Source of the DNA: a virus
DNA length: 64,000 nucleotides
IMG/VR virus record: IMGVR_UViG_3300012209_000008
Coordinates: 2,026 to 66,025 of that record
Reading direction: 5' to 3' (one strand)
Shown here: positions 1-64,000 of the stretch, one piece after another
Position numbering within the stretch: the first letter of the stretch is position 1
How the letters are laid out: every line of letters begins with the position of its first letter
Made by a program: the position numbers and the translations under genes
Notes under the pieces: generated by a model
Databases searched by the model: none
What the model was told of the DNA's origin: nothing
The model's input: the letters and a program-made list of their open reading frames with translations, nothing else

Positions 1-368
1 CGTGGCGGCCCCGGCTGGATGGCCTGCACTTGACGTATGATGGCTCGGGCCTCCTTGTCCGTCAGCCACCGGCTCGGCTTACACCCCCAGGGACAGCGCA
101 TCGCCTTCACCAGTCCGAAGAGCCGACAGAGGATGGGCCGCACGTGGTACACCGAACAGAAGCCATCCGCGGTCAGGAGCGGACAGGTCAACGTGGCGGC
201 CTGCTCCGGCGTCAGCACCAGACGACCGGCCCCCGCCGTCTGCACCACGCGCTCCCACTCCGCCGGGAACATCGGCACCGGGCCGCAGGACTGCTGGCAC
301 TTCCGTTGGCAGTTCAGCCGCGGCAGCCGCAGGTAGATCTGATCTATCGCCGACCCGCGCCAGGTCAT
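1..368 (-). CDS. YkgJ-family cysteine-cluster (putative Fe-S/Zn) protein, 3' end beyond window
   Basis: Translated by hand, absent from the ORF track: MTWRGSAIDQIYLRLPRLNCQRKCQQSCGPVPM...TCPLLTADGFCSVYHVRPILCRLFG...RCPWGC. CxxxCxxxC and CP(L)L-x-C-x-VY-x-RP-x-CR motifs. ATG overlaps the upstream stop (ATGA). Confidence 0.8.
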   Translation of the reverse strand, partial: MTWRGSAIDQIYLRLPRLNCQRKCQQSCGPVPMFPAEWERVVQTAGAGRLVLTPEQAATLTCPLLTADGFCSVYHVRPILCRLFGLVKAMRCPWGCKPSRWLTDKEARAIIRQVQAIQPGPP

Positions 369-730
369 AGCGCCGGAGGTTCGCGGGCCAGGGTAAACTG
401 ATCCAGCAGCTGCACCCCCATCACGGCATAATTGCCCAGATCCAACAGTGTGTCCCGAATGGTCTCTGCTGGCATCTCGGTCGGGGTGCCGTGCCGCAGC
501 CCCTCAAACCACGTCTCCAACCGTTGATACTTACGGTGCAGGTCGGCGTACAACAACAGATAGGCCATTCCGGCGTCCGTCTCGTGATAACGACCTTCGC
601 CATAGGCAAGCACTTTCCGGAGCCGGAGCGTGGCCATCTCATCCAGCACACGCTCGTAAGGCCCTTGTGTTGGAAGCGTCATGGCCGCGGCGAGTCGCGC
701 CTCCCGGTCCAGTACGTCACTTGGCGGCAC
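365..730 (-). CDS. DUF1599 / nucleotide-modification-associated domain 1 protein
   Basis: C-terminal ETIRDTLLDLGNYAVM signature and central DLHRKYQRL. GGAGGAGG SD lies upstream of the GTG. Confidence 0.7.
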   Translation of the reverse strand: MPPSDVLDREARLAAAMTLPTQGPYERVLDEMATLRLRKVLAYGEGRYHETDAGMAYLLLYADLHRKYQRLETWFEGLRHGTPTEMPAETIRDTLLDLGNYAVMGVQLLDQFTLAREPPAL

Positions 731-1085
731 CAGTCACCTCCTCCTTGAGATCAATCCCTTGGAGCTTGGCCAGCACCAGCATCAGCGTCGGCCCGAACAT
801 CTGGAACCACTGATAGCTGGCCAATGTCTCGTCCCGCGCCGTCCGGGCGGACTTTTGGCCGAAGGTCGGGTCGTCAGGCTTAATCTCGCCTTCCCGCGTC
901 CGCGTCACCGAGCGCCGCCACAGGTAGTAACCCGGCCGGAGCCACGCGGCCAACCGCGCCGGATCGGTGGCCAAGGCCTCCACCTCTTCCGCCAAGGGCA
1001 CATTCTGCAAGCGCATCCCCGGCCGCTCGGGCGTCATGAAGGCCGGGTCCACGTAGATCCGCTCTGGCACCAGGGGCTCCGTCAT
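717..1085 (-). CDS. hypothetical protein
   Basis: 122-aa ORF tightly coupled to both neighbours. Confidence 0.6.
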   Translation of the reverse strand: MTEPLVPERIYVDPAFMTPERPGMRLQNVPLAEEVEALATDPARLAAWLRPGYYLWRRSVTRTREGEIKPDDPTFGQKSARTARDETLASYQWFQMFGPTLMLVLAKLQGIDLKEEVTGAAK

Positions 1086-1255
1086 ATCTGGACTTCCTGA
1101 CGGAAGCGCGCAGCCAATGGTGTCCGTGAACCTGCAGGGACCCTTGCCTGCACAGTTGGCACGATTGTCTTTTCAAAGAAGTCCCGCAATTCGTCTGCGG
1201 CGCCTTGATCGGTTACTGGCGCGATGATAGTCATTTCCACCGTATTGCCAGGCAT
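1082..1255 (-). CDS. small hypothetical protein (57 aa)
   Basis: MPGNTVEMTIIAPVTDQGAADELRDFF...QEVQI. Fills the gap with TGATG and ATGA overlaps at both ends. Confidence 0.6.
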   Translation of the reverse strand: MPGNTVEMTIIAPVTDQGAADELRDFFEKTIVPTVQARVPAGSRTPLAARFRQEVQI

Positions 1256-2082
1256 CAGGCCTCCTGTGGCTTGGGTGTCGGCACCGCTTCAAAGCGCGTA
1301 GTTTCCCACGTGGCCTGGATCTCCTCACAGGTGGCCGGCCACCTCTGCTCGAACTCCCGGCCGCCGTCCGCATCCCAATCCCACCGATGGCCGGTCGCTG
1401 GATTGAACACCGCCGGTTTGATCGGGCACTCCTGAAAGTCGGGGAACAAGCAGACGCCGGTCGCCGCGCAGTGCACCCGCAGGAAGGGCTCGGCCCACGG
1501 ATGGATGTCCAGCACCACCTGGCGGATCCGCCGGAACACATCCTGCGTCTCCCCTTGCGTCCGGGTACAGAGTCGGAGCCGCATCTGCTCGCTCAAGGAG
1601 CGGAGGTTGACCTGCATGATGATCTGCGTGGCCACGTTCGTCGGCAGGACTCCGCGGGCATCTTGGGGCGGCGCGCCCGCGGCCAACATCTCCTGGTAGC
1701 CGTCCTTGATCTGAGCCATGGTCAGGCGGTAGATCTGGGCCGCCTCACTGTCCGGCGCCTCCCGCAAGGCGGGCGGCGTAAGGTAGACAAACTCACTCAT
1801 GTCCACCGCGCGTTGGCTCTGCTGGGCATAACTGGCGTGCCGATGGCGCACCAACTGATGCGTGAAGGCACGGGAGACCTCCTGAATCAGGAAGGTGTAG
1901 TTGACCATCTCCCAGGAGGACTGGATGGTGTGGAGGACGTGGCCCAATTCCTTCAGCTTGCGTTCCGCTGGCCAGGCCTTGATCTCATGGAACAAACCCG
2001 CCGTCTGGCTCAGCCGGGTCTGCTTGGTGAACAACAACAGCTCCAGGGCATCCCGGGTGTAGTCCAACAGGATCACATTCAC
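1255..2082 (-). CDS. thyX: FAD-dependent thymidylate synthase
   Basis: ThyX motif RAFTHQLVRHRHASYAQQSQR, plus DARGVLP and NLRSL...RLRLCTRTQGE. C-terminal Cys cluster. Confidence 0.93.
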   Translation of the reverse strand: MNVILLDYTRDALELLLFTKQTRLSQTAGLFHEIKAWPAERKLKELGHVLHTIQSSWEMVNYTFLIQEVSRAFTHQLVRHRHASYAQQSQRAVDMSEFVYLTPPALREAPDSEAAQIYRLTMAQIKDGYQEMLAAGAPPQDARGVLPTNVATQIIMQVNLRSLSEQMRLRLCTRTQGETQDVFRRIRQVVLDIHPWAEPFLRVHCAATGVCLFPDFQECPIKPAVFNPATGHRWDWDADGGREFEQRWPATCEEIQATWETTRFEAVPTPKPQEA

Positions 2083-3026
2083 GACGGCTCCTTCGCAGGG
2101 AACACAGTGGGAAGATGCCAGCGGTAACTACTGCGCTCCTCAATCATCCGCGCCACCAGGTCCAGATCATGCACCACATCATCCAGGAGGATCTGCCGCC
2201 ACGTCGCGAAGCGACCCACGCTGTAGACCCCGAAGCGGTCCGTCATGGCCAGGATGAACGCCCGCCGCACCGGATCCGGAATCGGCTGCAGCTTCCCGTA
2301 ACGCTGATGATGGAGACCAATGGCGGTGTATGCCGTCCGCGACGGCAGTCCAAAACAATCCTGGAGGACGTGCCGCACGGTGATGTCCGGCGTCTCGTGA
2401 ACCAGGTCCGCAAACTCCAACGTGAGGCCAGTGCCGGTGAAACTGGCCCGGTAGGGCAAGTCCTCGATCTCCGGAAAGTAGACCGACTGATACAGGTCCA
2501 CCTCGGGACGGGTCACCAACACCTGCACAGTCCAGATGGATCGGTACTGAAACGGCGGACGGTCCGGCCACTCCACCAGGGCCATCAACTGGTCCATGGG
2601 GATGGTGCTGATCATCGGCCGGGCCCAGTCCTCTGGCAAGTGTTCGGCGGTGAGCGCCGTGTCGTACTGGACGGAGACGCTCCGCGCTAGCTGATCGATG
2701 AAGTCCGGCGGGGCCACCCAGCGCTCCGCCGGGGCCAGGTTCAAGATGCTCCGCTCCTGCACCCGCCCCAGCACCTTCTGGCTGTAGGCATTGGCCATGG
2801 CCAGCGTCGGCGTGGTCACCAACTCTCCCTTCCACCAGGCAGCCTTCTGGACATTCACCTTCCGGAACGGGATGCCAGTGGCCCGGCTCACCGCATCACT
2901 CCGGAAGCGGAGCACCGCACTGTGATTGTTGGGGAGGCTGGGCTGCGCCTCACACACCAACGGCGTGTGCCGCCGGAGGACATGTGCGGCGAGGAGACCC
3001 GCCATCCCGGCGCCCCAAATTATCAC
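2079..3026 (-). CDS. FAD/NAD(P)-dependent oxidoreductase (UDP-galactopyranose-mutase/amine-oxidase-like fold)
   Basis: Rossmann start VIIWGAGMAGLLAA and C-terminal YSVGRFATW. GTG at 3026 has a GGGAGG SD; the track start at 3200 is too far upstream. Confidence 0.75.
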   Translation of the reverse strand: MIIWGAGMAGLLAAHVLRRHTPLVCEAQPSLPNNHSAVLRFRSDAVSRATGIPFRKVNVQKAAWWKGELVTTPTLAMANAYSQKVLGRVQERSILNLAPAERWVAPPDFIDQLARSVSVQYDTALTAEHLPEDWARPMISTIPMDQLMALVEWPDRPPFQYRSIWTVQVLVTRPEVDLYQSVYFPEIEDLPYRASFTGTGLTLEFADLVHETPDITVRHVLQDCFGLPSRTAYTAIGLHHQRYGKLQPIPDPVRRAFILAMTDRFGVYSVGRFATWRQILLDDVVHDLDLVARMIEERSSYRWHLPTVFPAKEPS

Positions 3027-3208
3027 GGTGCCTCCCTGAAGCCGCGGATGGCTTGGAGGACGGCCTGACGGTGGGCCGGACTCCCGCGCGCTACCCGGTA
3101 CAACTCCCAGATCCGATCCCGCAGGGCCTGGGGCACCTGGAACCAGTGGGTCGGGCAAAAGATGCGCCCCATCGCGATCTGGATGTGACAGATTGGACAC
3201 CGGTTCAT
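3023..3208 (-). CDS. small Cys/His (Zn-finger-like) phage protein
   Basis: MNRCPICH...FCPTHWFQVPQALRDRIW. Overlaps both neighbours by 4 nt. Confidence 0.65.
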   Translation of the reverse strand: MNRCPICHIQIAMGRIFCPTHWFQVPQALRDRIWELYRVARGSPAHRQAVLQAIRGFREAP

Positions 3209-3813
3209 ACGTTCTCCAAGAGCACTTCTACCCGCGGGTTGGCCGGGTCCAGATACAACCGAGAGCCATCCCAGCTGACCAGCCACTTGTCATCCTCGAT
3301 CACCTCCCGGACTTGCAACAGATCGGCCAGCCCCTGGTAATAGCCCACCGCGTCCCCCGGGCCGTCCACATCCCGAAAGAAGTAGGCTCGACAGTTGAAC
3401 TCCACCGGCGGCGCCGTCCGACCATCCCACTTCAGCTCCGCCGTCTCACACCACCGGGTCCAGGCCGCGCTCGGGATGTGCACCTTGTGATGGCCCCGCT
3501 GGACCACGGCGCCGTGGTTCTTTTTGGTGCGGGGCGCCCCCAGCACCGTCACCCGGATCCGCAGGGGCCGTTCCGGACTCACCCAGGCCTCCGCGGGAAG
3601 CGTACTCGTGACCACCGTCTCGCCGTTAACCTGACGCACACTGAACACCCCCAAGGGGAAGCGCATGGCCGGGGATTGGGCCGCGGCCTCTGGCGACGCG
3701 AACCGCGCCGCCTCCGCCAGCTTGGCCGTGGTCATCGGGCCGATCCCCGTCATCTTGGCGAACCAGAGCCGCTTGCCCTGGTACCGTTGCGCAGACTCCA
3801 ACACCCAGTCCAT
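3205..3813 (-). CDS. RusA-like Holliday junction resolvase with N-terminal extension
   Basis: GAPRTKKNH...AYFFRDVDGPGDAVGYYQGLADLLQ...IEDDKWL...PRVEV fits the RusA fold pattern. Confidence 0.65.
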   Translation of the reverse strand: MDWVLESAQRYQGKRLWFAKMTGIGPMTTAKLAEAARFASPEAAAQSPAMRFPLGVFSVRQVNGETVVTSTLPAEAWVSPERPLRIRVTVLGAPRTKKNHGAVVQRGHHKVHIPSAAWTRWCETAELKWDGRTAPPVEFNCRAYFFRDVDGPGDAVGYYQGLADLLQVREVIEDDKWLVSWDGSRLYLDPANPRVEVLLENV

Positions 3814-4043
3814 CAGCGCAGCTTGGGGTCAATGCGGATCTGGGCCCCGTCCGCGGTCCGCGCGTCGTCCAGGTACTCCGGCCCATACACGTGGCCGCCG
3901 GTCCGGATCCCAAAGTTCGGCTCCACGCAGCGGCACCGGGCATAGTGCTTGTCGCAGGTCCGGCACCACTTGAACGCTACATATGTGCTGTCGGAGGCTT
4001 GGCGCAACCGGGCGTCGGCGTCGGCACAGCCGCACTGGGCCAC
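3813..4043 (-). CDS. Cys-rich hypothetical protein
   Basis: CGC, CRTC and CRC motifs; GGGAGG SD. Confidence 0.55.
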   Translation of the reverse strand: MAQCGCADADARLRQASDSTYVAFKWCRTCDKHYARCRCVEPNFGIRTGGHVYGPEYLDDARTADGAQIRIDPKLR

Positions 4044-4099
4044 TGCCCTCCCACAATCCCCACAGACGAGCCCTAAGCTCGCGTCTCCTATGTACTCGC

Positions 4100-5857
4100 T
4101 CAGAAAGTGTCTCCTGGTCCTTGCGGGTGATCCAGCAGCTCATCCCACGGCTCCACCCGCAGAAACAAGCTCCGGTCCACCACACTACTCTTGTAGCGAT
4201 GTTTCCCGATATGAATCCCCATCAACCCCGGCACAAGCACCTCGGCCAATGGCATCCGAGCCGCGCGCACCGCGGCCAGTTGTTCCTTCTCCACCCCTGG
4301 TCGGAGCACCTTGTGGAGCATCAGAATCAGGTCCGGCTCCTCCTCCAACGCGCCAGACTGTTTCAGGGCTGTAGTCGGCGGTGGACTCACGAGTGCCAAC
4401 GGCCCTGCTTCTCGCGGGGGACGGTTCGCTTGCGCGGTGAGAAGAATGGTGAGGTGATGTTCCTTGGCCAACTCCTTGGCCCGGCGGACGGTCTCCGTGA
4501 CAGCAGCGGTCAGGTTCCCATTCCCATTGTCCTCGCCGAAGTTCATTCTGAGGATATGATCCAGAATCACAAAACGAAACCCCCACTGGGCAGCTTGTGC
4601 CACATGGGCGGCAAATTGATCGGGCGTCACCCGACCCTGTTCCACAAAGTACAATTGCCCGTGATACCGCTCCCGGAGCCCGCTCACGGCCGCGCTGAGG
4701 CGCGCGGCGATATCTTCCGGCGCCAACTGAAGTTCTTGTGCAAGCCAACTCAGCTCATTCTCCAAGAGCCGAACCGGCGGAATATGTAAGGCCAAGGCAG
4801 CCAAGCGCAGCCACGCCTCCTCTGGCGGCATCTCTGTGGTCAACGCATAGATCCCCCAGCCATGGCTCGCCCAATGAGTAATGCAGTTCATTACGAAGGT
4901 GGTCTTGCCCAAGCCGGGGCGGGCGCCTAACACCACCATCATCGTGCGCCGCAGTTTGCCAAGGGTGGCGTCCAACGTTTTCCACGGCCAGACCGCCAAC
5001 TCCGTCGCGGGCTGGTCGCGGAGCGCATTGGCCCTGGCAATTTGATCCGCCGTAATGCGGTCCCGATCCGCCGCCGATAAGCCGAGCGATCCAGCCTCGG
5101 CGAGGAGTTGCGCCGCCAAATGCTGGTAGACGGGCCCGTGCACAGGCTGATACCGTGCCACATTGGCGGCGATGGCCTGGACCTCCCCCTCCGGCAACGG
5201 TGGGCGGCAGCGCCGCTGGTTTACTGCAAGCAGCGCGATAGCAATCTCCTCCTGTTCCATTCCGCGACGCCGCATGGACCCGGCCAAACTCGTCAACGTG
5301 GTATTGCGTTCGCCGGGAGGGAGCGGCTCGCCCGAGGCCAGCACTACGGGCTCTAGTGTCCCACCGTTCCGGAGCCGCCCAACGATCCCAGCCGGGACAG
5401 AGAGCGCGTCGCTCGTCTTACCGCGCCACCGGTAGACCGTCCCACTGGGATGAATCGACGGGGGCATAATCACATACCCTGCATCGCCCCGGACATCCAC
5501 ATGCGGCGCGAGTACCCGGTTCGCGATGGACCCGCCACCAGGGTGCTGGAACCACAGATGCTGGCCGCGCGCTGTCAGAACCCGGAGCGTCGGAATGGCC
5601 AAGAGTCCCAGACGTTCGGCGGCCACAGTGCCCTCAGCCCCATCCAGATCAAACACCAGATGCCCTGTGCGCCCGGGCACCGCCGCAATGTTGTATTGAG
5701 GGTTCTCCTGCCACCAGCGCTGCACTTGCACTAGATCAGTCGTGGCATCCTTGAAGCCGTTCGGCGTGGCTGGTTCCTTTCCGTGGGCCCGGAGCGGGAA
5801 GATGGGCCAGCCCCGTTGGGCATAGGCAGCTGCGGCGGCTGCCAGATCAATCGACAT
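4100..5857 (-). CDS. primase-helicase: Prim-Pol + PriCT-1 + DnaB-like SF4 helicase
   Basis: N-terminal YAQRGWPIFPL...WWQENPQYNIA...VFDLD...GQHLWF...VDVRGDAGYVIMPPSIHPSG. PPGERNTTL (PriCT). Walker A GARPGLGKTT, VILDHI, LTAQANR and GALEEEPDLILMLH. Confidence 0.92.
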   Translation of the reverse strand: MSIDLAAAAAAYAQRGWPIFPLRAHGKEPATPNGFKDATTDLVQVQRWWQENPQYNIAAVPGRTGHLVFDLDGAEGTVAAERLGLLAIPTLRVLTARGQHLWFQHPGGGSIANRVLAPHVDVRGDAGYVIMPPSIHPSGTVYRWRGKTSDALSVPAGIVGRLRNGGTLEPVVLASGEPLPPGERNTTLTSLAGSMRRRGMEQEEIAIALLAVNQRRCRPPLPEGEVQAIAANVARYQPVHGPVYQHLAAQLLAEAGSLGLSAADRDRITADQIARANALRDQPATELAVWPWKTLDATLGKLRRTMMVVLGARPGLGKTTFVMNCITHWASHGWGIYALTTEMPPEEAWLRLAALALHIPPVRLLENELSWLAQELQLAPEDIAARLSAAVSGLRERYHGQLYFVEQGRVTPDQFAAHVAQAAQWGFRFVILDHILRMNFGEDNGNGNLTAAVTETVRRAKELAKEHHLTILLTAQANRPPREAGPLALVSPPPTTALKQSGALEEEPDLILMLHKVLRPGVEKEQLAAVRAARMPLAEVLVPGLMGIHIGKHRYKSSVVDRSLFLRVEPWDELLDHPQGPGDTF

Positions 5858-6032
5858 CGCTTGGTTCCAAAAATGGACGCCGATAGACCCAGGGTTGGGG
5901 ATTCAGGATCACTACGGCACCTACCACTTCTCCGGCTGCGACGATCAACCGCACCAGTCCGCCGTCAGGCGTCTCGGTTGGCGCGGCTGTCAGAGCTTCC
6001 GCCGTAAACACGGCAGGCTTCCCGTCATTCAT
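5847..6032 (-). CDS. hypothetical protein
   Basis: 61-aa ORF overlapping the primase start. Confidence 0.5.
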   Translation of the reverse strand: MNDGKPAVFTAEALTAAPTETPDGGLVRLIVAAGEVVGAVVILNPQPWVYRRPFLEPSDVD

Positions 6033-6420
6033 AACTTGTCACTCGACGGAGATATTGGTCAGCCGTCTCCTCGGGTCTGGGCTCCCATTGGCTCCCGCCC
6101 CCACGCACTCGGATATGATCCCACGCGCTGAAGGTTGCGGCGAACCGAGCTAGACTAATGAAGTCTGGTGGCGTAGAGCGGAGATAATTGCCCAGATGAC
6201 GCCTGGCCACTGCCACTCCGTGTTGCACATCCAACGGCCGGAGATAGCGCGCCATCATCCCTCCTGGAAGCACACTGCCCGGATACACCACGAGCCATTC
6301 CTCACAATACGGGCCGAGCCAATTGCCCCGCGGCTTCAGGGAGCCTTCTGGGCCTTTGGCTTTCTTGTGCTTGGTCAGTTTTGGTTTCCGAACCTTCTTT
6401 CGGAGCGCCATAGGGCACAA
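6025..6420 (-). CDS. hypothetical protein with basic N-terminus (possible replication accessory)
   Basis: MALRKKVRKPKLTKHKKAKG...; directly upstream of the primase-helicase operon. Confidence 0.55.
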   Translation of the reverse strand: MCPMALRKKVRKPKLTKHKKAKGPEGSLKPRGNWLGPYCEEWLVVYPGSVLPGGMMARYLRPLDVQHGVAVARRHLGNYLRSTPPDFISLARFAATFSAWDHIRVRGGGSQWEPRPEETADQYLRRVTSYE

Positions 6421-6669
6421 TTCGCCCAGGGGTTTAGGTTCGCGATCTACACCTCACAGCAGACAACCAGCCCCTGACGCGGGTCTAGCGGACCTCCTCC
6501 CACAGGAACCTGCTACACTGTGCCGCTTCACCGCGGGCGCTGGGCAGGCGCCTATTTCTGGTTGCACCCACTGCGCGTGTTCTACTATGTTGGAAGGTTC
6601 AGCTGGTGGCGTCGCTCAGCCACCACTGGGGCATCGGCTGACCGGGGCCCCGCACCCGGGTGCACAACA

Positions 6670-6708
6670 AACCGGCGCCAGGATCCCGAAGGAGCCGTGG
6701 CGCCGGTT
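6670..6708 (-). terminator. intrinsic-terminator-like hairpin
   Basis: 11-bp AACCGGCGCCA/TGGCGCCGGTT stem with an inner cUUCGg-capped hairpin on the minus strand, followed by a weak TGTTGT tract. Confidence 0.5.
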
Positions 6709-7027
6709 AGTGGAGCGTCAGTGTCGGTGGAACGTGCCGGTCATGAGAAACCCCCGAGACATCTGAGGCGCGTTTCCGCCCTGCCCGGCAAGCGTAGGCA
6801 GAGGCGAACCGTCAGACGCTCGGGGGTGCCCCGAGGTGCTTGCCTGAAGCTAATGGTGTACCGTCCGCCGCGTCTAGGTCGCGCAACCCAGAAAAATTGC
6901 GGCGTGGCTCCTACGGTAATAACTCGTCCCAATTTTGGAAAGGGGGACCGGGGCGGCGGCCATTCCAGCTGGACGCGGCCGCTCTTGCCTTGGTAGACCC
7001 CAGACCCAGCGACCCCGGTCCTGTCTC

Positions 7028-7633
7028 TTATCTCCTGAAGTCATCGGCTGTCACCGATGCCTTCATCAGATTCCGTTCCAAGGAGGAGTGGAAAACAAAG
7101 TCTGCGGGTCCCATGGCCCGCAATGGCCGTTTCTTAGATGGGTTCGGTGAAGCTGAGGAGGTCTCGGTTGATGGAGGATACCGTTTGGTACTCCGCCGGG
7201 CCGCATCGCTTGCAGCTTGACGTCGTTGCATGCCAAGAAGGCGGCTGGACTCGGTTGGTGCTTTGAGAACGTAGATGCCCGGCTCGGCTTTTCCTGTAAT
7301 GTCAAACACCACAAGCCTGACCCAGGTGTTGGCTGGGGTAATGTAGCGACATGCTAAGTCGCCTTTGATCAGGTAAGAGACCGTTTTACTGATCAAGCTT
7401 CCGCCCACTTCGGGAAGCCGTTTTGCCGCCAGCACCACAGCACAGCGCGCGGGATTGCCCGGTTGAGCGTTACGGATGTCATCCGCAGTCACAACGATAC
7501 CAATGTCCTCGGCCTGATCCTGCACCCATCGTACTTCTGGAAAGAGGCGCGTCAACGTTTGGGCACCCAAGCTATGCTCCCTCAGTTCCTCTACCCGCAT
7601 TTTCTTTATCTCGTGCCCAGATAGGCGCGACAT
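7028..7633 (-). CDS. hypothetical protein (201 aa), lower GC than neighbours
   Basis: ATG at 7633 follows AGGGGG; contains VTADDIRNAQPGNPARCAVVLAAKR. Confidence 0.6.
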   Translation of the reverse strand: MSRLSGHEIKKMRVEELREHSLGAQTLTRLFPEVRWVQDQAEDIGIVVTADDIRNAQPGNPARCAVVLAAKRLPEVGGSLISKTVSYLIKGDLACRYITPANTWVRLVVFDITGKAEPGIYVLKAPTESSRLLGMQRRQAASDAARRSTKRYPPSTETSSASPNPSKKRPLRAMGPADFVFHSSLERNLMKASVTADDFRR

Positions 7634-7644
7634 ACACCCCCCTT

Positions 7645-8316
7645 TTAGGTTGGCAGTAACTCCCGGGCCCGCGCAATCTGGACCTCCAACTGCGCGGTGG
7701 CGTCCGGTCCCTCCTCCGCGGCCACCTTGCGGAGAATGGGCAGCCCGGACTCCACGCTGGCCGCCACCTCCGCGGCAGTAGCCTGACGGCCCTCCGCGAA
7801 CCAGAGGATCCCGCGGGGTGGCCCGATATCCATGAGCCAAGAGCCCTTCCCGTCCGGCACCACCTTGTAGCTCTCACAGATCCAGACCAGCGCCACCCCG
7901 GGGTTGCGCATGATCCCTTCGCCGGGGACCGTGCCACCTTTCGGGAGGTTAGCGTCGCGCCGCTCCGCGCCCGGTCGGGACAAAAAGGGACAGGCTTGGG
8001 CAGAGAAGATGGCACAGGCCACGTGGGCAGGCGGATCCCCGGCCACGCGGTTCACCGCACACATGGGACCGATGGTGAACGCAAAGCGCGGGCCCAACCG
8101 CTTGCCACAGACCCAGCAGAGCCGATGGGCAATCGCGGCATTGCGCTTCCGCCCGTCCGCCACGCGGAAGTCCGGCTGACCGACCCCGGGCTCCGTGGCG
8201 CTGCCGTCGGCCAGGAACCACTGCACGAACCAGGGCACCGGGTAGCCGCGATGATCCACGGGGAGGGTCCGCATCGCGGCGGGCAACACGGGGAGACCGG
8301 GACGAAGCTTGGTCAT
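7645..8316 (-). CDS. conserved Cys/His-rich phage protein
   Basis: RGYPVPWFV...LCWVCGKRL...GPMC...DPPAHVACAIFSAQACPFL, a pattern common in phage and integrative-element proteins. Confidence 0.7.
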   Translation of the reverse strand: MTKLRPGLPVLPAAMRTLPVDHRGYPVPWFVQWFLADGSATEPGVGQPDFRVADGRKRNAAIAHRLCWVCGKRLGPRFAFTIGPMCAVNRVAGDPPAHVACAIFSAQACPFLSRPGAERRDANLPKGGTVPGEGIMRNPGVALVWICESYKVVPDGKGSWLMDIGPPRGILWFAEGRQATAAEVAASVESGLPILRKVAAEEGPDATAQLEVQIARARELLPT

Positions 8317-8531
8317 TGGAGGTGGACCCGCTTAGCAAGCGCCGGGGTCGCCCGCTGGAGCACCAGCGTCGTCCCGTTGGCAGTGATCGTCAAGGAATAG
8401 AAGGCCGTATCGCCCGGGCGCAGCCCGGTCAGGGTCAGGAGCCGTTGGTGCGCGGGCCGCGATTCCGCTTGGAAATCCACCTGACACCCGGTCAGCACAA
8501 CCAGGCTCATCACGACGGTCAACATCTTCAC
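8313..8531 (-). CDS. small lipoprotein
   Basis: MKMLTVVMSLVVLTGC lipobox; GGAGG SD before the GTG. Confidence 0.6.
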   Translation of the reverse strand: MKMLTVVMSLVVLTGCQVDFQAESRPAHQRLLTLTGLRPGDTAFYSLTITANGTTLVLQRATPALAKRVHLQ

Positions 8532-8743
8532 AAATGGTCCTCCCATGTGGGCTCTCCCTGTCGCAGCCATCCGCCCGGGAACCCGCCGCAACGTCCAGCA
8601 GGTCGGCGCCCCTCTCGGAGCGGGCCAGCGTGGTGATGGCTTTGAAGCAACGTTCCGTCCTCTGCGCTCAGCGTAGGTCAGCGTCGAAAGCGTTCCGCGT
8701 TCCGGTGGCTGGGGCCCAGCCTCAGCGTGTAATGGGTGCCCCG

Positions 8744-8874
8744 TTGGGTTGCAGACCCAAGTGCCTTAGCGTTAGGCGATAGGCTCGGTTTCGTGGTGAG
8801 CCTAGGCGGAGTTGAACCGCCATCCCTCGTCGTGTGTGACGCTGCGTTCTCCCGCTTCGCGACCGAAAAGCCCC
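8744..8874 (-). ncRNA. tRNA-like structured RNA, possibly circularly permuted
   Basis: Minus strand order: T-arm GGCGG-TTCAACT-CCGCC; 7-bp TAGGCTC/GAGCCTA stem closed by an 11-nt loop containing ACCA; D-like arm GCC/GGC; TTGGG-TCTGCAA-CCCAA hairpin. Confidence 0.5.
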
Positions 8875-8890
8875 TCCTGGGTGGTGTGCG

Positions 8891-9442
8891 CTACAGTCCC
8901 GGCAACACCGTGGTGGCGTTCTTGAGGCTCAGCTGACCGTCCAGCGCGCCCAAGACCGCCTCCAGGTGTTCAATCTCCTGGGCCAACACCTGCTCCTCAA
9001 TGTTCACCACGACGTCCTGTGGCTTGGGGGCGGTCCCCGCCACGGCGACGGCGGAGACCACCGCGACGCCCTTGGCCAGCGCCTCCCGCCGCACCTGCTC
9101 AATGCGGACGCGAAGTCCGTTGAGGTACGTCCCGCGCTTGGGCGCCACTTCCCGGCGCCAGGTCAGCCAGTCCTGGAGGGAGCGCGTATCCCCGTTCACC
9201 GTCACCAGCGTGGCGGCGTTGGCCGCGAGGATGGCCCGGCGGATGGCGATGAGCCGGTCCTCCAGGTCCCCCATGGCCTGCTCCTCGGCCTTGATGTACG
9301 CGGCGGAGCCACCCTCGGCCACGATGGGATCCTTGAAGTATTCCTGGCGCGCCAGGTACTGGGTGATGGTTTCGCGCTTCTTGGCCAGCCGCTTGTCGAT
9401 GGTCTTGACCTCGGCGAGCGCTTCCGTGATCGTCAGCGACAT
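8891..9442 (-). CDS. DIP1984/DUF6847-like coiled-coil protein
   Basis: MSLTITEALAEVKTIDKRL...RLIAIRRAILAANAAT...LDGQLSLKNATT matches the family pattern. Confidence 0.6.
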   Translation of the reverse strand: MSLTITEALAEVKTIDKRLAKKRETITQYLARQEYFKDPIVAEGGSAAYIKAEEQAMGDLEDRLIAIRRAILAANAATLVTVNGDTRSLQDWLTWRREVAPKRGTYLNGLRVRIEQVRREALAKGVAVVSAVAVAGTAPKPQDVVVNIEEQVLAQEIEHLEAVLGALDGQLSLKNATTVLPGL

Positions 9443-9469
9443 TCCCTTTTCTCTCCTCTCAGGAAAACC

Positions 9470-9788
9470 TTACCGTGCCCCGCCATACCGCACCAAGCCT
9501 CGCCCGACCTCACCGCACCCGGCCGGACCCTGCCTCGCCCAGCCCGACCCACGCCTTACCCCTAACCACGCCCGACCGCACCGGACCTGACCATACCAAG
9601 CCCCGCCCGAGCTGACCGGACCAGAACCCTGCCATACCACACCCGACCGTGCCTTGCCCCGCCCAGCCGGACCACGCCCTACCACACCCTACCACACCGC
9701 GCCCTGCCTAGCCTTACCACACCGTACGATACCATGCCGCACCCGGCCGGACCAAGCCCAACCCTGCCTAGCCTTGCTCAACCCAGCC
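9470..9788 (-). repeat. GGY-NN pentamer array A (63 units)
   Basis: The plus strand parses as consecutive NN-RCC units (ttacc gtgcc ccgcc atacc gcacc aagcc...). 3 imperfect units; phase shifts at 9550-9567 and 9623-9628. Confidence 0.95.
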
Positions 9789-9794
9789 TCAGAT

Positions 9795-10439
9795 CTACTC
9801 CGTCAACAACTTGAACCCCGCCACGGTGAAGCGACCATAGGTGGGCCGATGATCGCAGAGCCCGGCAATGAGTCCCGCGGAGTTGGCCAGCTTGGTCAGC
9901 AGCTCCGGCGTCACGTAGTGGGGCAGCGTCACCAGGACGATGAAGCTGAGGCGCCAACCCTCCTTGAGGGCTGGACGGACCCGGGTGATGCCTTGCCGCT
10001 GCACCGGCGCCCGTCGCTTGTCCTCGTAGTCCCACTCCTTGCGCCGCGGCTCAAACGGGGCCACGTCATCCAGGGGAATGATGGCGGCCTTGACCAGATC
10101 CCGGAGCGACTTGCGCGGGCTCCGCGGGTCGCTCTCATAGCGGGCCGCCTCTTGGAGTGCCGCGGTGAAGTTCATCCCCGGCACGCCCAGGGTCCCGTCC
10201 GTCATCCGGTACACGTAGGACTCCAGGTTGTCGGTTTTCTTGGCCTTGCTCCCTTTGGCCGACGCGCCCTTCTCCTTCACCGCTTCCACGTCCCAGCGGT
10301 GGAAGAGGATCGGGGCCACGCCCACCACGGAGATCCGCGCGCGATAGGGCTGTTGCAGCGCCACGGCCTCCTTCCCACCGTTGTCCGTTTGCTTCGCATC
10401 GAGTCCGATGCGCTCAGTCGCTCCTGCGGGCGCTTTCAT
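9795..10439 (-). CDS. stand-alone Cas7/RAMP-superfamily protein (Vipr-like), 214 aa
   Basis: RISVVGVAPILFHR (first RRM strand), GTLGVPGMNFTAALQEAA (RAMP P-x-helix), VRPALKEGWRLSFIV and the C-terminal Gly-rich loop AGLIAGLCDHRPTYGRF. ATG at 10439 has a GAGG SD; the upstream 63 codons in the track are array sequence. Confidence 0.8.
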   Translation of the reverse strand: MKAPAGATERIGLDAKQTDNGGKEAVALQQPYRARISVVGVAPILFHRWDVEAVKEKGASAKGSKAKKTDNLESYVYRMTDGTLGVPGMNFTAALQEAARYESDPRSPRKSLRDLVKAAIIPLDDVAPFEPRRKEWDYEDKRRAPVQRQGITRVRPALKEGWRLSFIVLVTLPHYVTPELLTKLANSAGLIAGLCDHRPTYGRFTVAGFKLLTE

Positions 10440-10464
10440 GGAAACCTCTTTCAAAGGAGAAGGG

Positions 10465-10920
10465 ATACCACACCTGGCCTCGCCCCACCTCACCACACCT
10501 AACCAAACCTGGACGCACCAGACCCTGCCATGCCAAACCGAACCACGCCGAACCGGACCCGGCCTTGCCACGCCGCACCGAACCCCACCACACCCAACCT
10601 TACCACGCCGTGCCGAACCGAGCCGCACCTTGCCTAACCCTACCCTGCCTGACCAGGACCTGCCGCGCCATACCGCGCCGTACCCTACCTGACCGGACCG
10701 TGCCTTGCCAGACCAAACCTGAACCCACCGTGACAGGACCGACCGAACCTAGCCACACCGCACCACGCCGAACCTCACCCCACCTTGCCCCACCGGACCA
10801 TACCCGAGCACACCACGCCCGAGCCAGGCCACGCCTCACCATACCGCGCCGTACCCAACCTGGCCTTGCCCCGCCGCACCGTACCACACCAAGCCACGGC
10901 TCGCCTCACCGCGCCGCGCT
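10465..10920 (-). repeat. GGY-NN pentamer array B (91 units)
   Basis: NN-RCC units keep the 5-nt phase from 10465 to 10819 (71 units), shift +1 at 10820-10825, then run 19 more units. 8 imperfect units. Confidence 0.95.
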
Positions 10921-11927
10921 CAGAATGGTAAATCATCATCCTCCGCCTCTAGGATGAGAGCATCACGCCGCTGCTGTTCTGCTTTCAGAAGCTCCACCAC
11001 CGGTCGCCACACGGCTGGTCGTTTGACCTTGGTGGTGAGTGCCAGGATCATCGCCTGCAAGCGGTCTGGCGGAATCTCGCGAACGCTTTTTCCGGACCAA
11101 CCCTTCAATGCCTTGGCGCGTGGTAAGAATGGTCCAAGGGTTCGATCCTCCTGCTCTTGCTTCGGGGGCTGGCGCTCACTCGGGGGCGCAGCCGCCTCGC
11201 CCGGATCCGCTTCCTCCGCCGTGGTAAAAATCTCGTCCGCGGCTGTGGCCACGATCACCGCTTGGACAAAGGCCCGCTTCCCAGCCCGCGCCACCACGTC
11301 ATTGAGCGCCGCACGCCAGTCCGGTTTGGTCTTGACGCGACTCTCTCCTTGCTCATCCTTCTCAATCACCGCGCCATACTTGCGCTGGGTCCAAATACTC
11401 CGGAACCCGGCCTCGGCGGTGGAGCAGCTGCCGACGGCGGAGCCGACCTGGCGCCGATAGTTGTCCAGCAACGTCACCTCCACCGTCTGGCTCACGAAGT
11501 CCGCCGTCTCCGTCCCGCCCACCAGCTTGGTCTCGCCTTTGGCGTAGCGGAACAGCTGGGCGAGCTTCTCGCCGCCGCGCTTGGTGAGGGCCTTCTGCTT
11601 GCTCCCGGGCACGACGTAGTAGTCATGGAGCTTGCCTGGGGCGGGAGCGCCCTTGCTGTCGTACTCCGCTTCTTGGAGGTACTCACGGACAAACTTGAGC
11701 AGCGTGTCCCGCTGAATCTTCCACCAGGCCAGTTGCTTCTCCAGATCCAGCGGCCGCTCCAGCATCGCGGCTTCTAGCGCCAGCCCGCGCGGCACAGCCG
11801 TCTGCGACTGCTGATCCCAGACGTGTCCCGTCGGCACCAAGCCCTGGGCCTGCGCGGCGGCGGCATCCAACAGTGCCTTCACCTCGGCCTGTGCTGAAGG
11901 CTTCTCAGTAACGGTCTTGTTGGTCAC
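10920..11927 (-). CDS. putative single-strand annealing / recombination protein
   Basis: KALTKRGGEKLAQLF...GSAVGSCSTAE...NDVVARAGKRAFVQAVIVATAADEIFT and an acidic DDDLPF tail. GTG at 11927 with a GAGGAGG SD. Confidence 0.7.
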   Translation of the reverse strand: MTNKTVTEKPSAQAEVKALLDAAAAQAQGLVPTGHVWDQQSQTAVPRGLALEAAMLERPLDLEKQLAWWKIQRDTLLKFVREYLQEAEYDSKGAPAPGKLHDYYVVPGSKQKALTKRGGEKLAQLFRYAKGETKLVGGTETADFVSQTVEVTLLDNYRRQVGSAVGSCSTAEAGFRSIWTQRKYGAVIEKDEQGESRVKTKPDWRAALNDVVARAGKRAFVQAVIVATAADEIFTTAEEADPGEAAAPPSERQPPKQEQEDRTLGPFLPRAKALKGWSGKSVREIPPDRLQAMILALTTKVKRPAVWRPVVELLKAEQQRRDALILEAEDDDLPF

Positions 11928-11942
11928 GCTCCTCCTCTGGTT

Positions 11943-11997
11943 GGGCCGAACCAAACCACGCCACGCCACACCAAGCCGAACCCGGCCTCACCGCGCC
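11943..11997 (-). repeat. GGY-NN pentamer array C (11 units)
   Basis: gggcc gaacc aaacc acgcc acgcc acacc aagcc gaacc cggcc tcacc gcgcc, all perfect NN-RCC, intergenic. Confidence 0.9.
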
Positions 11998-12009
11998 GCA
12001 GGTTAGGCT

Positions 12010-12246
12010 TCACGCGGCCTTCACTCCCAAGCGCTGAAGCGTCTGCGCCTCCAACCGCTCTCGGAGTTCTCCAACGTACTGCGTGCGCCGCGTCTCCGGG
12101 AGGACGCGCAGAGCCCGCGCTGCCAACCGGCGGCAGCGCGCGGAATGAAACTGGCGCTTGCGGCCACGCCGCGCCGGATCCTCCTGAAACGTCACGGCGC
12201 ACCCGGGCCGCGCACAGCAGAGGCCAGACACGAGACCATGAGGCAT
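12010..12246 (-). CDS. small Cys/His protein (CxxxxC...HxxxC), possible DNA-binding regulator
   Basis: LCCARPGCAVTF...RKRQFHSARCRR; AAGGAGG SD. Confidence 0.55.
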   Translation of the reverse strand: MPHGLVSGLCCARPGCAVTFQEDPARRGRKRQFHSARCRRLAARALRVLPETRRTQYVGELRERLEAQTLQRLGVKAA

Positions 12247-12353
12247 AGGCGCAACGGACCTCCTTGGGGCGCTCCCCCGGAGGGGCACCTTGGCCCGTCC
12301 GGTCCCTCTACGTTACTATAGAAGGGGCGCGGAACGGTAGGGGTCGTAAATTG

Positions 12354-12373
12354 TGTAATATGTTGATATTACA
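12354..12373. promoter_or_regulatory. perfect 8-bp inverted repeat in AT-rich divergent control region
   Basis: TGTAATAT-GTTG-ATATTACA inside the only markedly AT-rich intergenic patch (about 12310-12460), between divergent gene blocks. Confidence 0.55.
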
Positions 12374-12868
12374 TATGCTTTAGACCTTTAGGCTTAGGTA
12401 GGGAGTCCCCTAAGCTATGGCCTCCCTTTACTTTCCATTGCTTCCCTATTACCTTCTATTCGGTGACCGGATTGGCCCCGGGTAGCCTAACCTCCCGCGG
12501 AAGCTCTCATTAGCCAGTCCCGTCCCTAGGGGGATGGCAGCAGTGCCGCAGCGGGGCTGGCCCCGCAAGACCTCCGATCCATAGCGCGAAGCGAACGTAC
12601 CGACCCCGCAGACGGCGTGTTGCTCACTCAAGGGCTCTGGCTCCGGCTATCCCGCAGGCAGCGCTGGACAAGCGAAGGGGAATGGACCCCAGGCGGCGTC
12701 GGTCTCAGATGGTCAGCGGCGGAGTACCAGTCCACAGCCGCGGTCCGAGGGAACACTCGCGCGAACGATCAATGGCCATAGAGGCCGGGGTGCAGATCCC
12801 GGAGCCTCCCAGCAGTGGGGTGCAAGGTCCCCGCGTTGGCCTTCCTCTTCTACGTCTGTAGTGCTCTC

Positions 12869-12881
12869 AGCGTATCGTGTA
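12869..12881 (+). promoter_or_regulatory. early-gene upstream motif, copy 1
   Basis: AGCGTATCGTGTA just before the SD of the gene at 12903. Confidence 0.65.
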
Positions 12882-12902
12882 ACCCCTCAGAAGGAGGAAG
12901 CA

Positions 12903-13163
12903 ATGCCTCGTCCCCCGAAGAGCATCACCGTGGCCGAGCTGATCGAGATTCTGCAAGACCAGGACCCGGAGGCCCGCGTGATGTTTGCGTGTGACTACGG
13001 TGACCACCATCACACCAAGCAAGTTCTGACCATTGATGGCGAGCTAGAGCCGTTGCTGATTGAGGAGAGTGGCTACAGCCAGAGCGGCTGGGCCGTGGTA
13101 GAAGATGATGGTGATGAGGACCGCGACGATGAGGCGCGGCCGACGGTCTTGGTGCTCACATGA
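12903..13163 (+). CDS. small acidic early protein
   Basis: MPRPPKSITVAELIEILQDQDPEARV; AAGGAGG SD. Confidence 0.7.
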   Translation: MPRPPKSITVAELIEILQDQDPEARVMFACDYGDHHHTKQVLTIDGELEPLLIEESGYSQSGWAVVEDDGDEDRDDEARPTVLVLT

Positions 13164-13432
13164 TCCGTACCTTCACAGACCTGACGGAGTGGAAGGCCGC
13201 GGCGGATGCGCGCGGCCTCTTTCTCTTTACTGATCACGAGGATGAGCCGACCGCACAGGATGCGTTCCAGGGCACCGAAGCACGGGAACCTGGCGCCCAG
13301 ATGGACGGGGATGGCTACACGCCGTGCGTCGGGTGGTGGAACCCGCCGGGAGCCCGCTGGCCCGGCTCGCGCCAGATCGGATGGCTGGCCGACACCGCAG
13401 ACGAGTTCCTGCAGTTCATTCAAGACCTCTAA
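13160..13432 (+). CDS. hypothetical early protein
   Basis: 90 aa; ATGA overlap with the upstream gene. Confidence 0.6.
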   Translation: MIRTFTDLTEWKAAADARGLFLFTDHEDEPTAQDAFQGTEAREPGAQMDGDGYTPCVGWWNPPGARWPGSRQIGWLADTADEFLQFIQDL

Positions 13433-13448
13433 AGCGTACCGCGTACCC
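13433..13448 (+). promoter_or_regulatory. early-gene upstream motif, copy 2 (variant)
   Basis: AGCGTACCGCGTACCC before a GAGGAGG SD. Confidence 0.5.
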
Positions 13449-13460
13449 AGAGGAGGATCC

Positions 13461-13973
13461 ATGACCACGACGTTTCCGGCCACTGCGAAGCAGCTGGCCT
13501 TCATTCAGCGACTGGTGGCGGAAGGCCGCGGCGCGGCGCCCACGGGGGACCTCTCCCGGACGGCGGCGAGTCAGGTGATCGAGCAGCTGTTGGCCGCGCC
13601 GCGTCCGACGGTGACCGTCCCCACGATGACGGCGGTGACGGAGCCCGGGATGTACCGGGCTGCGGACGGCACCATTCACAAGGTCCAGCGCTCCAAGCAG
13701 GATCCTACCCGACTGTACGCCAAGCGCCTCGTCCAGATCACCGGGCAGCGCCTCCGCGACGCCGACGCCGAAGTGGTCCAGTGGGAGTTCCAATATGCGC
13801 CCGGGGCCATCCGGACGCTTCAGGCCAGCCAGCTCCTCTCTCTGGAGGAGGCCAAGGCCTTCGGGATCCGGTACGGTATCTGCTGTGTGTGTGGGGCCTT
13901 CCTGAAGGACGCCACGAGCGTCAGCGAGGGTATCGGTCCGGTCTGTGCCAAGCGCCAACAGTGGAGGGACTAA
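13461..13973 (+). CDS. DUF6011-like protein
   Basis: C-terminal CCVCGAFLKDATSVSEGIGPVC; N-terminal ATAKQLAFIQRL. Confidence 0.7.
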   Translation: MTTTFPATAKQLAFIQRLVAEGRGAAPTGDLSRTAASQVIEQLLAAPRPTVTVPTMTAVTEPGMYRAADGTIHKVQRSKQDPTRLYAKRLVQITGQRLRDADAEVVQWEFQYAPGAIRTLQASQLLSLEEAKAFGIRYGICCVCGAFLKDATSVSEGIGPVCAKRQQWRD

Positions 13974-14066
13974 GAAAAAGAAGAGGCTGGCTCATCCCCG
14001 AGGGAGAAGCGGAGGCATAAGCGGGTAGCGCCCCGCGGGGTCCTCCGGAGTCAGCAAGTCCTGTTG

Positions 14067-14080
14067 AGCGTATCGTGTAC
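14067..14080 (+). promoter_or_regulatory. early-gene upstream motif, copy 3
   Basis: AGCGTATCGTGTAC. Confidence 0.65.
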
Positions 14081-14099
14081 TCCTACAAGAGAGGATCCG

Positions 14100-14462
14100 G
14101 TGAAGATTCCGTTTCACTACTCGCTGCGGCGTGCCTTGGCCGTGCTAGAGTTGATTGACCTCCCCAAGGTCCTGAAGGATGAGGTCTGGGCGGAGGCGTT
14201 TGACAATGGCCGCGAGCAAGGGCTCGCCATTCACGTTCAGGGACGCGGGACCGCCATCCCCACGATCCTCTTCCTGGCGCAGAACCGGAACAGTGATGCC
14301 ACGGTCGTCTATCTGGACCGGGACATTCTCGGGACCCGCAACATGCCCAGCGATGAGGCTTGGCGCGTGGCCACCTACTTCCCCGACGGGGAGGAGCGGA
14401 AGGCTGCGGCCTACATTCTCGCTACCATCCACTCACTGATTTCTACAGGAGGTTCCAAATGA
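14100..14462 (+). CDS. hypothetical early protein
   Basis: GTG at 14100 after GAGAGG. Confidence 0.6.
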   Translation: MKIPFHYSLRRALAVLELIDLPKVLKDEVWAEAFDNGREQGLAIHVQGRGTAIPTILFLAQNRNSDATVVYLDRDILGTRNMPSDEAWRVATYFPDGEERKAAAYILATIHSLISTGGSK

Positions 14463-15082
14463 AACCGACCCCATCCCTTTTCCTCGCCGCCTGCGTGGCG
14501 GTGATGACGGCCTGTGGCTCCGCCACGGGTCCGGCGGTGCCACACGATCCATTCGGCGCCGTGATCCTAGACTGGTCCGCGCTCACGTCGTACATGGACA
14601 GCAGCGTCACATACCCCGATAGCTTTGGCGTGTCGGTTGATGCGCGCGTCTACGGCCCAGATTCCGTTACGCTGATTGGGGACCAGGTTACCCGTATCCG
14701 CTTTGTCAATGGTATCGTGGGGGACTTGGACAAGTGTGGGGAGGTGTTGGAGACCGACGGATACGTCGCCCATGAGCTCGTCAGAATCGATATGGTCATC
14801 AGCACGCATCTGATGGCTGACCCGGCGTCCTCTGGGCCAGGGTTTGCGGCGCCGACGGACACGGTGGCCCGCTACGTCAGTGGACTCTGGGACCCGTTGA
14901 ACTCACCGAACCCGGCCTGGGGCACGGACCGCGATCACTTTCTGGTCTGGCGTCTCAACATCACCGACTTCACACCGCTGGCGCCCAGCACGATCGCTCC
15001 CGCCACGGCAGAGGCACAGGCACCGTACATTAACTCGCAGCCATGGTACAACACCTGCAATGGGACGGCGGTGATCCCGTGA
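14459..15082 (+). CDS. lipoprotein
   Basis: MKPTPSLFLAACVAVMTAC-GSATGP signal peptide with lipobox; GGAGG SD. Confidence 0.7.
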   Translation: MKPTPSLFLAACVAVMTACGSATGPAVPHDPFGAVILDWSALTSYMDSSVTYPDSFGVSVDARVYGPDSVTLIGDQVTRIRFVNGIVGDLDKCGEVLETDGYVAHELVRIDMVISTHLMADPASSGPGFAAPTDTVARYVSGLWDPLNSPNPAWGTDRDHFLVWRLNITDFTPLAPSTIAPATAEAQAPYINSQPWYNTCNGTAVIP

Positions 15083-15312
15083 CCGTCCCCTACTGGAACA
15101 ACCGCCGCTTGGCGGAGGTAATCGGCCTGAACGTGAAGGCAGATGTTCTGAGTGATACGCTGGTGCTCCAGGCCATTGAGCACGGCCTCCGGGAAGCTCA
15201 TGCCGCGGGCTTCACGGCGTTTCCCCACATTGCGGCGAGCATCGGCGTGGCCCTGGACAAGGCCGGGTACCGGGTCGTCAAGGTCCACAAGGAGGAGGAG
15301 CCGCAGACATGA
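15079..15312 (+). CDS. hypothetical protein
   Basis: GTGA overlap with the upstream stop. Confidence 0.55.
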   Translation: MTVPYWNNRRLAEVIGLNVKADVLSDTLVLQAIEHGLREAHAAGFTAFPHIAASIGVALDKAGYRVVKVHKEEEPQT

Positions 15313-15596
15313 AGACAATACTGCTGCTGCGCAACAAGGCCATGGCACGGAAGCTCGCCAGCGGCGAGGCGCTCGACCTGGCCTCCTACTGGACTGGCGT
15401 GAAAGGCCCGGACGGCGTGCGGTTGTACCGCCTGCCGTCCTCCCTCCAGATTGAGGGAAAGAACTTGTGTGATGCCCAGCACGAGGAGTGGATCTGGTCG
15501 GTGGGACGCCGGAAGGCGCCGCCCCACGAGGTGTTTGCCTCCACCGACACCCGCTTCTATAGTAACCCGGACTGGGAGTGCCTTTGGCTCCGGTAG
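15309..15596 (+). CDS. hypothetical protein
   Basis: 95 aa; GGAGGAGG SD. Confidence 0.6.
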   Translation: MKTILLLRNKAMARKLASGEALDLASYWTGVKGPDGVRLYRLPSSLQIEGKNLCDAQHEEWIWSVGRRKAPPHEVFASTDTRFYSNPDWECLWLR

Positions 15597-15601
15597 GAAG
15601 T

Positions 15602-15690
15602 TCGCGTGATGCGCTCAGTGGGTAGAGCGGCGGTCAATCCTAGGAGAAGGCCGCGCAGCATCATCGTGGGTTCGAGTCCCACCACGCGAA
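15602..15690 (+). tRNA. non-canonical tRNA-like element
   Basis: Acceptor TCGCGTG/CACGCGA; D-arm GCTC-AGTGGGTA-GAGC; stem GCGGTC/GGCCGC with a 13-nt loop AATCCTAGGAGAA; T-arm GTGGG-TTCGAGT-CCCAC. No encoded CCA. Confidence 0.6.
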
Positions 15691-15783
15691 TTGGTCAGGG
15701 CTGCACCGTCACGTCCCTCCAGAAACGTCCCGTCGGGGGCCAATCCCGGCGTGACTACCTTGGCGGTGTAGTCCTGGACTCTT

Positions 15784-15797
15784 GGCGTATCGTGTAC
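15784..15797 (+). promoter_or_regulatory. early-gene upstream motif, copy 4
   Basis: GGCGTATCGTGTAC before a GGAGGAG SD. Confidence 0.65.
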
Positions 15798-15817
15798 TCT
15801 CTTGACTGGAGGAGCCT

Positions 15818-16204
15818 GTGGCCATCTACCCCACCGATCTGGACCACCCGCGAACGCATGTGGTCTGGACCAAGACCTTTGCCCTGTTCGGGGGCAAGTT
15901 CACGCTCCTCGCTGCTTACAAGACCTATCCGAGTTGGGCGGGCCGTGCGCTGCTCCCCAAAGGCAGCGCGGAGGCCAAGGCCAAGTTCGGCACCAGTCCG
16001 GACCAGCCCCGCACCATCGCCAGCGTTACCATAGCGACCTATACGGCGACGGGCCGCTCCGTCATTACGCCAGAGGACGTGGTGAACTACACGGGCGCCA
16101 TCGTGGCCGAGCGCGTGTTCACTGACAAGGATCTGACCGAGGCAGAAGTCCGCGCCGTCAATTGGCTGAACGAGAACCGGCCAGACTGGCTGGAGGCTCC
16201 GTGA
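15818..16204 (+). CDS. hypothetical early protein
   Basis: 128 aa with a strong SD. Confidence 0.65.
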   Translation: MAIYPTDLDHPRTHVVWTKTFALFGGKFTLLAAYKTYPSWAGRALLPKGSAEAKAKFGTSPDQPRTIASVTIATYTATGRSVITPEDVVNYTGAIVAERVFTDKDLTEAEVRAVNWLNENRPDWLEAP

Positions 16205-16419
16205 CCTGTCCCTGCGGCCAGCCGCTCCACTACAGAGAACCGTATGTCCAGGAGCTGGTGGAACGGATTGTGCAGCGGCTTGGGCCCGATATCGCCATCA
16301 CTGCCCTGGAGACGGGCCGGACCTGGTTGGTGCCGCGCCACTACATTGCGTTACACGGGCTCAACAGCGCGGATCTCCCGGTGCTGGCGGACGTGTATGG
16401 CTTTCCAGAGGTCCCATGA
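16201..16419 (+). CDS. hypothetical protein (CPCG...HY)
   Basis: GTGA overlap; MTCPCGQPLHY. Confidence 0.6.
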   Translation: MTCPCGQPLHYREPYVQELVERIVQRLGPDIAITALETGRTWLVPRHYIALHGLNSADLPVLADVYGFPEVP

Positions 16420-16631
16420 ACAATCCGACCAATACGCTCCTCGTCCTTTCCCACGAAGTGTGTGTCTGCGGCCATTGCCGCTGCGATCATGCACTGGGGT
16501 TCGAACACTGTCTCCGCTGCCGCAAGACGCCGTGTGCCCGGTATACCTGGCCCGGATCCGGCGCCCAGCTTCCGGCGTCGCATACGCCACGCCAACGCTT
16601 CAAGTTCCCCCGAAAGGCGGTGGGCTCATGA
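16416..16631 (+). CDS. small Cys/His-rich protein
   Basis: CVCGHCRCDH...HCLRCRKTPC. Confidence 0.55.
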   Translation: MNNPTNTLLVLSHEVCVCGHCRCDHALGFEHCLRCRKTPCARYTWPGSGAQLPASHTPRQRFKFPRKAVGS

Positions 16632-16894
16632 TGCAGGATCCCCGAGATGTTGCGGAGTTGCTGGCCCGGCTCGTCCGGTCCGGTACCGGCGGGGAAGCCA
16701 TTGCTTCGCCCCCGCGCGTCTCCGCAGGCTTGGTCCCGACGCAAGCCGCCTTCACCGTCGAGACGGTGGAGGGCAAGCACTTCCGGGTCATCATCCTGGA
16801 AGAGCGGCGCCGCCCGGGGCGGTGGCCGTTTCCGCTCCACCGTCCTCCAGTACCTCCCAAGGCTGAGCCATGGGAGCCGGATCCGCGGGACTAG
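16628..16894 (+). CDS. hypothetical protein
   Basis: ATGA overlap; 88 aa. Confidence 0.5.
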   Translation: MMQDPRDVAELLARLVRSGTGGEAIASPPRVSAGLVPTQAAFTVETVEGKHFRVIILEERRRPGRWPFPLHRPPVPPKAEPWEPDPRD

Positions 16895-16898
16895 CCCC

Positions 16899-17270
16899 GT
16901 GAAGATCCTGGTATGCGGGGACCGCGACTGGACGGACCGCGGCTTGATCTTTACCATTCTGGATTGTCTGCGGGACGGCAGCCATGTCACGCTGATCGAA
17001 GGTCATGCGCGGGGTGCTGACCAGGCCGGTCACGACTGGGCAGTAATGCGTGGGATAGACCTCTGCTGCTGTCCAGCGGACTGGCGGCGATACGGCCGTG
17101 CGGCAGGTCCCATCCGCAATCGCCAAATGGCCGATCTGGCGCCGGATCTGGTCGTGGCCTTTCACGATCACATCGAGACCTCCTTGGGGACCGGGGACAT
17201 GCTCCGGGAGGCCGCGCGGCGCGGAGTACCCTATGCCCTTGTCTGGCACGAGGGATGGAGAGACCCATGA
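16899..17270 (+). CDS. SLOG/YspA-like (DUF2493) nucleotide-binding protein
   Basis: KILVCGDRDW...EGHARGADQAG...ADWRRYGRAAGPIRNRQM...VVAF...GTGDM. Confidence 0.88.
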   Translation: MKILVCGDRDWTDRGLIFTILDCLRDGSHVTLIEGHARGADQAGHDWAVMRGIDLCCCPADWRRYGRAAGPIRNRQMADLAPDLVVAFHDHIETSLGTGDMLREAARRGVPYALVWHEGWRDP

Positions 17271-17491
17271 CCACCCGAGCAACCGCCAAGCCCCTCCGCC
17301 GCGTTGTCAATGGGATGCGCGCCGGAGAACTCACCGTCGAGATCCGGGACACCGAGGTCACGCTCCGCCCGTTCCATTCGCGCCGGGGCGGCGCCGGGGA
17401 AGTCACCGTGACCTGGCTGACTATCTACACTGACGCGATCCTGCGTCGGGATCTCAAGCCCCGGCGTCGACGCAGACTAGTCATTCCTTAA
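17267..17491 (+). CDS. small basic hypothetical protein
   Basis: 74 aa; ATGA overlap. Confidence 0.55.
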   Translation: MTTRATAKPLRRVVNGMRAGELTVEIRDTEVTLRPFHSRRGGAGEVTVTWLTIYTDAILRRDLKPRRRRRLVIP

Positions 17492-17504
17492 GCGTATCGT
17501 GTAC
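17491..17504 (+). promoter_or_regulatory. early-gene upstream motif, copy 5
   Basis: AGCGTATCGTGTAC before an AAGGAGG SD. Confidence 0.65.
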
Positions 17505-17520
17505 CCAAAGGAGGAATCAC

Positions 17521-17790
17521 ATGACGAGCATTTCCTACCAGTACCATGGGGCCAACGCTGATTGTCCAGATGTGCAAAATGGCCGATGGCCCCGTTGCCT
17601 GGGTCATCCCTCTGTCCTTCCAAAGGCAGAGGAGACCACCGCCGAGGACATCCGGAACGCGCTTCAGTTGCTGGGGCAGATTCCGGATCACCCCTTGACC
17701 CGGGAAGAGTTGGTGGATGCGGTCCGGGCCGTGCTCCCCCGGACTAAGGCCCTCCTTCACCGCGCGCTAACACGGGAGGAGGGACGATGA
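17521..17790 (+). CDS. hypothetical protein
   Basis: 89 aa; strong SD. Confidence 0.6.
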   Translation: MTSISYQYHGANADCPDVQNGRWPRCLGHPSVLPKAEETTAEDIRNALQLLGQIPDHPLTREELVDAVRAVLPRTKALLHRALTREEGR

Positions 17791-18014
17791 GAACCCGCGA
17801 TATCATCGGCAAGCGCATCGTCGCCGTGCGCCTGAACCGCTTCAACACCGGCCGTAGCACGGGCAACGGCGGTAAAGCATGGAGCTTTGACCCCACGTTC
17901 GTTCTGGATGATGGCACCGCGGTCTCGTTCGTGGTGGACGAAACGGAAGTTGGCGAGTATGGCATTCACATTGTGGTCTCGAGGCCCGCACGTACCGCGA
18001 GGAGGATCCAGTGA
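17787..18014 (+). CDS. hypothetical protein
   Basis: 75 aa; GGAGGG SD. Confidence 0.6.
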   Translation: MRTRDIIGKRIVAVRLNRFNTGRSTGNGGKAWSFDPTFVLDDGTAVSFVVDETEVGEYGIHIVVSRPARTARRIQ

Positions 18015-18604
18015 AGCTCCGCAATGAGACCCGCTACCACACCCGTGTCCTCCGGAGCCTGATCACGGCGGTGTACCGGGTAGTGGCCAAGGCGGAAGGG
18101 ACCGCACGCTGGTGGCCCCGGCTGATGGTGTATGTTCAGTACCGCCGGGCGGAGACGTTCCGCGAGGGCAAGGCCCACCTCCACGGCGGTCCGATGTGGC
18201 TGATGCTGCCCAAGCCCGGTCGCCAAAGCCGCTACATGCGGGTCAACGGCCAGCCGTACGAAGAGGGGGCGGAGCGGATCCCCAACCTTGTGGATACCAT
18301 CGCCCATGAACTGCTCCACTGCTACGGCTATACCCATGGGCAGTTCCAGACCACCTCCTATGACTTCACGCGGCTCCTGGCCCGCTTCGGCGGTACCGAG
18401 GCCCGGTTGCCGGAGCGTCCACCCGCCGCACCGCGGCCGCGCCGAAACCTGATCCAGGAGCGCTACACCCGACTCTTGGCGCGCCAGGCTGCCTGGAAGC
18501 AGAAGCAGCACCGGGCCGATCAGGCCCTCGTCAAGATCCGTCAACAGCTGCGGTACTATGAGCGCAAGCTCGCCGCCAAATCATCCGCCTCTCAACCGGA
18601 GTAG
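18011..18604 (+). CDS. putative zincin (HExxH) metallopeptidase with coiled-coil tail
   Basis: TIAHELLHCYGYTH. Confidence 0.65.
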   Translation: MKLRNETRYHTRVLRSLITAVYRVVAKAEGTARWWPRLMVYVQYRRAETFREGKAHLHGGPMWLMLPKPGRQSRYMRVNGQPYEEGAERIPNLVDTIAHELLHCYGYTHGQFQTTSYDFTRLLARFGGTEARLPERPPAAPRPRRNLIQERYTRLLARQAAWKQKQHRADQALVKIRQQLRYYERKLAAKSSASQPE

Positions 18605-18609
18605 ACCCC

Positions 18610-19848
18610 ATGACCACCACTGCCCTTGTCCCGACTGAGGACACGGCCCTACGCGAGGTCCAGCGCGAACTCACCACCTTCCGCGACGCCGCGGTCGACG
18701 CCGTGACGGATACGCGGCGCCTCCAGCTGGCCGTAGCCACCGTGGACAACCCGCCCTCTGCCCTAGACCGGGTTGTGCTGACGGCGGAGACGGGGAGCGG
18801 CCCCATGCCGCTCCGGCTCCTCGCAGGCGCGCACGATCAGCTGGCCGAGCGCGTCGGGATCCCGAAGGACTACTACCAGCGCATGCTCACCGAGGCGCCG
18901 GGGCTCCTCGCCACCAACGTCAATCACTGGTTCCGGTCCCAACCGACCAAGCGGCTGCTCCGGATGCTCAAGCCGCTGACCCCGGAGGATCAGGCCACCC
19001 ACGCCGGGCTCCACACCAACTACGCGGTCCGGGCCATCCTGTCCGACCGCTACCGGCCCATCGATCACGGATCCCTCCTCAACACGGTGCTCCCCGTGGT
19101 AGCGGAGCGGCAGCTGACCGTGACGCAGTGGAAACTCACCGAGCGGCACCTCTTCCTCCGCTTCAAGGCCCCGTCTCAAGCCTTGGGCCAGATTGTCGCC
19201 GCGGAGGTATTCCGGGACGCGCCGTTGTACAAAGGCTTCAACCTCCAGGATGTAATGGCGGAGGTGATCGGCTTCGGCGTGGCGCTCCGCAATTCGGAGA
19301 CGGGGCACGGGGCCTTCGTTCTGGATCCGACGTTTGAGGTGGAGCGCTGCCTCAACCGGATGGTCATGGACCTCTACAGCCGGGTCCGCGTCATCCACAT
19401 GGGCGGCCAAAAGGACGAGGATGACTCCTTCTACCAGGCCGACACCAAGGCCCTGGACAACGCCGCCATCTTCCTGAAGGTCCGTGACCGGATGCGGGCG
19501 TTGTTCTCCGGGGATACCAAGCAGAAGGCGGCCGCGGTGGTTGCGAAGCAGATGGGCGTGCCACTGATGCTGCCGGAGACCGTGGGCCAGTTTGAGTTTG
19601 TGGAGAACCTGGCCCAGACCTTCGATCTCACGGAGGCGGAGCAGAAGGTGCTGAAGGAAGAGGTGGTGGCTGAGATGACCACCACGGGACGGCCGCTGAC
19701 CCCGTTCACCGTCTCCCAGGGGCTGACGGCCACCGCCAAGCATGCCGACAACATCGAGCGGCAGGAGGAGTTGGAGCGGCTCGGCTGGCGGGTGCTGGAG
19801 GATCCGATTGAGAAGTTGCTGAAGGCTGGAAAGGCCAGCCGCAACTAA
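18610..19848 (+). CDS. DUF932-family protein
   Basis: AVRAILSDRYRPIDH and GVALRNSETGHGAF...CLNRMV. Confidence 0.75.
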   Translation: MTTTALVPTEDTALREVQRELTTFRDAAVDAVTDTRRLQLAVATVDNPPSALDRVVLTAETGSGPMPLRLLAGAHDQLAERVGIPKDYYQRMLTEAPGLLATNVNHWFRSQPTKRLLRMLKPLTPEDQATHAGLHTNYAVRAILSDRYRPIDHGSLLNTVLPVVAERQLTVTQWKLTERHLFLRFKAPSQALGQIVAAEVFRDAPLYKGFNLQDVMAEVIGFGVALRNSETGHGAFVLDPTFEVERCLNRMVMDLYSRVRVIHMGGQKDEDDSFYQADTKALDNAAIFLKVRDRMRALFSGDTKQKAAAVVAKQMGVPLMLPETVGQFEFVENLAQTFDLTEAEQKVLKEEVVAEMTTTGRPLTPFTVSQGLTATAKHADNIERQEELERLGWRVLEDPIEKLLKAGKASRN

Positions 19849-19857
19849 GCGAGGTTG

Positions 19858-20388
19858 GTTAGCGTGCCGCGGCGGTTGGGTGACCAACCGTACAAGGCCG
19901 GTGATACGCGAGGCCCCGTGGCATCACGGAGCCGCCTGCTGCATGCTCGCGTCGGTGGCAGGACGCTAACTCTCCTGGTGGGTGGAAGGATCCCTGTGGG
20001 CACAGCGTCCCACAACGCACCCACCAGCGTAGCTCGGATTGGCCTAGACCGATGAGGAGAACGGTGCGAAGGGACACCTACGTGAAACGGGCAAGCACCC
20101 CGCCAAGCGTATCGGGTCGTCAGCACCAATGGAAAGGGTGGGTGTCGCTGACGGCGGGCCCGCTGCCAGCGCACAGTAGTCGGTCTAGGCTGTTGGTTTT
20201 GCGCGCGAAGCTCACCAGACGAGCACCGGTGTGCCAAGCCGGAGGTCGCGGGGTCGCACCCGCCGCGCGCTCTTGTTGATGTGCCGCAAGGCCGGTGCAC
20301 ATGGCCGTAGACGGGGCCTCATTGCCCCGGAGACGTAACAAACGAGCCATCGCCTTCGCTTAGGCTACGTCGAGCGGAGGACATCAAC
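19858..20388 (+). ncRNA. candidate large structured ncRNA
   Basis: Helices GTTAGCGT/ACGCTAAC, CTGGTGGGTG/CACCCACCAG, GCCTAGACCGA/TCGGTCTAGGC, GTTGATGT/ACATCAAC and GAGGCCCCGT/ACGGGGCCTC; GNRA loops (GTGA, GAAA, GCAA). No convincing ORF. Confidence 0.65.
20201..20271 (+). tRNA. degenerate tRNA-Gly(GCC)-like cloverleaf
   Basis: GCGCGCG/CGCGCGC acceptor + U discriminator; GCTC/GAGC D-stem; CCGGT-GTGCCAA-GCCGG anticodon arm; AGGTC; GCGGG/CCCGC T-stem with a non-canonical 6-nt loop GTCGCA. No CCA. Confidence 0.65.
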
Positions 20389-20401
20389 GTCGTTTCCTCT
20401 A

Positions 20402-20635
20402 ATGAGGATGCCCCTCGTGCCGAAGAACCACCTACCAGTGGCGGAGTTGGAGCGCCTGGCCAAGTGGTACGCGGGGATTGCCGCCGACTGGCGGGCCCGC
20501 GCGGCGCGGCTGGGCGCGGGCCCGCGTCGTCAGTCCCTGGAGCAACTCGCCGCCTATACCAAGGCCCAACAAGCCGCCGACACGGCGCGCCGCTACGCGC
20601 TCCGCGCCGAAGCCCGCAAAGGAGAACGTCCATGA
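20402..20635 (+). CDS. small Ala/Arg-rich protein
   Basis: 77 aa; couples to the next gene. Confidence 0.5.
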   Translation: MRMPLVPKNHLPVAELERLAKWYAGIAADWRARAARLGAGPRRQSLEQLAAYTKAQQAADTARRYALRAEARKGERP

Positions 20636-20883
20636 AGACAAAGAATGGTCAACGGATCTACAGCCCCAAGTTTCGGGCGAAGGCCGCACCAAACCCTGGA
20701 CCGGGCTCTTCACGCGCGAAGGGGATTCTGTATTGGATCGAGGCCTTTATGTTTCGGGGAACCGGAATAGGGCCATCGATCCGCGTGTTTCCGACCGTGT
20801 ATGATGCGGAGGCCGCGCGCGACGTGCGCGTCCCTTGGAAGGATGACGTGCTGAACGCAGGCTCCAATGCCTCTGGCCCCTAA
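20632..20883 (+). CDS. hypothetical protein
   Basis: AAAGGAG SD; ATG at 20632. Confidence 0.55.
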   Translation: MKTKNGQRIYSPKFRAKAAPNPGPGSSRAKGILYWIEAFMFRGTGIGPSIRVFPTVYDAEAARDVRVPWKDDVLNAGSNASGP

Positions 20884-21274
20884 GCCCCGGGCAGGCGTGG
20901 TGTGGTATTTGGACACCACCAAGTTGAACCATGCCGCCGCCACGCTGACGCTCCCGGATCCTCCGGCCCCGGATGGGGAGGTGCGTCCCTTTGTCTGTCT
21001 CTCAGCCCGCGCCGGGACCAGTACCTGGGCCGAGATCACCACTCAACCCCGGCCCTACCGCTTGGAGCTAGCCGTCGCGTGGCTGGTCACGCGCTCCGGT
21101 TCCCTGCTCCAGGGCGGCACGCGCTCATGGCTCAACGGAGCCGTGTATGTCGGGGAGGATGAGGCCTTCTGCGACGCAGTGGCCAACACGAGTGACAACC
21201 AGTTCAGTGCCGCCGCGGTGGCGCGGATGCTGGCGTACCTCCAGCAAATCACCGACCACCGCCGCCCCAGTTGA
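20867..21274 (+). CDS. possible PemK/MazF-like protein
   Basis: GVVWYLD...GEVRPFVCLS...WAEITTQ resembles the G-x-V-W...RP-x-V-x-S...P/E-I-T-T pattern of MazF. Confidence 0.4.
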   Translation: MPLAPKPRAGVVWYLDTTKLNHAAATLTLPDPPAPDGEVRPFVCLSARAGTSTWAEITTQPRPYRLELAVAWLVTRSGSLLQGGTRSWLNGAVYVGEDEAFCDAVANTSDNQFSAAAVARMLAYLQQITDHRRPS

Positions 21275-21390
21275 CGGAAGTTCCGTCGATGGGCGCTAGC
21301 AGGCCTCGCCGCCCCGTAGCGTGGGCCAGGCGGTGGGCCGTATATTCGGGCGGAGCGGCGCCCGAACCCCACGGAGGCACGGAGGCAGCC

Positions 21391-21792
21391 ATGGCAACCA
21401 ACATCGGCGTGGACATCCACAAAGCCAGCATCCCGGCGGCGCCGGATGGGGCCAGCGTCCCCTACGCCACCGCCGACGACCGGGGCGTCCAGGGGAAGGC
21501 CGCGGACGCCGCCAGCGGCGGCCGCCTCATCGACGGCAAGGGCTTCCTGGCCCACGAGCTGGTCAGCAGCGATGGCTCGGACGCGACGGATGCCACACCC
21601 ATGGTCGGGCAACAGAATGCCGTGACCGACGCGCATCACAGTGGCGTGGTCCACAACGAGTCCGGCCTCATCTTGGCCGGAGGGGCCAAGCTTCCCGGCG
21701 GATCCGCCCCGAAGCAAACAGGCGAGATCGATGCCGAAGCTGGGGGCCCCAAGCAGCCCGGCATCGCCGACGAAGGTTCCCGCCCCACCTAA
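21391..21792 (+). CDS. hypothetical Gly/Ala/Asp-rich protein
   Basis: ATG at 21391 after a tandem ACGGAGGC SD. Confidence 0.6.
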   Translation: MATNIGVDIHKASIPAAPDGASVPYATADDRGVQGKAADAASGGRLIDGKGFLAHELVSSDGSDATDATPMVGQQNAVTDAHHSGVVHNESGLILAGGAKLPGGSAPKQTGEIDAEAGGPKQPGIADEGSRPT

Positions 21793-21870
21793 AGTTGACG
21801 ATCCCAGCCGTGCCGGTCCCGAGCGAGTCCCATCTCACCTCAACAGGACCGACGGGTCTGACGGTAGAAC

Positions 21871-21906
21871 CCGCCCCGGGAGCCCATCCTCGGGGCGGTT
21901 GTTATT
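21871..21906 (+). terminator. intrinsic terminator at the convergence of early and late blocks
   Basis: CCGCCCCG/CGGGGCGG stem followed by TTGTTATT. Confidence 0.55.
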
Positions 21907-21907
21907 C

Positions 21908-22522
21908 CTACGGTTGACACCCCCACCCAGCAATCACCGCCAGCACCAACCCCCGGTTCACCGCCGCGCCCGCGCCCGCCGTCACCTGCCACCCGCAGCG
22001 CCGCCGCTGCACCTGCAATCCCACTTTCAGGAGAGAATCAGCCCGTTGGCCGCGCGTCACCGCGTCCCCGAGCAGTCGCTGGAGACTATCGGCCCGGAGA
22101 CTGCCGGCCACCGCGGCCTGCTGATACTGGTCGGCCTTGGCGCTGCACGTCGCCACCACCGCTTCACAGGCCGTGAGCGCCGGGCCCGCGACGCCTGGCT
22201 TGGTCTCAAGTGAGTCCAGGGTCCGTTGTTGGGCCTGTTGCACGGTATCCAAGGAGTCTCCGCGGCGCGTCTTGGCCGTGGCGATGAGGCCGAGTTTGGT
22301 GATCACCACTTGAGCGGTCTTGAGCCGCTGAAGCCACGCGGGACCGCTCGCCACCTCCGCACGGGATCCCGCGGCCCAGGCCGCGAAGGCGGGGCTCTGG
22401 TTGAGGAGGTGGAGAATGAGGAGGACACCCGCTCCGAGCCCCACCACAAGGCCTACGCTCAGATGAAAGGGGCGACTGGCTTGTTGCAAGAACACCACCG
22501 GACCTCTGCCGGGTGCGGTCAT
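21908..22522 (-). CDS. spanin-like lysis protein
   Basis: N-terminal TM (LSVGLVVGLGAGVLLILHLL), coiled coil, and C-terminal beta-like segment GWQVTAGAGAAVNRGLVLAVIAGWG. Last gene of the lysis cassette. Confidence 0.5.
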   Translation of the reverse strand: MTAPGRGPVVFLQQASRPFHLSVGLVVGLGAGVLLILHLLNQSPAFAAWAAGSRAEVASGPAWLQRLKTAQVVITKLGLIATAKTRRGDSLDTVQQAQQRTLDSLETKPGVAGPALTACEAVVATCSAKADQYQQAAVAGSLRADSLQRLLGDAVTRGQRADSLLKVGLQVQRRRCGWQVTAGAGAAVNRGLVLAVIAGWGCQP

Positions 22523-22854
22523 TTGGAAATCTCCGTTGAGGGAATCCCTTGCCGAATCCGGGCCACGCGCTCTTGGCGGAGCTGTTGCCGCACCAAGGCG
22601 TAGTCCGCCCCGAGGCTGTCCACCATGGCCGACAAGCGCTGGGCTCGGGCCAGGGCATCGGACAGGACACGGTAGAAGGCCTCTTGATGAGAGTAGCGGA
22701 GCGCACTGGACCAGCCTGCCCCAAAGGCCACCAGCATACAGAGGAGGCCCGCCCCAAAGGCGACCGCCAGTGGGGTGTAATTGGGGCGCCGCTTTGGCCG
22801 CGGCGCGGATTCGCGTTTGGGCAATTCTAAGGGACGGCGGAGTGGTAGCACCAT
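22519..22854 (-). CDS. single-TM membrane protein (lysis cassette)
   Basis: One hydrophobic helix plus a coiled-coil tail; GGGAGG SD. Confidence 0.55.
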   Translation of the reverse strand: MVLPLRRPLELPKRESAPRPKRRPNYTPLAVAFGAGLLCMLVAFGAGWSSALRYSHQEAFYRVLSDALARAQRLSAMVDSLGADYALVRQQLRQERVARIRQGIPSTEISK

Positions 22855-22872
22855 AGACACCTCCCGCAAGTG

Positions 22873-23430
22873 TCAGATCACCCGCAGCAACCCGAGCGCT
22901 AATTGTCGGAGCCGGGACACACGGCCCACCCACGTGGGGAGATAGGGAAGCCGGGCCGGATAATGCCGGACCACCGCCCGGTCATAGTCCATCCGCAACC
23001 ACAGAACATCTTCCAGGGTGGCCCGAGTCGCCAGCACCACGGCCGCCAGCGTCTGCGGCCCCACCACCCCGTCCTGCTTCACATCCAGCACTCCCTGCAA
23101 GAGCACGTCCCCTTCCAGCACGCCGGAGTTGACGGCCATATCCAGCGTCGCGAGCGCTAGCGGTCCGCTCCAGTCCCCGGGCGCCGCCGCCACCTTCTCG
23201 CACTCCGCGGCCGCCCAGTATTGGGCGTGGTAGAACGTTGCCACCCAGGGCTGGGCCCAGGTGAGCTCGCGCACGCTCGGCGGTGCCTCCGGTGGCCGTG
23301 CCGCCCACCCGTCCCAGGCCGCTTGGGTGATCCCGCAGCGGGTGGGCACCGGATCCTCGACGTAACGCGTCCCCTCCTCGCGCTGGAGCCACGGCAAGAC
23401 CACGGTCCGGAACAGTGTGTCTGGCGTCAC
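22873..23430 (-). CDS. endolysin, glycoside hydrolase family 108-like
   Basis: REEGTRYVEDP..TRCGIT...FYHAQYW...LDMAVNSG...LQGVLDVKQDGVVGPQTLAA...TWVGRV. Confidence 0.85.
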   Translation of the reverse strand: MTPDTLFRTVVLPWLQREEGTRYVEDPVPTRCGITQAAWDGWAARPPEAPPSVRELTWAQPWVATFYHAQYWAAAECEKVAAAPGDWSGPLALATLDMAVNSGVLEGDVLLQGVLDVKQDGVVGPQTLAAVVLATRATLEDVLWLRMDYDRAVVRHYPARLPYLPTWVGRVSRLRQLALGLLRVI

Positions 23431-23738
23431 GCCTTCCCCCCGGGGAGGACGCTCCGCACCTTGTCCACCAACGCGGCAAAGGCATCCCGGCTCACCAGAT
23501 TGTACCCGCCGCCAATGAGCAAGAGCGGGAACCCATACTGGCGCACAAACTCCATCACCGACAAACCGGGCTGTGGCGGGGCGGGCGGATGGAGCGCGAG
23601 AGCAAACGCCTCCCACAAGGCCGGGAGCGCGAAGACCAGCCCTATCACCATGAGGGCAATTCCTAGCCTCGCTCGCCCGTACTTGGTCTTGGCTTGGAGC
23701 GGCGCATGGGACTGTGGTGGCTGTTGTGGAGCCGTCAT
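23427..23738 (-). CDS. putative holin
   Basis: Two hydrophobic segments; immediately upstream of the endolysin. Confidence 0.6.
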   Translation of the reverse strand: MTAPQQPPQSHAPLQAKTKYGRARLGIALMVIGLVFALPALWEAFALALHPPAPPQPGLSVMEFVRQYGFPLLLIGGGYNLVSRDAFAALVDKVRSVLPGGKA

Positions 23739-23764
23739 CTGTCAATCCTCCATTGAGGTGAGGT

Positions 23765-23959
23765 TCACAAACTCGGCGGTTCCGTGGTCCCGGCGGTACT
23801 CTCAGCGAGGAGATCCGTGACCATCCCTTGGACCGGTGTCCCCAGGGCACTCCATTTGGCTTGGGTGATGGTGGTAGGATCAAACTGGCGCACTATCTCC
23901 CGCACCCCACCCGTCATCGGATTGGTAATCTGGATCCGCAACACATAGGCAGCTGCCAT
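23765..23959 (-). CDS. small protein downstream of tail fibre
   Basis: 64 aa; AAGGGAGG SD. Confidence 0.55.
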   Translation of the reverse strand: MAAAYVLRIQITNPMTGGVREIVRQFDPTTITQAKWSALGTPVQGMVTDLLAESTAGTTEPPSL

Positions 23960-23975
23960 ACAATCCGTCCCTCCC

Positions 23976-26684
23976 TTAGAGAACCATCACTTGAACTGTA
24001 TCCAATGTTAAGGTGCAGGCCCCTACCACAAGGCCCCGAATGTCCAGCAGCAGATCGGCTCCCAGGTTCTCCGTTCCTGTTGCCCGTTCATGGAACATAT
24101 TGACCCCTGTGTTGTTGTTGCCCAGAGATTTTATGGAGTTGGCCACTTGCACTGAGGCTCCAGTTGTGCGTGTCAAGATACACCGGACAAACCAAAGCGT
24201 TCCCGTAGCCACTGTGATGGTGTGAGTCATGAAGACCGTGTTCCCCAACTTGATCTTGACCGTCCCGCTCGTGCCCCCAGCCACCTGTCCCTGGAGCTCG
24301 ATGATGAGGGCCCGCTTGTTGACGCCCAGCGTGTTGAGCTTGATACTCTTAGAGCTGAGCGACACCTCAGTGATGGACGTGGTGCTTTGGTTGGCGTCCT
24401 GGTGGATGGTCCGCGCGAGGGCTGAGAAGTAGGTCGAGTCATGCACATACAGGCTGTGGTTCGGATCCCCCACGTATTCCAGCTCGCCCTCCGCCGCGTT
24501 GGCCTCCGGCGTGAGCCCGGTCAGCGGCTCCAGGTAGGCGTGCGGCTGCTGGTCCGTCCCGTCCGACGTGGCCGGCAGCCGGAGGCCCCGCCGTGCCTTC
24601 CCCGCCGCCGACGAGGAGGTCCACGTGACGGCGTAGTTGTCCGTCCGGTAGGACGCCGCGAAGCAGAGCACCCGTCCCGTGCCGGACGGGTCGGTCGAGA
24701 ACCCGGCCACCTGCACGTTCAGACGCAACCGGAACCACACGTGGGTCGGCGCGTCCGTAACCACGATCACCGGGCTGTACGTGGCAAGCACCTCCGTCGT
24801 GGTCGTCGAATCGACGCTCCAGGACCCGGGGGCCTGGGTCCAGCTCGTCCCACTGTTGATGGAGTACTCGACGTAGACGGTGGCCGTGCAGTCGCGCTCG
24901 ATGCTCCCACCGCCGTTCACCTTGGCACCCACGCGGAACGTGACGGTGTACTTGTCGTCGTAGGCGTCGACGTTGTCACCCTCATTGGTGGGGTCGCCCA
25001 GTTTGCACCACAGACGGCTCGCTGCGATCACGTCGCCGCTCGTGTTGACGTTCTGGGTGAGGGTGTTGATGCCATTGTCGGCGCCGTCCGGGTCGGTCCA
25101 CCCCTTGGAGCCCGCCGTCAGGCCCACATCCTTCGAGGATCGGGCCGTGAGCACGATGCCCGCCGGGCTGGTGTGGCTCCCCAGCAGCGCGGCAAGGTTG
25201 TTGGTCCCGGTCCCGGCGTCGCCCCAGACCTCGACATTGTTGTTCTGGAGCATGACCCGGTTCATGCTCGTGTCGCCATAGTTCCCGGTCACCGAGTGTT
25301 GCAGGGTGCGGAACAGGGCCCCGCCGAGCGCCAGCAGCTGGCCGTTGAAGGTGGCGAGCCCGCTCACCAGTAGGGAGACGGCGCGGATGATGGCGTACAC
25401 CACCAACCGCCCCAGGCTGTCAATGGTGAGCGAGAGCCTGACACAGTGGCCGGTGTTCGGCGTGTCCGTCCCGGCAAACGTGCTCCCGTTCAGCGTAAAG
25501 TTGTCGGCGTCGACCACGGTGATCGTCCACGGGGTCCCCGCCGGACTGTTGGCCGCCGTCACGCCCAGGTGGCCATGGATCACCACCGAGTCCCCCGTGG
25601 CGTAGCCGTGCCCGGTAATCTTGATGTTGATGAGCCCACCGGACGTGCTCGCCGCCTCCACGAGCTTGGGCGTCTGCCCCAAGCGCATAAAGAACGACGT
25701 GGCGGGGAAGTCGATGAAGCTCTGCATCCCGTCGACGGTGTCGGGATCCGCCACGCCGGTGGAGAAGCGGAGCGCGTAGAGGGAGTTGGGCGGGGGCACG
25801 TCATAGAGCGCCCCGAGCCCGATCCGGAGGTAGGCGTCATCGAACCGCGCCACCGTCCCGGTCCCTGTGGCGTCAATCTCCGCTATCAGCCGGACAAACT
25901 TCTTGCCGGCGGGGACCAGGTACTGGCCCTGCACAAACACCCACCCAGCCGTGTTCTGGTTCGGCGTGGAGACGGTGACCGGCGCGCCCTTGTCCTTGTC
26001 GGTGGCCTCCAGCGTGTACCGCACATTGGCGGTCCCGGACTCGCGGTAGATCCAGCCACCAAACTGGACCAGGTCGTTCTGGTTCACCTCGAAGTAGCGG
26101 CTCTTGCCCACGTCATCCCCAGGCGTCACTTGGGCGGCCACGCCGGTGGTGGAGGTGAGCCGAAGATACCAGTTGCCCCCGTTGGCATTGGCCGGGGTGT
26201 TGATGGCCGACGCCGCCCCGGCTTGCTGGAACCAGAAGGCCAACCCGTCCTCAAAGCCGGAGTTGGGGAGGATGTTCTGCACCTGCGGGCCCATCCGCGC
26301 CGTCTGCTGCTTCCAGGCTTGGGAGGTCTTCGCCGCGGCGGCATCGGAGACGTTTCGCTGCACGGTCGCGGAGAGGCGGTCGGCCACTCCGAGGTTGACC
26401 CAATCGGAGTAGGGCCCGGGCCCCCAGGCATTGCCATTCAGCCGGGTCCGGTACCACCAGATCACGCCGTTGGTCGCCAACTTGTCCACATAGTGGATCC
26501 CGTCCGGCGGGACCACCTGGGCCACCACGAGCACCGCTTGGGCTCCATTGGGGGCGCCAGCGGCGTCCGGAGCGCGCCACAACTCCACGGGAATCGTGGG
26601 GTCGGCGCCCGGCAGTACGGTCACCATGATCCCGGTCGGGGTCAGGGTGCCGTCGTTGACTTCAATGGTGGCGGCGAGTGCCAT
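23976..26684 (-). CDS. tail fibre / receptor-binding protein
   Basis: 902 aa, Gly/Thr/Ala-rich; FN3-like N-terminus and a CBM-like NILPNSGFEDG domain; last large tail gene. Confidence 0.75.
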   Translation of the reverse strand: MALAATIEVNDGTLTPTGIMVTVLPGADPTIPVELWRAPDAAGAPNGAQAVLVVAQVVPPDGIHYVDKLATNGVIWWYRTRLNGNAWGPGPYSDWVNLGVADRLSATVQRNVSDAAAAKTSQAWKQQTARMGPQVQNILPNSGFEDGLAFWFQQAGAASAINTPANANGGNWYLRLTSTTGVAAQVTPGDDVGKSRYFEVNQNDLVQFGGWIYRESGTANVRYTLEATDKDKGAPVTVSTPNQNTAGWVFVQGQYLVPAGKKFVRLIAEIDATGTGTVARFDDAYLRIGLGALYDVPPPNSLYALRFSTGVADPDTVDGMQSFIDFPATSFFMRLGQTPKLVEAASTSGGLINIKITGHGYATGDSVVIHGHLGVTAANSPAGTPWTITVVDADNFTLNGSTFAGTDTPNTGHCVRLSLTIDSLGRLVVYAIIRAVSLLVSGLATFNGQLLALGGALFRTLQHSVTGNYGDTSMNRVMLQNNNVEVWGDAGTGTNNLAALLGSHTSPAGIVLTARSSKDVGLTAGSKGWTDPDGADNGINTLTQNVNTSGDVIAASRLWCKLGDPTNEGDNVDAYDDKYTVTFRVGAKVNGGGSIERDCTATVYVEYSINSGTSWTQAPGSWSVDSTTTTEVLATYSPVIVVTDAPTHVWFRLRLNVQVAGFSTDPSGTGRVLCFAASYRTDNYAVTWTSSSAAGKARRGLRLPATSDGTDQQPHAYLEPLTGLTPEANAAEGELEYVGDPNHSLYVHDSTYFSALARTIHQDANQSTTSITEVSLSSKSIKLNTLGVNKRALIIELQGQVAGGTSGTVKIKLGNTVFMTHTITVATGTLWFVRCILTRTTGASVQVANSIKSLGNNNTGVNMFHERATGTENLGADLLLDIRGLVVGACTLTLDTVQVMVL

Positions 26685-26693
26685 AGGCCGCTC

Positions 26694-29246
26694 CTAGATG
26701 TACACCCGCAACGGGGGCGGGGGCGTGATGGGAACCGGAACCGTACTGGACGTGGAGAACGAGGCCGTGGCGGAGCCCGAGACGATGCCCGCCATGACTC
26801 GGTACTGAATGAGCACGCCGTAGGCTTGACTCGCTACCAGTCCCCACAAATTGAAAAAGTTGGACCCTGGCAAGAGGCTCGCAATCCGGGTGTAGGCCCC
26901 GGAGTCCGGCGACCGCAACCAGACCTCCACCGGCAACGTCGTCTCGCCGTTGGTCCAACTTACCTTCGCGGAGGTCGCGGTGATGCTGGTCACGGTCACG
27001 ACACTCGGCACCCCATAGCCCGTGAGGACCAAGCCCGTCGACGTCACCCAAGCCGAGGGCATCTTGAGACTGGCCCGATCATCCGGAAAGGTCCGCGCCT
27101 GGACCCAGAGCTTGAGCCCCGGCGTCAGCTCGCCCAGCGTGATCGTGCTAGAGGTCCGGACCGGGTTGAGCGGATATGCGTGCCAGGACGGGTCCGCGTC
27201 TACCGGGGCGGCTCCGGCGCCGCTCGCCGTCAACGCATAGCGCACCTCCGTGGGGCCATCCGCGTGGACCGTCACCGCCACCGTGGCGGTGTGCCGCGGA
27301 TCGGACCCTAACGCGGGCGCTCCCAACGTGGGAGTTCCCGCAACCGCGGCCACCCCCAGATCCAGCAGCTGCAGATTGGTGATGAGCTTGTCCCGCGTCA
27401 CCTCCACCGCGCGGCAGATCCGGGTGCCCCCGCGCTTTCCCGTAGAGGGGTCCGGCAGTGCGGAGACGGCAACCTGGACCACTTGGCCCTGAATGATGGC
27501 GGTCACCGTCGCGGTCCGCCGACAGGGGAGCGTGGTCTTGGTCTCCCCGAATGCATACGGTCGCCGCATCAGGTTCATCATATCCACCAAGCGGCGCTGA
27601 AGGTACACGTCCCGGCTCGCCCCGGCGATGGCCGCATCGCCCTCCATCATCCGGTAACCCCCACCCCCCATCTGCCACACCTTCTCCCCGAAGTCGCCGG
27701 AGCCAATGGCTAACAGTTTTTGCGGATGCTCGATGGGCGCGAGCAACAACGCCTTGAGGGCCGGGTAGGGATCCGGCAAGACCCCGGCCTTGTCGCGGCC
27801 CATGATCGGGAGATCTTCCCACAAACTGGCCTCCGCCGCGAAAATCGCCGCATCCCGATCGTACTCCCAGGTCAGGGCGGGATCCGCGGCCAGATCCGCA
27901 TCAGTGAGCAGGGGGAGACCGCCCAACGAGGTCGGCAGCCGCATATCAATCACCGTGAACACGCCCGCCCCATCCACCACCAACGCCAGTCCATAGGGCT
28001 TGAGGATGTTCTTTTGAATCCAGTCCAGCGCGTTGGTGACCTCTTTCTCGATTCGGAAGCGCGCGGGCGGGAGATCGGGGATGGTCGCGGCGCTGATGGT
28101 GGTGCTGAAACTCCGGCGCACGTCGCCGTAGACCTTTCCCGTGGGGAGCTTGTCCGGCGAGCGGTACACGGGGCTGAACTTCCCGCCCAGGATGTCCGCT
28201 AGCAGCGTGAGGACATTGGCCACATCGAGGAAGAGGGCGAACCCGTCCGTGGCCATGAAGTCTTGATACATGCGGAAGGTGACAGCGGTCCCGTTGGCCG
28301 GCAACGCGGCGTAGCCGAGATCCGTCGCATCGTCGAGCGGTTGGATATAGAACGCGGTGAGCGCATGATGACCGTGGACATCCGTGTACTGGCCGAGCAT
28401 CCCAATCTTGAAGTCACCCTGATTCGCCCCGACATTCCACGTCAGATGGACGCGCGCCGGACCGTTGAAATTCGGGAGGGTGGCATTGGGGTTATAGGGA
28501 TCAATGATGTGGGGCCGCACATTAGGCGCCACTGCCCCCAGCAGGTCACTGGTGATGAAATTGGTTGCCACGCCCGCCACCGACGTCGAGGCCACATCGA
28601 CCCGGGCCACGTTGGCGAGGGTGGAACTCGCAATCACGATGGGACTCGCGACTGTTCCGGTAAAGTCCGCGGCCGGGGGCACCGTTCCATAGGCGGCGCC
28701 GGTGATCCCAATCGGCATCAGCAGCGGGCGCCCCGCATAGGTGATGGACGTATGCGGTGGTTGATTGAAGAGCGGGAGCTTGGTCAGCTCGTAGAGCATG
28801 TCCCGCACGGTGAGCTGGTACTGGCCCCGGCCATTCAGCGCCAGGCCCTTGATGTAGCCGGTCCAGAAGGCAGTCCAGGTGACGCCCCCATCCAGCGACT
28901 CCTCTGCGAAACACTTGAGCCCACCGAGCTGGGGATCCCCCTGGGCATTCCCCAGGAAGGCAGAGACCCAGCGGTTGGCATTGATCCCGGGCACGAGCGC
29001 GGCATCTAGCAGCTCAAAGGTCATGGTGCCGATGTCCGTGCTCCGCTCCAGCACGTTGACCCGCCCCGTCCGGCCCCGCGGCAACCCGAGGTAGGGCTTC
29101 CACCCCGTCAGCGACGGGAGCGTGGTGACCTTGAACGGATCACTGTGCACCGCGCCCCCGGGCGGCGTGAGGATGGTCGCTTCCGTGAAGTCCACGGAGC
29201 GTGGCGCGTAGACCGTCAGCCGGTAGGCCAGGAGGTACGTGGTCAT
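26694..29246 (-). CDS. baseplate hub / central tail protein with C-terminal FN3-like domains
   Basis: 850 aa; follows the Dit-like genes; C-terminal PSVVTVTSITATSAKVSW. Confidence 0.7.
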   Translation of the reverse strand: MTTYLLAYRLTVYAPRSVDFTEATILTPPGGAVHSDPFKVTTLPSLTGWKPYLGLPRGRTGRVNVLERSTDIGTMTFELLDAALVPGINANRWVSAFLGNAQGDPQLGGLKCFAEESLDGGVTWTAFWTGYIKGLALNGRGQYQLTVRDMLYELTKLPLFNQPPHTSITYAGRPLLMPIGITGAAYGTVPPAADFTGTVASPIVIASSTLANVARVDVASTSVAGVATNFITSDLLGAVAPNVRPHIIDPYNPNATLPNFNGPARVHLTWNVGANQGDFKIGMLGQYTDVHGHHALTAFYIQPLDDATDLGYAALPANGTAVTFRMYQDFMATDGFALFLDVANVLTLLADILGGKFSPVYRSPDKLPTGKVYGDVRRSFSTTISAATIPDLPPARFRIEKEVTNALDWIQKNILKPYGLALVVDGAGVFTVIDMRLPTSLGGLPLLTDADLAADPALTWEYDRDAAIFAAEASLWEDLPIMGRDKAGVLPDPYPALKALLLAPIEHPQKLLAIGSGDFGEKVWQMGGGGYRMMEGDAAIAGASRDVYLQRRLVDMMNLMRRPYAFGETKTTLPCRRTATVTAIIQGQVVQVAVSALPDPSTGKRGGTRICRAVEVTRDKLITNLQLLDLGVAAVAGTPTLGAPALGSDPRHTATVAVTVHADGPTEVRYALTASGAGAAPVDADPSWHAYPLNPVRTSSTITLGELTPGLKLWVQARTFPDDRASLKMPSAWVTSTGLVLTGYGVPSVVTVTSITATSAKVSWTNGETTLPVEVWLRSPDSGAYTRIASLLPGSNFFNLWGLVASQAYGVLIQYRVMAGIVSGSATASFSTSSTVPVPITPPPPLRVYI

Positions 29247-30982
29247 ACGAGTGCCGCCTGAGCTAAGGTAGTCACAGCAGTTGGATTCGTCCCGAGCTTG
29301 ACCACTTGGAGTCCGTGCTGGCCTCTCAGCTGCAGCAAGGTGGGGAGACTGAAATCGAAGAACTCGCTCAATCCGCCGCTATCACTGCCGGTCACCACGG
29401 CGCCACCGTTTACCGAACATTGAGTTTCCACATGGTTATCCGCGAACCAGCGGGAGAACGTTTCCACCACCGCGCCATACACAATGCCTGGTGCCGCCAC
29501 CAGGCTGTCGGAGAGGTAGGAGGGGCTTGCCCGGACTTCACTGATGGTCTGGGGCCCGCCGTTGCCCCACATGATTCGCTGCCGAGGGTAATTTGCCGCG
29601 CTATCTGCCAAGATCAGGGCATTGTCAAAGGCACTCGTGCCCGCGATGTTGCGTTGAGCCAATCCAACATCGATGTGCTTCTGGTAGCACCAGACTGGCT
29701 GCGTTTGGTAGCTCCAGGGCGTCGTGACCAGATCCGAACTTCGCGAAGCGGTCCCGGTAGTAGTCGCCATGTAGCTCGTCGGCGTGCCCTTGATCGTCGT
29801 GCCCCACCGCTCAAGTTGCGCGCCCCAGAGGAGAAGGCCCTTCGTGCCGTCGCCCGCGTAAGCCGTGGAGGTCTGTGCGTGGGCCCCCGTGTCGTACACG
29901 CGAACCTGAAACTGTGTGGATGTGATGCCGCCGTTGACTGCGCCCCAGATGCCAACCCAGAACCATCCATTGGCAAGCGGGACGATGACCGAGCCGGTCA
30001 GAACGCCTGCACCGATGACGCCGAAGGTCGTGATCGTACCGGCTGTCAAGTCGCCCCAGACGCCGTACCCGTTCGCACCGCTCGGATCGAGATTAAAGAG
30101 CTGGAACCCGGTGTACCCGTTTGCTTTGATGAACACTGACACGGCAGAGAACTCGGCGGATGTGATCGTGATGTTTTGAACGATGTTGTGGAGCGCCGAA
30201 CTCGTTGTGTTTGGCACCAAGCCGCTCGCCGTCGTCGTCAGGTCGGGTGCTGACGCGACGTTGTTTGTCGCCGTGCTTTGTCCAGTTCCCCATGGGGTCG
30301 TGGCGAGTGCCTGCGACTGGAGGCATGAATTGACCGACGCCACCTCCAGCAATGTGACGCGCACCGTACTCCCGAGCCCTAACGGGTAATGATCGTCCCG
30401 GATGACGCCTGCTGCTACGGTCCGCACCACTCCCGTGGCATCCCAATAGACAGCGCTGGAGGATCGGCTATTGGTCAGCGCCCGTGGCGCGCTTACACTC
30501 ATGCCTGGCAGATACTCAAACAACAACCCCCGCAGGCTCTCGCCGTAGCTGCGCTGGCCGGTTCGGAACTTGACGTGATAGCGCTGGGACCCGTCCAACG
30601 GCTCCACCGCAGGCGGTCCGCTCCAGGGCTCGATCAGGTAGCCGTCCACGTAGTTGAGCGGCGCCGCGCGGTCCGGCACCAGCCGGACCAAACCGCGCTG
30701 CCGCGCCCACGTCAAGAGCGCATCCACCCCGTTGGGCGGGCTGCTCCCACTGGCGAGGATGGCGGCGATGTCGGCATCCGGGACGTAGCGGAGATCTGCC
30801 TCCAGCGCATAGTCCGTGCCCACGTAGGCCCCGTCCTCGGTGCTCCCGTCAGCCGCTTCCACTGTGTCGCTCCCTTCCCGCGGCAACGGATAGGTTACGG
30901 GACTCTCCAGCGGATATGGGAAGTCCAGCCGGTTCTCTAGGGTGGAGCCCCAGAAGAGTTGGGGGAGCGGCAGCGTCGCCAT
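29243..30982 (-). CDS. distal-tail-like protein 2 with carbohydrate-binding insert
   Basis: N-terminal ~130 aa is paralogous to 30983..32677; NSRSSSAVYWDATG...LLEVASVNSCLQSQ...LWGAQLE. Confidence 0.7.
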   Translation of the reverse strand: MATLPLPQLFWGSTLENRLDFPYPLESPVTYPLPREGSDTVEAADGSTEDGAYVGTDYALEADLRYVPDADIAAILASGSSPPNGVDALLTWARQRGLVRLVPDRAAPLNYVDGYLIEPWSGPPAVEPLDGSQRYHVKFRTGQRSYGESLRGLLFEYLPGMSVSAPRALTNSRSSSAVYWDATGVVRTVAAGVIRDDHYPLGLGSTVRVTLLEVASVNSCLQSQALATTPWGTGQSTATNNVASAPDLTTTASGLVPNTTSSALHNIVQNITITSAEFSAVSVFIKANGYTGFQLFNLDPSGANGYGVWGDLTAGTITTFGVIGAGVLTGSVIVPLANGWFWVGIWGAVNGGITSTQFQVRVYDTGAHAQTSTAYAGDGTKGLLLWGAQLERWGTTIKGTPTSYMATTTGTASRSSDLVTTPWSYQTQPVWCYQKHIDVGLAQRNIAGTSAFDNALILADSAANYPRQRIMWGNGGPQTISEVRASPSYLSDSLVAAPGIVYGAVVETFSRWFADNHVETQCSVNGGAVVTGSDSGGLSEFFDFSLPTLLQLRGQHGLQVVKLGTNPTAVTTLAQAALV

Positions 30983-32677
30983 TTAGACCACACGCGCTAG
31001 GGCCAGCGAGTTCACGGGTTGGGCGCCGCCGTAGGGACCACTTTTGATCCGGTTGAGGCCCATATAGGCACGCAGACCCCCGATGTTGCCGATGGAGAGA
31101 ATAGGCGATGTCCAAGCAGGCTGAAAGGCCAGGGGCCCGCTCGGTCCCGCGACTACCTCGGGGCCCCCATTTACCGACACCCGAAGGGTCACAGCACCAG
31201 TGGCATCAAGGACCCGCAGCACCTCGACAATGTCCCCGGGGTTGAGGGCGCCTACCACAGCATTGGCCTGCACCGTCCCGCTGTTGGATGAATGCAGCCC
31301 AGTGAAGGTGAGGGCACTCTTGACAATGTAGGCCCGGGTCGCGCCGAAGCCCGTGTCCCCGGTCTGCAGAATGGAATAGGTTTGGGTGCCATCGGTATCG
31401 GGACACCAGTCCACGTACTTGACATAGTCCCACTGGGCCTGTGGCGCGTAGTTCCAGGGGGCTGTGAGGACATCCGCCACACTGGAGGTTGGTGTATAGG
31501 ACGCCACTTGCTTGCGGACGGTCCCGTGGACCGCGGTGGCACCCCAATAGTACACGCCACTCGCTCCGTCACCGATATAGGAGTTGTTGCCACTCGCGTC
31601 TTGGGTAAAGAGCTTCAGGACGTAGCTGGCCGAGGCATTGTCCAACACCCCGCGGAACCAGATCATGTACCAGCCATTCGCGAGCGGGACAATCGTCGAG
31701 GCCGCGACGACAGCCCCGGTCCCAGCAGTGATCGGTGTAACCGTTCCCGCCCGGAGGTCATAGTTGACGCCGATGATATGGTCGTTCGCGACATTGGAGA
31801 CGCGGAACGTTCCGCGGTAGCGTCCGCCGGAGCGCAAGAACCCCAACGCCGTGATGGGATCACCCGCCGTGACAGTGATCGCCGTTGTGAGATTGCACGA
31901 GTGAAACTGGGCGGATACATCGCTACTCTCCACAAGGAGATCCGCCGTGACGTTCTGATCCGGGGCCTTCGCCACGTTCGCACTCACCGTCAACAATGTC
32001 TTGGTCCACGAGGCCGCGGTCAGGTCTTCGGGGTTCGGGATGTCATTCCCGACGGCGTCCTCCAGCAGGGTCGTCTGAAGCCCGCTGCTGTAGTGCTTGT
32101 CGCAGATAACCCCGCTCGCCTCCTGTACCAGATAGCCGTAGGCCCCAAGGCGGTAACCCACCGAGGCCCGCGTGAAGGTATGCGCCAAGGGGTTATTGAG
32201 ATCCGTCCCCGGCCCGTACTCGTAAAACAGCCCCCGCTGCGCAATCCCGTAGTGGCGGTCCCGGCTCCGGAGCTTCAGATGAGGTGAGTAGAAGCCGTCC
32301 CGCTCCGTCCCCAGCGAGGTATTGAAGGGCTCGATCAACCAGCCATCCATATAGTTGGTCGGGAAGGTCCGGTCTGGCACGTAGCGGATCCGCTGGGGCT
32401 GGCGCTGGCGCCCCCAGGCCAGGAAGTTCTCCCAGGCGCTGAAGGGCTGGGGCAGGACATAGCCCACATTGAGATCCCCCAGCGGCAGCCAACGCGCATC
32501 GCCTTCCAGGTAGTAGTCGGTGCCCTGATACCAGCTGTCTTCGGTCCCGCTGGGGTACTGCGCCGTCTCGCTCCCGCGCGGCTCCGCATAGGTGACGAGG
32601 TTGTCCAGCGGGTACGGCAGATCCAACACCGTGTCCAAGGTCGGTCCGAAGAGGAGTTGGGGGAGCGGTTGGGGCAT
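30983..32677 (-). CDS. distal-tail-like protein 1 with carbohydrate-binding insert
   Basis: First gene after the tape measure; FTRASVGYRLGAYG...LLEDAVGNDIPNPE...YYWGAT. Confidence 0.7.
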   Translation of the reverse strand: MPQPLPQLLFGPTLDTVLDLPYPLDNLVTYAEPRGSETAQYPSGTEDSWYQGTDYYLEGDARWLPLGDLNVGYVLPQPFSAWENFLAWGRQRQPQRIRYVPDRTFPTNYMDGWLIEPFNTSLGTERDGFYSPHLKLRSRDRHYGIAQRGLFYEYGPGTDLNNPLAHTFTRASVGYRLGAYGYLVQEASGVICDKHYSSGLQTTLLEDAVGNDIPNPEDLTAASWTKTLLTVSANVAKAPDQNVTADLLVESSDVSAQFHSCNLTTAITVTAGDPITALGFLRSGGRYRGTFRVSNVANDHIIGVNYDLRAGTVTPITAGTGAVVAASTIVPLANGWYMIWFRGVLDNASASYVLKLFTQDASGNNSYIGDGASGVYYWGATAVHGTVRKQVASYTPTSSVADVLTAPWNYAPQAQWDYVKYVDWCPDTDGTQTYSILQTGDTGFGATRAYIVKSALTFTGLHSSNSGTVQANAVVGALNPGDIVEVLRVLDATGAVTLRVSVNGGPEVVAGPSGPLAFQPAWTSPILSIGNIGGLRAYMGLNRIKSGPYGGAQPVNSLALARVV

Positions 32678-32681
32678 GGGC

Positions 32682-34502
32682 TTAGGCCGGGTGGACGGTC
32701 ACTTCGGTGATCCCGCGCGACACCAATTCCTTGTAGGCTTTGGCAAAGGCATCGGCCTGATCCGGATTGGTCATGTCCAAGACGCCGCCCTGGATGTAGA
32801 TGTCGCCCTTCCGCGCCGCTGGCGCATTGGCCCCGGCGGGACCGGTCAGCGTACTCCCGGCCGGACTGCCACTGCTGCTCCCACCGCCCCCACTGGCCGC
32901 CGAGAAGCCAATAGCCAACGCGCCGAAGATAGCCGCGGCCTTGAAGTGATTTGCGGCGGCCACCCCAGCCCCGGGGATCCCGGGGAAGATGGCCGTAGCC
33001 AGCGCCGCAAGCCCCTCGCCGAATTCAAAGGCTGCCTTCGACGCGGCCATGGAGGCCATCGCGTGCAGGAAGGCCTTGCCGCTGATTCCGCTGCCCGAGA
33101 CAATCCCCTGGAACAAGGACTCAAACCCCGCCGAGAGAACCTGGGTCACTTCGTGCATCTCGTTCAGCTGATTCACGAGCGCAGCCGTGGCCTCCTTGAC
33201 GGGGATCCCGTTCGCCACCATGTCCCGGAGCTTTTTCCAGGCCCCGGCGTTGTCCCCCACGGCCTGGCTGAAGCGCCCGAGCACGTCGTGATTCTTGGCG
33301 TCAAACTCCGTGAGCTTGACGTCAATCTGGTCCAGCGTCCGGAACACCTCCGTTTCCGGACCGGTGGGCTCGCTGGCCACCCCGCCCTCCGAAGAGGTTT
33401 GCAGGGGGCCTTCGCCCTTGGCCCGTTGACCGGCCTGCGTGTCAAAGAGCTCGATGGCTTTCTGCCGCGCGTCGTTCACCTTCTTTTGCTGATCGTACAG
33501 TTTGGTTAGCGCGAGGGTCTCCTCTTCATTCTTGACCTTGGCTTCCGTCTCCTGGGCGTTGAGCCCTTCCTGGGCGGCCTGCGCGCGCACGAGCTGGATC
33601 CGGAAGGCATCCACCTGTTCGGTAGTGAACCCAATGGTGGTCCCCTCCCGCACCAGCAACTCCAGGTGATGGATCTTGGCCGCACTGGTAATCTTCTGCG
33701 CGGAGACGTAGGCCTGCAATTGCCGGATGTTCTCGGCCAGGGCGGGGTCAAGCTGCAGGATGCCCGTCTTGAACAACTCCGCCTCATCCCGGCCCTTTTG
33801 GAACCCAATGACCTGAGCCTCCAGCGACTGCTGCAGGTTGGTGGCGGGCTCCTCTGCTTTGGCCAACGCCGCATTGAGTTCCTTGAACTGCTTGATGGCC
33901 GCATCGGTATCATCCCCCACGGACCGCAGTGTCCCATCCGTCTGGATCCACACCTCCCCATTGCCCAGGGCCAACTCATTCTGTTTTTCAATCTCCACAC
34001 CAGCCTTCGCCACGGTCTTTCCAACAAGCTCCTGGAGGTCCACCACATCCCGCGCCGCATTGCCCATCTTGTCCATCTCGGTGGCCATGGCACTGTAGCG
34101 CTTCTCCAGCTCCGCCACATGCTTCCCGTGCTCGGAGAAGTCCGTGGTGGCGAGCTTGATGATCCCAGCAATCGCGGCCACCGCAGCGGCCGCGACCAAC
34201 ACCGCCCCATGTCCACCCCCGAAGAGCAAGAGTCCTTCCGTGAGCCGCGCCGCTTCCGAGTTCATCCCGGTCATCTGGATGGCCCCGAACGCCAACCCCG
34301 TGCTCAGCCGCCGAATGGAGCCTTCCCCAGAGGAGAAGTGCTCGTTGAGCTTCCCCATCAGCCCGCCCGTCTGGGTGAGCGGGGTATTGACGCTGTTGAC
34401 CTTGATGTTGAGGTCGGACAGCCCGGTCTTGACCGCGTTGAGTTCCGCCTCGGTCAGGTTTTTTGCGACGATCGCAAGGGTGACAGTCCCCTCATTAGGC
34501 AT
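32682..34502 (-). CDS. tape measure protein
   Basis: About 606 aa, helical and Ala-rich; MPNEGTVTLAIVAKN start; follows the tail chaperones. Confidence 0.85.
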   Translation of the reverse strand: MPNEGTVTLAIVAKNLTEAELNAVKTGLSDLNIKVNSVNTPLTQTGGLMGKLNEHFSSGEGSIRRLSTGLAFGAIQMTGMNSEAARLTEGLLLFGGGHGAVLVAAAAVAAIAGIIKLATTDFSEHGKHVAELEKRYSAMATEMDKMGNAARDVVDLQELVGKTVAKAGVEIEKQNELALGNGEVWIQTDGTLRSVGDDTDAAIKQFKELNAALAKAEEPATNLQQSLEAQVIGFQKGRDEAELFKTGILQLDPALAENIRQLQAYVSAQKITSAAKIHHLELLVREGTTIGFTTEQVDAFRIQLVRAQAAQEGLNAQETEAKVKNEEETLALTKLYDQQKKVNDARQKAIELFDTQAGQRAKGEGPLQTSSEGGVASEPTGPETEVFRTLDQIDVKLTEFDAKNHDVLGRFSQAVGDNAGAWKKLRDMVANGIPVKEATAALVNQLNEMHEVTQVLSAGFESLFQGIVSGSGISGKAFLHAMASMAASKAAFEFGEGLAALATAIFPGIPGAGVAAANHFKAAAIFGALAIGFSAASGGGGSSSGSPAGSTLTGPAGANAPAARKGDIYIQGGVLDMTNPDQADAFAKAYKELVSRGITEVTVHPA

Positions 34503-35028
34503 CGAAGTGACCTCTTCCATAAACAAGCGCTAGACCACGCCGGATCTGTTGCTGGCGTTTGGCGCTCATAAATTGATATATGGTCAACTGAATGCCACGG
34601 GCGCGTGCACCACCGCACGACCATTCCCAAATCAACTTGTTGGGACCATTAGCGTGGCGTCGTAGATAACCGCCAAACCAATCAAAGAGTCGTTGAAGAG
34701 GCTCCCGATTCACTTGTACTGCGCTGACCCCTTTTCCAAAACACCCTTCCCCCTCCAGAAACCCGGCTGCCCAAGTTACATCCTTGGTGCAGGGTCTGAT
34801 ACTGGATAGGCGAGTGTGCTTAGCACTACTACCTAACCGCAATGCGTGGGCAGACCGGAGCATCCGACACACGGTCTGCTGGCGTTCATCTTTTCCCATA
34901 GCCCGCCACCGCCGCTGGTTAGCAGCAGAAACGCCTGCTGACACTAGTTTTCTGTAGGTAGGATCCTGCCATCGACGCCTCGCGGCATCTCGGTCCCTGA
35001 TTCCACCAGTGCCTTTGGGTCTGGCCAT
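34495..35028 (-). mobile_element. free-standing LAGLIDADG-type homing endonuclease
   Basis: VTWAAGFLEGEGCF motif, LQRLFDWFGG, and a basic N-terminal arm. Visibly lower GC than flanking genes. Confidence 0.8.
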
Positions 35029-35031
35029 GGC

Positions 35032-35337
35032 TCAGCGCTCCGCGTCGGTGAAGGCTTCGTCCAGATCCGCGTGCGGGATCTGCCCCACGGTCAACGCCAC
35101 CCCCGTCTGCGCGGCCTGGCCCGCGTTCAAGCGCGCCAACGCCAACACGCTGAACAGCCGGGTGTACATCATCTGAAACAACATCCAGGGGATGATCCCG
35201 TCACTGGTCGGCCAACTGGGGCTGAGGTACGGCATCCCGGGGTAGAAAAAGCAGAACCGAGCCACCTGGAGCCCGTAGTCCACCGACACGGTGGCCTGCT
35301 TGAGCCGCTGGGCGCGCCGGAGTCCTTCCGCCGTCAT
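35032..35337 (-). CDS. tail assembly chaperone, frameshifted C-terminal part (gpT-like)
   Basis: Lies in the -1 frame of 35337..35732, and that frame is open back to the slippery site. Confidence 0.7.
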   Translation of the reverse strand: MTAEGLRRAQRLKQATVSVDYGLQVARFCFFYPGMPYLSPSWPTSDGIIPWMLFQMMYTRLFSVLALARLNAGQAAQTGVALTVGQIPHADLDEAFTDAER

Positions 35338-35732
35338 CAGTCCCCAGCCGCCGTCATCGCGGTCGGCGGCGCCGCGCTCTCGCCCACCGGCCGCTCCGTC
35401 CGTTCCAGCGGTAGCGTCCGGGCCGGTCGGGGCCGCCGCTGGGAGGCCAAAAAATCGGCCATCGCTTCCTGGACCCCCTGCGGGGTCAGGTCCATGATCT
35501 TGTCCACCACCGGCGCCGGGAACATGGACCCCAGGATCTCCCGGAACACCCCCTCTACCCGCGCCAACATGCCCTGGCTGTTCTCGTCCAGCGCCGCCAC
35601 CTCGGCGAGCTTGGTCTGGTTCTCGGCCATCTGATGATGGCTGAGGATCTTGCCCGTGTACACGTTGCCGTCTAGGTCCGTGAAGGTGGGGGGCTTCAGC
35701 GCATTGCGATACTCCCGAGCATCAAAGGCCAT
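35337..35732 (-). CDS. tail assembly chaperone (gpG-like)
   Basis: Between the major tail gene and the tape measure; slippery T TTT TTG at 35454-35448. Confidence 0.75.
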   Translation of the reverse strand: MAFDAREYRNALKPPTFTDLDGNVYTGKILSHHQMAENQTKLAEVAALDENSQGMLARVEGVFREILGSMFPAPVVDKIMDLTPQGVQEAMADFLASQRRPRPARTLPLERTERPVGESAAPPTAMTAAGD

Positions 35733-35914
35733 ACGTCCGGCTCCTTCCCACTGGGGAACACGTGTCTGGGGTTGCAGAGCACCGGGCCGGGCAGGGCGCC
35801 GCGGCGGGCGGAGGAGCCGGTAAGGAGAGGTGCGCGGTGATCTCGCGGTCGCGCCCCCGCGGATCCGCTTGCGCGGACCGGACTAGGCCTAGCGTGCGCC
35901 CGAGCCGCTAGAAC

Positions 35915-36958
35915 CTAGTTGAAGACAATGTTGTAGTCGTCATTGGCCGTGGGGGTGCTCGTGGTGAGCTGATAGGTCAGCGTCACCGTGGCCGCCTCCC
36001 CGTCCTTGCCCTCCTTCACATCGATCAAGAAGGCCTGGGGCGCCGTAAAGGTCCACTTGTTGTACTGGACACTGCCCACCGTGAAGGCGATGTTGACGGT
36101 CGGGGGCTGGGCCGCGAGTGTCCCGTACCCACCCGCCTGCATCTCGTAGGGGTTGAGGGTGGTGGCCCCGGACCAGGGCGCCGCCACCGTCAACGTATCC
36201 TCCTCCAACTCAATGATCAGCTCCGCGTCCCGCCGTCCCACGCCGAAGCCAATGTGGCCGAGCGCCGGAGCGGGCCCGCTGATGTCCAGCCGCGGATGGA
36301 TGCTGAGCTTCTTCTTGAACTCGATCTTGCGCACCTTGCCCGGCGTGTAGCTGCCGATGGTGAGCGCAATCCCCACCCCTTCCGGTGGGAACACGGTGGA
36401 GTTGTAGGTGATGGCCGGGACGGCCACATCCGTCGGCGAGACATCCAGCCGTCCGTCCACCGTGAACAGGAAGTGGGGAATGCCGGCCTTTTCCAGCGTG
36501 AAGGCAAAGTCCGCATAGGCCCCCACGATGGGCCACAGCTGCCCGCGGCTGTAGGCGGAAAAGAAGCCACTGGAGTAGGGCGGTGGCCCGCTGAAGGGGG
36601 TGTAGGTCCACTTCTCGGAGCCGCCCGCGAAGCTCCCGGCCGCCGTGTGCCCGGCCATCTGGAGGAGGACGTGGGAGTCCAGCGGCACCACGCTTGCGCT
36701 GTAGGCGGCGCCCGCGCCCCGCGCCTCAATCTCTACCGGGAACTTGACCACGCGGCCACGCGGCGCCACCCGGAGCCACGGCGCCCCGGAGCCGACCGCC
36801 GGAATCCGCTCGCCCTTGGAGGCCCAGTCATACGTCATGAGCGCTTCCTTGGCCATCAGGATCCCGTCGGTCCCGGCCACCAGCGAGCCGCCGCTGGCAT
36901 AGGTCGCCTCCACCTTGCCCAGCAGCCCTAAAAGGATGACCTGCTTTTTGCTCGACGT
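35915..36958 (-). CDS. major tail (tube) protein; start probably ACG at 36958
   Basis: (M)SSKKQVILLGLLGKVEATYASG...; ...WTFTAPQAFL...TVTLTYQL. AGGAGG SD lies 5 nt before the ACG; none before the GTG at 36913. Confidence 0.8.
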   Translation of the reverse strand, partial: TSSKKQVILLGLLGKVEATYASGGSLVAGTDGILMAKEALMTYDWASKGERIPAVGSGAPWLRVAPRGRVVKFPVEIEARGAGAAYSASVVPLDSHVLLQMAGHTAAGSFAGGSEKWTYTPFSGPPPYSSGFFSAYSRGQLWPIVGAYADFAFTLEKAGIPHFLFTVDGRLDVSPTDVAVPAITYNSTVFPPEGVGIALTIGSYTPGKVRKIEFKKKLSIHPRLDISGPAPALGHIGFGVGRRDAELIIELEEDTLTVAAPWSGATTLNPYEMQAGGYGTLAAQPPTVNIAFTVGSVQYNKWTFTAPQAFLIDVKEGKDGEAATVTLTYQLTTSTPTANDDYNIVFN

Positions 36959-36967
36959 AGGCGCCTC

Positions 36968-37351
36968 CTACTTTCTGGGCTTGGGGGACGGCGCTGGCGC
37001 CTCCTGTCCCTCCCGGATCCGTTGGGCGGTCACGGCCGCCTTGCCAGCGGCTTTCCGCTGCTCCAGGACCCACTGCCGGGCAGCCGCCTCTCCGCTCGCT
37101 AAGACCTCCGCCGGCACCTCCACCGGCGCATCCGCGTCCGGAATCCCCGGGCCCCGATGGCCCCCCTTCATGAGGGTCCCGTCGGCGGCGCGGTGATCCA
37201 GTTCGGTGGCCGGCATCAGCACATGGGGAATGTTGCGCGCTTCCAACTCCGCCTTGTGCCACGCGGCCACGGCGGCGCGGTAGTCCGGCGCTTCGGCCAG
37301 TTCGGGTGGCACGGGGACTTCCTGGCCGCCCATGATGATCACTTCTGGCAT
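36968..37351 (-). CDS. hypothetical virion-associated protein
   Basis: ATG at 37351 with a GAGGAG SD. Confidence 0.6.
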   Translation of the reverse strand: MPEVIIMGGQEVPVPPELAEAPDYRAAVAAWHKAELEARNIPHVLMPATELDHRAADGTLMKGGHRGPGIPDADAPVEVPAEVLASGEAAARQWVLEQRKAAGKAAVTAQRIREGQEAPAPSPKPRK

Positions 37352-37358
37352 AGGCTCC

Positions 37359-37913
37359 TCATGCCCAGGCATCCCGCAGTTGGAGGTCCAGCTCCACCAC
37401 CCCGCGGATGACCCCGGCGCCGATGCCCTGCAGCGTGGGGCCAAAGCGGATCCGCTGACAGTTGCGAATCTCCATCGTGTTGCGGACCCGCTGGAGCTGA
37501 TTGGAGTCAAGGAGAAAGGTCTGCGTGCTCGCGACGATGGCCCGGAGCGTATACCAGCTCATGGCGTCGGCCACCTCGGAGTCGTGCTTCTGGGTGACGT
37601 AGGCCACCAGGAACGTCGCATTGGCATCCCGCACCGCTTGGGGTGGGAGCGTCCGCACCTGGCCCTCAAAGTCCCCCGGGGAACTCTGCCCCACCAAGAT
37701 GATCGGGAACTTCACCGCGGGATCCGGCTCGCCGCGGGCCACCTTGGCGTTCCGCGTCGGGTCCAGCACCGCCACGATCCGGTCCGGTCGCTTGTCCTGG
37801 GCATCCAGCGGCACCTTGGCCAGCCAGGTGTTGATGGACTGATCCTGGCCAGCGGCGTCCTTCAGGAGCCCGCTGTACCAATCCGTCAGGAGCCGGATGC
37901 CTTCCAGAATCAA
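37359..37913 (-). CDS. tail terminator / completion protein
   Basis: TTG start overlapping the upstream stop; FPIILVG...ATFLVAYV...VVELDLQL; position before the tail tube. Confidence 0.6.
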   Translation of the reverse strand: MILEGIRLLTDWYSGLLKDAAGQDQSINTWLAKVPLDAQDKRPDRIVAVLDPTRNAKVARGEPDPAVKFPIILVGQSSPGDFEGQVRTLPPQAVRDANATFLVAYVTQKHDSEVADAMSWYTLRAIVASTQTFLLDSNQLQRVRNTMEIRNCQRIRFGPTLQGIGAGVIRGVVELDLQLRDAWA

Positions 37914-38464
37914 CTCGGCGGCGCTCCTTCCACGATGTAGTCCCGCATCATCTGGGCCCACTGCTCGATCAATGGCGCAGGCATCACGGGCGGAATGAGG
38001 ATGCGCGGCGGCACAATCTTGGGCACGGCGAACTGGGCCCGCCCCCAGCCGCTGACCGTGAACCCGGACTGATGGGCCAGCGCGTAGGGAAAGCCTGTGT
38101 CGCTTTGGACGGCGGTGCCGCGGACATAGACTTGCGTCGTGGTGCCCTGGCCGCCGATGGCCGAGATCCCTGCGTTGCCCGGCGTCGGCTTGACCAGGCT
38201 GGCCCAGAGCCGGTCGAACAGCCGGAGGATCCCCATGTTGCCCCGGCCCAGCCGGGCTTTGGCCGCCAGTGTCGCGTCGGTCAGCGGCGGCCAGGGGAAT
38301 CCGCCCGCGTTGCCGTTGGTGGCAAACTGCTCCTCGAAGAAGCGATCCAGCGACGGCTTCACCCCGCCCAGCCAGACCGGCGTCAGGTCCTTGGCGCGCT
38401 CCGCGAGCCCCGTGATCAGGTTGAGCGCGGGACCGACGGTGATCTGGGCGGACAGCTCCAGCAC
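37910..38464 (-). CDS. phage virion morphogenesis (neck) protein
   Basis: FEEQFATNGNAGGFPWPPLTDAT...GILRLFDRLWASL...YALAHQSG...PPRILI. Confidence 0.75.
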   Translation of the reverse strand: MLELSAQITVGPALNLITGLAERAKDLTPVWLGGVKPSLDRFFEEQFATNGNAGGFPWPPLTDATLAAKARLGRGNMGILRLFDRLWASLVKPTPGNAGISAIGGQGTTTQVYVRGTAVQSDTGFPYALAHQSGFTVSGWGRAQFAVPKIVPPRILIPPVMPAPLIEQWAQMMRDYIVEGAPPS

Positions 38465-38479
38465 GCACCGCTCCTCCGC

Positions 38480-38764
38480 CTACGGCCGAATGGCAAAGAT
38501 CACGTACACGCCCCCCGGCGGCACGTTGGCCACGGCCGTGAGGTTGCCCCAGAGCAGGGCCAACGTGTCCTTGGCGCTGACGCGGGCCCCGATCAGTCCG
38601 CAGTTGGTCCCGGCGCCCGGTGGCGAGACGGCCACCACGTCCCCGGGCAAGAGGCCGGGCACGATGAAGGTCTGTTCCGTGGCGCCCAACGCCGCCGCCA
38701 GCGCCGCGGGCGTCAGCGTCAGCGCATAGACCCGGATGCTGTCACCAAGATTGGTACCCGTCAT
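38480..38764 (-). CDS. small beta-rich structural protein
   Basis: TFIVPGLLPGDVVAVSPP...ARVSAKDTLAL. Confidence 0.6.
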   Translation of the reverse strand: MTGTNLGDSIRVYALTLTPAALAAALGATEQTFIVPGLLPGDVVAVSPPGAGTNCGLIGARVSAKDTLALLWGNLTAVANVPPGGVYVIFAIRP

Positions 38765-38777
38765 GTGCGTGCTCCCC

Positions 38778-39290
38778 TTAGAGGGCCCAGTTGGTGGGCC
38801 GCGAGTCGTACGGCTTCAGCCAGCGCCCAAAGGACGGCGGGAATGGATCGTCCACGCTCTCCGCGTAGGACCGTGTCAGCCCGGATTGCCCGCCCTCGGA
38901 CCGCACCCCGGGATCCCGGTCCCACTGCTTGGCGCGCCAGCGGAGCGTCTCGGCAATCTCCCGCTTCATGGCCTTGACCAGCCCCACGTCCGTTTGCGCA
39001 TCGGCGCTGTCCGGCATATACCCGATCAGGTACACCAACTGCCCGCCGCCGATGTCCGTCGCAAAGCCCCGGGGCGTGAACACAAAGGACGGCCGTTGGG
39101 TGAAGCCGAGGGGCGGCGAGGCCACGGGCTGGAGCAACGTGTAGCGGGCATCGTGGTAGTGGCGGGTGTAGAGCGCGATCACGTCGTCCTCGACCAGCGG
39201 CGCCAACTCCTCCACCACCGGCGCGTCCCGCAAGGACGGCGGCAGCAGCTGGAGGTCGGCAGGATCCGTGGGGTCGAAGTAGGTCGCCAC
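38778..39290 (-). CDS. head-tail adaptor
   Basis: MKREIAETLRW...VRSEGGQSGLTRSY...RWLKPY; second gene after the capsid gene. Confidence 0.65.
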   Translation of the reverse strand: MATYFDPTDPADLQLLPPSLRDAPVVEELAPLVEDDVIALYTRHYHDARYTLLQPVASPPLGFTQRPSFVFTPRGFATDIGGGQLVYLIGYMPDSADAQTDVGLVKAMKREIAETLRWRAKQWDRDPGVRSEGGQSGLTRSYAESVDDPFPPSFGRWLKPYDSRPTNWAL

Positions 39291-39295
39291 GCACG

Positions 39296-39700
39296 CTACT
39301 CGTCCGCCTCACTGCTGCTCGGGGCTGCCCGGCTCTTCCGACTCGGCTCCGGGGCCTTCCGGCGCGCGGGCGCCTCGCCCAGCGCGTGTCCGGCCCCGTC
39401 CATCCAGGGCACCTGCCCCTCGGGCCAGGGCGTGTGGACGGCGGGATCGAAGGCCGTGCTGGGGATCCGCATGACCGCCCCGGGGATCTCGGGGTGTTCG
39501 ATGAGGGTCTCACCGCTGTTGGCTACTGGCACCTCAGCCATAACCCGTCGGGCCTCCAGCAGAGCGTGAACAGGTTCCGGACGGGCACCGCCCCCGTGGA
39601 CCCGGATCAGTGACTGCGTGGCGCCATAGAACCGCGGTGGACGCGCCTCGGGAGGCGCGGTCCGAGGCTTCAACTCCTCTGGCCGCGCCTCCCGCATCAT
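39296..39700 (-). CDS. hypothetical protein downstream of capsid gene
   Basis: IEHPEIPGAVMRIPSTAFDPAVHTPW. Confidence 0.55.
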   Translation of the reverse strand: MMREARPEELKPRTAPPEARPPRFYGATQSLIRVHGGGARPEPVHALLEARRVMAEVPVANSGETLIEHPEIPGAVMRIPSTAFDPAVHTPWPEGQVPWMDGAGHALGEAPARRKAPEPSRKSRAAPSSSEADE

Positions 39701-39709
39701 CCCGCCCCG

Positions 39710-40927
39710 TTACCCGAGGATCCGGGCCGCGAGCGACGCCCGCGGCATCCGGGCGCCGAACAGGATGTCGTAGCTGAACGTCGTCTGCTTGTAGTCGCGG
39801 CGCAGTTCCAGCCGGAGCGTCAGGCCCGAGATCGGGTCGATGGCCGACTGGATGATGCTGCCGAGCCCCTCAGCACTGCCCACCAGCGGCCGATTCGCGA
39901 AGGCGAACGCGTCCCGGTGGAACAGGAGGTTGTTCACGGAGGTCGTCGCCGCCGCCGTCCCGACCGCCGTGGCGACCGTGATGGCCTCGCCCCCCGCCGT
40001 CGCCCCGGCCAAGGCCGGGAAGATGTTGACGGTGGTGTTGGCGCCCTGCGTGACGGTGACCGCCGTGGCCACGGCGTAGAACCCGGCCGCGGGCCCGGTG
40101 GCGATCTGAATGACGTCGCCCACCGCGGCCGCCCAGCTGACCCCGGCCCCCTTGGCGATGGAGAGCGTCTGCTGCACGCCGCTGGCTGCCACCGCATTGA
40201 CGCCGTTGGCCGTGAGGGCCCCGGCACCCACCAGTGCGGTGGTGTGGCTCTGGACGTTCTGGTCCAGGTACCAGTCCGCCCCTACCCGGTGGCCGATGAG
40301 CCCCTGGACGATCCCGGCCTGATCCCCGGTGGAGTAGGCCTGGAGGAACAGCGCCAGGTTCAGCGCGTTGGCCTCCGCGTCCGGCCCCAGGATCACCCGG
40401 CGATCCGTGAACGGCGCCGGGGCCTTGTTGAGGAGCTTGCGCCCGTCTCGGTAGGCCGCCAGATCCGCCGCGAAGGGCGTTGTGGCGGGTGTCCCGGCCA
40501 CGTTGTAGATCAATTGCAGCGCGGTAGACGGGCCCCCGGTCTCCGACCCGTCCGGCAGCTGGAGCATGAACGTGTCGGCGTAGTTGGCCAGGGACTTGAT
40601 GGCCTCGGAGGCCTGCATCGGGATGATGCCGCCCATGGCTTCCAGCGCGTCCTTGTCGGACAGCTGGAAGGGCGCCTCGATCCACTGGTCCATCGGGATG
40701 TTGACCTTGGTGGGACCGAGGTCAGCAGCCTGGGGCGGAACGGCCGCGGCCACGACAGCTCGTGTGGACACGGCGCTGGGGATCGGCACGTCGATCGACG
40801 TCCCCTTGTCCCCGGCAATGTCAGAATAGGCGGCATTCACCAACCGCGCCATGATGGCCTGTTGCCGCAGCGCCAGGAGGCCCTGCGCCAGGATCTGGGG
40901 GATGGCGGCCGCGAGGGTATTGGCCAC
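39710..40927 (-). CDS. major capsid protein (P22 coat-protein-like, HK97 fold)
   Basis: MANTLAAAIPQILAQGLLALR...KGTSIDVPIP...NNLLFHRDAFAFANRPL...TTFSYDILFG. Confidence 0.88.
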   Translation of the reverse strand: MANTLAAAIPQILAQGLLALRQQAIMARLVNAAYSDIAGDKGTSIDVPIPSAVSTRAVVAAAVPPQAADLGPTKVNIPMDQWIEAPFQLSDKDALEAMGGIIPMQASEAIKSLANYADTFMLQLPDGSETGGPSTALQLIYNVAGTPATTPFAADLAAYRDGRKLLNKAPAPFTDRRVILGPDAEANALNLALFLQAYSTGDQAGIVQGLIGHRVGADWYLDQNVQSHTTALVGAGALTANGVNAVAASGVQQTLSIAKGAGVSWAAAVGDVIQIATGPAAGFYAVATAVTVTQGANTTVNIFPALAGATAGGEAITVATAVGTAAATTSVNNLLFHRDAFAFANRPLVGSAEGLGSIIQSAIDPISGLTLRLELRRDYKQTTFSYDILFGARMPRASLAARILG

Positions 40928-41105
40928 GGGCGGTCCTCTCCAAGACGTTGTTCGGGCGCTTCAGTGCTGCGCCGCGCTCCACCGGCCGCGGTCACGCCCC
41001 GGTCCAACGTCCCCTCGGGCGGAGAGGTCCCCCGAGCCAACGGAGGGAATCAACAGGCCCACGCCGCGCACTCGCGCCCGCGGCGGAAAAGCTGTCTGGC
41101 TCTAC

Positions 41106-42011
41106 CTACTCCGACACGCCCGGCATCGCCACCTTCACCGTGCCCGCGGCGATGTCTTCGAGGTTGCGCCCGAACTCCCGCGCCGCCTCCGGCGTGTTCC
41201 CGCCTTGAATGACCTTGCTCCGGCCCGCCCCGCCGCCCCCGGCGGCCTGCTGGAACCCGGCGCCGCGCTGCTTGGATTGAACAGCGTAGCGGGGGTGGGT
41301 CTTGATCCAGTCCTCCAGTAGTTCCCGCGGCGTCATCCAGGGCGGCTCCCCCTCCCCACGGCGCTTCCCGCTGATGCGCCAGGGGTTGGGATCGTCCTCG
41401 GGCTTGGACGGGTCGCAGGCGAAGACGCGCTTGGACTCCGGATCGTAGGCCACCTGGCCCACGAGCAGCTTCACGATCTCCGGCATGTCCCCGTTCATCC
41501 CCTTGCACAGCTCGGGATCCACCCCCACGTCCAGTGCCGCATCCACCACGGCGCGCTCCATCAGCAGCTGCCGGGCCCCGGCCACTTCCGTGGTGAGGGT
41601 GGTCCGCTCCTCCTGGAGGGGCTTGAGGTCCTGCTCTTCCCATTCCCGCCGAAACTGGTCCCGGTAGCGCTGGATGGTCGTGGGATCCGGCTCACCCGCA
41701 CCGGCTCCCGCGCCCCCCGTTCCACCACCGGCACCCGCACCACCCCCCTTGTCGCCCCCGGCCCCGGCCCCACCCGCTCCGCCGTTCCCGGCCGAGGCCA
41801 CGCCCCAGGTGCGGAGCGCTTGGGCCCGGAATTCGGCGTCGGTGAGGAGTTCGGTGGCCGAGTTCTGACGGAACTTGGCGAAGGCATCGTCGTGTGACTT
41901 GCGGGGGATGTAGTCTTTCTCTACGACGGCCGTGGGCATGAAGCCATCCGGCAGGATGGTCTCAAACGGCTTTCCATCGGGTCCGGTTACGGTGATCTTC
42001 TCACCAGCCAC
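41106..42011 (-). CDS. capsid scaffolding protein
   Basis: Gly-rich linker plus coiled coil; C-terminal NLEDIAAGTVKV; directly upstream of the capsid gene. Confidence 0.7.
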   Translation of the reverse strand: MAGEKITVTGPDGKPFETILPDGFMPTAVVEKDYIPRKSHDDAFAKFRQNSATELLTDAEFRAQALRTWGVASAGNGGAGGAGAGGDKGGGAGAGGGTGGAGAGAGEPDPTTIQRYRDQFRREWEEQDLKPLQEERTTLTTEVAGARQLLMERAVVDAALDVGVDPELCKGMNGDMPEIVKLLVGQVAYDPESKRVFACDPSKPEDDPNPWRISGKRRGEGEPPWMTPRELLEDWIKTHPRYAVQSKQRGAGFQQAAGGGGAGRSKVIQGGNTPEAAREFGRNLEDIAAGTVKVAMPGVSE

Positions 42012-42045
42012 GGGCGCATCCTCCGGCGTTTGAGAGTTCTGGCTT

Positions 42046-42237
42046 CTACGGTAAAAGCTTGGGGGCTCCGGCGCTAGCCCTCTCCACACATCCGCACCAC
42101 TCCGTCCAGCGCAATGTCACGGAACTTCCGTCGGCAAAGAGCCGGGCCACCTGCACGATCCGCTGCTCACACGTCGGACAGTAGTGCGCCGTGGGAACGG
42201 CGGCCAACGTGTTGTCGGGCAAGGTGACCTGGATCAT
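42046..42237 (-). CDS. small Cys-containing protein
   Basis: HYCPTCE...WCGC; ATGA overlap. Confidence 0.5.
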   Translation of the reverse strand: MIQVTLPDNTLAAVPTAHYCPTCEQRIVQVARLFADGSSVTLRWTEWCGCVERASAGAPKLLP

Positions 42238-43319
42238 GGAATCAACGTGGAGCCACGAAACACCGCGCTGAGTGCATCCTGGACGGTGCTGAGCCACGCC
42301 TCCTTGCTCATCCCTTTGCCCAGTGCGCGGCTCGTCTGCTTCCAGGCCTGTTCGTTCAGATCCCCCGCGGGCTTGGGATCATCCTTCGCCGACCAGCCCC
42401 GGGTCACCGGCATCCGCTCGCAGCGGTCAAAGGGATGCGGCGGCGCCGGCACGGCGTCCACCGGATAGACCCCGGGGCCCAAGCCATAGAAGTCTGCCCG
42501 CGCTAGAATATCACACTCGTCCGGGAGGATCTGCGTGCCGCGGTCCGGCGAGAGGCGCCACTGCACCGCCGCCACCAGCGGATCGTTCACGAAGTGTTGC
42601 ACCTCCGCCTCCGCCCGGGCATTCCACAACTCCGTATGAGCGATACGGCGCGCATTGAAGTCCACCTGCGCCGCGGCGCCCTGGAGCGCGCGAGGAATGG
42701 TGCGGCGGTCCAGCTTGGCCATGACTCCTTCCGGCGTCTCTACGTCATGAAACAGCGCGGCGAACGTGTCCGCCCCATCCACGTAGCGCCGCAGCCGGGA
42801 GGCCAGCTCGGGTGGGGAGATTCCGGCAGCGATCCCGTCCAGGATGATACGGTTGGCCTCCGCCGCGGCGTCTACCACGTCGCTCCGGAGCAGGGTGACC
42901 CAGTGATTGGCGGCATTGAGAGAGGCGTACTGATTCAGCATGGTGATGCTGGGGACCCGGACCGTGCCCAGCAGTGCCTCGGCTCCGGGGGCGTCGCCTA
43001 CCGCCTCGCGGATGGCGTCCTCCCAGATGCGCTGGACATCGGTATAGGCCAGCGCGCGGGCCTGCTCCGCCGCCGTCACCAACTCCCGCTCCAACGTGGC
43101 TGCCGTCTCCCGGGTGATCGCGGCAGCGTCTAATGCCGCGGCGCGCCGGACCTCGGCCATGTCCGCTACCCGGGCCTCCAGATTGTCCGCCCAGCGGCGG
43201 AGCGCCGCGGCCAGCGCCCGCCCCAACTCCACATCCAACGTGCCCATCCGGAGCCGGACGGCGCGGAGGGCATCTTGGTAGGTGCCCGCGATGTCCGCAT
43301 CGGTGGGCAGGTCCGGCAC
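42234..43319 (-). CDS. head morphogenesis protein (MuF / SPP1 gp7-like)
   Basis: ARRIAHTELWNA...VQWRLS...ECDILA...GPGVYP...PAPPHPFDRC. Confidence 0.85.
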   Translation of the reverse strand: MPDLPTDADIAGTYQDALRAVRLRMGTLDVELGRALAAALRRWADNLEARVADMAEVRRAAALDAAAITRETAATLERELVTAAEQARALAYTDVQRIWEDAIREAVGDAPGAEALLGTVRVPSITMLNQYASLNAANHWVTLLRSDVVDAAAEANRIILDGIAAGISPPELASRLRRYVDGADTFAALFHDVETPEGVMAKLDRRTIPRALQGAAAQVDFNARRIAHTELWNARAEAEVQHFVNDPLVAAVQWRLSPDRGTQILPDECDILARADFYGLGPGVYPVDAVPAPPHPFDRCERMPVTRGWSAKDDPKPAGDLNEQAWKQTSRALGKGMSKEAWLSTVQDALSAVFRGSTLIP

Positions 43320-43322
43320 GGC

Positions 43323-43499
43323 CTACTTGGCGGCTCGGACCTGCCCGCGCGCCGCCAGCCGCTGCATCACCTTCTTGCCGTGGGCCTTGATCCCGGCCTT
43401 GGCGGCCACGGCACCGGGATCCCGCGCGCCGGACGCGGCGGCCTTTTTCTCGATGGCCGCGAACCGCTTCCCCGACCCAAGCTTGGCTATTTTCGCCAC
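43323..43499 (-). CDS. small highly basic protein (58 aa)
   Basis: Hand-translated: MAKIAKLGSGKRFAAIEKKAASGARDPGAVAAKAGIKAHGKKVMQRLAARGQVRAAK; GGAGGG SD. Confidence 0.6.
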   Translation of the reverse strand: MAKIAKLGSGKRFAAIEKKAAASGARDPGAVAAKAGIKAHGKKVMQRLAARGQVRAAK

Positions 43500-44155
43500 G
43501 GTCCCTCCTGGACAATGGTCAACAGTGGATGGAGTTCCAGGCCGTTCGGCGCCACACCGGTCTGCCCGTGCAGCACATCAAAGAAACCCACCCCGGCAAG
43601 GGTCACCGGCACTGGCCGCCGCAGCCGACGGAACCGGACCGGCGGCAGTCCCAGGATCCCCCGAATGCTGGCGCGTACCGCCGCAAAGGCGGGCGCCCAG
43701 GCCGAGGCACAGGCCCGCGCACAGCGCGGATTGGGCGCCTCCACGATCATGGTCCGGGTGAGCGCGCCAGAATCAGCGATGACCAGGTGATAGTCGCTGT
43801 CGGCCTCGGCCTTCCACCCCACCACCATGACGTGCAGTAGGTAGATCGTCCGTTCCGTCGCCGCCCACATCCGTTGGGCAGCCGGATCTCGGTTGAGGAC
43901 ACGCCGCGTCTCCGGCAACGCACGCGGTGGCGGCCGGGGGATCCCCCGCAACGCGGCGACCGTCGTGAGCACGGCCACCGGGACAATCTCCCCGGTATCC
44001 GTGTCGGTCAGGGTCTTAACCGCCCAGCGCTCCGTCCCACATCGCCGTCCACAGGCTGGAGGGCCAGCCGTCGCTGACACCTGCGCGTTCGCTAGACTCG
44101 GCCCCACCAGGCCGAGGCTGGCCCCCGCGAGCCCGAAGAGGATCCTTAGCCGCAT
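43487..44155 (-). CDS. secreted conserved protein (OB-fold-like)
   Basis: Signal peptide; CGTERWAVKTLTD...DSDYHLVI...MIVEAP...GVGFFDVLHGQTGVAPNGLELHP. Confidence 0.7.
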   Translation of the reverse strand: MRLRILFGLAGASLGLVGPSLANAQVSATAGPPACGRRCGTERWAVKTLTDTDTGEIVPVAVLTTVAALRGIPRPPPRALPETRRVLNRDPAAQRMWAATERTIYLLHVMVVGWKAEADSDYHLVIADSGALTRTMIVEAPNPRCARACASAWAPAFAAVRASIRGILGLPPVRFRRLRRPVPVTLAGVGFFDVLHGQTGVAPNGLELHPLLTIVQEGPWRK

Positions 44156-44322
44156 GGCTTCCCGTGTTGGTCGTGGCCCTTGCCCTTCCCGTGATCCTTG
44201 GCGTGGTCACAGTCTTTCCCGGTATCGGCCTTTGCCTGCGTGGTGTCCCGGGGCGGCACCCCAGCCCGCTCCGTTCCGCCGCAGGCCATCGCCAGCACCA
44301 CCAACAGCATGCAAATCCGCAT
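44146..44322 (-). CDS. small lipoprotein (58 aa)
   Basis: Hand-translated: MRICMLLVVLAMAC-GGTER...; His/Lys/Gly-rich tail. Confidence 0.55.
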   Translation of the reverse strand: MRICMLLVVLAMACGGTERAGVPPRDTTQAKADTGKDCDHAKDHGKGKGHDQHGKPCG

Positions 44323-44333
44323 GAATGCCTCCT

Positions 44334-44678
44334 TTAGCCGTGCGCGTTGAGCTTTTTGAGGTAGGGCAGTTCATCCGGGTCTACCTGCCCGTCGCTGTGA
44401 AAGTGAAAGAAGGTGATATACCAGCCGGACGGATGCACCACCGGGATCACCTTCCCGCTCCCGCCACACCCCGGGCAGGGCTCGTGCCGGATGAAGCGCG
44501 TGGGGTGGACCTTCTCCACCTCGCCCTCCCCGCGGCACCGGGCACACCGTTGCATGCCCTTGGCCCCGGGCGCCACGTAGTGCGGCAGCTGCAGCCAGCC
44601 CTTGCGTCCCTGCGCCGCCCGCAAGGAGGGATCCTGGTCCTTGGGATCCGGGCGCTCGTGGTACTCGATGATCGCCAT
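44334..44678 (-). CDS. DnaJ-type zinc-finger protein
   Basis: CARCRGEG and CPGCGGSG. Confidence 0.65.
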   Translation of the reverse strand: MAIIEYHERPDPKDQDPSLRAAQGRKGWLQLPHYVAPGAKGMQRCARCRGEGEVEKVHPTRFIRHEPCPGCGGSGKVIPVVHPSGWYITFFHFHSDGQVDPDELPYLKKLNAHG

Positions 44679-44682
44679 GGAC

Positions 44683-45036
44683 TCAACGCACCATCCCCAC
44701 CAAGAGGCCGACCAGGGTCAAGAAGATCTGCAGCCCGAACGCTCCGGCCCCGTTCATCACCACGTCCCGCCAGGAGAAGCCGAACCCGGTCCGGCCCACC
44801 ACCGCGCCCACCGGGCCGTACTCCCCGTGGGCCGCGTCCCAGGCCTCAGCCAGTTGATGCAGGGCCCCGAAGAGCATGGTCCCCAGGATCCCCACCACGC
44901 TCCCGCTCATCCCCCACAGGCCCACATGGGCCAGTTGGTACAGCAGCCCCACCATCGCGCCGAGCCAGAAGGAAGCCCAGCGATAGGTCGTGTTCGGGTC
45001 CAGATGGAACCAGCTCAGCCATTTGGGCAGCGCCAT
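44683..45036 (-). CDS. multi-pass membrane protein
   Basis: Three hydrophobic segments; HQLAE and FSWRDVVMNGAG; GGAGG SD. Confidence 0.6.
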   Translation of the reverse strand: MALPKWLSWFHLDPNTTYRWASFWLGAMVGLLYQLAHVGLWGMSGSVVGILGTMLFGALHQLAEAWDAAHGEYGPVGAVVGRTGFGFSWRDVVMNGAGAFGLQIFLTLVGLLVGMVR

Positions 45037-45227
45037 CCGTCGATCCTCCCGTTGGAGTTGGCACAGGCCCGGGGTTCCAGGGCAACAGATCCCCGTGCAC
45101 ATCCTTCCACCAGAAGCTCAGACACACCCCGCACATGAGCTGCTGCGCGGCGTCCCGACTCCGCGCCAGCGCTTGGCACTCGTGGCCACACGCGGGACAG
45201 GGCGGCCCCAGCGCCGCAGCCCCGACC

Positions 45228-45428
45228 TCAGGCTCGACGAGCACCGAGCCGTTGCACCCGTTTCTTGGGATGGAGCCGGGCCGGGAGCCCCGTGACCCCG
45301 TGCCCGGCCGAGACCTTCTCCGCGCCAACCTTCTGCGGGATCCCGAGCCGGGACTTCCCAGCCTTGGCCGCGTAGAACGCGCGGCGTTGCGCTTGCGATG
45401 TCGGGGGTTGCGTGGGTCGGCCAGGCAT
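45228..45428 (-). CDS. small basic phage protein
   Basis: PTSQAQRRAFYAAKAGKSRLGIPQKVG; GGAGG SD. Confidence 0.6.
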   Translation of the reverse strand: MPGRPTQPPTSQAQRRAFYAAKAGKSRLGIPQKVGAEKVSAGHGVTGLPARLHPKKRVQRLGARRA

Positions 45429-45437
45429 GGCGCCTCC

Positions 45438-45926
45438 CTAGTTGGTGGCCTGCGTCACGGGCGCCTCCACCAGCAACGTCCCCTTCTCCGCCGTCCACTC
45501 CGTCCCATCCTGGAACTTGAGCTGGAGGTCATAGACGTAGGACGCGCCTGCGGTCAGCGCCCCGAGCTGAGCCTGCGTCGGAGTAAACTTGAGCTGGCCG
45601 GTGCCGGTCGCGTGCCCGTCGTCCGTGATCTGTCCCGCGACGGTATTGGTGGTGGTGATGGCCAGCTGCAGGCTGCCGGGATCCGCCACGGTCTCCGCCG
45701 TCTTAACCGTGAGCCAGGCCTTGGTGAGCGGATTGGTCAGCGGGACGCGCTTGACGCTCCGGAGAATGGGCACCCCGGCGCCTGCGTCCTGGCTGGTCAG
45801 TCCATCGATGCGGGCGTTCCGCCGCATGGGCTGGGCCCGCGCCGGGACCTGGGGCATGGCCTGCGCGCCGTTGAACGGCTGGGCAGGCGCATAGGGCGCG
45901 TAGACTACACCGGTAAGGCCACTCAT
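45438..45926 (-). CDS. BppU-N-like beta-sandwich virion protein
   Basis: AWLTVKT...QLKFTPTQ...YVYDLQLKFQDG...EKGTLLV. Confidence 0.65.
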   Translation of the reverse strand: MSGLTGVVYAPYAPAQPFNGAQAMPQVPARAQPMRRNARIDGLTSQDAGAGVPILRSVKRVPLTNPLTKAWLTVKTAETVADPGSLQLAITTTNTVAGQITDDGHATGTGQLKFTPTQAQLGALTAGASYVYDLQLKFQDGTEWTAEKGTLLVEAPVTQATN

Positions 45927-46114
45927 CGCTCGTAGGCGGCCTTAGGAATGACCCCGGTTCCCTGACACGTGGGGCACTGGACCATTTCCCGCGTGCGCAT
46001 CCCAGCCTGCTGGGGCCCCGCCACCACCTTGCCCCCGTTACACCGGGTACAGGTCTTGGTCCGGTCCCCAAAGGCGGTGGTCCCGTCCGGCAGCTCTTCG
46101 CCAACATTGGCCAT
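45923..46114 (-). CDS. small DnaJ-type zinc-finger protein
   Basis: CTRCNGGK and CPTCQGTG. Confidence 0.65.
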   Translation of the reverse strand: MANVGEELPDGTTAFGDRTKTCTRCNGGKVVAGPQQAGMRTREMVQCPTCQGTGVIPKAAYER

Positions 46115-46174
46115 ACGTGCCTCCGAGTATAGGGTCGGCGGCGCGGAAACGCTACGCGCCCCCGGAACTTCCGA

Positions 46175-47212
46175 TCACTCCTCCAGCAGCCAGGCCAACG
46201 CCGCCCAGTGGGCTTCCTGGACCTCCCGAAGAACCGTGAGCATCATCCGTCGCTTCGCGTGGCGTGCTGCACGCCGGTGGCTCCGGTCCAACTGGGTCAG
46301 CGCCGCCGTCACTACCGTGGTCACGGGTCGCGGGAGATCCGGGAGCGCGGGGAGCTGATCCCGCGTCGGCAAGGGGACCAAGGCCGGTTTGGCGGGCGGC
46401 GCCACCGGGACCGGACTGACGGCGAAGATAATCGGCGGGAGCGGGGCCGGGATCCGCCGCCGCACCAGTAGCCGCGGTGCCTGCACGGGCCGCCGCTCGG
46501 GGGTCCGGAGGATTCGCTCCACGGCCTGCATCAGGACGGCCAGCGGGGCCGTCTCCACCCGGTGGCCGAGCCGTTGAGCCCGCGGGATCACCACCGGCGG
46601 CGGGGGCTGCTCCACGTAGTAGGGCACGGGCGGTTTGACGGGCGGCCACCGCTGAATAGCCCACAACGGCAGCCCGAGCAACTGCACCAGCACGGATGGC
46701 GGCGGCGGTGGTGGCGCCACTCCGGCGGTAATGGCGGCCAAGACCAACCGCTGCCACAACGTGGGCGACGGCGGCGGCACCGGATAGGCCACGGGAAGCG
46801 CCGGAAAGGCGACGGGCCGGGGCCCCACCGCGGCCAACGGTACCCGAAACCAACTCGTTAGCCAGGCGGTCCGGTCCGCCTCTGGCCGGAGGATCACCCC
46901 GGCATCCCACCGACCGACAAGCGGGAAGCGTACCGGCCCCGGCCCCACCGGAAGCAGTGGGAGCCGGAAGGCGGCGAAGAGTGCCGCGGCGTCGGGCGGG
47001 GCAAAGGCCCGAGCCTGCCAGGCACCCCACCCGCCGACCGGTGGGAACGCCACTGGCGCCGGACCAACCGGCCGCAACTTGGGCAACTGCATCAGCTGAG
47101 CCTGGGGGTAGTCCGCCGTGACCACGTAGCCGCGCGGCTGCAGCGGCCCGTTGGGCGTCGGCGTGACGGCGACGACGTGATTCAGCTGCTGCAGCGCAAC
47201 GGCCTGCCACAC
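46175..47212 (-). CDS. Pro-rich protein
   Basis: 345 aa with repeated P-x-x-F-P-x-V-G units; TAGTG overlap with the upstream stop. Confidence 0.55.
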   Translation of the reverse strand: MWQAVALQQLNHVVAVTPTPNGPLQPRGYVVTADYPQAQLMQLPKLRPVGPAPVAFPPVGGWGAWQARAFAPPDAAALFAAFRLPLLPVGPGPVRFPLVGRWDAGVILRPEADRTAWLTSWFRVPLAAVGPRPVAFPALPVAYPVPPPSPTLWQRLVLAAITAGVAPPPPPPSVLVQLLGLPLWAIQRWPPVKPPVPYYVEQPPPPVVIPRAQRLGHRVETAPLAVLMQAVERILRTPERRPVQAPRLLVRRRIPAPLPPIIFAVSPVPVAPPAKPALVPLPTRDQLPALPDLPRPVTTVVTAALTQLDRSHRRAARHAKRRMMLTVLREVQEAHWAALAWLLEE

Positions 47213-47661
47213 TACCCAACCTCAAGCACGTCCAGATCCGCATTGATGGTTTGCGTTTGACCCGGCGCGACAGGGAGTTTGAGACTCACAATTCCTGCCC
47301 CGACCACCATACGCCGCTCCTCCGGAACTGGCAAGTACAGCCAGGGGTTTTGCCAGTTGAAGCTGTCGGGATAGAGAATGGCCCCGGCGGTTCCAAGCAC
47401 CGTACACAACCCTCGTGCTGTGAACCCCGCCGCCGCGTCATCCGGATCCGCGGGGTTGATGTTGGGGGTCGTCACGTTGGTGCCCGCGGTAGACTGCCGC
47501 AGAAGCTGGATGGCTTGCTGGAGACTGGTCGTATTCGCTTGTTGGGAGAGCGCGGCCCGGGTAACGATGAGGGCACGGTTGGTGTGGGCCGTCAGCTCCA
47601 GGATGCTAGTGATAGCCGCCGTGAGCGCCGCGCCGACGAGATTGACAGAGTAGGCCCGCAT
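47212..47661 (-). CDS. putative beta-rich structural protein
   Basis: FNWQNPWLYLPVPEER...SLKLPVAP. Confidence 0.6.
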   Translation of the reverse strand: MRAYSVNLVGAALTAAITSILELTAHTNRALIVTRAALSQQANTTSLQQAIQLLRQSTAGTNVTTPNINPADPDDAAAGFTARGLCTVLGTAGAILYPDSFNWQNPWLYLPVPEERRMVVGAGIVSLKLPVAPGQTQTINADLDVLEVG

Positions 47662-47667
47662 GAGTGG

Positions 47668-47898
47668 TTAGCTCCTCACCGGAGGACCGCTGTAGCCACA
47701 GTCCCCCGCCGTACAGGTGAAGGTGCCATCCGCCGCGCCCAAGCCCCGCGGCGCGCCGCTGGCGAAGGTCGCCAGATACGGCGAGCCACAGCGTGGACAG
47801 GTGACGCGGGTTTGATTCGGCCCCAGGGGCAAGACCCCGGAGAGCTTCTGCGCCAGATCGACGTCTGGCGTAAAGGTCACCGCTGCTGTGGTGGCCAT
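47668..47898 (-). CDS. small Zn-ribbon protein
   Basis: CPRCG...CTAGDCG. Confidence 0.55.
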   Translation of the reverse strand: MATTAAVTFTPDVDLAQKLSGVLPLGPNQTRVTCPRCGSPYLATFASGAPRGLGAADGTFTCTAGDCGYSGPPVRS

Positions 47899-47903
47899 CG
47901 GTT

Positions 47904-48209
47904 TTACCATCCTGGTCCCCGCAGTTCCACCGCCGGACTCCGGCCTGCGGGAATCAAAGCCGGAATCACCTTGCGTGCAATGCCATGCGTCTCCACGTAG
48001 AGACGCCGCCGAATGGGCTTCCCCGTCCCCTCGCACCCGGGGCACTCCAGGTACTCATCCCCGCCCAACCACAACAAGCCGCGGCCCGCGCAGGCCACAC
48101 AGTGGGCCACGCGCCCCGTCCCGCGGCAATCCCGACAGGCCGCCCAGCTCCGACCATTCCAGATCCGGCCCCGGGCTCGGCAAATCAGACAGCCCACGGC
48201 CTGACTCAT
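47904..48209 (-). CDS. DnaJ-type zinc-finger protein (4 CxxCxGxG-like units)
   Basis: CLICRARG, CRDCRGTG, CVACAGRG and CPGCEGTG. Confidence 0.7.
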   Translation of the reverse strand: MSQAVGCLICRARGRIWNGRSWAACRDCRGTGRVAHCVACAGRGLLWLGGDEYLECPGCEGTGKPIRRRLYVETHGIARKVIPALIPAGRSPAVELRGPGW

Positions 48210-50230
48210 GGCTTGGCCCCGGCCGGTTCGCCATCGCTCACTTCACTCTGCATGTCTCCGGAGGGCAGGCGCCGCGTGGTGATGATGCGCTTGCCGCTCG
48301 GGAGGTGTACGTGAATCTCCGGGGAGCCGCTGGGCCCACCTTTCCCTGGCGCGGGGGTCGGGGGCTTCCCGCCACCCGGCGGGGCCTGTCCATTCCCGGG
48401 TTGGCCAGGCTTGGCGCCTTCCGCCTCGGTGCCGCCGCCCGTCAACTGTGATCCCGGCGTGAAGCTGGCCCCGCGAATCTCCGACAGCATCTGGGCTCGC
48501 GCCAGCTGGCGAATCTCGGTGGTGATGAGATCCCCGCGCTTGGCGGTGACGGGCTTTCCGGTCTCATCCGTTGCCCCGGTGGCCACCTCCTCGTCCCAGT
48601 CAAACATCCCCAAACTCTGGATCCAGCGGATGGCCAACTCGGCCCGTGCCTCCGCGCCCAAGGGCAACTGTTCCCCGGTGGTGAGGGCACGGTCGATGAG
48701 ATGCGCATCCACCGCCGCCCCCACGTCCTTCTCATCCACGTCATAGCCCTGGTATTGGATGGCGTCGATGGCGGCCTGGATCAGCGCCTTGCGGCCCACC
48801 GGGATCCGGTTCTCAAAGAAGCGCTTCATCATGTTGTCGATGACCGCGTCCGGATCCGTCGGCGCGAAGTTGTCCGTCCGCTCCACGCTGGCCGTGAACC
48901 ACTTGGTGCGGTCCGCGGCGAACTCAATCTGCTCCACGCGCCACAGGGCTTCGTTCTCCGCGTCGTCCAGCGCTCCCTTCACCAGTTGCAGAATGGCCCC
49001 GGAGCCCGCCGCAATCTCTTGCCTCACCTCGGTGGCCGTGCGCTGTTTGGCGCTGTCCGTGTACTCGCGGAAAGCCGTTTTGTAGAACTCCTCAACCCGG
49101 CGCTCATGCACTTGGAGCGCCACGCTCACCGGCCCCGACTCCGGCGCGATGAAGCTGTGGCCCTTGCCCTGGGGCGGATTGGCCAGCACCATCCCGCCCT
49201 TCTCCAGGATGTCGGTCTTGATCTGCTCCATGTAGCTCAGATCGGCGAAGATGTTGAGCTTGATGGAGAGCTGGGCTGCACGCAGCAGATGATCCATCTC
49301 GGACTGCTTGTTGAAGATGGCATTGGCCTTCTTGGCCAGCATCCACCCCACGTTCCGCCGCAGCGGCAAGTTGATCATGAAGAGGGGGAGCGCGGGGTTC
49401 CCCAGCCGGTCCTCAAAGCTGTAGGTGTCCTCGTCCAGCTTGATGGGGGTCTGGTTTTTGTCCAGGGTCCAGCGCGTCCAGCCGTCCAGCCGGTAGTGCA
49501 CGAAGGTGTACTGGAACGGCGTCACCCGCTGCTCGTCCAGGGCGGTCCGCTGATCCTTCATCTCGGCCACCACGGCCTCCACCAACCGTCCCTTCTCCAT
49601 GCGCCAGTTGCGGACGGCTTGGACCGGGAGCGCCACTACCCGGCTCACAATGTCGCCGTTGAAGTTCTCCCCGCCGTCGCACAGGATCCAGGCCCGGTGC
49701 ACCACCAGGAGGTCCGCCGTGCACTGCTTCCAGAGGCTGACCCATCCGAGGTTCTGCCCGGAGCCGTCCACATCGTTCTTGAGCCGTCCGGCGATGCTTT
49801 GGGCATCATCCGCATCCCCCAGCGCGCCCCAGTCGCGGTTGGTATCCGACTCGGCCGAGAAGAGCATCCCGGCCAGGGAGTCCACCACCGTGGCGAAGTG
49901 CGGCGTGTAGTCCGCCAGCCCGGTCCGCTCCCGGTAGCCTTCAATGGACTCGGCCTGTTGCTTCCGGGGGAGGTACTTGATCACGCGGTCCGGCTCCAGA
50001 ACCTGGCCGGTGTAGTGCTCCATGGCCATGGTCCACTTGTCCACGTTGGCATCGTACTCCGGGTGGGTCCGGAGCAGCCAGACATCCTTGAGCCCCGTGA
50101 TCACCGGCGGCGCCGAGGGGCCCGAGCCGACCAACGTGGCCTGGGCGGAACCGGAGGGCGTCGGGATGACGGGCAGGCTGATGCTCTGCGGGGTGAAGCC
50201 TGGAATGGACAGGATGTCGGGCGCGCTCAT
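48206..50230 (-). CDS. portal protein
   Basis: YLPRKQQAESIEGYRERTGLADYTPHFATVVDSLAGMLF...LKNDVDGSGQNL...IFNKQSEMDHLL...TATE; downstream of TerL. Confidence 0.88.
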   Translation of the reverse strand: MSAPDILSIPGFTPQSISLPVIPTPSGSAQATLVGSGPSAPPVITGLKDVWLLRTHPEYDANVDKWTMAMEHYTGQVLEPDRVIKYLPRKQQAESIEGYRERTGLADYTPHFATVVDSLAGMLFSAESDTNRDWGALGDADDAQSIAGRLKNDVDGSGQNLGWVSLWKQCTADLLVVHRAWILCDGGENFNGDIVSRVVALPVQAVRNWRMEKGRLVEAVVAEMKDQRTALDEQRVTPFQYTFVHYRLDGWTRWTLDKNQTPIKLDEDTYSFEDRLGNPALPLFMINLPLRRNVGWMLAKKANAIFNKQSEMDHLLRAAQLSIKLNIFADLSYMEQIKTDILEKGGMVLANPPQGKGHSFIAPESGPVSVALQVHERRVEEFYKTAFREYTDSAKQRTATEVRQEIAAGSGAILQLVKGALDDAENEALWRVEQIEFAADRTKWFTASVERTDNFAPTDPDAVIDNMMKRFFENRIPVGRKALIQAAIDAIQYQGYDVDEKDVGAAVDAHLIDRALTTGEQLPLGAEARAELAIRWIQSLGMFDWDEEVATGATDETGKPVTAKRGDLITTEIRQLARAQMLSEIRGASFTPGSQLTGGGTEAEGAKPGQPGNGQAPPGGGKPPTPAPGKGGPSGSPEIHVHLPSGKRIITTRRLPSGDMQSEVSDGEPAGAKP

Positions 50231-50385
50231 TCTTTGACGGTGACCTCCCCGCCTTTGGAGACCCGGACATTCACCAGCCGATCCATCCACAACGCGACCG
50301 CCGCGAGGGCCTTGGCAAACTCATGAGGCCCGTCGCGGGGCTCAAAGGTGATGACCACCTTCCCATCCCCATACTGCACCTGCAT
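50227..50385 (-). CDS. small hypothetical protein
   Basis: 52 aa; overlaps the portal start. Confidence 0.45.
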   Translation of the reverse strand: MQVQYGDGKVVITFEPRDGPHEFAKALAAVALWMDRLVNVRVSKGGEVTVKE

Positions 50386-50398
50386 GGGATCCCGTCGC

Positions 50399-50620
50399 CT
50401 AGTAGCTGCTGTGCGTCGGCGACCCGCTCGGCTTGGACGCATCGGGCTCCTTCGCGGCCGCATGGTCTTGGGGCGAAGCCTCCGGCGCTTGGGTGTCAGC
50501 AGCGGGCCGGTCCTCGGGCCGCTGAAAGAAGTCCGGATGCTGCTCCACGCTATCCGTCCCTGGCTTGCCGTGGAGCTTGGCGAAGGCCGGATGCCCAACA
50601 CAGGCTGCTTTGTCCGCCAT
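50399..50620 (-). CDS. small hypothetical protein
   Basis: AGGAGG SD; 73 aa. Confidence 0.55.
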   Translation of the reverse strand: MADKAACVGHPAFAKLHGKPGTDSVEQHPDFFQRPEDRPAADTQAPEASPQDHAAAKEPDASKPSGSPTHSSY

Positions 50621-50631
50621 CGGATCCTCCT

Positions 50632-50844
50632 TTACTTGGTCCAGCGTCCCTTCTCATCGCGCGGCTCCCCGGCCGCGCCCGGACCCGGGGCCTTCTCGTG
50701 CGCGATGCCAGATCCCTTGAGCTTGTCCAGGTGCTCCGGTCCGGCCGCCTTGGGCTTCCGGCTGATCCCTTTGACTTGCTGCCCGCCGGGCAAGGAGCCC
50801 CATGGCTCGTTGCCCCACTGGTTACTGTAGCCGCCTTTGGCCAT
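50632..50844 (-). CDS. small basic protein
   Basis: C-terminal PRDEKGRWTK; AGGAG SD. Confidence 0.6.
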   Translation of the reverse strand: MAKGGYSNQWGNEPWGSLPGGQQVKGISRKPKAAGPEHLDKLKGSGIAHEKAPGPGAAGEPRDEKGRWTK

Positions 50845-50903
50845 GGGTAGCTCCTGTTGGTAGTCGCCGCGCGGCCGCGCGCCGGGCTTGGGTGGGATCT
50901 GCT

Positions 50904-51287
50904 TCACAGTGGCGGCTCCCGCACGTCGTAGATCCACTGCCGCGCAATCTCACAGAGGGCCACAAACACCGCGTCCTTGTCCCGCTCTAACTGACCCAGC
51001 TTCGCGTAGGGCACCATGTCCGGATGGGTCTTGGCCGCGGGGTCGTACCGCTCCCCATAGTTCCACCCCATGCCGAAGTAGGCCTGCATCCAGCTCCCGT
51101 GCAACTCCTCTGGGGACCGGGAGCGCTGGTCGCCCATCTGTCGCTCGATGACGGCGCGGAACTGTACCTTGAAGGGCTCCTCGCGCTCCACCCAGGACGG
51201 CGGGACAATGGGCACCGCCGCCGCTTGGGCCGCCAGCCGGGCTGTCTCGTAGACGAAGACTGCGCGCCGCTCCAAGAGGTTCACCAT
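50904..51287 (-). CDS. RyR-domain protein
   Basis: ELHGSWMQAYFGMGWNYGERYDPAAKTHPDMVPYAKLGQLERDKD. Confidence 0.85.
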   Translation of the reverse strand: MVNLLERRAVFVYETARLAAQAAAVPIVPPSWVEREEPFKVQFRAVIERQMGDQRSRSPEELHGSWMQAYFGMGWNYGERYDPAAKTHPDMVPYAKLGQLERDKDAVFVALCEIARQWIYDVREPPL

Positions 51288-51721
51288 CAGCTGGTCCGGT
51301 TCACGCCGCGGCTATCGCAGCTACCAGCGCTGGAATCCCCGCTCCGGAAGGGCGGGAGCCCGGTGGCGTCCGGGACAAGTGTGCGCCCCAACGCGGGGGG
51401 CAGATGCTGCCGCAGGACCTGGAGCGCGGCCCACAACCGGCCATCCCGCTCCGCCACGGCCCGCGCCAGCGTGTCCTCCACCCAGTCCCCGTGGTTCCCG
51501 CTCGCGGTGGTCCGGTTGCGCCCCCGGGAATCGCAGCTGCCCGCCGCGCCATCCGCGGCCCGGAACGGCGCCAGCCCCGTCACCGTCGGCACCGTCTGGG
51601 CGGCCACTGCCGGGGGCGTGGCGCGGCTGATAGCTTGGAGCGCGGCCCAGAGCCGTCCATCGCGCTCCGTCAGCGCACGGTCCAGCGCGTCATCGAGCAC
51701 CTGTTGGATGGTGGCCATCAA
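51287..51721 (-). CDS. two-repeat hypothetical protein A
   Basis: Two copies of AL/AV-x-ERDGRLWAALQ...GL-x-PFR-x-x-D-x-x-AGSCDSRG-x-NRT. Confidence 0.7.
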   Translation of the reverse strand: MMATIQQVLDDALDRALTERDGRLWAALQAISRATPPAVAAQTVPTVTGLAPFRAADGAAGSCDSRGRNRTTASGNHGDWVEDTLARAVAERDGRLWAALQVLRQHLPPALGRTLVPDATGLPPFRSGDSSAGSCDSRGVNRTS

Positions 51722-51727
51722 GGCCTC

Positions 51728-52189
51728 CTAGATCCAGGTGAGCCGGTTGAGTCCCCGCGCATCGGCGGCTCCGGCAGGGCTATCGCTCCCCCGGAAGGGC
51801 GCTTCGCTTGTGACGACCGCTGGCAGCGGCAGCTTGGCGCTGAGGACGTTACTCCCCAGCCACTGGATCACCTCACTCAGCCCGCACCAGGTGTAGGCGT
51901 CCCGTTCTATCTCGGCGCGGTTGAGACAGTCATTCACCACATCCGTCACTAGCGCTCCGGCACTCCAGCTCAGCCGGTTCACGCCCCGCGCATCCGCCGC
52001 GCCCGCGGACGGATCCGCGGCCCGGAACGGGGCATCCAGTCCCACGGCCGCCGCGGGATCCAGCACCGTGGCATCGCTGGCGGCAGGAATGCTCGGCAAG
52101 AGCATCTGCAGCCCCATCCAGACGTAGGCATCCCGTTCGACAAGGGCGCGAGCCACCAGATCATTCACCACATCACTGATTGACGCCAT
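51728..52189 (-). CDS. two-repeat hypothetical protein B (paralog of A)
   Basis: Two copies of DVVND-x-x-x-RA-x-x-ERDAY-x-W-x-GL...APFR-x-x-D-x-x-AGAADARG-x-NRL-x-W. Confidence 0.7.
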   Translation of the reverse strand: MASISDVVNDLVARALVERDAYVWMGLQMLLPSIPAASDATVLDPAAAVGLDAPFRAADPSAGAADARGVNRLSWSAGALVTDVVNDCLNRAEIERDAYTWCGLSEVIQWLGSNVLSAKLPLPAVVTSEAPFRGSDSPAGAADARGLNRLTWI

Positions 52190-52206
52190 AGCCACCCTCC
52201 GGGTGG

Positions 52207-52302
52207 TGGTGGGCGCTGCAGCTCCCGGCACGGGGCTCGAACCCGCCTCCGGCTGCGGCCTAGCAACCGCGGTCACCGTGGACCGCCGGGAATGCACCGC
52301 CC
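52207..52302 (-). tRNA. tRNA-like element with extended acceptor stem ending in ACCA
   Basis: Core 52291-52223: TCCCGGC/GCCGGGA, GGTC/GACC, GCGGT/GCCGC, T-arm GCGGG-TTCGAGC-CCCGT. Outer GGGCG.TGCA/TGCA.CGCCC extension, then ACCA. Confidence 0.6.
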
Positions 52303-52600
52303 AGCCAGCGAGCTCACCGACTGAGCGGCGGGGGAGCGGCCACCCGTGTACTTAGGGCGTCTCTCTCCCCTACAGCTTGCGGCTGAGCAACACCGAGACC
52401 CCGTTACCCAAAGTCCCGTGGCCCTTCACGGCCCGCCGCCGGGCACGTCTCCGCCGAGTCTGCCGGGTTGCTGCCTGGACCCGTGACCGCCTCACGACGG
52501 CCGTAGGATGCCCTGGCCAGGCTCTGCGGCGATCAGCTGGACGAGGGCCTTTCCCTAACAGGGTGCCCGTTCTCCTCGGGTGCCACCGGGGGCTGACCCG
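52303..52600 (-). ncRNA. candidate structured ncRNA between terL and the tRNA-like element
   Basis: No credible ORF; CACCCG/CGGGTG and GGGC/GCCC helices flank GAGGAGAAC and AAGTAC strands, as in 20042-20190. Confidence 0.45.
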
Positions 52601-53998
52601 TCAGAAGTTAACCTGCAACGCCTCGATGAGCACCATCTCGTCCGCCACGAGCAGATCCCACAACAGCCAGACCAGCGCGTCCAACCGGTCCGGGGACGCC
52701 TCCCCGGGGAGCCAGGTGCAGAGCTGGTCCTCCAACTCCGGGAACACGCCCACGTGATGGATCCGGCCCTGCTCGTAGAGGGCCGCCACCGGTTCGGCCC
52801 GGGTCCGCTTGCCCTGCGTCGCGTGGACCCCTTTGTAGGGGACGTTCGGTGCGATCACGCGCAAGTTCCGCTCCACCAGCAACCCGCCCTGATTGGTCTC
52901 GGCGATGATGCGGTCGCCCTGAAGCGCGTGCAGGATCCCCACCGCGTACCGGCCCCAGACCTCCGGACTCCAGCGCCCGCTCAGATCCGCAAAGATGTAG
53001 GCGTGGGGCGGGGACTGCGTATCGATGGCCCCGGCGATGATCCCCGTCTCATTGGACTCCTCGTCCGCGGTGACCGCCGGATCGATGGCCACCGCAATCC
53101 GCCGGAGTGCGGGCACCAACTTGAGGCGCCGGGAATAGGCGCCCGCGGGGGCCAGCTTGTCGACGGGGATGTCCTTGATGCGGGCTTGTTGGATCCGCTC
53201 CCGGGTCCACAGGGCCCCGGGCATCTCGTCTAGGACGGCGGCGTACAACTCTTGCTGTCCCAGCGCGGTGCCCTCATAGGTCTGCCGCAACTCGGCAAAC
53301 CAGCTGGCCGGGAGATTGTCGGCATTCTCGTAGGTGGAGCCGCCGGTCTCCCGCACATTGGGCCGCTTCCGCAACTGGCGGATAATGGTGACGGGCTTAG
53401 GGGTCGTGGTGACGCAGACTTGGGGCTGGATTTGGGCCGACTCTAGCCGCATCGTCAGGACAAGGTTGTCCCAGGTCTCCTTCACATACATCCAGGCCGC
53501 CATCTCATCGGCCCACCCCGTATCGTGGGACGGGCCGCGGAGCTGATCCGGCTCGGCGCCGGAGTACGTGGTGGCGATGGCCCCGGTGTGGAACACTACG
53601 CGCCGGAGCCCCGGCTGGTACAGCGGCCGCTGCGAGGGCGGGAACACGCCCAGCAACCCGGGCACCCCGGGCTTGCCCTCGATCATCACGTCGCGCGCGT
53701 GGTCCGGCGTCTTGGCCACCAGCGCGATGGACCGGGCCCCCTTGTCCACGCGCTCCCGGACCCACTCCGCGCCGGTCCGGGTCTTGCCAAAGCCGCGGCC
53801 CGCCAGCAACAGCCAGACAAACCAGTCCCCGAGCGGGGCCAGCTGATTCGGCCGGGCCCAGAACTCCCGCCAGGCATACGGGAGATAGCTCAACTCCTCC
53901 TCGGTCAGTGTCTCCACCCAGGCGCGGATCCCGCCCGGGCCCAAGCGCTTGACCAGTGCTTGGCGCGGGCTCATCCCCGGGGCGATGACTTGGGGCAC
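52601..53998 (-). CDS. terL: terminase large subunit
   Basis: LAGRGFGKTR (Walker A), QLRGPSHDTGWADE (Walker B), VTTTPK, VAIDPA, AETNQGG and SPDRLDALVW. Confidence 0.95.
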   Translation of the reverse strand: MPQVIAPGMSPRQALVKRLGPGGIRAWVETLTEEELSYLPYAWREFWARPNQLAPLGDWFVWLLLAGRGFGKTRTGAEWVRERVDKGARSIALVAKTPDHARDVMIEGKPGVPGLLGVFPPSQRPLYQPGLRRVVFHTGAIATTYSGAEPDQLRGPSHDTGWADEMAAWMYVKETWDNLVLTMRLESAQIQPQVCVTTTPKPVTIIRQLRKRPNVRETGGSTYENADNLPASWFAELRQTYEGTALGQQELYAAVLDEMPGALWTRERIQQARIKDIPVDKLAPAGAYSRRLKLVPALRRIAVAIDPAVTADEESNETGIIAGAIDTQSPPHAYIFADLSGRWSPEVWGRYAVGILHALQGDRIIAETNQGGLLVERNLRVIAPNVPYKGVHATQGKRTRAEPVAALYEQGRIHHVGVFPELEDQLCTWLPGEASPDRLDALVWLLWDLLVADEMVLIEALQVNF

Positions 53999-53999
53999 G

Positions 54000-54326
54000 C
54001 TAGACCAGCCCCTGCCAACAGTAGATCATCGGCGCCTTCCCGCGGCACGCATGCTCGATGTACGCCTCCCGCCCCACCCGCGCGTGTTGGGAGGCCCAGG
54101 TGTCAATCCGGGTGACGAGGAAGCTCTGATCATCGGTCGCCGCGTACTCATTGGCGATGGGCAGCCCCGGCTCTTCCGGAACCTCCGCCACCGCAATCGC
54201 GCGAACGGGACGCGGGAACCGGATCCGCGATGGGACGGGATAGCCCCATAACTCCACGTCGCCGTCCTTGGGGCCGCCGCGGAACTCCACCCACACCCAG
54301 GCCTCTGTCCCGTCTGTGACCGTCAC
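54000..54326 (-). CDS. hypothetical protein
   Basis: VEFRGGPKDG motif. Confidence 0.6.
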   Translation of the reverse strand: MTVTDGTEAWVWVEFRGGPKDGDVELWGYPVPSRIRFPRPVRAIAVAEVPEEPGLPIANEYAATDDQSFLVTRIDTWASQHARVGREAYIEHACRGKAPMIYCWQGLV

Positions 54327-54685
54327 TCGTGGAGGTCTCCGTTAGTAATGTACCCGTGCCAGGCGCAGCCAGGCGGGGAGAAGAGGATGGAGGGCCGCAA
54401 GGTCAGGTCCGCCAAGCTCGTCCCGGTCATGGTCCAGCGCGCAATCTTGGGCCACCACTCCGGCGGCAGCGGTGGCGCGTTCTGCGGATTGGAGAAAAAG
54501 CAGATAGCGTAGTGCGCGCCGATGACGTAGCGCCGCCCAGCTTCCTCCCCGCGCTCCCGCCCCACCGAACACTTGGGACACTGGAACATAACGCCGTTGG
54601 CGCCGGCCAGCTGGGCGCCGAGCCGCGTAAGCGACGTGGCGCTGGTCGCGCAGACAAACTCCGCGTCCTGCTCCGTCAGGCGCAT
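54323..54685 (-). CDS. DUF6527-like Cys/His protein
   Basis: MFQCPKC...LTLRPSIL...CAWHGYITNG. Confidence 0.7.
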   Translation of the reverse strand: MRLTEQDAEFVCATSATSLTRLGAQLAGANGVMFQCPKCSVGRERGEEAGRRYVIGAHYAICFFSNPQNAPPLPPEWWPKIARWTMTGTSLADLTLRPSILFSPPGCAWHGYITNGDLHE

Positions 54686-54691
54686 GGTGGC

Positions 54692-55051
54692 TCACGCGTG
54701 CCGTCCATGGTGGAGCACCCACCGCGCCCCCTCAATCACCGCTTCCGTCACCAGGTAGCCATACAAGCGCTGGCGGTAGTCGCTCCAGGCAAATCCGTTG
54801 TAGTCGAACAATCGCTCGTAGGCGTAGCTGGTCAGCTGCACTCCGGCGAAGCGGAGGACGGGATGGCGCCAGCCCTTGGCGATCCAGGGCCCGCGGCTCA
54901 GGAGGTTGAGCCCGGCCCCGGCGCTGTACTCCGCCAGGCGGTCATGCCGGAGGAAGATCCCGATGCCCTGCCCCCGGCAGATCTCCGGAACCGTGGCCAG
55001 CGCCGCGAGTACGGCCCCGGCTGCCAGGAGCGGCCAGAGGAGGCGCTTCAT
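54692..55051 (-). CDS. exported or membrane protein
   Basis: MKRLLWPLLAAGAVLAALA signal peptide. Confidence 0.55.
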   Translation of the reverse strand: MKRLLWPLLAAGAVLAALATVPEICRGQGIGIFLRHDRLAEYSAGAGLNLLSRGPWIAKGWRHPVLRFAGVQLTSYAYERLFDYNGFAWSDYRQRLYGYLVTEAVIEGARWVLHHGRHA

Positions 55052-55422
55052 CCGGCCTGCCGCGCCTGGTAGGCCCGGACCGCCCGCTTGGCCATGGCCA
55101 TACACGGGGCACAGGGCGGCCCGTCCCGCGGCGCCACGGTGCAGATGGCCCGCGCCGCGGCCACGGTGGCGGGATCCTCCGCGGACCAGTCAAAGGACGC
55201 TGCTGCTGGAGGGCCATGGATCCAGCGCTCCTCAACGGAGCGGGCAATGTCACCCAGAATGATTGCCGCCACGCCCACGAAGAAGCCCTGCGTCCAATGA
55301 CTTTCAATGAATTGGCTGGCACCCCAGTTCAGGCCCGCGAGGATCCCCAGCGCGAGGCTCCAGGTGAGGAGCATGCGCGGGAGGACGTGCCAAACAACAC
55401 GCGTAATCTCGCGGCCCGTCAT
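55048..55422 (-). CDS. two-TM membrane protein
   Basis: Two hydrophobic helices; ATGA overlap. Confidence 0.55.
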   Translation of the reverse strand: MTGREITRVVWHVLPRMLLTWSLALGILAGLNWGASQFIESHWTQGFFVGVAAIILGDIARSVEERWIHGPPAAASFDWSAEDPATVAAARAICTVAPRDGPPCAPCMAMAKRAVRAYQARQAG

Positions 55423-57410
55423 GGCGTCCCCACGGTGCAGAAGGCCCGACCCACCACCGCGGTGTCCGTGACGCCCAACAGGTCCACGAGGTAGGATCCC
55501 GTATACAACGGCAACATGGCCGGGAGCCGGGTGAACCAGCGGGAGGGCACGTTGGTGACCCGGAACGCCCCCACACTCAAGAGCACCGGGGTCACGGTCA
55601 CCCCCATCACATTCACCGCGGCCGTCCCGGACAGGGAGCCCGCCGTGGCGGTGATCGTGGCCAATCCCGGCGCGCGGAAGTGGGCCAGCCCAAACCCGGT
55701 CACCACAGCGATGGTCGAATCGCTGGACGTCCAGGTGGCATCCACGCCCGTGGTCACGGCCCCCGTGGAGTCCCGCAGGATGGCGTAGAAGGTCTGCGCG
55801 CCGCCCTGGGTGGGGCTGAGGCTGGCCGGAACGAGGTAGAGACGGTTCGCCAGGGTCGGTCCGGGGCCTGCAGGCAGCCGCACCACAATAGTGGCGGTCG
55901 CCGTCAGCGCGTCGCTCGTTGCGGTCACCTGCCCCGCGCCCCCGTTCAGCGCGCCCACCATCCCGAGCGGCGAGACGGAGACGATGGACGGCGTAGCTGT
56001 GGACCACGTGATCGGGCGCCCAAAGAGCGTATTCCCCGCCGAGTCGTAGGTGGTGGCCACCAGTTGGACGGAGGTCCCCACCACCATCGTATCCAGAGCG
56101 GGCGTGACCTCCATCCGCCGGACCGGCACGAGGGTGACCCGCACGACGGTGCTCCCAAAGAGCGCGTTGGTGCTCGTCGCCGTGATGGTTGCCGTGCCCG
56201 GGGCCATCCCGAGCACCCGGCCGCTCCCCGCATCCACCGTTGCCACGCTCGGCGAGCTGGTCGTCCAGGTCACCCCGCCCAGCACCGTCGCCCCGTTCAC
56301 GTCCTGCAGCAGCACGGTCGGGAGGACGGTCTGCCCCACGTACAGGCTCATCGTCGTGGGGAGCACCGTCACCTTGGCGATCGGGTTCACCGGGACGGTG
56401 TAGGGGACCGAGACGTTGCAGGTCGTCGCCGAGCCGCTCTCCGCATGCCACGTCCAGCTCCCGAGCGCGGCCACGGCGCTCTGCTCGGAGCGGAACGCGA
56501 AGTTGATGCCGATCGTCTGCTCCATCCCACCCGCCGGGGCCACAAAGGCGGAGTAGGTGTGGGCCGGGACATTCACCACCAGACGGAAATGATAGGTGGT
56601 GCCGGCCACGTAGGGGATGACGCTCGTGGCGGCGTAGGCGGCGCCGTTCCGCGCATCGATCATCCCGCTCGCGTTGAACCGCGCGATCACGGCCAGGTCG
56701 GAGTAGAGCGCCGTGGACGTCGCGGAGAAGCCCGTCACCGCATCGACCGCGGTCCCGTTCGGGATGGCGTCAAACTGGACGGTGAAGCTCCCGGTCTGCG
56801 GGCTCAGCGCCGCACTGCCCCACCCCGTGGTGCTGGTCTTGCAACCGACCCCCAGCACCAGTGGCGCCGAGATCCCGAACGGCCCAAAGGTGCTGGTGCT
56901 GTCCCCGGCCCGCACCACCGCCTTCACCCGTTGCGCCAGCGCCGGATAGGCAAGCCGGAAGGTGTCGGCGCTGCGGGGCGGACTGGCCACCGGCCGTTGA
57001 TGGTATGTGCCGGGGAGGGCATCGTTGTAGTCCCCGGGGAAAGCAATGGTGATCGTATCGCTCGCCGGAATCAGCCGGGTGTGGGTGGCAGCTTCCCCTG
57101 CGGGCGGGGTCCAGGTCAGGACCACCACCGCCGAGTCCGTCCGCGTCCCCAACGTCGCCGCCACATTGGTCGGCGCTGCTGGCGCAATCACCTTCCCACC
57201 AGGGACCGGCCCATGAAAGCCCGCATCCGCCCAGGCCAGGACGGCCTGGACCCGGGTCCGGCCACCGGGGAACGGCGGCACGCCATTGCCGCCATCCGTC
57301 ATCCGGTCCTCGACCAGCCGCCCATTGGGAGCCAACAGGCCCCCCGGCTGAATCAGCAGCAGGAAGGCAAAGCACGCTACCCAGCTTGCTGTAATAACAG
57401 ACCCCCGCAT
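55419..57410 (-). CDS. secreted protein with lectin-like domain and three Big_2 (Ig-like) repeats
   Basis: Signal peptide. Repeats VTVLPTTMSLYVG...VTWTTSSPSVATVD..G..GTATITAT, VTPALDT...ITWSTATPSIVSVS and ...TWTSSDSTIAVVT...GLATITAT. Confidence 0.85.
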   Translation of the reverse strand: MRGSVITASWVACFAFLLLIQPGGLLAPNGRLVEDRMTDGGNGVPPFPGGRTRVQAVLAWADAGFHGPVPGGKVIAPAAPTNVAATLGTRTDSAVVVLTWTPPAGEAATHTRLIPASDTITIAFPGDYNDALPGTYHQRPVASPPRSADTFRLAYPALAQRVKAVVRAGDSTSTFGPFGISAPLVLGVGCKTSTTGWGSAALSPQTGSFTVQFDAIPNGTAVDAVTGFSATSTALYSDLAVIARFNASGMIDARNGAAYAATSVIPYVAGTTYHFRLVVNVPAHTYSAFVAPAGGMEQTIGINFAFRSEQSAVAALGSWTWHAESGSATTCNVSVPYTVPVNPIAKVTVLPTTMSLYVGQTVLPTVLLQDVNGATVLGGVTWTTSSPSVATVDAGSGRVLGMAPGTATITATSTNALFGSTVVRVTLVPVRRMEVTPALDTMVVGTSVQLVATTYDSAGNTLFGRPITWSTATPSIVSVSPLGMVGALNGGAGQVTATSDALTATATIVVRLPAGPGPTLANRLYLVPASLSPTQGGAQTFYAILRDSTGAVTTGVDATWTSSDSTIAVVTGFGLAHFRAPGLATITATAGSLSGTAAVNVMGVTVTPVLLSVGAFRVTNVPSRWFTRLPAMLPLYTGSYLVDLLGVTDTAVVGRAFCTVGTP

Positions 57411-57421
57411 GTGGTGCTCCT

Positions 57422-58105
57422 CTAGGCGCTCTGCGGCGCCCGTCGCCGTCGATAGATCAAGGTCCATTGACTCACGTGCTGATCGCAGCGCCGGTAGCCG
57501 CGTTGCACTAACATGCCGCACACATCGCAGGTCGGCGCAACAGGTGAGATGCCCGCTCGGTGCGCACGGTTCGCCACGGCCGCCGGGGTGGCGCAGTGGT
57601 CGCAGCGCCGCGCCCCGTGGCCCCGACCGACCACCTCCCCGCACCCCTCACACTTTTGCAAACTCCGCGTGCGGATATAGTAGGCTTGCTGGTTCAGACG
57701 GTTCTGGGTGGCACGCGGCACCCGCACCCGGGGTCGGGCGTCGCCTTTGCCCCGCGCCTCCCGTCGGAGCGCCTCGCCCATGCCGCCGCACATATACGTG
57801 ACCGCCCAGGCGCCAAAGTCCCCAATGTGATCTTTCCAGCGGGCTAGCGCGATATAGAACCGCAGACACCCGATGCTCACCAGGTCATCGCGCTCCAGCG
57901 CGCCGAACGGCTCAAACCGCCGGGCAAAGATCCGCGCCCACCCGAGCACCGTCGCGGGACTGGCGTCCGGCGTCAACCGCGGAAGGAGTCCCGCCCGCGC
58001 ACCCTGTCTCGCCGAACTACCGGCAGAAAGGCTGACGCCGCTCCGAACGGTATTGGTTGGTGACGCAAAGCCGTCAGGGCTAGGAGTGGCGAGCGGGACT
58101 GTCAT
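57422..58105 (-). CDS. sigma70 region-2-like domain fused to C-terminal Zn fingers (putative late regulator)
   Basis: ERDDLVSIGCLRFYIALARWK..GDFGAWAVTYMCGGMGEALRR resembles region 2. CEGC, CDHC, CDVC and CDQH motifs. Confidence 0.55.
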   Translation of the reverse strand: MTVPLATPSPDGFASPTNTVRSGVSLSAGSSARQGARAGLLPRLTPDASPATVLGWARIFARRFEPFGALERDDLVSIGCLRFYIALARWKDHIGDFGAWAVTYMCGGMGEALRREARGKGDARPRVRVPRATQNRLNQQAYYIRTRSLQKCEGCGEVVGRGHGARRCDHCATPAAVANRAHRAGISPVAPTCDVCGMLVQRGYRRCDQHVSQWTLIYRRRRAPQSA

Positions 58106-58602
58106 GCTTGCTTCACGTCTGGCGCATCCGGCGGGGCAATCTTCCGGGCCAGCTCGGCCCGCACCACCGCCAAATTGACCGGGCCACCCTCTTCTCCCGT
58201 GAGCCGGAACGTCTGGGGCGGCAACCCGTGCCCGTAGGCGGCGCCGAACCGCAACAGCACGGCCCGGAGGCTCCCGGCGCGGGATCCGGCGCGGCGGAGG
58301 TCGGTCATGATCTGCTGCCACATGATCGGGTCGCTGCACGCTTCCTGGCACGCTTTCCGGAACTCGCGCAGCGTCCCGTCCCGCGGCCCAGGATTGCCGG
58401 TGCGCAGCTGGCCGTGGCCGTGCTGCGGCGTGCGGTAGGCCACCGGTACATTCCGGCCGTGAATATCCACCACCTGCTCAACGTCGGCATGCTTCTTGGG
58501 TCCGGCGGCGACGGGCTCCGCCGCGGGCCCATGAGGTTTCGGTTTCGCTTTCCCGTTCGGCTTCTGGCCGTTCCCCTTGCCATTGGCTTTGCGCGGGCTC
58601 AT
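58102..58602 (-). CDS. terS: terminase small subunit
   Basis: GNPG motif and YGHGLPPQTFRLTGEEGGPV tail, typical of TerS. Confidence 0.6.
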   Translation of the reverse strand: MSPRKANGKGNGQKPNGKAKPKPHGPAAEPVAAGPKKHADVEQVVDIHGRNVPVAYRTPQHGHGQLRTGNPGPRDGTLREFRKACQEACSDPIMWQQIMTDLRRAGSRAGSLRAVLLRFGAAYGHGLPPQTFRLTGEEGGPVNLAVVRAELARKIAPPDAPDVKQA

Positions 58603-58627
58603 CGCGTCCTCCTCGGGCTTGAGGGTC

Positions 58628-59518
58628 CTACTCGCCCATCCGCACCGGGGCCCGGGGGCGGGGCTGATCCCCCCGGAGCCCATGCTCCAGCGGGCGGGCC
58701 CCTTCGACCACTGGGGGTCCCTTCCCGGCTCCCGCCCCCACCACCACCGGTGCCTCCACCTCCGGCCGCGGCGGGACCGGTCCCGGCACCACGGGTCGGG
58801 CTCCGCGGACCGTCGCGGGGACGGCCGCCACCGGCGGGCTCCGACCTTCCAAGGCCTCGATCCGGCCCGCCAGGAAAGCCAGCTGGGTCTCCACCGGACT
58901 CAACGCCTCCTCCACCACGTCGGCTACCGTGTCCCGAGTCTGGGCGAGAGCATCTGCCTCGGCCTTAGTCCACTTCTCCGTGAGCTGCTCCAGGCGCCGC
59001 AGTTGCGCCGCTTGAGCTTTGGTGAGCGCAGCCTTGGTCCCCCGGGGCGCCGCTTCCAGCGCGTCTAACCGGCGCTCCAGCGCTTGCTGGTGCAGCTCCA
59101 GCGTGGTGAGGCCGGACGGGGCCACGGGGACTTCCGGGAGCGGCGCCGGCAGGACGGGCGACCGGGGCCAGCGGCGACTGATGCGCTCCGTCTGCTCCAC
59201 GTGTTGCGGGAGGGCCGCCGTCCAGCCCACACTCAGCGCGTGGTACACCCAACTCTTCACCGCGGTGATATGGTCGGGCAGGAGGCATAACGTCATGTCC
59301 GGCCAGGCCAGGACTTCCGCGGTGGTCTTGAGGCCCCAGCTTTGGAAGGCCGCCGCCGCGTTCGGGAGGGCTTGGCCATAGAACTCCCGCAGCAGCTCAA
59401 AGGCCAGAAGGTGGGCGGCTTGTTCCGTGGCGGGAGAGTCCACCGTCAACCGGGGCACCGTGACCCACTCCCCGGCGTCCCAGGCATCCAGCACGGCAAG
59501 GATGTCGGTCTGCGGCAT
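58628..59518 (-). CDS. hypothetical protein with coiled coil and Pro-rich tail
   Basis: ATG at 59518 overlaps the upstream stop. Confidence 0.55.
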   Translation of the reverse strand: MPQTDILAVLDAWDAGEWVTVPRLTVDSPATEQAAHLLAFELLREFYGQALPNAAAAFQSWGLKTTAEVLAWPDMTLCLLPDHITAVKSWVYHALSVGWTAALPQHVEQTERISRRWPRSPVLPAPLPEVPVAPSGLTTLELHQQALERRLDALEAAPRGTKAALTKAQAAQLRRLEQLTEKWTKAEADALAQTRDTVADVVEEALSPVETQLAFLAGRIEALEGRSPPVAAVPATVRGARPVVPGPVPPRPEVEAPVVVGAGAGKGPPVVEGARPLEHGLRGDQPRPRAPVRMGE

Positions 59519-59823
59519 CAGCACCCGCCCAACGGCGGCTCCGGCCGCGGCAACGGGAAGCGGTAGATGGCCTGATACCGGCCGACGAAGAGCCGTCGCG
59601 TGTTGAGGAGGAGCGGGCCGGGGGTCCACCCACCGCACGCGGCGTAGATCCCGCGCAGCGCCTGATCCAGGTCAGCTACTTGATGGTCTAACGTCCCCGG
59701 CGCGCCCGCGGCCACCGCTTCCCGCAGGTACCAGAGCGTGGCCGCCCATTCGGCGTGGGCTGCCGCATCCACGGTGGGATCTTCGAGCTGTTCTTGAATG
59801 ACGGAGGCAAGGACCGCGGCCAT
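59518..59823 (-). CDS. hypothetical protein
   Basis: About 101 aa; start uncertain. Confidence 0.5.
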   Translation of the reverse strand: MAAVLASVIQEQLEDPTVDAAAHAEWAATLWYLREAVAAGAPGTLDHQVADLDQALRGIYAACGGWTPGPLLLNTRRLFVGRYQAIYRFPLPRPEPPLGGC

Positions 59824-59906
59824 GCCATACCACACCGCCCCCGGCATAACCAGAAACACCGGGTGGCCAGCGGTCCAACGCGGATCCCGCGCTGAGAGCA
59901 ATGCCC

Positions 59907-60092
59907 TCAGCCCTTGGCGGCCCTACCGGGCTGGCCGCCGACGTTCGACCCTGGCGCGATCCCGGCGTTGGGCGGCTTGGCCGTCCCCAGCTTCGGTTTG
60001 GGCGTGGCCGGATAGGGGATCTTGGCGCCGGTCTTGGTGGCGTGGGCGGCGAGATCCTTGTGAAACTGGAGCACATGCTTGAGATGACCCAT
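59907..60092 (-). CDS. small basic protein
   Basis: GGAGG SD; Lys/Pro/Ala-rich. Confidence 0.55.
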   Translation of the reverse strand: MGHLKHVLQFHKDLAAHATKTGAKIPYPATPKPKLGTAKPPNAGIAPGSNVGGQPGRAAKG

Positions 60093-60158
60093 AGAGCCTC
60101 CGGGAAGAGCACCCCTACGATAGTGAACCCGGGCCCGACGCGAAAGGGTCGGACCCCG

Positions 60159-60533
60159 CTACCAGGCCGGAAGTTCCGCTGGGGGCTGCCGAGCGCACCA
60201 GTCAACGTAGGCATCCCAATAGGCCTGCGCGAGGGCCAGCGCGTGCTCCCGCCCATCCGTGGGGTGGCGTTCCGGCCAGACCTCATTCCAGCCGCGGCAG
60301 TGCTGGATCATGATATGGTGCCAGTGGCACATGGGGATGAGATTGGCCCAGTCGTCCCCGCCCGCCCCGCGGCCCTCCACGTGACAGGCCTCGCTCTGTC
60401 GCGCGCCGAACCGCAGCTGGGTCCGGTCTCCGGGCGGCACGCTCGGCCAGCACACGCAGCACGGGTGCCACCGGATCCACTCGCGACAGTGTTCCAGCCA
60501 AGCCCGGGTCGGCTTGGGGATGGAGACTATCAC
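60159..60533 (-). CDS. HNH-like (DUF968/Ref-type) nuclease
   Basis: WIRWHPCCVC...EACHV..RGAGGDDWANLIPMCHWHH...QH. Confidence 0.8.
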   Translation of the reverse strand: MIVSIPKPTRAWLEHCREWIRWHPCCVCWPSVPPGDRTQLRFGARQSEACHVEGRGAGGDDWANLIPMCHWHHIMIQHCRGWNEVWPERHPTDGREHALALAQAYWDAYVDWCARQPPAELPAW

Positions 60534-60687
60534 CGCACGCCTCGGGCCCCAGAGAGCTGGATGAGCGCGGTGTTCGTCTCCTCATCCGCCAGCAGCAGGA
60601 TCTTCCCCGCCTCCATCACCTGCCGCAGCAACCGCTGGAGCCGCCGCAGCCGCACCAGCTCCCGTTTCTGTTTCGCCCGACCGATAC

Positions 60688-60972
60688 TCAGTCCACGTCG
60701 ACCTGATGCTCGCATACAAAGATCCTCACGTCAGGGAGCGGCCGCCCCGCCAACTCCGTCACCGCAGCCTCGGTCAGTCGCCACAGCCATTCCGCCCCAC
60801 ACGGCCAGGGCTCATGCGGCCGTTCCGGTGGCAGATACACAGCGACGGGACGGCCTGCCAGATCTTCCCATCGGGAGTGCGCCGCGGGAGCTATCTGGAT
60901 GACCTTGCCACTCGCCCGCATCAGCTGGATGTGAGCCCGTTCCACCAGCCGGAACTTGACCGTGACGATCAT
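60688..60972 (-). CDS. hypothetical protein
   Basis: 94 aa; ATGA overlap. Confidence 0.55.
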   Translation of the reverse strand: MIVTVKFRLVERAHIQLMRASGKVIQIAPAAHSRWEDLAGRPVAVYLPPERPHEPWPCGAEWLWRLTEAAVTELAGRPLPDVRIFVCEHQVDVD

Positions 60973-61571
60973 TCCTGATGCCGCCGCTCCTCCCGGATCT
61001 TGTCCACGGCTGCCTTGACTGCCCCCGGCACATCCTCCACACGATCCACCTTGACTTCCAAGGTCCGCGCCGGACTGACCGCCTCCGGCGGAATGTCACG
61101 CGCCGTGGGCGGCCGTCCTTGAATCAACTCGTAGTTGTCATCCGCATCCTCCAGGGCCGCATCCCCACGGACAGCGTGGGCCGCGCAGAACTGCCGCCGC
61201 GACGGCCCTAATGGGGAGGGCGGCAACGGGCCTTCCCCGCGAGCGCTCCACTCCTGCTTGAGTTGATAGAGCACGGTGGCCTGAGCCTTACACCCGGCCT
61301 GTTGACACCGGCCGCCCCGCTCCCCATCATAGAGCGGCCCCTCACACCAGTCGCTCTTGGTCAGCCAAAACCAGGGGAGGGCATTGGCCATAGCCTCCAT
61401 GCTGGTCAGGACCTGCTCCCCCACCAAGGTCCCTTTCCGGTACATCCGGAGCCGCGCGGACACGCGCCACTCATCGCCGCTCAGGCCACTCGTCTTGTAG
61501 CGGGGCACCACATCAATCTCGATGTGGTCCACGCCTTCGTCATCGGGATGGAGCTTGAAGTGCGGTGTCAT
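60969..61571 (-). CDS. conserved hypothetical phage protein
   Basis: VVPRYKTSGLSGDEWRVSA...CQQAGC...FCAAHAVRGDAALEDADDNY. Confidence 0.65.
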   Translation of the reverse strand: MTPHFKLHPDDEGVDHIEIDVVPRYKTSGLSGDEWRVSARLRMYRKGTLVGEQVLTSMEAMANALPWFWLTKSDWCEGPLYDGERGGRCQQAGCKAQATVLYQLKQEWSARGEGPLPPSPLGPSRRQFCAAHAVRGDAALEDADDNYELIQGRPPTARDIPPEAVSPARTLEVKVDRVEDVPGAVKAAVDKIREERRHQE

Positions 61572-62053
61572 GACCGGATCCTCTGAGGTGGGGGCACAAT
61601 CAACTGGCCGGGATCCCGGGTTGGCGACCGTGTGGCCGTCCGCTCCCCGGCCTGTTCCAGCACGGTATCGGGCGGCGCACGCCAGGGCTTCCGGAACTCC
61701 GTCCGCCAGGGCTGATGCTTGAGGTGATCCTGATGCGCCTTGGCCCGCTCCACCCCACCCGGGAGGTCCAGCCGGTAGTGGGCGCCACACTGGCCACAGA
61801 ACGCCAGAAAGGGCCAATGGAAGGTGAAGGTCACGTCCCGGGCACGCTTGACCCGTGGATGGAGCGCGGCGTGGTAGGCCTGGAGTCCCTGGAGGATCCG
61901 TTCCAACCGCTCCGGATCCGGACTATATTCCTGGCCGTCCGGCCCGACGCGGATCAGTCCCAAGACCACCAGGGCATTCCCCCACGGATCGGAGGCAAAC
62001 AGGTCAAGACCGCGCACGGCGCCGTTGGGCCCGAATCTGCGCGTTGTACTCAA
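61568..62053 (-). CDS. hypothetical protein with CxxC
   Basis: TTG start overlaps the dnaE stop; FCGQCG. Confidence 0.55.
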   Translation of the reverse strand: MSTTRRFGPNGAVRGLDLFASDPWGNALVVLGLIRVGPDGQEYSPDPERLERILQGLQAYHAALHPRVKRARDVTFTFHWPFLAFCGQCGAHYRLDLPGGVERAKAHQDHLKHQPWRTEFRKPWRAPPDTVLEQAGERTATRSPTRDPGQLIVPPPQRIRS

Positions 62054-64000
62054 TACAGAACAAGCTCCCGCTGCTCAGTCGGCGGGAGTGATAGGTAAGA
62101 TACACGCCAATCTCCGTGGCGGTCATATCGCGGACCGCTTTGCGCCGCACCGGGGGCCGCCCCCACTCCGGCAGCACGCTGTGGAAGCGCTCGCTCAGCC
62201 GGTCCAACTCCTGCTGCCACTGGGGCGGACTCAGCGACGGCAAGTTGGGAATGGCCAGCCAGTCCTTGGATGGGTTGGTATCCAGCATCGGGGGCCTCCG
62301 TCGTGAGTTTCCGCACCTTGGTCACGTGGATCTTCCGCCAGTTGTCCTTGATGTAGCCTTGCCACAAGAACCACTCCCCCACCTTGCTCTCCGTCACCAG
62401 CTGGCCATAGGTCGCGTAGGTTCGGCGCCGCATGGTGGCAAAGATGGACGACGAGTCATCCTCTAGCGTGAGGTTAAGAAACAGATTGCCCTCCGTGAGC
62501 ATGGCCGCCTCCGGCGTACAGCCTTGCGCCGCCGCGCGCTTGACCAGGTTGCCATACTCATTCAGGTCCCGAAGGTTCTTTTCCATCAGCTTGCCGAGAA
62601 AGATGTACTCTCCATTGCCGCCGATCTGGGCGATCTCCACCAACGGACCGCTAAGGATGCCGTAGTCTCGCGGCACCCGGTACATCCGCCCGAACCGCCG
62701 ATGAGCCTCAAAGAGGTCATCGAACGGCGTCACGGGATGGGTGAGCAGCTTGACCAGGCCTGGTGTCAGCGGCTCCCCACTCGCACGTTTGGCTAGGATC
62801 TGCGCCGCCTTCTTCTCCCCGATGCCCTTGATGTTGGTCAGCCCCCCGAGCACCACGCCGTCCACCACATCCCAATTCGCGGTGGAGCGCTCCGGATCCA
62901 CCACCTTGAACGGGATCCCTTCCGCTGCCAGCTCCCGGAGGAGCTTGATGCTGTAGCGCTCATCAGCCATCGGATGCCGCAGCGTCGCAGCCGCGAATGC
63001 TAACGAATAATGAGCCTTGAGGACACAGCACCAGTAACTGATCAGCGCGTAGCTCACCGCGTGAGAACGGTTGAAGCTCCACGAACCATGGGTGCAGAGC
63101 TTATTCCAGATGGTCAGTGCTTCTGGCTCAGCGATCCCTTGAGCGAGGGCACCGTTGCGAAACTTCTCCCAGTAGTGGTTGAAAAACTCCTGGCCCAAGC
63201 TCTTGCTCATGGCCTTCCGGAGCTGGCTCACATCCTCCCAACTCAGCTGGCCGAGCCGCCGTCCAATCGCCATCACCTGCTCCTGATAGACAACGGTCCC
63301 GAACGTTCGCGCCGTCACATCAGCGATAGAGGAATGGAGGGGAACCACAACGGCTTTTCCGTTCCGTCGGTCCAAGAACTCCTGAGCTGCCCCGCAATGC
63401 AATGGACCAGGACGCGCCAACGAAGTGATCGACACCAAGTCCTCAAAGGACTCGATCGGCATCTGGCGGGTGAGGTTCTGGAGCGCATAGCCTTCCCACT
63501 GGAAGATGCCGGAGAACTTCTCGCGGCTGAGGACACGGAAGGCCGCGGCATCGTCCAGGGGATAGTGGAGCAGCCAGTCCACCGGCTTGCCGATCAGCCC
63601 CAGCGCGTCCTGCAGCACGGTCAACGTCCGGAGCCCGAGCACATCGATCTTGAGGAGGTTCAGCGTCTCCGCCGCACTCTTGTCTACCTGGGCACAGCCC
63701 CGGTGATCCAGAGAGACGATCTCCACGAGGGGCTGCGCCGTCACCACGTACCCCGCCGCATGGGTCCCGCCGTAGCGTGCGTGGCCCTCTAGCTGCCCGG
63801 CCACTACCAGCCCGGGATACTTGGCCTTGAGCCGCTTGCCAACCTCCATCGTGTCCAAGGCATCCGTTACGGAGAACTGCGCCCGCGCATCGCCCGTAGA
63901 CCGCTTAATGATGGCGCCCTGCAGCTCATCCAACTCCACCTTGGGGATCTGGAGGAAGCGCCCCGTCTCGCCCAAGGCACTATCGGCCTTGTGGCGGTTG
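62050..64000 (-). CDS. dnaE: DNA polymerase III alpha subunit (DnaE-type), 5' part outside window
   Basis: GTHAAGYVV, KIDVLGLRTL, GIFQWE, RPGPL, TFGTVVYQEQVM, FNRSHAVSYA, GLTNIKGIGEK and a C-terminal OB fold. Confidence 0.93.
   Translation of the reverse strand, partial: NRHKADSALGETGRFLQIPKVELDELQGAIIKRSTGDARAQFSVTDALDTMEVGKRLKAKYPGLVVAGQLEGHARYGGTHAAGYVVTAQPLVEIVSLDHRGCAQVDKSAAETLNLLKIDVLGLRTLTVLQDALGLIGKPVDWLLHYPLDDAAAFRVLSREKFSGIFQWEGYALQNLTRQMPIESFEDLVSITSLARPGPLHCGAAQEFLDRRNGKAVVVPLHSSIADVTARTFGTVVYQEQVMAIGRRLGQLSWEDVSQLRKAMSKSLGQEFFNHYWEKFRNGALAQGIAEPEALTIWNKLCTHGSWSFNRSHAVSYALISYWCCVLKAHYSLAFAAATLRHPMADERYSIKLLRELAAEGIPFKVVDPERSTANWDVVDGVVLGGLTNIKGIGEKKAAQILAKRASGEPLTPGLVKLLTHPVTPFDDLFEAHRRFGRMYRVPRDYGILSGPLVEIAQIGGNGEYIFLGKLMEKNLRDLNEYGNLVKRAAAQGCTPEAAMLTEGNLFLNLTLEDDSSSIFATMRRRTYATYGQLVTESKVGEWFLWQGYIKDNWRKIHVTKVRKLTTEAPDAGYQPIQGLAGHSQLAVAESAPVAAGVGPAERALPQRAAGVGAAPGAAQSGPRYDRHGDWRVSYLSLPPTEQRELVLY

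What the first reader, a model, noticed from the sequence alone, without database searches (positions are those of the whole stretch)
9470..11997. Candidate non-CRISPR RNA-guided system: a lone Cas7/RAMP-like gene flanked by GGY-NN pentamer arrays (VIPR-like)
Seen: on the transcribed (minus) strand, three intergenic tracts of 63, 91 and 11 units repeat a 5-nt unit with invariant GG-Y and two freely varying bases. Two of them directly flank a 214-aa gene with RAMP hallmarks (RRM first strand, P-x-helix motif, C-terminal Gly-rich loop AGLIAGLCDHRPTYGRF). There is no cas1, cas2, cas3 or cas6 and no repeat-spacer array. Established: Cas7 RAMPs polymerise along guide RNA with fixed periodicity. Inference: each protomer grips one GGY and displays the NN, so the NN string encodes a gapped target. 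From memory, this fits the recently reported phage VIPR (Viral Interference Programmable Repeat) systems, in which NN pairs read DNA with every third base skipped and act against competing phages. That attribution needs checking against the literature. This instance and its guides may be new.
Basis: partly seen in the sequence, partly recalled or inferred. Interest (0 to 1): 0.96.

Follow-up and report, generated by a model that had tools for sequence, protein, structure and literature searches.

The report
Phage VIPR locus with long guide arrays
An uncultured soil phage carries a VIPR system (a small CRISPR-related protein plus about 160 five-base guide-RNA repeats), a kind of RNA-guided DNA silencer first described in 2026, so this is a new example of a known kind; its one unusual trait is a guide that nearly matches the phage's own primase gene.

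Summary
Three minus-strand GGYNN arrays (161 units: G1 159/161, G2 153/161, Y3 161/161, NN near-random) flank a 214-aa gene in a 68-kb IMG/VR soil phage contig. A family profile matches the solved SUSP1 Vipr protein (E 2e-14). My AlphaFold model's top AlphaFold-DB hits include all five seed proteins of the VIPR discovery paper, and its top PDB hits are Cas7/Csm3/Cmr4. The residues that read G1, G2 and Y3 in SUSP1 are conserved. 79 of 84 homologue loci carry same-strand arrays, against 1 of 84 on the opposite strand. Decoding 2,837 units from those loci supports the published one-base-skip code in this clade: 125 strong matches, against 1 to 4 in controls. This scan has already met VIPR loci in other genomes. 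Features of this instance: very long tail-less arrays, no conserved accessory gene, and a mini-array separated from vipr by an unrelated gene. Its targets are unknown, since nine exact-pattern database scans found nothing. The first 13 units of the downstream array match the phage's own primase gene at 22/26 positions (at most 2 of 1000 shuffles under a block-start test chosen after seeing the hit). Verdict: new member of a known kind.

The parts
11941..11995 (-). Array A3: 11 GGYNN units (one guide's worth). It lies between the stop of a 92-aa gene and the ribosome-binding site of the 335-aa gene.
   Evidence: Its first units are paralogous to the start of A2 (82% over 34 nt).
10920..11927 (-). 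335-aa phage gene embedded between arrays A3 and A2. It is not a conserved VIPR partner. There are weak hints of a single-strand-annealing protein with an ExoX-like C-terminal domain.
   Evidence: phrog_10048, function unknown. No Pfam, PADLOC or NCBIfam hit. Atlas leads only. Absent from all 85 homologue loci and from the closest relatives.
10466..10915 (-). Array A2: about 89-90 GGYNN units upstream of vipr, in one phase apart from a single +1 shift. Seven units are degenerate (G2 replaced by a pyrimidine). It would hold roughly 6-7 guides.
   Evidence: It folds no better than shuffles.
9795..10439 (-). vipr gene, 214 aa: a single-RRM RAMP with a thumb hairpin and a C-terminal G-loop.
9471..9788 (-). 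Array A1: about 62 GGYNN units directly after the vipr stop codon, with three phase shifts. It would hold roughly 4-5 guides, and it runs up to the ribosome-binding site of the next gene.
5544..5582 (+). Candidate target of the first guide of A1 (units 1-13): 22 of 26 NN positions match under the one-base-skip rule. The site lies in the phage's own primase-helicase gene (4100-5857, minus strand), on codons of the motif VLTARGQHLWFQH, with the skipped bases on wobble positions.
   Evidence: Probably real, function unproven.

Best explanation
This is a VIPR (Viral Interference Programmable Repeat) system of an uncultured soil phage. The three arrays are probably transcribed with vipr as part of a leftward operon. 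Vipr protomers would bind the RNA one per pentamer, with H47 and D196 reading G1, R155 and H197 holding G2, and R198 contacting the pyrimidine. That forms a helical filament which hides each GGY and presents each NN pair. The NN string then pairs with double-stranded DNA that carries the same dinucleotides separated by one skipped base. Since no nuclease or helicase partner is present, the expected outcome is transcriptional silencing of competing mobile elements, not cutting. Shown here: the arrays, membership of the protein in the Vipr family, conservation of the GGY-reading residues, gene-array linkage across the family, and validity of the one-base-skip code in this clade. Inferred by homology: filament formation, DNA binding and silencing. 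Unknown: how 90-unit tail-less arrays are cut into guides of about 10-16 units, and what the roughly 12 guides target.
For: Arrays and their statistics. Vipr membership: family profile against PDB 36pp, SUSP1 Vipr, E 2.4e-14 over profile 33-208 and chain 4-190. Fold: AlphaFold model pLDDT 82.8; AlphaFold-DB rank 1 is X1U2U4 (E 2.4e-13, TM 0.72/0.85), and A0A0F9A1L0, A0A661D0E2, A0A1F4YLN4 and A0A2D6XG06 rank 2, 3, 4 and 8, which are the five seeds named in the discovery paper. PDB top hits are all Cas7-type RAMPs, Z up to 10.6. Residue map: H17>H47, R138>R155, D177>D196, R179>R198, all invariant in 37 relatives; W178>H197, aromatic in 36 of 37; K82>R100 and K88>R106, basic. Their roles are taken from the cryo-EM paper. 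Linkage: 79 of 84 loci have a same-strand array, 1 of 84 an opposite-strand one; my detector also recovers the SUSP1 arrays. Code: 125 windows at 18/20 or better with one skip, against 1 (no skip), 4 (two skips) and 4, 4, 4 (shuffles); 62 of 63 pairs are between different elements. Phage context.
Against: There is no expression or binding data, and no RNA run holds the locus. No external target was found for any guide. The helical-bundle region that forms the skipped-base pocket is shorter than in SUSP1, and K33 and R39 are not conserved. No vap gene is conserved next to vipr. No structured 3' tail or ribozyme is present to define guide ends. The contig is about 69% complete.
Confidence: 0.88

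Rival explanations
1. It is a working VIPR, but at least one guide acts on the phage itself. The first guide of A1 binds the phage's own primase-helicase gene and tunes or shuts off replication and early gene expression. That would be autoregulation, not warfare between phages.
For: 22/26 NN identity (0.85, above the 0.8 cut-off the authors use). The match starts at the first unit of the array, as verified family pairs do, and the skipped bases fall on wobble positions. Under the block-start null it is reached in 2, 1 and 0 of 1000 shuffles for 10, 12 and 13 units. No better-matching foreign primase was found.
Against: A length-free segment score is reached by 8% of shuffles. The block-start criterion was adopted after seeing the hit. 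The authors found no self-hits at 0.8 or above in their systems and describe guides that match the carrier less well than rivals as a way to avoid autoimmunity. Four mismatches may abolish binding.
Confidence: 0.15
2. The arrays are an expanded pentanucleotide satellite, or the decayed remnant of a VIPR system, and are no longer used as guides.
For: Ten degenerate units and four phase shifts. No external target found. No expression data.
Against: 151 of 161 units are canonical, and position 3 is never a purine, while NN is near maximal entropy. A slipping satellite would homogenise NN. The vipr reading frame is intact and keeps every family-invariant residue. Degenerate units also occur inside guides with verified targets in relatives.
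Confidence: 0.05
3. The complex targets RNA, as type III Cas7 (Csm3/Cmr4) complexes do, and not DNA.
For: The nearest solved folds are Csm3 and Cmr4. SUSP1 Vipr can hold an RNA target in the duplex. The primase-site guide is antisense to the primase mRNA.
Against: The published work shows double-stranded DNA binding, silencing from either strand, and a DNA-dependent triplex needed for complete filaments. The residues that clamp the non-target strand stay basic here. My attempt to settle the target strand in family pairs was inconclusive, because many frames are open in GC-rich DNA.
Confidence: 0.04

Closest known systems
VIPR systems (Vipr protein plus vrRNAs): bioRxiv 10.64898/2026.04.26.720920, 10.64898/2026.04.26.720927, 10.64898/2026.10.15.759431
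   Same: A lone small RAMP protein homologous to Vipr. GGYNN tandem repeats on the gene's strand in the flanking intergenic regions. Phage-borne. No cas genes and no CRISPR array. GGY-contact residues conserved. The one-base-skip code holds in the clade.
   Different: The type (I-VII) could not be assigned, because the type tables are not in the held text. There is no conserved vap gene. The arrays are among the longest in my 84-locus sample.
Type II VIPR of Escherichia phage phiSUSP1 (KT454805.2; PDB 36pp)
   Same: Arrays lie both upstream and downstream of vipr. H17, R138, D177 and R179 are conserved and W178 stays aromatic. The G-loop motif is GD-aromatic-RP-x-aromatic-GRF.
   Different: Only 22.9% identity. 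SUSP1 has discrete vrRNAs of 9-16 units, each with a conserved pseudoknot tail, and a vap1 gene. Here the tracts are continuous (62 and 89 units), no tail folds better than shuffles and there is no vap1. This protein has about 30 extra N-terminal residues with an invariant NG, and a bundle region about 10 residues shorter that lacks K33 and R39.
'Staggered' vrRNA arrays (discovery paper, fig. S18)
   Same: Guides abut one another with no intervening tail or ribozyme. Occasional 1-nt register shifts occur.
   Different: Only the legend is available, so identity of architecture cannot be tested. Here one phase runs for up to 70 units.
CRISPR Cas7-family RAMPs (Csm3, Cmr4, type VII Cas7, Cas7-11)
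   Same: RRM core, thumb and G-loop fold. Z 8-10.6 and Foldseek E about 3e-5.
   Different: 7-17% identity. No hit to any Pfam, NCBIfam or PADLOC Cas model. No CRISPR array or other cas genes. The guide is a 5-nt repeat, not a repeat-spacer unit.

Membership tests
VIPR | Protein homologous to published Vipr proteins | tested here: met
   Family profile against PDB 36pp SUSP1 Vipr, E 2.4e-14, near full length. All five discovery seeds lie within the top 8 AlphaFold-DB cluster hits, with X1U2U4 first.
VIPR | Minimal RAMP fold: single RRM core, thumb, glycine-rich loop | tested here: met
   Model pLDDT 82.8. All top PDB hits are Cas7-type RAMPs, Z up to 10.6. The G-loop aligns with that of SUSP1.
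VIPR | Residues that read G1, G2 and Y3 of the repeat | tested here: met
   H47, R155, D196 and R198 are invariant in 37 relatives. Position 197 is aromatic in 36 of 37 and is His here.
VIPR | Tandem GGY/NN pentamer arrays next to vipr on its strand, with GGY conserved and NN hypervariable | tested here: met
   161 units with 1.89, 1.67, 1.01, 0.04 and 0.01 bits at positions 1-5. 79 of 84 homologue loci have a same-strand array, 1 of 84 an opposite-strand one.
VIPR | Non-CRISPR, mostly viral context | tested here: met
   Phage structural and replication genes. IMG/VR virus record. No Cas1, Cas2, Cas6 or CRISPR-like repeats.
VIPR | One-base-skip (NNx) target code | tested here: inconclusive
   Met for the clade: 125 against 1-4 strong matches. 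For this locus there is only one near-match, in the phage's own primase gene, and nine exact scans gave nothing.
VIPR | Accessory vap gene (typical, not universal) | tested here: not met
   No neighbouring gene is shared with 85 homologue loci or with the closest relatives.
VIPR | vrRNAs expressed and bound by Vipr | not testable with these tools
   Only DNA soil-metagenome runs hold the locus.
VIPR type II (SUSP1-like) | Each vrRNA ends in a conserved structured 3' tail | tested here: not met
   The 3' flanks and array segments fold no better than shuffles, z -0.04 to +1.35. No Rfam family matched, including hammerhead.
CRISPR-Cas Cas7 | Match to curated Cas7/Csm3/Cmr4 sequence models, plus an associated CRISPR array and cas operon | tested here: not met
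   No Pfam, NCBIfam or PADLOC hit. No array or cas genes. Similarity is at fold level only.

The most novel reading that the evidence does not exclude
The first guide of the downstream array is a real, selected match to the catalytic-motif codons of a primase of the phage's own subtype. On this reading, either the phage uses VIPR to throttle its own replication gene, or it targets close-kin competitor phages while four mismatches spare its own copy. Self or near-self targeting at 0.8 identity or above was not seen in the published systems. With it comes a tail-less mode of making guides from 60-90-unit continuous arrays, whose rules are not described in the held texts.
Probability: 0.3. Interest if true: 0.6.

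Novelty: new member of a known kind. Interest (0 to 1): 0.4.

Why it matters
VIPR is a months-old discovery, so well-documented natural instances outside enterobacterial and Pseudomonas phages help map its diversity. This soil-phage instance belongs to a large clade (2,685 relatives at E <= 1e-3; many in Planctomycetota prophages) that is only 23% identical to the studied SUSP1 protein. The same GGY-reading residues and the same one-base-skip code still hold in that clade, which I checked independently of the authors' data. It is also a test case for two open questions. First, how are guides cut from long arrays that have no tail and no ribozyme? Second, how many mismatches does the system tolerate, given a natural guide that is 85% identical to an essential gene of its own carrier?

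Tried and rejected
- **Exact-pattern target scans, all with 0 hits.** A1 units 1-10 in IMG/VR. A 13-unit pattern accepting the guide's base or the phage's own base, in JGI metagenomes and IMG/VR. A2 units 7-16, 24-33 and 41-50 in IMG/VR. A3 in metagenomes and IMG/VR. A2 units 1-10 in IMG/VR. These scans need perfect matches over 10-13 units, so they miss imperfect targets.
- **This phage's guides against 0.8 Mb of Vipr-bearing loci.** Nothing above chance.
- **A rival primase that fits the guide better than the phage's own.** No close primase relative in IMG/VR. In the 5.8-billion-protein set the best is 49-57% identity over part of the protein. None of 99 homologues fits better at peptide level.
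- **Trp-for-Tyr as an escape mutation.** Rejected: Trp occurs in 10 of 85 homologues.
- **Degenerate units as guide boundaries.** Rejected: in verified family pairs they lie inside the matched region and still pair.
- **A conserved vap gene.** None found.
- **A structured tail or ribozyme.** None found.
- **Transcription evidence.** No RNA runs. The two DNA runs give one identical contig at near-equal depth, possibly the same data, and show no array variation.
- **Complex prediction of three Vipr copies plus RNA.** The tool did not fold it, so there is no evidence either way.
- **Type assignment.** The held supplement has only methods and legends.
- **Host inference.** The major capsid protein is only 36-46% identical to cultured phages.
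- **Target-strand test for DNA versus RNA targeting.** Inconclusive.
- A residue map made with mafft --keeplength was wrong and was redone.
Full report
**Observation.** Read on the minus strand, window 9440-12020 holds three tracts of five-base units of the form GGYNN. A detector for in-phase GGY finds these three tracts and nothing else in the window. It finds nothing else in the whole 68,387-base contig either, and nothing in 20 shuffled contigs. A phase-aware parse gives about 62 units (A1, 9471-9788), 89-90 units (A2, 10466-10915) and 11 units (A3, 11941-11995). Over 161 units, G1 is present in 159, G2 in 153, and position 3 is a pyrimidine in all 161. The two N positions carry 0.04 and 0.01 bits. 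GGY occurs at 0.06 per position on the rest of that strand. Ten units are degenerate and there are four register shifts of 1-2 nt.

**Context.** The record is an IMG/VR virus contig, linear, about 69% complete by CheckV. It encodes a major head protein, portal, large terminase, tail proteins, DNA polymerase, ThyX and a Prim-Pol/DnaB-type primase-helicase. It comes from soil metagenomes and has no close cultured relative. It has no Cas1, Cas2 or Cas6 match, no CRISPR-like repeat, and one vipr copy. The arrays fill the intergenic spaces of a leftward gene string, each running up to the ribosome-binding site of the next gene. The order is: 92-aa gene, A3, 335-aa gene, A2, 214-aa gene, A1, 183-aa gene.

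**The protein.**
- The 214-aa product has no Pfam, NCBIfam or PADLOC match, but it has 2,685 relatives at E <= 1e-3.
- A profile of 37 relatives matches one PDB sequence only, 'SUSP1 Vipr protein' (36pp), at E 2.4e-14 over nearly the full length. The single sequence gives E 0.014.
- The AlphaFold model has pLDDT 82.8. By Foldseek it matches only Cas7-type RAMPs at the top. By VIA-align the top 31 chains are all RAMPs, with Z up to 10.6.
- Against AlphaFold-DB clusters, ranks 1-4 and 8 are X1U2U4, A0A0F9A1L0, A0A661D0E2, A0A1F4YLN4 and A0A2D6XG06. These are the five entries from which the VIPR family was defined.
- I fetched phiSUSP1 (KT454805.2) and aligned its Vipr to the family. Identity is 22.9%. 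The residues that the cryo-EM paper assigns to G1 (H17, D177), G2 (R138, W178) and Y3 (R179) map to H47, D196, R155, H197 and R198. Four of these are invariant in the family and position 197 is aromatic in 36 of 37.
- The two basic residues that clamp the non-target strand stay basic (R100, R106).
- The helical-bundle region is about 10 residues shorter and lacks K33 and R39. There is an extra N-terminal segment of about 30 residues with an invariant NG.

**Linkage.** I collected 84 homologue loci: metagenome contigs, phage DSL-LC04, and 80 loci from GTDB species genomes across many phyla, often Phycisphaerales. Of these, 79 have a same-strand GGYNN array within 1.5 kb of the gene and 1 has an opposite-strand one. 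The detector also recovers the known SUSP1 vrRNA regions. Typical arrays are 45-260 nt. Two loci have 700-790 nt continuous arrays that end in a terminator. So the roughly 830 nt here is at the top of the range but not unique.

No neighbouring gene of this window recurs next to vipr in any other locus. The closest relatives (59-79% identical Vipr) share only vipr and the arrays with this phage. The module is therefore vipr plus arrays, and it appears to move between otherwise unrelated phages. The embedded 335-aa gene is an unrelated phage gene with only weak functional hints.

**The code in this clade.** Because the skipped-base pocket looks different here, I tested the rule directly. I decoded 156 array blocks (2,837 units, 79 loci) and searched them against the same loci with the arrays masked. 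Windows of 10 units with at least 18 of 20 matches numbered 1 with no skip, 125 with one skip and 4 with two skips. Three shuffles under the one-skip rule gave 4 each. The 125 windows form 63 guide-target pairs from 13 guide blocks, and 62 pairs are between different elements. Examples are 23/24 for an L029 guide on L007 and 30/32 for an L052 guide on L021. One L001 guide hits the G-loop codons of other elements' vipr genes. In these pairs the match usually begins at or near the first unit of a block and runs 9-16 units. Degenerate units lie inside the matched region and still pair, and the last 2-4 units are often unmatched.

**Targets of this phage.** Nine exact-pattern scans of IMG/VR and JGI metagenomes with decoded guides found nothing. 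Nothing turned up in the 0.8 Mb of related loci either.

The only strong match is internal. Units 1-13 of A1 match window 5544-5582 at 22/26, and at 18/20 over the first ten. The site lies in the phage's own primase-helicase gene (4100-5857, minus strand), and the skipped bases fall on wobble positions. It covers the Prim-Pol motif VLTARGQHLWFQH.

Its significance depends on the test:
- 1 of 200 shuffles reach 22/26 anywhere in the contig.
- 8% of shuffles reach its length-free segment score.
- 2, 1 and 0 of 1000 shuffles reach it when only guides starting at a block's first unit are allowed. I took that criterion from the family pairs but adopted it after seeing the hit.

No foreign primase fits the guide better, and a Trp-for-Tyr 'escape' reading has no support. 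I rate the match as probably real but of unknown meaning. The third VIPR paper describes guides that match rivals better than the carrier as a way to avoid autoimmunity, so a kin-competitor target is plausible. Autoregulation is the alternative.

**Guide biogenesis.** No Rfam family, including hammerhead ribozymes, is present, and ARAGORN finds no tRNA gene. Array segments and their 3' flanks fold no better than shuffles. The architecture therefore differs from SUSP1-type tailed vrRNAs and resembles the 'staggered' continuous arrays mentioned in the discovery paper. How guides are cut out is unknown. The starts of A3 and A2 are paralogous, which suggests the arrays grow by duplication.

**Verdict.** This is a new member of a known, very recently described kind, which this scan has already met in other genomes. 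Its particular features are long tail-less arrays, a lone vipr, a detached mini-array, and a near-match to its own primase gene.

Noticed in passing
L001:5635-6090 (guide block) against L002, L006, L018, L020, L087, L088, L089: One guide of a metagenomic Vipr locus matches, at 18-19 of 20 positions, the antisense strand of the G-loop codons at the 3' end of other elements' vipr genes. This is an anti-VIPR guide of the kind the papers describe for enterobacterial phages. On this window's vipr it reaches only 18/26.
   Followed up: partly
L007, L012, L024, L025, L029, L033, L052, L058, L059 (mostly Planctomycetota MAG prophages): There is dense cross-targeting. Guides from one Vipr-bearing element match conserved sites a few hundred bases to several kb from vipr in up to 14 other elements, which suggests a network of related prophages silencing one another.
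   Followed up: partly
L005:4962-5579 (Phage DSL-LC04, OR003939.1): The Vipr homologue of this cultured freshwater phage is annotated as 'helix-turn-helix transcriptional regulator', and the array of about 300 nt upstream of it is unannotated. Gene callers also place spurious ORFs inside arrays, for example L001 4611-4949 and 5703-5981, and the window ORF 9795-10628.
   Followed up: partly
window 12354-12373: In the AT-rich divergent intergenic region upstream of the operon that holds the VIPR locus, there is a perfect 8-bp inverted repeat with a 4-nt spacer (TGTAATAT CAAC ATATTACA). It looks like an operator site. The sigma-70 consensus scan found no minus-strand promoter there.
   Followed up: no
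window 9532-9553 and 11193-11210: In both soil runs, a 4,649-nt contig at five-fold higher depth shares a 22-nt exact word with array A1 and an 18-nt word with the 335-aa gene, in the same order. It could be a distant relative in the same soil or a GC-rich coincidence. No tool could fetch it.
   Followed up: no
window 10884-10917 and 11966-11999: The first six or seven units of arrays A2 and A3 are paralogous: 82% identity over 34 nt, with four of the first six NN pairs identical. This suggests the arrays grow by duplication.
   Followed up: partly
whole window: ARAGORN finds no tRNA and Rfam (gathering thresholds) finds no family anywhere in the 64 kb.
   Followed up: no

What the first reader, a model, noticed from the sequence alone, without database searches (positions are those of the whole stretch)
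10465..10920. Array B holds a strict 5-nt phase and is punctuated by imperfect units that may mark guide boundaries
Seen: phase is kept for 71 units even through degenerate units (tggac 10510, aggac 10655, tgaac/gtgac/aggac 10720-10739, cgagc 10805). There is a single +1 shift (10820-10825). Perfect runs are about 9, 28, 12, 13 and 14 units. Array A shows the same pattern, with runs of about 16, 8, 19 and 9 units. The NN sequence is non-repetitive, unlike a slippage microsatellite. Inference: selection on periodicity plus information-bearing NN; the breaks may separate individual guides of roughly 25-80 nt target length.
Basis: partly seen in the sequence, partly recalled or inferred. Interest (0 to 1): 0.65.

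Follow-up and report, generated by a model that had tools for sequence, protein, structure and literature searches.

The report
Phage VIPR guide-RNA arrays, unpunctuated
The 5-base repeat tract is a real guide-RNA array of a phage VIPR system (a CRISPR-like DNA silencer first described in 2026), but its imperfect repeats look like tolerated point mutations inside guides, not markers between guides.

Summary
Observation confirmed. On the minus strand, array B (10465-10915) is 90 units of GGYNN. 71 units share one register, a single extra G follows at 10820, then 19 more units. Arrays A (9465-9788) and C (11943-11997) are of the same kind. A six-unit GGY pattern has 93 matches in the window against 0 in shuffles.

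The arrays flank a 214-aa gene (9795-10439, minus) that is a Vipr protein. Its family profile hits PDB 36pp "SUSP1 Vipr protein" (E 4e-14), the GG/Y-binding residues are conserved, and the fold is Cas7/Csm3-like. This is a VIPR locus (bioRxiv 10.64898/2026.04.26.720920), a known kind. This scan has already met VIPR loci in at least eight other genomes.

The "information-bearing NN" reading is supported. The "breaks mark guide boundaries" reading is not. I decoded arrays of related phages with the published two-read-one-skipped rule and found real guide-target pairs, mostly in rival phages' vipr genes.
- Footprints of 9-16 units run through imperfect units, whose NN match the target at 62 of 62 positions.
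- 7 of 18 footprint borders lie inside perfect runs.
- Close relatives show imperfect units arising by point mutation with NN unchanged.

No natural target was found for the window's own guides. The only lead is a 22/26 near-match to the phage's own primase gene.

The parts
10465..10915 (-). Array B: 90 GGYNN units. 19 units (10821-10915), one extra G at 10820 (+1 register shift), then 71 units (10465-10819). 83 units are perfect GGY and 7 are imperfect but in phase (minus strand: gccgt, gctcg, gtcct, gtcac, gttca, gtcct, gtcca). It starts 4 nt after the stop codon of the 335-aa gene and ends about 25 nt before the vipr start codon.
9795..10439 (-). vipr gene, 214 aa: a RAMP/Cas7-like protein. 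The G-loop reads GLCDHRPTYGRF. H47, R155, D196, H197 and R198 align with SUSP1 Vipr H17, R138, D177, W178 and R179.
   Evidence: The profile of 115 homologs hits PDB 36pp_D 'SUSP1 Vipr protein' at E 4.1e-14. The AF2 model has pLDDT 92. Foldseek's top hits are type VII Cas7 and Csm3. phrog_4652.
9465..9788 (-). Array A: 64 GGYNN units in four registers: 33 units (9624-9788), 12 (9563-9622), 2 (9551-9560) and 17 (9465-9549). 3 units are imperfect (agcaa, cgtac, gctcg). It begins 6 nt after the vipr stop codon and ends at the ribosome-binding site of the next gene.
11943..11997 (-). Array C: 11 perfect GGYNN units, the size of a single guide, lying between the 78-aa gene and the 335-aa gene. It shares its first 15 nt with the start of array B.
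10920..11927 (-). 335-aa gene between arrays C and B. Function unknown (phrog_10048, no Pfam hit, no PDB relative). It is not conserved next to vipr in 87 related loci, so its status as an accessory (vap) gene is unproven.
12010..12246 (-). 78-aa gene, the first gene called in this minus-strand run, upstream of array C. No family match.
8891..9442 (-). 183-aa gene directly downstream of array A (phrog_1491, labelled tail fiber). It is not conserved next to vipr in relatives.
5544..5582 (+). Candidate near-self target. The first 13 units of array A (9724-9788), decoded as NNx, match this site at 22/26 (18/20 over the first 10 units). The site lies in the Prim-Pol motif VLTARGQHLWFQH of the primase/helicase gene 4100-5857 (minus). 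The skipped base falls on the codon wobble position.
   Evidence: (0 of 60 shuffles reach 18/20)

Best explanation
Arrays A, B and C are the guide-RNA (vrRNA) arrays of a phage-borne VIPR system, and the 214-aa gene between A and B is its Vipr protein.

Proposed mechanism. The order 78-aa gene, array C, 335-aa gene, array B, vipr, array A, 183-aa gene, all on the minus strand, is shown. That they are made as one transcript is inferred. By homology with SUSP1 Vipr, one Vipr protomer should bind each 5-nt unit. It would hold G1 (H47, D196), G2 (R155, H197) and, in the next protomer's pocket, Y3. This would build a helical filament that exposes each NN pair. The NN pairs read double-stranded DNA two bases at a time with one base skipped, and binding silences the target.

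In this Vipr clade the arrays have no conserved 3' tail. Guides of about 9-16 units abut head to tail in one register.

The imperfect units are ordinary units that have lost one constant base, mostly the second G. They keep the register, stay inside guides and still contribute their NN to target reading. They are not separators. By length, array B probably holds 6-8 guides, array A about 5 and array C one. The sequence itself does not reveal where they begin and end.

Shown here: the protein homology, the association of arrays with vipr, the skip rule within the clade, and footprints that cross imperfect units in relatives. Inferred: expression, filament formation and silencing in this phage, and the identity of its targets.
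For: Vipr identity:
- The profile hits PDB 36pp SUSP1 Vipr at E 4.1e-14, with the G-loop, thumb Arg and strand His conserved.
- The confident model (pLDDT 92) is most similar to Cas7/Csm3.

Association of arrays with vipr:
- 403 IMG/VR contigs encode relatives.
- In about 65 of 80 fetched loci, period-5 GG arrays flank the gene on its own strand. Only 2 of 80 show one on the other strand.

Grammar: position 3 is a pyrimidine in 155 of 155 GG units, and NN is near-uniform and non-repetitive. This matches the published vrRNA grammar (10.64898/2026.04.26.720920).

Skip rule, tested in 18 whole phage genomes of the clade:
- 10-unit windows scoring at least 18/20: 25 hits with one skipped base, 2 with none, 0 with two, and 0, 10, 1, 0 in four shuffles.
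- 9-unit windows scoring at least 17/18: 34 hits, against 3-8 in shuffles.
- Hits cluster on conserved motifs of other phages' vipr genes (KKTD..ESYVY, TRxRPA..GW, G-loop). The paper reports this target class.

Imperfect units lie inside guides:
- L080 guide units 13-24, with 3 internal imperfect units and one more at its 3' edge, match six vipr genes at 17/18 to 23/24.
- The 17-unit G013 guide, with 2 imperfect units, matches at 29/32.
- Overall, NN of imperfect units match at 62/62 positions.

Borders inside perfect runs: G018 (match begins between GGCAT and GGTTA), G015 (units 1-13 of a 25-unit perfect run) and L057.

Origin by point mutation: tgctg against GGCTG and tgcta against GGTTA in the near-identical arrays L013, L014 and L016.
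Against: - Nothing here shows that the RNA is made, processed or bound by Vipr in this phage.
- No natural target was found for the window's own guides in 87 related loci, 17 related genomes, IMG/VR seed scans or one scan of prokaryote genomes.
- The footprint evidence comes from relatives whose Vipr is only 46-60% identical to the window's. For L081, at 77% the closest relative with arrays in hand, there are only two single hits, which may be chance.
- The confident set is small, about seven independent guides. The false-discovery rate for single hits is about 15-20%.
- 4 of 18 footprint borders do touch an imperfect unit. The window's one candidate footprint (array A units 1-13) ends exactly on the imperfect unit cgtac. 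Some role at borders therefore cannot be excluded.
- The published type II vrRNAs have a structured 3' tail, which is absent here. In SUSP1, replacing GGY abolished silencing (legend of fig. S12).
Confidence: 0.75

Rival explanations
1. Imperfect units are deliberate punctuation: Vipr cannot bind them, the filament breaks there, and nucleases cut the long transcript into one guide per perfect run.
For: - In SUSP1, replacing GGY abolished silencing (10.64898/2026.04.26.720920, legend of fig. S12).
- Several perfect runs in array B (9, 12, 13, 15 units) are guide-sized.
- The window's only candidate footprint ends on the imperfect unit cgtac.
- 4 of 18 footprint borders in relatives touch an imperfect unit.
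Against: - Footprints in relatives cross imperfect units, with 62/62 NN positions matching.
- 7 of 18 borders lie in perfect runs.
- Array B also has runs of 1, 2, 3 and 28 units.
- In L081, imperfect units are 1-7 units apart.
- Imperfect units arise by point mutation within otherwise identical guides.
- Across 177 unique array segments, perfect-run lengths fall steadily with no peak at 9-16, although the array caller biases this distribution.
Confidence: 0.1
2. Register shifts (the +1 at 10820; the +1, +2 and +1 shifts in array A) and array ends are the true physical borders of filaments. Long in-phase stretches then work as single multi-guide filaments without further cutting.
For: - A filament with one protomer per 5 nt cannot run through an extra base without a bulge. 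This is an inference from 10.64898/2026.04.26.720927.
- Segments between shifts are often guide-sized: 11, 12, 17 and 19 units in the window, and a median of 13 across 177 segments.
- 7 of 18 footprint borders fall at segment ends.
Against: - In-phase segments of 33, 71 and up to 116 units exist.
- Footprints start and stop inside such segments, so shifts cannot be the only borders.
- No footprint next to a shift was available to test the idea.
Confidence: 0.3
3. The tract has nothing to do with guides. It could be a G-rich structural or regulatory leader: (GGNNN)n two-layer G-quadruplexes in the mRNA, a C-rich Rho-loading site on the antisense RNA, or a periodic protein-binding site like the TRAP site, any of which might control translation of the downstream gene.
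For: - The arrays abut ribosome-binding sites.
- GG spaced every 5 nt could in principle form G-quadruplexes (established knowledge).
Against: - The absolute pyrimidine at position 3 (155/155) is not needed for quadruplexes.
- The arrays co-occur on the same strand with a Vipr homolog in most of the 80 fetched loci, out of 403 IMG/VR contigs that encode a relative.
- Decoded NN strings match real genes under the one-skip rule only.
Confidence: 0.03
4. The arrays are partly decayed. The imperfect units and register shifts mark dead stretches that no longer work.
For: - No target was found for any window guide.
- 10 of 165 units are imperfect, and there are four register shifts.
Against: - Decay would hit all three constant positions and would break the register. 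Here 9 of the 10 imperfect units have lost only one of the two G (7 the second G, 2 the first), and the tenth (gccgt) has lost the second G and the pyrimidine. All ten stay in phase.
- Clade-wide, 58% of imperfect units are G2 substitutions.
- Imperfect units inside confirmed guides decode perfectly.
Confidence: 0.07

Closest known systems
VIPR systems (Viral Interference Programmable Repeat): Vipr protein plus GGY/NN vrRNAs. The reference system is type II of Escherichia phage SUSP1 (bioRxiv 10.64898/2026.04.26.720920 and 10.64898/2026.04.26.720927; PDB 36pp).
   Same: - A small RAMP protein with conserved G-loop, thumb Arg and strand His.
- GGYNN pentamer repeats on the gene's strand, on both sides of the gene.
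- Carried by a phage.
- The one-skipped-base reading rule holds in this protein clade.
- Rival vipr genes are among the clade's targets.
   Different: - There is no conserved 3' tail or pseudoknot after each 9-16-unit guide.
- Arrays are continuous (11, 64 and 90 units here, up to 116 units in phase in relatives). They fill whole gaps between protein genes lying on the same strand.
- The aromatic G-loop residue is His or Phe instead of Trp.
- No accessory gene is conserved beside vipr.
- The protein is a distant relative of SUSP1 Vipr, detectable only with a profile.
'Staggered vrRNA arrays' (fig. S18 of 10.64898/2026.04.26.720920)
   Same: [quoted passage not shown] That fits guides that abut without spacers.
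   Different: Only the legend could be read. The paper says only the hammerhead and single-vrRNA architectures were confirmed by small-RNA sequencing. Whether this locus is of that architecture is untested.
CRISPR class 1 Cas7 backbone filaments (Csm3, type VII Cas7)
   Same: Same fold (Foldseek probability 1.00, TM about 0.5). Both are periodic protein-RNA filaments in which a thumb flips out bases at a fixed spacing.
   Different: - The period is 5 nt with 3 bases sequestered, not 6 nt with 1 flipped.
- There are no CRISPR repeats, no Cas6, no adaptation genes and no other cas genes in the locus.
TRAP (trp RNA-binding attenuation protein) binding site, (G/U)AG-NN x 11
   Same: A 5-nt periodic RNA motif with a constant triplet and two free bases, read by an oligomeric protein.
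   Different: This is an analogy only. TRAP's spacer bases carry no information. Its protein is unrelated, and its site has 11 units, not up to 90.

Membership tests
VIPR system | A Vipr protein: a small stand-alone RAMP with an RRM core, a glycine-rich loop and a thumb | tested here: met
   Profile against PDB 36pp 'SUSP1 Vipr protein': E 4.1e-14 over residues 33-209. AF2 model pLDDT 92. Foldseek's best hits are Cas7/Csm3 at E 4e-7.
VIPR system | Residues that hold G1, G2 and Y3 (SUSP1 H17, D177, R138, W178, R179) | tested here: met
   They align with H47, D196, R155, H197 and R198. H47, R155, D196 and R198 are invariant in 115 homologs. The aromatic position is Phe in the consensus and His in the window.
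VIPR system | Tandem GGY/NN (YNNGG) pentanucleotide repeats next to vipr, with constant GGY and hypervariable NN | tested here: met
   165 units in three arrays. Position 3 is 100% pyrimidine in the 155 GG units. NN is near-uniform and non-repetitive. The same-strand association holds in about 65 of 80 related loci.
VIPR system | Each vrRNA has 9-16 repeats followed by a conserved structured 3' tail (type II architecture) | tested here: not met
   There is no non-repeat tail inside or after the arrays. No Rfam family, including hammerhead, is found in 8500-12700. The arrays are continuous. The paper allows other architectures (staggered, ribozyme-spaced, single), so this fails the type II layout, not the family.
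VIPR system | NN read against dsDNA with one skipped base per unit, the skip usually on the codon wobble position | tested here: met
   Met for the Vipr clade: 25 hits at 18/20 or better with one skipped base, against 2 and 0 for no or two skipped bases, and 34 hits against 3-8 in shuffles. Inconclusive for the window's own guides: there is one 22/26 near-self match in wobble phase.
VIPR system | A linked accessory (vap) gene | tested here: inconclusive
   The neighbours (335 aa, 183 aa, 78 aa) have no Pfam or PDB relatives. None is conserved beside vipr in 87 loci.
VIPR system | Carried by a virus or provirus | tested here: met
   The window lies in a 68,387-bp virus record. Neighbouring genes match phage protein families, including primase/helicase.
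VIPR system | vrRNAs are expressed, co-purify with Vipr and silence targets | not testable with these tools
   This needs small-RNA sequencing, pull-down and reporter assays.

The most novel reading that the evidence does not exclude
In this tail-less Vipr clade the long in-phase arrays (71 units here, up to 116 in relatives) are not cut into discrete guides. One continuous Vipr-RNA filament carries several abutting guides, any stretch of about 9-16 units can engage a target, and units lacking the second G are tolerated or even used as flexible points. That would be a multi-guide effector with no processing step, unlike both CRISPR and the published type II VIPR.
Probability: 0.2. Interest if true: 0.6.

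Novelty: new member of a known kind. Interest (0 to 1): 0.35.

Why it matters
The VIPR class was published in 2026, so the locus itself is a new member rather than a discovery.

What this check adds is a rule for annotating such arrays. In this large soil-phage Vipr clade (403 IMG/VR contigs, about 2,700 proteins), guides cannot be delimited by looking for imperfect repeats. Imperfect units still decode, and guide borders are invisible in the sequence. Target prediction should therefore slide windows across whole arrays, imperfect units included.

It also raises a testable question. These tail-less arrays embedded between protein genes must either be measured out into guides in some way, or not be cut at all.

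Tried and rejected
Searches for natural targets of the window's own guides gave nothing convincing:
- 87 related loci: no hit at 18/20 or better.
- 87 vipr genes: 2 hits at 16/20, below the shuffle mean of 5.
- 17 whole related phage genomes: only the self hit.
- IMG/VR exact seeds from array A units 1-10 and 3-10, array C units 3-10, and the 3' ends of arrays B and A. The best extensions (L172 family 19/22, L204 25/30) are at the expected chance level and do not lie in wobble-phase open frames.
- The one exact 10-unit hit in prokaryote genomes lies in a cytochrome-c-like gene, where about one chance hit is expected.

Other steps that led nowhere:
- A search for Prim-Pol homologs carrying the peptide decoded from array A found only consensus-level agreement, best 10 of 13 residues.
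- There is no general excess of near-self matches in the phage's own genome.
- The single-sequence structure prediction was useless (pLDDT 36). The alignment-based one worked.
- A single-protein scan of IMG/VR found no relatives. The alignment-based scan found 403.
- The perfect-run length distribution is biased by my array callers, so I give it little weight.
The 74-80% identical Vipr relatives (P0002-P0011) could therefore not be examined with their flanks, apart from the two short metagenome contigs L081 and L082.
- The paper's supplementary tables are not held, so the VIPR type of this clade could not be assigned.

Full report
**1. The observation**

Array B is real and is as described. 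Read on the minus strand it is a run of GGYNN units.
- 19 units lie at 10915-10821, one extra G at 10820, and 71 units in a single register at 10819-10465.
- Seven units are imperfect but keep the register: gccgt, gctcg, gtcct, gtcac, gttca, gtcct and gtcca.
- Arrays A (9788-9465, 64 units in four registers) and C (11997-11943, 11 units) have the same grammar.
- In 155 GG units, the third base is C 65 times, T 90 times and never a purine. Positions 4 and 5 are near-uniform.
- A six-unit GGY pattern occurs 93 times, only on the minus strand and only in these arrays, against 0 in 100 shuffles.
- The NN string has no internal repeats beyond chance.

**2. What it is**

All three arrays fill gaps between minus-strand genes. 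The order is: 78-aa gene, array C, 335-aa gene, array B, 214-aa gene, array A, 183-aa gene. That led me to three 2026 preprints.

VIPR systems consist of a small RAMP protein (Vipr) and RNAs built from GGY/NN pentamers. One protomer binds each unit and hides GGY. The NN pairs read double-stranded DNA with one base skipped per unit.

I tested membership rather than assuming it.
- A profile of 115 homologs of the 214-aa protein hits PDB 36pp 'SUSP1 Vipr protein' at E 4.1e-14. The G-loop (GLCDHRPTYGRF against GVGDWRPRFGRF), the thumb Arg and the strand His align.
- The alignment-based model is confident (pLDDT 92). Its nearest solved folds are type VII Cas7 and Csm3.
- The family is large: 2,685 proteins in the search and 403 IMG/VR contigs.
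- In about 65 of 80 fetched loci, period-5 GG arrays flank the gene on its own strand. Only 2 of 80 have one on the other strand.

The locus is a VIPR system. It differs from the type II reference in three ways. It has no 3' tail and no Rfam element. Its arrays are continuous and lie between protein genes on the same strand. No accessory gene is conserved beside vipr. Relatives L046, L056 and L068 also have arrays of 60-150 units.

**3. Testing 'breaks mark guide boundaries'**

The window's own guides gave no usable targets (see section 5). I therefore looked for real guide-target pairs in the clade.

I fetched 17 whole related phage records, called their arrays, and scanned every 10-unit window against all 18 genomes, the window's own included, with the arrays masked.
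- With one skipped base there were 25 hits at 18/20 or better. With no skip there were 2, with two skips 0, and in four shuffles 0, 10, 1 and 0.
- Adding the remaining loci, and using 9-unit windows at 17/18 or better, gave 34 hits against 3-8 in shuffles.

This confirms the one-skip rule independently for this clade.

Most hits fall in other phages' vipr genes, on the most conserved motifs:
- The last 11 units of a G018 array are the antisense of KK(T/S)D..ESYVY and match the vipr gene of G005, G007, G012, L027, L050 and L081 at 21/22.
- G015 units 1-13 read the thumb motif, up to 24/26.
- L080 units 13-24 read KTD..ESYVYR in six phages, up to 23/24.
- A 17-unit G013 array matches G010 at 29/32.

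These footprints answer the question.
- Imperfect units lie inside footprints: 3 internal in L080 plus one at its 3' edge, 2 in G013, and 1-2 in the L013, L014 and L016 family. Their NN match the target at 62 of 62 positions, against 510 of 546 for perfect units.
- Of 18 footprint borders, 7 lie inside perfect runs. In G018, for example, the match starts between GGCAT and GGTTA. Another 7 lie at segment ends and 4 touch an imperfect unit. With 8-15% imperfect units, that is no more than chance.
- In L081, whose Vipr is 77% identical to the window's, imperfect units come every 1-7 units.
- The near-identical arrays L013, L014 and L016 differ by point changes that turn a perfect unit into an imperfect one with NN unchanged: GGCTG to tgctg, and GGTTA to tgcta.

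Across 177 unique array segments, 7.6% of units are imperfect. Of these, 58% have lost only the second G, 20% have a purine at position 3, and 18% have lost the first G. In the window, seven of the ten imperfect units are G-Y-Y-N-N (second G lost, pyrimidine kept), two (agcaa, cgtac) have lost the first G, and one (gccgt) has lost both the second G and the pyrimidine.

So imperfect units are mutated but still decoding units inside guides. Guides of about 9-16 units abut without any visible mark.

The caveats are as follows. The confident set is about seven independent guides from relatives at 46-60% Vipr identity. Single hits carry a false-discovery rate of roughly 15-20%. RNA ends were not measured.

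**4. What could mark borders instead**

Register shifts cannot be crossed by a filament with a strict 5-nt step. Segments between shifts are often guide-sized: 11, 12, 17 and 19 units here, and a clade median of 13. But in-phase segments of 33, 71 and up to 116 units also exist, and footprints begin and end inside them.

Either an unknown measuring step cuts these segments, or the long filament is used uncut. The paper's 'staggered arrays' legend (fig. S18) may describe the same layout. According to the text, that architecture was not among those confirmed by small-RNA sequencing.

**5. Targets of the window's own guides**

None was established. The one lead is that array A units 1-13 (9788-9724) match the phage's own primase/helicase gene.
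- The match at 5544-5582 is 22/26, and 18/20 over the first ten units. 0 of 60 shuffles reach 18.
- The skipped base falls on the wobble position.
- The site lies in the Prim-Pol motif VLTARGQHLWFQH.
- The guide decodes to V[IM][IM]ARG[KN][HQ]LY[FL][HQ][HQ]. At the position where the phage's own gene has Trp, this carries the family-consensus Tyr.

This would fit a guide aimed at a rival's primase that the phage's own gene escapes. However, no database sequence matches better than the own gene does, so it remains a lead only. This candidate footprint includes the imperfect unit agcaa, whose NN matches. It ends on the imperfect unit cgtac.

**6. Verdict**

NN is information-bearing and the periodicity is selected. 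The imperfect units are not guide separators.
- The system is a new member of a kind published in 2026, and this scan has met it in at least eight other genomes.
- Interest is modest. The useful products are an annotation rule (decode straight through imperfect units and slide windows across the whole array) and an open question about how tail-less arrays are measured into guides.

Noticed in passing
window 5544-5582 (+), inside gene 4100-5857 (-): The first 13 units of array A decode to a 22/26 near-match of the phage's own Prim-Pol motif, in wobble phase. At the position where the own gene has Trp, the guide spells the family-consensus Tyr. It may be a guide against rival primases that the phage's own gene escapes.
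   Followed up: partly
L056 (=G018) 3795-3933; L046 (=G015) 3118-3190; L080 segment 1; L002 (=G001) segment 4: Guides in related phages spell conserved Vipr motifs (KKTD..ESYVY, TRxRPA..GW, G-loop) and match the vipr genes of several other phages at 21/22 to 24/26. On the window's own vipr they would match 18/22, 19/24, 17/26 and 16/20.
   Followed up: yes
G001 about 51037-51340 (+); G022 about 25462, 82565 and 1340: These related phage genomes carry extra GGYNN arrays tens of kb from their vipr gene, some on the other strand. They look like dispersed or solo arrays within a VIPR-positive phage.
   Followed up: no
L009, L011, L012, L013, L014, L016 (3' ends of the downstream arrays): In this subclade the arrays end in a conserved in-phase motif, GGCAG GGCTC GGATT GGCGT. 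It may be a tail-like cap written in the repeat register. The window's arrays lack it.
   Followed up: no
window 10901-10917 and 11983-11999 (minus strand): Arrays B and C begin with the same 15 nt (GCGGCGCGGTGAGGC) and share 28 of 34 bases. This suggests a duplicated first guide or a common array leader.
   Followed up: partly
window 10920-11927 (-), 8891-9442 (-), 12010-12246 (-): The three genes interleaved with the arrays have no Pfam or PDB relatives and are not found beside vipr in 87 related loci. The earlier 'SSAP-like' label for the 335-aa gene found no support in the searches run here.
   Followed up: partly
window 12250-12480: A comparatively AT-rich gap upstream of the minus-strand genes may hold their promoter. 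The consensus scan found no sigma-70-like site on the minus strand.
   Followed up: no
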